From: Promethearchaeota archaeon
GTDB lineage: Archaea; Asgardarchaeota; Lokiarchaeia; Sigyniarchaeales; SOKP01
Assembly: GCA_048938855.1 (NCBI GenBank)
Contig: JBHLLT010000048.1
Location: forward strand, 1 to 14,650
Direction of reading: 5' to 3'
Length of the DNA: 14,650 nucleotides
The notes beneath the pieces were generated by a model that saw nothing but the letters and a program-made list of their open reading frames with translations, had not been told where the DNA came from and made no database searches. A program made the translations under genes and the position numbers. Of this stretch, positions 1-14,650 are shown in pieces. Every line of letters starts with the position of its first letter. Positions within the stretch are counted from its first letter, which is position 1.

Positions 1-726
1 TTCAAAAGATAACCATTCAATAATATTGGATAAAAATTTAAGATTATCTCCTGCATCAAGTCCAAAATCGCTGTCTTCAATCATCCAATCAGACGAACCA
101 ACAGTTACACACCGACCCTCATAAAATTCAGATACAACACAAACTGGTACGACTCCTATGGTATCTACATCTTCATCAACATAATATTTGAATTCAGCTT
201 TTTCAGAAGTCACAATTATGTCATCGACATCTTCTTCTGAAATTGTAAAAAAAGTACAGTTAGGAAACACAACCTCAGAGATTCCTTCTGTTATAGGGTG
301 GTTAAATAACTCTGTTATTAAAAGATTCTTCTTTTTTACTAGAAAGTTAGAGGGTGCTTCGTGGATAATACCGTTCCAAAACCTTCTTACACCGGTTAAT
401 TTATAGAGGACTCGAATAGAGCCTTTATTCATAGGTGAATCTCTATCCCCACCATCTCCACTCGTTAAAAGTAATCCGCCACCTTCTCCAATAAATCGTT
501 TTATTGCTTTCAATTCATCTTGAGTGAATTTATCATTTTTCCCTTCATTAGTATGTTGGATATTGCCAATGAATAAGATATCAAAATCCTCTAGCATATC
601 GAATTCAATAGGTCCTTCATTTTTATCAATGTAAGTAATCTCATAATCATCTTCCCCGAGACTAAATTCTGGAAAATCCTCGAGTTTCTCTTTATGAGAC
701 AAATCCACTATGATTTCGTAAGGTAT
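1..726 (-). CDS. GIFT (GldG/IFT52)/DUF4350-like domain protein, class I glutamine-amidotransferase-like fold; 3' end runs off the window
   Basis: Hand translation of the open minus-strand frame (absent from the ORF track): PYEIIVDLSHKE...FDILFIGN...FTQDELKAIKRFIGEGGGLLLTSG...HPITEGISEVVF...GRCVTVGSSDW...NLKFLSNIIEWLSFE. An in-frame TAG lies at 739-741, so the start is ATA 726, ATT 732 or GTG 708 (uncertain). Confidence 0.75.
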   Translation of the reverse strand, partial: MPYEIIVDLSHKEKLEDFPEFSLGEDDYEITYIDKNEGPIEFDMLEDFDILFIGNIQHTNEGKNDKFTQDELKAIKRFIGEGGGLLLTSGDGGDRDSPMNKGSIRVLYKLTGVRRFWNGIIHEAPSNFLVKKKNLLITELFNHPITEGISEVVFPNCTFFTISEEDVDDIIVTSEKAEFKYYVDEDVDTIGVVPVCVVSEFYEGRCVTVGSSDWMIEDSDFGLDAGDNLKFLSNIIEWLSFE

Positions 727-965
727 TTTAATACACCGCTAAATTTTTGTTTTCTATTGATTAATACTCGTTTAGACCGATATTTCCAAGATCGTTAAAA
801 AGATATTGCTTCTCGTTTAAGAACATGTAAATTAATTTTATAAAAATATGCTATCACTATTATTAAATATTTTCTTTTAAATTTTTTTAAATGAGAATTG
901 TAAAAGAGAAAACTTTAATAGGAAGAAATTAAGATTTTGGGTCTAAATTACCAGAAAAGAAGATC

Positions 966-1658
966 CTAAATAGGAATAAATTCTCGGTCAGCAGGCTTAT
1001 CTTTATAGATTACAGCAATATCAATACCATTACCACTCGCCATATCTCGTATAATAGATGATGTGACTGCTTTTTTTACAATTTCTTTACCTTGGTCAAT
1101 AGTTAAGTTATCTTTATATTTAGCTTCTAAAACACCGTAAGAAAAATTCTGTCCACTTCCTACTGCACAATAGGGTTGTGGTAAAATTGAACCGTAAGCA
1201 CTGATATCTAAAAGTGAAGGCCCTTCTTCCACCGTTACCCCACCTAACATGAGACCTACCTGGAAAGGAAAAAGTTTATTTTGATATAAAATATTAGATA
1301 ACATTTTAGCAGCTGATTTGACTAAGATGGGTTTACCATCATGTGCTAATTGATATATAGTAGTTTCGGCTTTTAAAACATCAACTAAGTATTGGGTATC
1401 AGCAACTCCTCCCGCAGTAGTCATGTACATATGCTCTTGAATTTTATATAATTTTTCAGATATTTTGCTAGCTATGAAATAAGCCATTGTAGCTCTTTTA
1501 TCTGTTCCAAAAATCACAGCATCTTTACAAATTAAACCTACTGTAGTCGTACCTGTTTTTAGATTATTTGGGTTAATTTTTTGATTTTTGAGTGCTATAC
1601 TTTCAGAATTTGTTATGAATTTAGAGGGGATTGGCTTTATCATATCTTCTTTTTTCAT
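966..1658 (-). CDS. psmB: 20S proteasome subunit beta
   Basis: KTG|TTTVG autoprocessing site. Thr1, Asp17 and Lys33 are present (TDKRAT...SEK), plus GSG and RDMASG motifs. Confidence 0.96.
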   Translation of the reverse strand: MKKEDMIKPIPSKFITNSESIALKNQKINPNNLKTGTTTVGLICKDAVIFGTDKRATMAYFIASKISEKLYKIQEHMYMTTAGGVADTQYLVDVLKAETTIYQLAHDGKPILVKSAAKMLSNILYQNKLFPFQVGLMLGGVTVEEGPSLLDISAYGSILPQPYCAVGSGQNFSYGVLEAKYKDNLTIDQGKEIVKKAVTSSIIRDMASGNGIDIAVIYKDKPADREFIPI

Positions 1659-1788
1659 AATTTCATAAAAGAACTCTTGTTTTTATAATTTTTTTTAATT
1701 TTTTATTAATCCTAAATTGATTATGTATTAATTTTTTAAAGCTTTAATAAAATAATTAAAGAATTTTTTTGAGTCTTGGGATTTTAGA

Positions 1789-2967
1789 ATGTATGATGTT
1801 ATAATCTCTGGTGCTGGACCTGCAGGATCAAAATGCGCTGAAGTATTTGCGAAAGCTGGGTTTAAAGTAGCATTAATCGAAAAAGATATAAACTGGCGCA
1901 AACCATGCGGGGGAGCAGTAAATTCAAGGATTTTTAAATATTATCCTCAATTACGGAATTATAATTTTCACCGTATTAATACAATCAATATCTATTCGGC
2001 AGAATTTTATAAATTTGGATATAGATGGAATAGAGAAGTTGATTATTCTATAAATGTTGATCGTTTAGAATTTGATAATGCTTTAAGAAACATAGCTATA
2101 GACTCTGGGGCTGAACTCTTTGATAAGAATATCTCATATGATTTTATTATCAAAAATAAAAGAAGAATAGGAATAAAAACAAAATCCCCCTCAGGAACTC
2201 AAGAGTATAAAGGAAAAATTATTGTAATAGCAGATGGGATGAGTTCAAAATTAGCTATAAAATCAGGATTAAGAAAGAAATGGAAGATTGAGGAAATAAT
2301 ATTAGCAAAAAGTGCAATTTTAGAAGGCAATAATGATATTGATAAAGATACCATTTCTCTTTTCTTTCAATCCTATAAAGGGTATGCATGGTTGTTCCCA
2401 TTAGGAGAAAATAAGTTTAATATTGGTATTGGTACTATGGGTGAAGATAACTTGAATTATAATCTTAAAAAAGTTTTCAATATGTTCAGAAATGATCCAA
2501 AAATAAAGCAATTTTTACCTGAAAATACTTATAGAAAGATATGGGAAGGCGCATGTCCATTACCAGGTTTAGGAATAAAAGAAAAAAGCTTATTTGGTGA
2601 TAATATGATGCTGATTGGAGATGCGGCTGGCTTTGTTAATCCAATTAGTGGAGAAGGAATATGTCCTAGTGTTGCATCTGGAAAAGCAGCTGCCGAAACA
2701 GGAATTAATGCATTGGAAAGTGATGATATTTCTCAACAATCATTAAAAAATTATAAATTCAATCCAACTATAAGAAAAATAAGTAGAAGTTATAAAATGA
2801 CATTATCTCTTCTTGATTTTTGTTTCGAAAACCAAGGTCAGAATTTTTCTAAAATGTGTAAAATAGCAGAGAAAGATGATAAATTTAGAGAACAAGTTGT
2901 AAATATGTTCCTTTTTAGTAAAGCACCACCAAAAGAGTTCATAACAAGATTAAAAAGCGAAGATTAA
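1789..2967 (+). CDS. Geranylgeranyl reductase family FAD-dependent oxidoreductase (digeranylgeranylglycerophospholipid reductase-like)
   Basis: GAGPAG FAD motif, KPCGG, GYAWLFP (YxWxFP), GDAAG-x-P-x-SGEGI. Confidence 0.9.
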   Translation: MYDVIISGAGPAGSKCAEVFAKAGFKVALIEKDINWRKPCGGAVNSRIFKYYPQLRNYNFHRINTINIYSAEFYKFGYRWNREVDYSINVDRLEFDNALRNIAIDSGAELFDKNISYDFIIKNKRRIGIKTKSPSGTQEYKGKIIVIADGMSSKLAIKSGLRKKWKIEEIILAKSAILEGNNDIDKDTISLFFQSYKGYAWLFPLGENKFNIGIGTMGEDNLNYNLKKVFNMFRNDPKIKQFLPENTYRKIWEGACPLPGLGIKEKSLFGDNMMLIGDAAGFVNPISGEGICPSVASGKAAAETGINALESDDISQQSLKNYKFNPTIRKISRSYKMTLSLLDFCFENQGQNFSKMCKIAEKDDKFREQVVNMFLFSKAPPKEFITRLKSED

Positions 2968-3015
2968 GCGTAATTTAAAAATATTTTTTAGGGAATTTTG
3001 AATTTAAATTCTTAA

Positions 3016-3951
3016 ATGGTAGAGATAATAGGTTTATTTTTCGCGATATTTACAGTATTGGTTTGGGCGTTAGCCTCTTTAGTTTATAAAAAAGGGTTGG
3101 AAAAGACAAAACCTAAAGCAAACTTATTTTTTAGATTATGTTGTACTTGTTTAGGAACCCTCATTTTTTCATTGATTTTTGGCAATTTTAGTTTAATTGG
3201 AAATTTATCAACTGGACAACGAATTGATTATTTTGTAGCCTGTATTATATCTGGATTAAGTGTTACTGTAGGAGATTTATTCTATTATATGTCCTTATCA
3301 AAAATTGATGCTTCACGGACTTATCCTCTTGTTCAACTTTCACTTGTTTTTGTAATTTTCTTTTCAATTCTTTATTTTGGTGACCAAATCTCAATTTCTA
3401 TCATAATCGGGGGTAGCTTAATACTTTCAAGTGTTTTTATAATTAGCTCAAGGGATAAATCTGAGAAAATAAATGAAAAAAGAAGTCTAAAAGAAAAGAT
3501 TTCGGAAGATTTAATTTTAGGTATTTTATTTGCAATTTGTACAGCCTTTTTCTGGGCATTAGCATATGTCTCATTTTATCAGGCAAGTTTTATAACTGGA
3601 GATGTTTTTGGGGCGAATTTTTTTAGAGTGGCTTTCGGAATGATTACAATTGCTATTTTAGGGCTATTTCAACATGAATACTATGCAGGATTTAAAAAGG
3701 AGAATAAAACAAATTTAAAGTATTTTCTATATATTGGAATAGCCGGAATCTTATCTCTGGGTTTTGCTGATGCACTATATATTAAAGCTTCTTTAATTAG
3801 TGAATTAATATTAATATCTACATTTACAGTGAATACTCCTATGGTGCAACAGGTACTAGCAATATTAATTCTTAGGGAAAAATTCCGTGTAAGATTTATA
3901 ATTGCCGTCGCTTTAATTATAGTCGGAAATTATATAATTCTTTTCTTATAA
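3016..3951 (+). CDS. DMT superfamily / EamA family transporter
   Basis: About 10 hydrophobic helices in two repeats. EamA-like segments 'LSKIDASRTYPL...ILYFGD' and 'ILILREK...IIVG'. Confidence 0.85.
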   Translation: MVEIIGLFFAIFTVLVWALASLVYKKGLEKTKPKANLFFRLCCTCLGTLIFSLIFGNFSLIGNLSTGQRIDYFVACIISGLSVTVGDLFYYMSLSKIDASRTYPLVQLSLVFVIFFSILYFGDQISISIIIGGSLILSSVFIISSRDKSEKINEKRSLKEKISEDLILGILFAICTAFFWALAYVSFYQASFITGDVFGANFFRVAFGMITIAILGLFQHEYYAGFKKENKTNLKYFLYIGIAGILSLGFADALYIKASLISELILISTFTVNTPMVQQVLAILILREKFRVRFIIAVALIIVGNYIILFL

Positions 3952-4084
3952 AGAGAATGTTAGAATTCTGTTAACATTCTAACGAAATATTTTGAATTAT
4001 TAAAATTAATAATAAAGATAAATAAAAATGAAGAAAATTATTATAATTTTATAGAAATAAAATCTTATACTTGAATTTAAAATT

Positions 4085-4738
4085 ATGAGCATAGATTTAA
4101 TATATAAGAAAAAAATTAAAGCTGATGATTATATCAGTGTTTTAATAGTAGCTAATTATGTTGCGTTTGCTCTTTTTTACCATCTGGAGGCACTCATATC
4201 TATAATTGTTTATCCTTTTGTAGCTTTAGCATTTTATGGAGCTATAAAGATTATTAATTTTCTAAATAAAAAGAATACTAAAGAGAGAAGTCCTGTTAAA
4301 TTTTTCTTTGGGATTGTTGCTATTATGGTTTCAATATTATTTTTATGGTTTATGTTATTACAACCAAACTTTACAACTCGAGTATTAATGAATTTAGTTG
4401 CATTTCCATTGATGATTGTTGGATTTGCTGCCATTGTAAAAGGTGTTTTAATTGATATTTATTCACGAAAATACCGAAATGTGACAATAGTTGTAGGTAT
4501 CATTACAATACTATTATGTTTATCAATTTTCATGAACATATTTAATAATCTTATATTTAGCATTGTTGCTTTATCTATTATTCTTATAATTAACGTAATA
4601 AGTAGAGCAGCATTATACTTAAGTGAATTTGGTTTATCTCTAAAACAGATAAGGAATTTTAAAATCTTTTTATATATAATCTCTGATTATTTGATATATA
4701 TAGATAAAGACGGGAATTTAGTGTTATCTAAAATATAA
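4085..4738 (+). CDS. Hypothetical integral membrane protein (about 6 TM, possibly DUF308/HdeD-like)
   Basis: 217-aa ORF with about six hydrophobic segments in hairpin pairs. No catalytic motif. Confidence 0.7.
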   Translation: MSIDLIYKKKIKADDYISVLIVANYVAFALFYHLEALISIIVYPFVALAFYGAIKIINFLNKKNTKERSPVKFFFGIVAIMVSILFLWFMLLQPNFTTRVLMNLVAFPLMIVGFAAIVKGVLIDIYSRKYRNVTIVVGIITILLCLSIFMNIFNNLIFSIVALSIILIINVISRAALYLSEFGLSLKQIRNFKIFLYIISDYLIYIDKDGNLVLSKI

Positions 4739-4827
4739 AAAAAAAGATAAATCCTATATTCACCTATAAATTTATTTTATAGGATCACATACTAAAAATT
4801 TTAATTATTCAAAAAATTGAATCCATT

Positions 4828-5943
4828 ATGAGTGATATTCATTTCAATAAAGAGAAAGGTTCACAATTAAAGTTATTTACTCCAGGTCCAGTCTATGTTC
4901 CAGAGAGAGTTCTCAAGGAAATAGCAAAACCTAATGACACCCATAGATCTAAACCTTATTCAGAAATGCATCAAATTGCTACAGAAGGCCTTCAAAAACT
5001 ATTATATACTAAAAATGAATGTTTAATATTTACATCAAGTGCAACAGGAATAATGGAAGCATGTGTACGAAATTTACTTAAAGATGATGAAAGAGGGCTC
5101 TTCTTTTCGATTGGGGCATTTGGAGATCGATGGTATGAAATTGGAGAGACTAATGGAAAGAACTCTGTTAAAGAGAGTGTTGAATGGGGGAATCCAATAA
5201 CACCAGACATTGCTCAAGAAGCATTAGGTAAAGATAGTTATGCAGTTGTATTTATTCAAGCTAATGAAACATCCACGGGAGTTTATAACCCTATTGAGAA
5301 ACTAGCACCTATTATTAAAGATTCTGGAGCTTTATTATGTGTTGATACAACATCTTCTATGGCAGGAGTTAAAATTGAAGTAGATAACTTAGATATTGAT
5401 GTGTGTTTGGCATCTGTTCAGAAATGTTTTGCTTTGCCACCAGGATTAGCTGTTTGCTCTATTTCTGAAGCAGCAATAGAGAAAGCAAAAAAAGTAAAAA
5501 ATCGAGGTTTGTATTTTGATTTCATTGATTTATACAAAAGGCATGTTACAAAACATCAGACTCCAACAACACCACCTATACCTCAAATCAGAGGGTTAAC
5601 TGCTCAATTAGATTATATACTTAACATTGAAGGATTAGAGAAGAGATTTGAAAGACATAAGCAACTAGGGGAAACCACTCGTAAGTGGGCAACTAATCTG
5701 AATCTTGAAATGCTACCTCAAAAGGGGTATGAGTCAAATACTGTTTCGACAATAAAAAATTCTTTAGATCTTGATATCCCAAAGATGGTTTCTTTACTTC
5801 TAGACAAAGGTTATAGAATTGTCAATGGATATGGGAGCCTTGTAAATAAGACATTTCGAATTGGCCATATGGGTGAAATTCAACTCAAAGATCTTGAAGA
5901 AATGTTAAAAGTTTTAGCTGATATCATTAATAGCTTAAAATAA
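4828..5943 (+). CDS. Class V PLP-dependent aminotransferase (serine-pyruvate/alanine-glyoxylate or archaeal phosphoserine aminotransferase type)
   Basis: FTPGP, NETSTGV, DTTSS, PLP-lysine SVQK, and C-terminal FRIGHMG. Confidence 0.9.
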   Translation: MSDIHFNKEKGSQLKLFTPGPVYVPERVLKEIAKPNDTHRSKPYSEMHQIATEGLQKLLYTKNECLIFTSSATGIMEACVRNLLKDDERGLFFSIGAFGDRWYEIGETNGKNSVKESVEWGNPITPDIAQEALGKDSYAVVFIQANETSTGVYNPIEKLAPIIKDSGALLCVDTTSSMAGVKIEVDNLDIDVCLASVQKCFALPPGLAVCSISEAAIEKAKKVKNRGLYFDFIDLYKRHVTKHQTPTTPPIPQIRGLTAQLDYILNIEGLEKRFERHKQLGETTRKWATNLNLEMLPQKGYESNTVSTIKNSLDLDIPKMVSLLLDKGYRIVNGYGSLVNKTFRIGHMGEIQLKDLEEMLKVLADIINSLK

Positions 5944-6118
5944 ACCGCAAATGATAATTTACAATAGTTCTTCAATCAAATTTCTATTATTTTTTTGTTT
6001 TTTTCTTTAATATCTCTTTAAATTTGAAATGTAAATACATATGAGATCATAAACTCTTTAAAGATTTAAAAACTAAGAAATGCATTCAATGTATTTTAAA
6101 TCAATCTATGTGAAATAA

Positions 6119-7051
6119 ATGAAAATTTTAATTAGTGATAAACTCCAAGATGCTGGAATTAAGATATTCGAAGATAATGGATTTGAAGTAATTAAAAAAT
6201 TTACAATTACAAAAGAAGAACTAAAACAGGAAATAGGAGAGTATGATGGTATTGTAATTCGTTCAAGAACTAAATTAACTGCTGATGTGTTAGAAAACGC
6301 TAAAAAACTTAAGGTTATTGGAAGAGCAGGAGTTGGTTTAGACAATGTCGATCAAAATGAAGCTGCTAAAATGAACATAGAAGTTTTAAATACTCCCGAA
6401 GCTCCTGCTGTATCAGTTGCGGAATTTGCATTAGGGTTAATGTTAACCCTTGCAAGAAAAATTTCATATGCTGATCGCACTACTCATGAAGCTCAATGGA
6501 ATAAAAATGAATGCTTGGGTTATACTTTAAATGGAAAAAAACTAGGTTTAATTGGTTTTGGAAATATCGCAAAACATTTAGCCAAGATTTCTATAGCTAT
6601 GGGAGTGGATGTTGCTGTTTACTCTAGATTTAGTAAAGGACAAGTTGCTATTGATGAAGCTAAAGAAATTGGATGCTCAATTTATACCTCAGTTGAAAAT
6701 TTATTAAGAGACGCGCAAATTATTTCATTACATCTTCCTTCTTCACCCCAAACTGAAAATATAATCAACGAAGAGAGAATAAAATTAATGAGAAAAGATG
6801 CGATATTGATAAATACTGCCAGAGGCGATTTAATCGATGAAAAAGCGTTATTAAACGCCTTGAAAAATAAAGATATTGCTGGGGCAGCTATTGATGTATA
6901 CCGTGAAGAACCTCTTAAAGACGAACAATTAATTAAATGGAATGAAAACCTTGTACTTACTCCCCATATAGCATCCCAGAGTATTGAAAATCAAACGGAT
7001 GCCGCAACAATGATCGCAGAAAAGATGTCAAATTTCTTAAAAAAAAAATAA
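6119..7051 (+). CDS. serA: D-3-phosphoglycerate dehydrogenase-like D-2-hydroxyacid dehydrogenase, short form without ACT domain
   Basis: RSRTK, GRAGVGLDNVD, GFGNIA Rossmann motif, INTARG, DVYREEP, TPHIA. Length 310 aa. Confidence 0.8.
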   Translation: MKILISDKLQDAGIKIFEDNGFEVIKKFTITKEELKQEIGEYDGIVIRSRTKLTADVLENAKKLKVIGRAGVGLDNVDQNEAAKMNIEVLNTPEAPAVSVAEFALGLMLTLARKISYADRTTHEAQWNKNECLGYTLNGKKLGLIGFGNIAKHLAKISIAMGVDVAVYSRFSKGQVAIDEAKEIGCSIYTSVENLLRDAQIISLHLPSSPQTENIINEERIKLMRKDAILINTARGDLIDEKALLNALKNKDIAGAAIDVYREEPLKDEQLIKWNENLVLTPHIASQSIENQTDAATMIAEKMSNFLKKK

Positions 7052-7063
7052 TCTATTATTTTT

Positions 7064-8266
7064 TTAATTTTCTTCTAAATCGTGCAAAATTAATCCCGAA
7101 AGAACTTTGGGGTCAAACCAAGTACTTTTCGGAGGCATTACTCCCCCCTTATCAGCAATTAATTCAAGATCTCTGATATCTACAGGATATAAATTAATAA
7201 ATAGAGCATTTCCTTTATTTATGATGAATTTTTCCATTTCTTTAGGATCTTGTGTACCTCCTACGAAGAAGATATTTTCATTTGAACGAGGATCTTTAAT
7301 ATTTAAAATGGGTTCCAAAATTTTGTCCTGAACAATAGTTACATCTAAACTATCTCGCTTTGTTGCAAATTTTTTATTTCTAACTAATAATTTGTACCAT
7401 TTTCCATTCAAACATATAGCAATCTCATTTTTTTTGGTTGGATTAAATCCGTTCTTAATAGACATTACTTGAAAATCATCCTCAAGCCTTTTCAAAAAAT
7501 CCTCTTCACTTAATGGTAATTTTCTAATGACACGATTATACGGTAAAATTCGAATTTGATCATCAGAAGCCACATATGAAAGTAAATATTGCCAAGGTGC
7601 TTCAATGTCTTTGTCAACATTAGATTCTTTTAGTTTAAATTTACGATATTCAGCAGCACTGGCTGCTCTATGATGCCCATCTGCAATGTAAATCTTTTTA
7701 TTACTAAATAGTTTTACTAATTTTTGAATTGTATTAGGATCTGTTTCTTGCCATAAAAAATTACGATATCCGTATTTTTTGAAATCAAATTTAGGTTCCT
7801 TCTTTTTAATAGTTTCAATTAAAGCCTTTACTTTTTTGTTTGCTTGAAAAACCGTCCAAACTAAACCTGCGGCAACATTTGTTGACACAATATGATTGGT
7901 TCGGTCTTTAAGTGGTATTTCCCTTGTGTGTTCATGTTTTACAATATTTCCATCTTCATAATCTTGAAGCGCAACCCCCATAATTAGCCCTTGATGACTA
8001 AAATTGGTTGATTCTTGACGATACACAAATATGCTTGGAGATTCTTCTTTTATAACAATCTTTTTCTCTTTAAAATTCTCATAGGCTTTTGCTGCATTTT
8101 GATAAATCTCATCTCCTTCCCCACTAGGCAAAATAAGGTGGACTAAGGATTCAGGTATTTTCTTTAACTCTTGTTCTTCTTCTTTACTAATAATATCATA
8201 CGGATTAGTGGAAAATTCTTCTGGATTTACTGGTATATAAGGTTTTAGAGGAGCTATCAGAACCAT
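7064..8266 (-). CDS. DUF1015 family protein (ParB/sulfiredoxin-like motif)
   Basis: PYD, HEHT, YIADGHHR and MPPKSTWFDPKVLSGL motifs. ATG at 8266 (MVLIAPLK) is preferred over GTG at 8287 because it matches the family's usual N-terminus. Confidence 0.88.
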   Translation of the reverse strand: MVLIAPLKPYIPVNPEEFSTNPYDIISKEEEQELKKIPESLVHLILPSGEGDEIYQNAAKAYENFKEKKIVIKEESPSIFVYRQESTNFSHQGLIMGVALQDYEDGNIVKHEHTREIPLKDRTNHIVSTNVAAGLVWTVFQANKKVKALIETIKKKEPKFDFKKYGYRNFLWQETDPNTIQKLVKLFSNKKIYIADGHHRAASAAEYRKFKLKESNVDKDIEAPWQYLLSYVASDDQIRILPYNRVIRKLPLSEEDFLKRLEDDFQVMSIKNGFNPTKKNEIAICLNGKWYKLLVRNKKFATKRDSLDVTIVQDKILEPILNIKDPRSNENIFFVGGTQDPKEMEKFIINKGNALFINLYPVDIRDLELIADKGGVMPPKSTWFDPKVLSGLILHDLEEN

Positions 8267-8487
8267 AATATTATTTAAAAGTTTCACCGATATAAAATAA
8301 TTTCTATAATTATGCGTTTTAAAAATGAAGAGATTTGTGTAATAAAATTGGCATTATATTTCGAAAATTATTTAAAACTAATCTCTCATAATAATTACAA
8401 ATCTTTTTTAAAAAATTTAATAAATATTTTAACTATATTAATATCATAAAATATCTAATTTGAATTATATTTTGGAATTATTCAACA

Positions 8488-9501
8488 ATGCCTAAAGATT
8501 TAAGAAAAACATTGGACAGTATTGAATCCAGTGAAAAAGAAATGGCTAATTTACAAGCAAAAACTGATAAATTAACTGCTTTGGTACAACGCCAAAAACG
8601 CATAATTAGCGAACAAGAAGGAATTATAGAAGAACAGAAAAAGAAACTTTCAAAAATGTCCGATGTCCCCGAAGATATACTTGAATTGAAAGAACTAATT
8701 GGAGAACAACGCATAATGATCAATGAAAAAGAACTTGAATTGGAATATGCAAAAGGCGAGGTTGCTCAATCTCAAAAAGAATTAGAGTTAATAAAAAAAC
8801 AAATAGGTCCTAGTCAAGCTAAATTAGAAGAAGCTTATGAAACAATGGGTAATTTAAGAGCTGAATTAGCCGAGAAAAATTCTGAATTAATTCTAAGAAA
8901 TGAGTCAATTAAAAGCCTAGAAAATAAAGTACATGAATTAGAAGCATTTACTGATAAATTTAAGGAAGAACAAGTGAAAATGATCCAAGAACTGGAGGAA
9001 AAACATAGAAAAGAAGCAATGGAATTAAAAGAAGAAATCAATAAACTGGATTCATTCTTAATGGATAGTAAGTTGACGTCTACTGAAAAAACATCTGAAG
9101 CTAAAGATTTCGCATCTCGATTTGAAAGCATGCGATCAAAATATGATGAATTAATTGCTAAAGTAGGGGATTTGAGTGATAAAAATCGAGATGCAAATGA
9201 AGAAATAGAAAAACTAAACAGAGATCTTAATGAAATAAAGACTCTCCAAAAAGATAATATAGATAAAATCAATTATTATGATAAATTAAGGCCAATCATG
9301 GAAAAAGAACCCCTCTTCAAGACCTTTTTAATCATAGAAGAAGTAGGAGGAATTACTTTAGATGATCTAAAAAATGCACTTGGCATCCCTATAGTTACTG
9401 TTAAAAGGAATGTTCAGACTCTTGAAGGAATAGGCCTTGTTGAAATAGATGATAGGGATAAAATTGTTGTAAAAAATTTGATGGAATCTAAATCCCTCTA
9501 A
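8488..9501 (+). CDS. Long coiled-coil protein with C-terminal winged helix-turn-helix domain
   Basis: About 260 aa of E/K/L-rich heptads, followed by ITLDDLKNALGIPIVTVKRNVQTLEGIGLVEID (wHTH pattern). Confidence 0.8.
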   Translation: MPKDLRKTLDSIESSEKEMANLQAKTDKLTALVQRQKRIISEQEGIIEEQKKKLSKMSDVPEDILELKELIGEQRIMINEKELELEYAKGEVAQSQKELELIKKQIGPSQAKLEEAYETMGNLRAELAEKNSELILRNESIKSLENKVHELEAFTDKFKEEQVKMIQELEEKHRKEAMELKEEINKLDSFLMDSKLTSTEKTSEAKDFASRFESMRSKYDELIAKVGDLSDKNRDANEEIEKLNRDLNEIKTLQKDNIDKINYYDKLRPIMEKEPLFKTFLIIEEVGGITLDDLKNALGIPIVTVKRNVQTLEGIGLVEIDDRDKIVVKNLMESKSL

Positions 9502-9563
9502 ATCTATTATAAATTTTAATGAAGAAGTTAGATAAAATTTAATTATAAAGCAATAAAGTCGCT

Positions 9564-9941
9564 TTAAACCTTGGCTAACTGATCATACAATCCTGGTAAC
9601 ACATCTCTAAATGAGTCATCTGGTATCTTTTCAAGGATTTCAGCAGCAATAGTTTTTAAAATTTCTCGATACTTCCCTGGTTTCTCATCACGTCGAAGTA
9701 AAAGAGCAACAACATAGTTTTCAACTGAAATAAAATCTTGTCCAACTCCAGAGAAAAAGGAAACAACTTTATTATTCTTTAATGCAATGCTTGCAAAGCC
9801 AGGTTTAAGAGATTGATAACGATGGCTAGAATAAACTTGTGTAAGTAGATTATTAGTTATTTTTAACGTTTCTGGATAAAAACCTTCGTTGATTGGACCT
9901 ATCTCATTATCCCACCGAATTACAAGAATACCTACAGGCAT
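9564..9941 (-). CDS. Stand-alone longin/uDENN-like domain protein
   Basis: N-terminal ILVIRWDNEIGP-x5-YP resembles the (F/W)D-x-x-x-GP...YP hairpin of uDENN/longin domains (Afi1/NPR2/Avl9-like). Apparent beta-beta-alpha-beta-beta-beta-alpha-alpha pattern in 125 aa. Confidence 0.7.
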   Translation of the reverse strand: MPVGILVIRWDNEIGPINEGFYPETLKITNNLLTQVYSSHRYQSLKPGFASIALKNNKVVSFFSGVGQDFISVENYVVALLLRRDEKPGKYREILKTIAAEILEKIPDDSFRDVLPGLYDQLAKV

Positions 9942-10185
9942 GATATAATACCTTTAGATTAACCTATTATAAGATAATTATGAAATTGTATTTGTAGACT
10001 TTATAGAATACTACTTATGATATTAATTTAATATCTTACTTTTATTTATTTCTTATTGTTTTTATGTATATTCTATCCGACCATTAATACATATTCTATC
10101 CTAAACTCTCTTTTCCCTAAGAAAAAATTTAAATTAAAATTATAACTTTGATTTATTGTCACCCTTAAAAGCTTAGAATTACTGC

Positions 10186-10193
10186 TTTTAAAA
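10186..10193 (+). promoter_or_regulatory. Putative TATA box of the tRNA-Leu gene
   Basis: TTTTAAAA lies about 23-30 nt upstream of tRNA position 1 (10216). The AT-rich background limits specificity. Confidence 0.4.
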
Positions 10194-10239
10194 TGAAATG
10201 TCTTATTTTTTCAATGGAGGGGTTACCGAGCATGGTCAA

Positions 10240-10271
10240 AGCCATTTTACACCAAAATGGGTCAAGACTAT
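10240..10271 (+). other. tRNA intron 1 (32 nt, D-loop, position 21/22)
   Basis: BHB-like motif: central helix GGTC(10234-37)/GACT(10266-69), bulges AA|A and AT|A, internal hairpin CCATTTT/AAAATGG. Confidence 0.85.
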
Positions 10272-10299
10272 AGGTGCTGGACTTAAGATCCAGTGGCAA

Positions 10300-10327
10300 T
10301 TCATCTGCATTTAGCGGTAGAGCCAAT
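10300..10327 (+). other. tRNA intron 2 (28 nt, loop of the variable arm)
   Basis: BHB-like motif: central helix TGGC(10294-97)/GCCA(10322-25), bulges AA|T and AT|A, inner helix TC/GA. Confidence 0.82.
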
Positions 10328-10346
10328 AGGCCTTCGTGGGTTCGAA

Positions 10347-10378
10347 TCCTGCTCAATCATTTCGGTAGTAGTAGGAAG
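10347..10378 (+). other. tRNA intron 3 (32 nt, T-loop, best fit 59/60)
   Basis: Outer helix GGG/CCC, imperfect central helix TTCG/AGGA, bulges AA|T and AG|T. The exact boundary is ambiguous by a few nt because TCC is repeated at both junctions. Confidence 0.75.
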
Positions 10379-10471
10379 TCCCACCTCCTCCACATTTCAA
10401 ATAATATAATTAGAACTTTTTTAAAAAAAAATAATAATTGATTTTAGAATTACAGAAATAATTAAGATTAA

Positions 10472-10783
10472 TTATTCCATTTGTTTTTTCATTTTCATAA
10501 CTAAGGGAATCATTTTTGTTGCATCCATCGCAGGGGTGGTTCTCATAACTCTAATATATCCAGGTTTTGCTAGTCTCCAGATCATTGAACCTTTTGCCAA
10601 CTGTTCTTCATTATCAGCTTCTTCTATAGTAATTCCCCAATAATCTGAAGTGCTTATATAAAAGCCTATTTGATTTACTCCTTCAACAGGGTAAAGTTTT
10701 TTACTCATAAGCCTTTGAGCGATGTCAGCTAATTCTGAGGGATCAAAATCTGGATTTAATTCCCAATATGTAATAAATAGCAT
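10472..10783 (-). CDS. DUF3303-like small protein
   Basis: MLFITYWELN...YPVEGV...WGITIEEA...TTPAM pattern. Strong AAGGAGG Shine-Dalgarno upstream of the ATG (about 10792-10798, minus strand). Confidence 0.75.
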   Translation of the reverse strand: MLFITYWELNPDFDPSELADIAQRLMSKKLYPVEGVNQIGFYISTSDYWGITIEEADNEEQLAKGSMIWRLAKPGYIRVMRTTPAMDATKMIPLVMKMKKQME

Positions 10784-11036
10784 TTCTTTTTCCTCCTTAA
10801 TAATATTAATTTTGGATTTACATGTGTATAGAATTCTATCTATACATCAATGTTCATTAAATCTTCATTCATATTTAATGGTTTCTTACATTAAGAGCTT
10901 TATTTATGAGATAAAGTTAAGCAATTAAAAAAAGATAAACATAAAGTTATATCAAAAATGTAAGTGAAAGAAAAAATTTAAAAATAAAATTATGCATAAG
11001 AATCTAGATCTTCAATTGTATTAGAATTATTACTTT

Positions 11037-12278
11037 ATGTGGTGTATATTTATAGCGCTTTCTTATTATGTGCTACTTAATGGTCTTGTAGTTTTGGGTG
11101 TATTAATTTTAAGTATCACAAGTGGGGCATACTTCTATTATAAATCAAGACAATATAACATCAAACTATTATCTTATTTAGCTATAATGATTTTTTTTAT
11201 GGGCTTTATGTGGTTAGGACCTATTGTGGATTTCGCAACGATTGTCTTTACAACCGTGAATATGGATAACTCATATGGTTTATATAGTATTTTGAGTTAT
11301 GTGTGGGTACCTATACCATTAATATTCGCAATGCTGATAAGTGCTCAAATTTTAGTTCCAAGTAAGAAATGGTATATTGTTTCCATTTATTTGATATTAG
11401 GAATTATTTTTGAACTGTTTTTATTTTTTGATACAAAGAATTCCTTTTTATATGACAATCCAGAATATCCTGGTTGGAGTTTAATTGATGCCAGATTTAA
11501 TATAACTTCTCCCGCGTTTGTTCTGATATCGATTTTTGATTTTTCTGTTCTTTTAAATGGAATTGGATTTCTTCGTAAGGGGGTTCAAACCAAAGCTATA
11601 ATTCGGAGAAAAAACTGGTACTTATCAATTGGCTTTTTTATTTTTGTTTTCTTCACAATGTTTGATATATTTGCTGCTCCAGGCTTTTCATTATATCTTT
11701 TGAGAATAGGAGTTAATTTTTGTTTTTTGTTTTTTTATTTAGGATTAAAGGAAGAATCTGTTAAACCAAAAAAATCATTACCAAAAAAACAAGCTAAAAT
11801 TGAGGATTCATTATTTTTCTTTACTGAAAAACCAAAACTAGATACTAAAGAGATAATTGATGAAGAACCCGTGGTACTTCTTATTATAAGAGTCGGTGGT
11901 GTTCTCACTTTTTCTTACTCTTTTGTTGATGAGTGGGAACGGAACAATGATATGTTAGGAAGTTTTATGTCGGCCTTTAGATCCTTTAGTGATGCGTTTT
12001 TTTCTGAAGAGTTTGATCGCGCGAAATTTGGTAAATATACTGTGCTAATGGAAGCCATCCCAAACTTCTTAGTATGCTATTTATTCAAAGGTCAAACCTA
12101 CCTCGCCTCGCAAAAATTATCGAAATTTACAGAGCAGATTCAAAAAAGTTCACTTATATGGCAATCTTTAGAAAAATATTATAAGACAAATCAAGTTTTG
12201 GAATTAAAAGATTGTCCCTCCCTAAAACCCCTTATAATTGAAATTTTTAAAGAAAAGGGTATTGAATTGAATGTTTAA
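11037..12278 (+). CDS. 7-TM membrane protein fused to a C-terminal longin-like domain
   Basis: Seven hydrophobic helices (to about nt 11748), a K/P-rich linker, then PVVLLIIRVGGVLTFSYSF...LGSFMSAFRSFSDAFF...DRAKFGKYTVLM...FLVCYLFKG...LSKF (longin topology). The start may instead be ATA 11052. Confidence 0.75.
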   Translation: MWCIFIALSYYVLLNGLVVLGVLILSITSGAYFYYKSRQYNIKLLSYLAIMIFFMGFMWLGPIVDFATIVFTTVNMDNSYGLYSILSYVWVPIPLIFAMLISAQILVPSKKWYIVSIYLILGIIFELFLFFDTKNSFLYDNPEYPGWSLIDARFNITSPAFVLISIFDFSVLLNGIGFLRKGVQTKAIIRRKNWYLSIGFFIFVFFTMFDIFAAPGFSLYLLRIGVNFCFLFFYLGLKEESVKPKKSLPKKQAKIEDSLFFFTEKPKLDTKEIIDEEPVVLLIIRVGGVLTFSYSFVDEWERNNDMLGSFMSAFRSFSDAFFSEEFDRAKFGKYTVLMEAIPNFLVCYLFKGQTYLASQKLSKFTEQIQKSSLIWQSLEKYYKTNQVLELKDCPSLKPLIIEIFKEKGIELNV

Positions 12279-12581
12279 CTTTTGGGGGAAAACTTTTTAT
12301 GATTTTCTTATCGAGATTTTTTAAAACCAAATCTTTTTCTTCTTTTTAACCTGATAAAAGGCTTTTAAGGAAAAGCTACTTCATTTTTTTTAATTTGAGG
12401 TTAATTTTATGAAAAAAGATATCTAATACAGTACTAGAAGTAATTATTTCATATTATATATATAATAATTTCTAAAACATTGATTTTTAATACATTAAAT
12501 CTTAGACAAAGATTTTAAATATAGGATGCAATATCTTTACTAATCAAGTTCAATTAAACATAAAAATAAGGAGTTAATGAA

Positions 12582-13874
12582 TTGAAATTAACAGATATTA
12601 TTGGTCTTGATGCGAAGCATGCCAAACTTTTAGAAGGTGAAGGAGTATCGAGTACTGAAGACTTAATTCCACTTACATATAACCAAGTTAGTAAATTAGC
12701 GAGAAAAATTGGGGTTAGTGTAAAAACCTTAGATACTTGGCAAGAACATGCTGAGTTAATGCAAATCACTGGTGTAGGTCCTGAAATGGCAAATGCACTA
12801 AACCTTATCGGCATCGATTCTGTGAAGGAATTTGCCTATAGAAATCCAAAAAATACTTTAGATAAACTTAAGCAATTAAAAAAAGATAATCCAAAAGTTA
12901 TAACAAAAATTCCTGCTCAAAAGGATATTGAAACTTGGATAAAGGATGCAAAAGATCTTTCAGGAGCTCTTGAGAAGAAACCTGCTAAAAAACCAGCTAA
13001 AAAACCAGTAAAAGAAGAAGAACCAACACCATCCGTTATACCAAAAATTGATTATGTACCTATCGAAAAATTTGAAAGAGATTATGGAGAATATGGCCCC
13101 GATTATTGGAATAATAAATGGGAGAAGGCACCTATTATATACACCGGTCGAGCCCTAAGAGCTGAAGCTTATAAAAAACAAATTGATGCAGATGTAAAGA
13201 TTTTTATTAAAAAAGATGATGCAATACTATGGCACGTTATAACACAGTTGGGATTACGGAAAGAAACACCTAATGAGACCGCATTAGCAATCCAAAATTT
13301 CGTTTGTAAATTTCTAAAATATAAATATGATGATTTAACAGCAGAAGTCGAAGAATTCTGGTTATTTCCTTTCGAAAGTATTCAATCAGAGGTAGGAGAT
13401 TGTGAGGATGGAGCAATCTTAATAGCTGCACTGTTAATCAATGCAGGTATCCCTAGTTGGCGTGTAAAAGTAACAGCCGCAGAAGTTATTGCTGATCCAA
13501 TATTTTCGCCCTCAGATACTGAAGTTGGGGGGCATTCTTATTGTCTCTATCTAGCAGATCGCCCCGATTCGGATCGCAAGCTTGAATGGGTTATTTTAGA
13601 TTGGTGTTATCTTCAAGACCCAGAAGTTCCAATTGAAAAAAAACCTCTTGCTCGGGATGGGGGCACTGAGGGAGCTTATAAAGATGTTCTTTTTACGTTC
13701 AATGACGAGTACAGTTGGGCTCAAACAGCTCTAGAAATAAAAGAGAGTCGAATAAGTAAGAACAGAACTACTTCTAAAAGTGAGATAATTGCACCATTAG
13801 AAGATATCTTAAAACATTTAGCTAGCGATGAGTTGATTAAAGTATTTAGAAAATTAGGTATTGATATTGAATAG
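12582..13874 (+). CDS. DUF4332 (helix-hairpin-helix) domain fused to a transglutaminase-like cysteine protease domain
   Basis: N-terminal LTDIIGL...LMQITGVGPEMANALNLIGIDSVKEFA-RNP (DUF4332/HhH). C-terminal GDCEDGAIL, GGHSYC, ILDW give a Cys-His-Asp triad. TTG start with AAGGAG at 12568-12573. Confidence 0.82.
   Translation: MKLTDIIGLDAKHAKLLEGEGVSSTEDLIPLTYNQVSKLARKIGVSVKTLDTWQEHAELMQITGVGPEMANALNLIGIDSVKEFAYRNPKNTLDKLKQLKKDNPKVITKIPAQKDIETWIKDAKDLSGALEKKPAKKPAKKPVKEEEPTPSVIPKIDYVPIEKFERDYGEYGPDYWNNKWEKAPIIYTGRALRAEAYKKQIDADVKIFIKKDDAILWHVITQLGLRKETPNETALAIQNFVCKFLKYKYDDLTAEVEEFWLFPFESIQSEVGDCEDGAILIAALLINAGIPSWRVKVTAAEVIADPIFSPSDTEVGGHSYCLYLADRPDSDRKLEWVILDWCYLQDPEVPIEKKPLARDGGTEGAYKDVLFTFNDEYSWAQTALEIKESRISKNRTTSKSEIIAPLEDILKHLASDELIKVFRKLGIDIE
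12975..13013 (+). repeat. Coding tandem repeat KKPA-KKPA-KKPV in the interdomain linker
   Basis: aagaaacctgct aaaaaaccagct aaaaaaccagta: three 12-nt units. Confidence 0.7.
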
Positions 13875-13905
13875 ATTTACTTAAAAACATTTTTTTTATT
13901 TTTTA

Positions 13906-14529
13906 TTAACTTTCTTTTTCAATAAATAACGATTCTCCACACTGAGGGCAATAAGCTACTTCTCGACCGATTTCTGCCCCACATTTAGTACACATGGTTT
14001 TAAACTCAAGAGTTGGGGGAATATTATTCATAATATTTTTAAATGTTTCATTAAGAGCACTTTGAATTTCCGAAATCTTTTGGCTCTGGTCTTGTTTGGG
14101 AAATGAGCGTATAAAAATTGAGGAGAGTTCCACTAAAAAGTTTTCGACGAATTTAAGTTGATCATAATAATTTTTATTTACTTTAAATTTTAAGAGCTCT
14201 TCACCAGCTTTTGTTAAAGAATACACCTTCTTTATAGGGCCTATGGGACTCTTTACTTGCTGTGCTTCTAAAAATCCATCGTTTTCTAATTTTCTCAATA
14301 TTGGATAAATGGTACCAGATTGAGCTTCCCAAGTGCCTGCAAAACTTCTGTTCAAGTTTTTTATTAAATCATAACCAGAGAGTTGTTTACTATTAAAAAT
14401 AGTTTCAATAATAGTGAATTCAAGAGGTGTAAGTTTACTTTTTTGAAGGCTATTAAGAATTTCTTTTTTAATTATAGTACCTAATTCTTCAATATCATCC
14501 TCAAGATCCAAAAATTTACCTAACCACAT
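13906..14529 (-). CDS. PadR-family transcriptional regulator with C-terminal zinc ribbon
   Basis: SGYDLIK...GTIYPILRKLENDGFL...KKVYSLTKAG (PadR wHTH) and CTKC-x10-CPQCG. Confidence 0.9.
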   Translation of the reverse strand: MWLGKFLDLEDDIEELGTIIKKEILNSLQKSKLTPLEFTIIETIFNSKQLSGYDLIKNLNRSFAGTWEAQSGTIYPILRKLENDGFLEAQQVKSPIGPIKKVYSLTKAGEELLKFKVNKNYYDQLKFVENFLVELSSIFIRSFPKQDQSQKISEIQSALNETFKNIMNNIPPTLEFKTMCTKCGAEIGREVAYCPQCGESLFIEKES

Positions 14530-14541
14530 TATAAGATTATC

Positions 14542-14649
14542 CTAACTAGTTTTTTCTGCTTTTTTTCTCATTTTTTCCAATTCTTTTTCGATTGCACGTT
14601 CTTTTCTTGATTTAAACTTACCGCCTTCTTCTGCTTTTCCACTCAGATA
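14542..14649 (-). CDS. 3' end of a CDS entering from the right edge (C-terminus loosely resembles 2TM-domain proteins)
   Basis: Open frame YLSGKAEEGGKFKSRKERAIEKELEKMRKKAEKTS* ends with TAG 12 nt before the PadR start, so probably co-transcribed. Confidence 0.6.
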   Translation of the reverse strand, partial: YLSGKAEEGGKFKSRKERAIEKELEKMRKKAEKTS

Positions 14650-14650
14650 T

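Follow-up and report, generated by a model that had tools for sequence, protein, structure and literature searches.

The plus-strand locus 10216-10392 of the window (the whole stretch of 14,650 nt that was analysed) is very probably a functional gene for tRNA-Leu(UAA), and probably the sole one of its genome, with three introns that would be spliced out by the endonuclease EndA, the exons then being joined by RtcB. The four exons (24 + 28 + 19 + 14 nt) add up to a mature RNA of 85 nt. The introns, of 32, 28 and 32 nt, account for 92 of the 177 nt of the locus (52%). The features of the locus are as follows.

10186-10193 (+): TATA-like box TTTTAAAA, 23-30 nt 5' of the tRNA start, a putative archaeal promoter
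10216-10239 (+): exon 1, mature nt 1-24, with the acceptor 5' strand, U8-U9, the D-stem 5' strand and the D-loop
10240-10271 (+): intron 1 (32 nt), where D-loop and D-stem meet, about Sprinzl 21/22
10272-10299 (+): exon 2, mature nt 25-52, with the D-stem 3' strand, the anticodon arm and the variable-arm 5' strand
10284-10286 (+): anticodon UAA, within exon 2
10300-10327 (+): intron 2 (28 nt), interrupting the long variable arm in its loop, at mature nt 52/53
10328-10346 (+): exon 3, mature nt 53-71, with the variable-arm 3' strand, the T-stem 5' strand and the T-loop UUCGAA
10347-10378 (+): intron 3 (32 nt), interrupting the T-loop at 59/60
10379-10392 (+): exon 4, with U60, the T-stem 3' strand, the acceptor 3' strand and the discriminator A73
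10417-10422 (+): T6 run, 25 nt downstream of the tRNA, a possible archaeal oligo-T terminator

The locus had been described in an earlier note, made from the sequence, as a GC-richer island of 177 nt of which more than half is intron, and from which removal of 10240-10271, 10300-10327 and 10347-10378 leaves a well-formed tRNA-Leu of 85 nt. All three statements stand. GC content is 0.43-0.48 across the locus, compared to 0.12-0.30 in the flanks and 30.2% in the whole genome; the intron share is the one given above; and the coordinates proved exact, as judged by the ARAGORN call and the orthologue junctions described below.

The spliced 85-mer was judged by ARAGORN, by inspection of conserved nucleotides and by covariation. 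ARAGORN, run without intron search, reports it as tRNA-Leu(taa), with a cloverleaf displaying a 7-bp acceptor stem (one G-U pair), U8, GG in the D-loop, and a variable stem GGC/GCC with a 4-nt loop. The anticodon loop CUUAAGA is uninterrupted, and the T-loop reads UUCGAAU. The features of a class II tRNA-Leu are all present (long variable arm, leucine anticodon, G37 and discriminator A73, which is nt 85), and the 3' CCA is not encoded at the locus.

Upstream, a block gcTTTTAAAA is kept in congeners at the matching distance, and T runs are found just past the 3' end in most orthologues. About 75 nt upstream of the tRNA (10126-10200) are kept across congeners and contain two TATA-like boxes (10165-10170 and 10186-10193); some relatives have only the first of these, which there lies at promoter distance. 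The idea of a shared tRNA promoter module was rejected, as the conserved upstream block occurs once in the genome. The tRNA is flanked on either side by a small minus-strand ORF, at 10472-10783 (-) and 9564-9941 (-); one of them encodes a 103-aa DUF3303 protein and the other a 125-aa protein without Pfam match.

The unspliced locus gives no ARAGORN call, with or without intron mode, and no Rfam match at gathering thresholds. At a loose threshold the Rfam tRNA model assigns 15.8 bits to it, against a cut-off of 29 bits, and the underlying assembly is wrong, in that the end of intron 1 is taken as acceptor and D arm and intron 2 as variable region. The expectation that general annotation would miss this gene was thus correct for the finders that were run, ARAGORN and Rfam. 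The inserts measure only 28-32 nt and show no Rfam intron matches, which speaks against self-splicing group I or group II introns. A split or permuted tRNA gene was rejected as well, the four exons being collinear on one strand within 177 nt.

The decisive evidence for the proposed junctions comes from related genomes. When 40 of these were searched at the DNA level, 19 of 24 congeneric species proved to carry the locus, the matches being interrupted where the junctions had been proposed. All three introns are present in two orthologues (L002, L003). Exons 3 and 4 abut, intron 3 being absent, in seven (L005, L006, L009, L010, L011, L015, L017), and exons 2 and 3 abut, intron 2 being absent, in five (L006, L009, L010, L014, L016); L006, L009 and L010 retain intron 1 alone. 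For introns 2 and 3, the spliced junctions are thus supplied by nature as contiguous DNA at the exact predicted bases, and this, together with the covariation described next, excludes chance.

A scan of a public genome collection for the exact anticodon-arm sequence contributed about 100 further loci, and the 85-mer was aligned to all loci by a spliced-alignment script of our own, which is a rough aligner. Of the 115 orthologous loci that the script spliced, 91 give a product that ARAGORN reads as tRNA-Leu(taa); the other products are mostly explained by cuts at contig ends or by mis-splicing by the aligner. In some relatives the script called 'introns' of more than 70 nt near the 3' end. Inspection by eye of one such case (L004) identified it as an artefact of a diverged acceptor strand; these calls were left out of the counts, and the remaining cases are suspected to be of the same kind. 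One locus, L024 (DATKTW010000129.1), lies in a metagenome-assembled genome (MAG) named Nanopelagicaceae bacterium and displays an Asgard-type tRNA-Leu(UAA) with a D-arm intron; this contig is probably a mis-binned archaeal one.

Among 51 distinct spliced orthologues, stems formed by different exons covary. In the acceptor stem, position 3:82 occurs as AT, CG or TA, and positions 5:80 and 7:78 both occur as GC or AT. In the T stem, 62:76 occurs as TA, GC or AT and 64:74 as AT or GC, while in the variable stem GC is replaced by CG or TA. Exon 1 is kept in all orthologues and covaries with exon 4. Stem covariation across exons implies that selection acts on the spliced product.

The splicing motifs were examined with a bulge-helix-bulge (BHB) geometry consisting of a 4-nt exon strand, two bulge nucleotides and then the cut, with the pairing strand and two bulge nucleotides forming the last six bases of the intron. 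Intron 1 displays the central helix GGUC/GACU with 4/4 bp (one G-U) and the 3-nt bulges AA↓A and AU↓A, and intron 2 the central helix UGGC/GCCA, likewise with 4/4 bp, and the 3-nt bulges AA↓U and AU↓A (the arrow marks the cut). The motif of intron 3 is weaker, UUCG/AGGA, with 3 bp and a G-A mismatch, and bulges AA↓U and AG↓U; here the 5-bp T stem stacks directly as outer helix, and the 3' bulge is well formed. Introns 1 and 2 do not conform to a strict hBHBh' structure, as a contiguous outer exon-exon helix is missing (h = 0-1 bp), and in this genome intron 1 has its inner helix displaced by 5 nt. Lacking one outer helix, both represent relaxed motifs that would need an enzyme of broad specificity. 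In this relaxed sense the claim of the earlier note, a BHB-like motif at each insert, is valid (4/4 bp for introns 1 and 2, 3/4 bp for intron 3).

The predicted minimum free energy (MFE) of the precursor is -58.6 kcal/mol (z = -2.71 versus shuffles). The MFE fold retains the acceptor stem, the anticodon arm and the T stem, with each intron forming a local hairpin. Forcing a single BHB costs 2.2 kcal/mol for intron 1, 1.8 for intron 2 and 5.3 for intron 3, where a 7-bp hairpin competes with the BHB as an alternative fold. With all three BHBs forced, a cloverleaf-like precursor including the D stem is obtained at 8.7 kcal/mol above the MFE.

The same gene and its upstream block occur together on contigs named Promethearchaeota or Promethearchaeia, i.e. 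the Loki-type Asgard phylum, which agrees with the earlier suspicion of an Asgard genome. Two ORFs with both EndA domains (PF01974) are present in this genome. The 197-aa protein (alpha) matches the catalytic chain of Aeropyrum pernix (3p1z_B, E = 4.5e-34); its active-site Tyr, His and Lys are intact (GADFVVY, GLEHS, SVRKK), and the lysine of its INKPR motif aligns to K44 (VEK44PR) of the A. pernix crenarchaeal-specific loop. This loop has been tied to the cleavage of non-canonical introns (PMC3241643, PMC5829648). The second protein, of 202 aa, is 34% identical to the first, with Ser in place of the catalytic His. RtcB is also encoded (567 bits).

An (alpha-beta)2 layout of EndA has been reported for Asgard archaea and linked to broad specificity (Kaneta 2018, PMC5829648). 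Judged from the protein sequences, EndA of this archaeon would be expected to have broad specificity: the loop lysine of the catalytic subunit and the His to Ser exchange of the paralogue match the layout that Kaneta (2018) ties to this property, in favour of the relaxed-specificity EndA predicted beforehand. The non-catalytic paralogue is located at G000 C34:19990-20238 (L022:1210-1818). It has its best match in the homotetramer enzyme of M. jannaschii (E = 3.5e-23), and no match to crenarchaeal beta chains in the PDB was obtained at E-values up to 0.01. The Asgard 'beta' subunit may hence not be orthologous to the crenarchaeal one.

These data are consistent with the following scheme. Transcription from the TATA-like promoter would give a precursor of 177 nt. 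EndA, probably as an (alpha-beta)2 heterotetramer of both paralogues, would cut within the 3-nt bulges of the three BHB or relaxed motifs, and RtcB would ligate the four exons into the 85-nt class II tRNA, which would be finished by end trimming and CCA addition. The analysis shows the gene structure, the junctions and motifs, their conservation and covariation, and that the enzymes are encoded; transcription, cleavage, ligation and the sequence of splicing steps are inferred.

The tRNA in question reads the commonest leucine codon of this organism, UUA contributing 49.4% of the leucine codons in 844 long ORFs. Leu(UAG) and Leu(CAG) are found by ARAGORN and Rfam, and no second tRNA-Leu(UAA) was detected by ARAGORN, by Rfam or by a DNA search with the locus (one match) in this 97%-complete assembly of 93 contigs. 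Five other hairpins in the genome resemble a UAA anticodon arm; they scored at background level and were dismissed. Hence, 10216-10392 is probably the genome's only tRNA-Leu(UAA) gene. The high usage of UUA and the failure to find another tRNA-Leu(UAA) make the gene probably indispensable, which argues against a pseudogene.

A decaying pseudogene that has accumulated three insertions and fallen out of use would account for the rejection of the locus by ARAGORN and Rfam, and for an insert content of more than half of its length. On the other hand, such a relic would not be expected to keep the universal tRNA nucleotides and stems all intact once spliced, nor to display covariation across exons in 51 distinct orthologues, splicing motifs on its inserts, and conservation, both inside the genus and outside it, of the locus, intron 1 and the upstream block, besides being the sole Leu(UAA) candidate where UUA makes up 49% of leucine codons. 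We regard this explanation as highly improbable. Still less credit is due to a chance resemblance, in which a tRNA-like sequence would have been carved out of a GC-rich intergenic stretch by free deletions. Three free deletions chosen by eye do offer many degrees of freedom. However, the 'deleted' versions exist as contiguous DNA in independent genomes, and these junctions together with the cross-exon covariation already refute the idea. The spliced-alignment score points the same way (152 for the locus against 38-39, maximum 68, for random genome windows and shuffles of the locus), in a comparison that is partly circular, as the reference is the locus's own product.

A slim chance, somewhat greater than that of the two preceding explanations, is given to the same gene with other junctions or another intron count, for instance with 22/23 or 23/24 as the site of intron 1, with intron 3 anywhere from 60/61 to 62/63, or with one insert remaining in the mature RNA. 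The sequence itself fixes the junction of intron 2 uniquely and leaves 3 possible placements for intron 1 (a slide of at most 2 nt) and 4 for intron 3 (at most 3 nt), all giving the same mature RNA; moreover, the BHB of intron 3 is imperfect. Yet only the placements of the earlier note bring the helix and its bulges into register, with 4/4 as opposed to 0-1/4 bp for intron 1 and 3/4 as opposed to 1-2/4 bp for intron 3. If any insert were retained, the arm or loop that holds it (D arm, variable arm or T loop) would be destroyed.

The locus is not the only tRNA gene of this genome that appears to be disrupted. Only 30 tRNAs score above the Rfam cut-off in the 97%-complete genome, and 16 of these are 98-112 nt long, consistent with about one insert each. 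At least 15 expected anticodons remain undetected by ARAGORN and Rfam. The postulated heavy load of tRNA introns is borne out by these figures (16 of 30 tRNAs over-length, at least 15 anticodons undetected) as a lower bound. ARAGORN further reports a tRNA-SeC(tca) at G000 C49:41348-41440 (33 bits with the Rfam tRNA model), which suggests that this archaeon uses selenocysteine.

Comparison of relatives suggests different histories for the introns. The D-arm intron is shared by 86 of the 89 distinct pre-tRNAs of orthologues, on contigs named Promethearchaeota, Thor-, Hod-, Hermod- and Odinarchaeota, and mostly forms a 4/4 helix against the invariant D-loop GGUC; it looks ancient and retained across several Asgard phyla. 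Its minimal form of 16 nt (L056, L116) consists of the strand of the central helix and a 3-bp hairpin, while forms of 47-66 nt in other lineages carry an additional hairpin. In all 18 distinct variable-loop introns, UGGC pairs 4/4 with an intron strand (GCCA in most), and their inner hairpins of 2-9 bp are unrelated in sequence. Many 59/60 introns in other genomes display UUCG/CGAA, with 4/4 bp, on the T stem.

The number of introns in this gene varies from 1 to 4 within one genus, with five positions occupied in eight combinations. Four introns are found in L018 and L053 (D arm, mature nt 46, mature nt 52 and T loop) and in L090 (D loop at nt 15, D arm, nt 52 and T loop), and the spliced products of these three loci are called Leu(taa) by ARAGORN. 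Between the locus in the window (L001) and its closest relatives (L002, L003), identity is 91-97% for intron 1 and 89-100% for intron 2. Intron 3, at the same 59/60 junction, is 44-53% identical, which is the level of shuffled sequence, and the type of intron 3 seen in the window recurs in the more distant congeners L004, L012 and L013. Such a pattern points to introns being replaced or exchanged at a single site, the 59/60 junction. In BLAST searches of the whole genome the three introns matched only themselves at meaningful E-values, without a sign of copying from another locus.

Unrelated introns at exactly 59/60 in close relatives that share an identical intron 2, together with five positions in eight combinations, led us to consider, tentatively and as a rather unlikely option, that the variable-loop and T-loop junctions are hot spots of recurrent insertion by a site-directed process. 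This might be, for example, reversed splicing by the endonuclease and ligase with subsequent copying into DNA, or recombination with spliced variants.

Several aspects of this gene have precedents in the literature. Kaneta (2018, PMC5829648) pointed out that the tRNA sets predicted for Asgard genomes were incomplete, and suspected that disrupted genes were hidden in them. Valentin-Alvarado (2024, PMC11291895) found introns in 92-95% of the tRNA genes of Atabeya- and Freyarchaeia, with several introns in more than half of those genes, often at non-canonical sites. A preprint covering 90 Asgard genomes (Goswami 2026, doi 10.64898/2026.10.13.758758) describes D-arm introns that are systematically missed, up to five introns per gene and repeated gains, the route of arrival not being established, and a load of about 0.9 introns per gene in Asgard families other than Atabeyarchaeia and Freyr-/Jordiarchaeia. 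With the multi-intron tRNAs of the latter two works, the gene described here shares short introns in the D arm, variable region and T arm that are missed by software, repeated gains with intron sets differing between relatives, and a background of permissive EndA. Those works centre on Atabeyarchaeia and Freyr-/Jordiarchaeia, whereas the present case concerns one gene in Promethearchaeota (Loki-type), and this tRNA-Leu(UAA) architecture was not found by name in the literature on Asgard multi-intron tRNAs. Kaneta (2018) likewise reports two EndA genes with an L1/CSL insert in the catalytic one, in a work without gene-level description; the tRNA-Leu(UAA) locus is one such hidden gene.

Thermoproteales and other Crenarchaeota (Sugahara 2008 and Marck & Grosjean 2003, cited in PMC11291895; Hirata 2011, PMC3241643) have in common with the present gene up to three introns per tRNA and relaxed BHB motifs. 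Dependence on an (alpha-beta)2 EndA with the crenarchaeal-specific loop is a further likeness, K44 of A. pernix corresponding to a lysine in alpha here. The differences are the phylum, the mesophile-type genome with 30% GC, and the second EndA subunit, which in the PDB search is closer to the homotetramer enzyme of M. jannaschii. Taken together, the three-intron tRNA-Leu(UAA) is a solid but ordinary example of a phenomenon already published for Asgard archaea, and it opens no new biological category. The fine-scale turnover of introns within the genus goes slightly beyond published work, within the literature considered here.

For this archaeon, the tRNA for the commonest leucine codon, missed by general tRNA finders in its genome, has been recovered. 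Annotations of Loki-type Asgard MAGs, and estimates of their tRNA complement and completeness, are biased in this way. The within-genus series constitutes a clean natural data set for the gain and loss of tRNA introns and for the substrate range of the Asgard splicing endonuclease.

Follow-up and report, generated by a model that had tools for sequence, protein, structure and literature searches.

The fusion gene and its two halves

The window analyzed here is an entire 14.65-kb contig (C89) of a 3.95-Mb, 93-contig Asgard genome (G000), and our subject is one uninterrupted frame within it, at 11037..12278 on the forward strand, which encodes 413 aa plus a stop (P0001) and joins a seven-transmembrane (7TM) module to a C-terminal domain with a predicted longin fold. 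The frame has a G+C content of 29-30%, matching its surroundings, and neither ARAGORN nor Rfam finds an RNA gene in the window. Orthologs of this 7TM-longin fusion are present in genomes G222, G215, and G227, homologs occur in metagenomes (P0002-P0019), and a search for relatives of P0001 at E ≤ 1e-3 returns 998 representatives covering one or both halves. Both halves of the fusion are mobile modules.

The seven-helix module takes up residues 10-237 (11064..11747, +). An earlier note on this DNA, made from its letters, had counted seven TM helices with a longer loop between TM4 and TM5, and this is borne out by Kyte-Doolittle hydropathy, which gives seven hydrophobic segments, and by an AlphaFold2 (AF2) model built on a 66-sequence alignment, which places helices at residues 10-40, 43-72, 92-106, 108-131, 159-184, 187-212, and 217-237 with pLDDT 95-98. 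The TM4-TM5 outer loop (residues 132-158; 11430..11510, +) is the longest of the loops and is modeled as a beta-hairpin with strands at 137-140 and 151-154. Lysine and arginine are concentrated in the loops at 25-41, 108-112, and 180-195 and in the tail at 238-254, the remaining loops being acidic or neutral, and this clustering in alternate loops argues for an N-out, C-in topology in which the C-terminal domain is cytoplasmic, as the same note had expected. Conservation among 57 family members picks out 2 sets of positions. The best-conserved positions of the outer face are D65/F66, N75, W90, P142/G146/I150 of the hairpin, and R223, with D151 also among the conserved residues of the TM4-TM5 loop in alignment A1, and a second set lies at the cytoplasmic ends of TM5-TM7 (K181, K192, and Y234-x-G-L).

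Relatives of the module are 31-51% identical across the seven helices. Commonly they are 7TM-only proteins of ~235-245 aa that carry no tail, and in other cases the helices are fused to PAS-HisKA-HATPase (P0103), HisKA-HATPase (P0165), TIR (P0080, P0116, and P0204), or RING-like zinc fingers (P0032 and P0081). Judging by these partners, the comparison suggests that the 7TM module serves as a membrane input module for signaling, and to that extent the membrane-sensor side of the earlier reading stands, with relatives bearing histidine-kinase and TIR outputs. In this respect it is like 7TMR-DISM and HisKA_7TM, where an N-terminal 7TM region is likewise combined with histidine-kinase and other outputs, and a longin output is not known for either of these modules. 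A very distant kinship with HisKA_7TM (PF16927) may exist. Weak matches occur in 4 of 66 relatives (best E = 1.4e-4) and in one atlas cluster. P0001 itself has no match to this model and the rest of its genome has none even at E ≤ 10, and assignment of the 7TM half to the family was rejected after hhalign against 20 true Asgard members gave a probability of 2.9% (E = 0.016), a result equal to that of reversed controls.

No Pfam or NCBIfam model matches the 7TM half, and P0001 has no Pfam match to 7tm_1, 7tm_2, 7tm_3, or Frizzled; GPCR families are likewise absent among the 25 most frequent Pfam families listed for 66 relatives. The predicted structure does have a borderline resemblance to GPCRs. 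VIA comparisons match all seven helices, in their order, to those of GPCR-fold domains (classes A, B2, C, F, and T), and the values against these and a de novo “GPCR-like fold” are Z 11-13 over 205-233 residues at an rmsd of about 4 Å, where by the tool's own note a Z below about 13 for helical bundles falls in the range of common architecture. The best 50 Foldseek matches are all GPCRs, with E values of 2e-3 to 2e-2 and target-normalized TM-scores of about 0.2-0.55. Since Z lies at the noise border for helical bundles, we call this a GPCR-like arrangement whose homology is unproven. What the module has in common with eukaryotic GPCR-fold domains is the N-out/C-in orientation and the order of the helices, and what sets it apart is that it has no sequence similarity to them and none of their class motifs; archaea are also not known to have a heterotrimeric G protein partner. 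Also among the structural matches of the 7TM half is LYCHOS/GPR155 (Z 10.7), a GPCR-like protein which relays signals to GATOR1, a complex that contains longin domains. A recent preprint annotates an Asgard-eukaryote structural cluster as “class C GPCR,” not necessarily the present 7TM family, and names “7TM proteins” among earlier ESPs.

Between the 2 halves lies a juxtamembrane linker (residues 238-276; 11748..11864, +) that is rich in K, E, and D and predicted to be disordered, with most of the stretch (249-261 and 268-271) below pLDDT 50 in the AF2 model, so the charged linker read from the sequence earlier is recovered. In alignment A1 it holds a conserved GLKEE at the end of TM7 and a KIEDSLF motif that is common to the 7TM-RING-like relatives as well.

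The soluble domain had been placed at nt ~11862-12260 and described as longin-like in its strand and helix order; we model it as residues 277-405 (11865..12251, +), and both its place and its fold agree with that description. Modeled alone from a 60-sequence alignment, it reaches pLDDT 86 and pTM 0.80, and the same elements appear in the full-length model. Their order is b-b-a-b-b-b-a-a(-a) (E11-19, E23-29, H38-58, E62-65, E68-75, E78-85, H88-104, and H106-118, plus H130-139), the first strand is preceded by disordered linker and not by a helix, and the AF2 models thereby show the arrangement given for longin domains, b1-b2-a1-b3-b4-b5-a2-a3 with no N-terminal helix and with an extra C-terminal helix (Tran et al. 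2024, PMC10933270). Against the PDB, the best 50 Foldseek matches are longin or roadblock domains only, at modest scores (best E 6.8e-4). VIA, an aligner that does not depend on Foldseek, separates these 2 folds more clearly, as almost all of its best ~36 rows are longin domains. It aligns the domain with longins at Z 10-11.5 over about 117-130 residues, mostly at 2.8-3.6 Å, the VAMP7 longin giving Z 11.5 over 122 residues at 3.5 Å and AP-3 mu/sigma, AP-2 sigma, synbindin, CPLANE, Sec22b, delta-COP, and sedlin giving Z 10.6-11.5, while most roadblock/MglB domains score lower over shorter stretches (Z 7-8, 90-100 residues). Roadblock/LC7 (PF03259), recognized by an a-b-b-a-b-b-b order with an N-terminal helix together with a profile match, was rejected on the missing helix, the lack of a Pfam match, and these weaker structural matches.

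At the gathering score, neither P0001 nor the domain alone matches any Pfam or NCBIfam model, the named longin families (Pfam Longin, Sybindin, Sedlin_N, Clat_adaptor_s, Intu_longin_1, NPR2, and SRX) included. Matches below threshold appear in relatives only, to Intu_longin_1 in P0203 (E = 0.0087) and to Sybindin in one other member (E = 0.013). A sequence-profile search of the PDB with the domain found nothing with alignment A4 and was swamped by TPR matches with A2. With no sequence family or PDB chain matched, the assignment of this domain to the longin fold is founded on a confident predicted structure. A candidate relationship to a 125-aa family encoded next to it was rejected (hhalign probability 0.1%).

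Two groups of eukaryotic proteins are the natural comparison. The longin regulators of GTPases (Mon1-Ccz1, TRAPP sedlin/synbindin, CPLANE Intu-Fuzzy, BLOC-3, DENN, and SRX) have the same fold and topology, with VIA Z 8-11 over 117-135 residues, but they have no significant sequence similarity to the domain and are soluble multi-subunit complexes recruited to membranes, whereas the present protein is predicted to be integral to one. The longin SNAREs (VAMP7, Sec22b, and Ykt6) are the best structural matches (Z 10.6-11.5) and resemble the fusion protein in joining a longin domain to a membrane anchor. They do so in the reverse order, however, from an N-terminal longin domain through a SNARE motif to a single C-terminal anchor, and the 7TM-longin protein, unlike them, has no SNARE or coiled-coil motif.

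Longin-domain genes and their GTPase neighbors

The longin domain of P0001 belongs to a family whose members usually form the C-terminal end of TPR proteins of 600-700 aa, the domain being 38-64% identical; it also stands behind a REC receiver in P0150 and is carried by short proteins, and its stand-alone forms include P0092, P0205, and P0220. The copy in the window shows every residue that is invariant or nearly so in the family and therefore probably retains the family's molecular function. Its own genome holds 13 copies of the domain, 12 of them on frames of ~600-970 aa (TPR-longin paralogs at 38-54% identity), together with about 96 Ras-family matches and 20 roadblock matches. Longin and roadblock domains are known to be shuffled in Asgard archaea, with two-component domains among their fusion partners (Liu et al. 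2020, 10.1101/2020.10.19.343400), and both roadblock proteins and fusions of a GTPase with a longin domain have been described from this group (Tran et al. 2024, PMC10933270). The present protein resembles these multidomain proteins in being a longin fold shuffled among lineage-specific architectures in a GTPase-rich genome, and it differs in the partner, since the described architectures join longin or roadblock domains to GTPases, TRAPPC3, NPRL2-type tails, or two-component domains and here the partner is a 7TM module.

Within the window's own genome, 2 of 12 paralogs lie ≤2 kb from a GTPase gene against 0.9 expected (P = 0.22), and because this proximity is not significant, we surveyed loci from species genomes. 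The survey took 50 loci with 10-kb flanks, of which 48 were counted, and used a GTPase HMM made from the genome's own matches; the loci were found with a single protein as query and are biased towards closer relatives. Within 1 kb of the longin-domain gene there are 16 GTPase domains in 87 kb (1.83 per 10 kb), compared with 12 in 406 kb (0.30 per 10 kb) in the part of these loci that lies 3-10 kb away. This is an enrichment of about 6-fold, with a binomial P of 3e-6 that is uncorrected for relatedness and, like the other P values, overstates the signal because the loci are phylogenetically related.

The adjacent GTPase genes are alike in several ways. Co-orientation with the longin-domain gene is seen in 15 of the 16, across gaps of 90-446 bp, giving 15 of the 48 loci such a neighbor, and these 15 GTPases form one Ras/Rab-like subfamily of ~180-190 aa with 54-96% mutual identity, matching Pfam Ras at 1e-37 to 1e-42. 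The TPR-longin proteins paired with them share only 30-48% identity between lineages, and the order of the 2 genes occurs both ways, with the GTPase upstream in one orthogroup and downstream in others. When full-length TPR-longin proteins are clustered at 50% identity, the pair is kept in 8 of 19 clusters. In the genome of the window, 5 of the ~96 GTPases fall in the subfamily at ≥60% identity, followed by a gap to ≤50%; they are encoded at C27:32530-33057, C20:66686-67225, C27:24380-24916, C1:22739-23251, and C81:7482-7973. Two of the 5 flank longin genes, one lies at 5.9 kb, and 2 are on longin-free contigs; both of the genome's GTPases that flank a longin gene are members of the subfamily. 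Taken as genomic evidence, the pattern makes a good circumstantial case for a dedicated small GTPase as the working partner of TPR-longin proteins. It links the GTPase to the entire TPR-longin protein, of which the TPR part could be what binds it. According to Tran et al. (2024, PMC10933270), MK-D1 GTPases do not as a rule share operons with roadblock or longin genes, in contrast to the present longin family, which often adjoins a GTPase gene.

The surroundings of the fusion gene itself are different. No GTPase gene is present on the 14.65-kb contig or in the 10-20 kb around 4 orthologs. The proposed link to small GTPases has thus gained indirect support, through the TPR-longin genes and the single GTPase subfamily beside them, and none from the surroundings of the fusion gene and its orthologs. 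Gene neighborhood is conserved only in the closest relative, G222 (87%). A conserved neighborhood in general was rejected on the unrelated metabolic neighbors in G215 and G227, 2 genomes in which the fusion gene has a TPR-longin gene, or a fragment of one, at a distance of 2.6-3.5 kb. The 7TM-only genes show a weak association with GTPases, mostly convergent, with an uncorrected P of 0.048.

Candidate roles for the fusion protein

In Asgard archaea, small GTPases number around a hundred and longin and roadblock domains come in dozens, and the inputs, regulators, and membrane access of these GTPases are puzzling, the last because they are without eukaryotic lipid anchors. What the operon partners of the GTPases are is an open question (Dey et al. 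2016, PMC4917890). Two handles on this problem are offered here, a longin-domain family with a dedicated and frequently co-oriented GTPase partner, and the same longin domain joined to a seven-helix membrane module that relatives appear to use as a sensor. We find neither a 7TM-longin protein nor the pairing of a dedicated GTPase with a TPR-longin gene described in the searchable literature.

The reading we prefer, and to which we would assign a probability of about one half, is that the 7TM-longin protein serves the TPR-longin/GTPase module from within the membrane, as its input or anchor, acting through GTPase binding or through longin-longin pairing. A signal would be sensed at the conserved outer face (D65/F66, N75, W90, the hairpin residues P142/G146/I150/D151, and R223), a role to which both the kinase and TIR fusions and the conservation of that face point, and would be relayed to the cytoplasmic ends of TM5-TM7 (K181, K192, and Y234-x-G-L) and from there to the tethered longin domain, which would engage the TPR-longin/GTPase module. 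This engagement could be direct binding of a subfamily GTPase, for which the longin-distant members at G000 C1:22739-23251 and C81:7482-7973 are candidates, or it could be longin-to-longin pairing with one of the 12 TPR-longin paralogs. By either route, a small-GTPase switch would be placed or regulated at the membrane, and the mode might be that of a GEF, a GAP, an effector, or recruitment. A GEF activity of the longin domain in particular, as against GAP, effector, or plain dimerization, would be pure conjecture. If the link to the GTPase holds, the soluble 130-aa domain and the 5 candidate GTPases from one genome would form an expressible pair with which the pre-eukaryotic origin of longin-based GTPase regulation and of receptor coupling could be probed.

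A stronger form of this idea, in which a GPCR-like archaeal receptor controls a Rab/Ras-like GTPase through its own longin domain in one polypeptide, seems doubtful to us. If true, it would represent a prokaryotic forerunner both of membrane-anchored longin GEF platforms and of eukaryotic receptor-to-small-GTPase signaling. 

The competing explanation that survives best is a passive one, in which the seven helices merely anchor a longin domain that dimerizes with TPR-longin paralogs and so localizes these scaffolds constitutively. Longin and roadblock domains are typically homo- or heterodimers (Tran et al. 2024, PMC10933270), the same genome supplies 12 TPR-longin paralogs at 38-54% identity as possible partners, and the TPR-longin gene or fragment a few kilobases from the fusion in G215 and G227 would fit such a pairing. 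That output-free 7TM-only proteins are common, and that no ligand is known for the 7TM module, would also be expected of a simple anchor. Seven helices with a conserved outer cluster and a hairpin are, however, more than an anchor needs, and the module also stands at the head of histidine kinases and TIR proteins, where a sensor would be placed. We give constitutive anchoring a minor share of the probability.

It also seems unlikely, in our judgment, that the longin-like domain is unconnected with GTPases and is instead a regulatory, dimerization, or small-molecule module of the profilin/PAS/GAF-like superfold that modulates the 7TM half. The longin superfold is wide and includes, for example, SNARE regulation and adaptor subunits (Dey et al. 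2016, PMC4917890; Tran et al. 2024), there is no GTPase beside the fusion gene, and the domain has no sequence match to the longin families that regulate GTPases. Against this stand the GTPase neighbors of the longin-domain genes, which are recurrent, co-oriented, and subfamily-specific in divergent lineages, as well as the output position that the domain occupies behind both REC and 7TM modules.

Very improbable, by comparison, is a 7TM half that works as an enzyme or transporter, for instance a hydrolase like PAQR or alkaline ceramidase, under the regulation of the longin domain. The structural match to ACER3 (Z 11.2, 195 residues, rmsd 5.6 Å) invites this reading, but GPCR-fold domains give the better alignment (Z 12-13 over 205-233 residues at an rmsd of about 4 Å), the kinase and TIR output fusions suit a sensor better, and the conserved positions among the 57 members include no histidines or metal-binding motif. 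The PAQR/ceramidase-like version was rejected on this last point, the missing conserved His motif.

Recurrence and origin of the fusion

Among 400 species genomes of the phylum, the fusion is limited to 5 of the 53 species of one genus (G000, G222, G215, G227, and G219), which is the answer to how often it recurs. Both halves are present in one frame in G000, G222 (87%), and G215 (74%). The G227 copy (71% identity) is without TM1-TM3, and G219 has a C-terminal fragment at a contig edge (88%) that probably belongs to another copy of the fusion. Homologs with both halves are found at 63-94% identity in NCBI, JGI, and Logan assemblies, and P0203, a far more divergent protein with 7TM and longin-like halves, is 29% identical over residues 13-371. 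That the gene is an assembly chimera or a mis-called joining of 2 ORFs, a caution voiced in the earlier note, has a negligible chance, because the single frame recurs in independent assemblies, namely in a syntenic copy in G222, in a different neighborhood in G215, in partial form in G227, as the G219 fragment, and in metagenome contigs from all 3 of these sources, with the divergent P0203 aligning across both halves. The narrow range of the fusion, together with the G227 copy that lacks its first 3 helices, suggests that it may be evolutionarily young or dispensable.

A quick, midpoint-rooted IQ-TREE analysis of the C-terminal domain places the 15 7TM-linked domains in one group (SH-aLRT 95), with one TPR-linked copy (P0023) inside it, and nests this group within the diversity of the TPR-linked domains. 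Because the TPR form is the broader of the two, we infer a direction from TPR-longin to the 7TM fusion, and the tree agrees with one capture event in which the domain came from a TPR-longin gene.

Other genes of the window and the conserved 125-aa protein

The minus-strand gene at 9564-9941 encodes a 125-aa protein with at least 120 homologs in Asgard assemblies, and among the 120 matches listed the identity is 82-98% and the length is exactly 125 aa in nearly all. Since this conservation is far above that of its neighbours, we consider the product to be probably a core protein, of unassigned function. Sequence searches against Pfam, NCBIfam and the PDB gave no significant match to it, and the atlas offers a weak lead, pointing to a cluster where NPR2 (an NPRL2-type longin) is present in 19% of the members. 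By hhalign it shows no kinship with the family of the longin-fold domain at the C-terminus of the 7TM fusion protein.

ARAGORN and Rfam at gathering thresholds found zero RNA genes in the whole window, including 10216-10392, although multi-intron archaeal tRNAs may escape these standard tools. By Pfam and NCBIfam family assignments, 4828-8287 holds a cluster of a class-V aminotransferase, a phosphoglycerate-dehydrogenase-like gene and a DUF1015 gene. Downstream of the fusion gene (11037-12278, plus strand) lie genes for a DUF4332/HhH protein with a transglutaminase-like part (12582-13874, plus strand) and for a PadR-family regulator that ends in a zinc ribbon (13906-14529, minus strand), and their adjacency to the fusion gene is kept only in the congeneric genome G222.

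Fusion orthologs and tailed relatives

The DUF3303 gene and the fusion gene are 254 bp apart in the window (10783-11037); in G222, which is syntenic here, the corresponding spacer (contig C118, locus L033, 10427-12808) is longer by about 2.1 kb. The ortholog in another congeneric genome, G227 (contig C4, locus L035, 9263-10174), is a 303-aa frame that starts inside TM4. This copy is truncated or rearranged, because the frame lacks TM1-TM3 and an epimerase gene lies directly upstream.

Within the wider 7TM family, the most frequent tail is a RING/B-box-like Cys-rich zinc finger with four CxxC pairs (P0032, P0081 and about 20 other homologs; alignments A1 and A3), and TIR and histidine kinase tails also occur. 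A juxtamembrane motif, GLKEE...KIEDSLF, is common to the zinc-finger-tailed and longin-tailed forms.

A 7TM-only paralog beside a Ras-like gene

Elsewhere in the window's own genome (contig C41, 93751-95621, minus strand), a paralog consisting of the 7TM half only is followed after a short gap by a same-strand gene with a Ras-like domain, an arrangement that recurs at the orthologous locus of genome G209 (contig C13, locus L115). At both loci this 3' gene encodes 363-368 aa, with the Ras-like domain C-terminal and the N-terminal ~200 aa unassigned. Such a pair may represent a receptor-plus-GTPase module in split form, as two separate genes.
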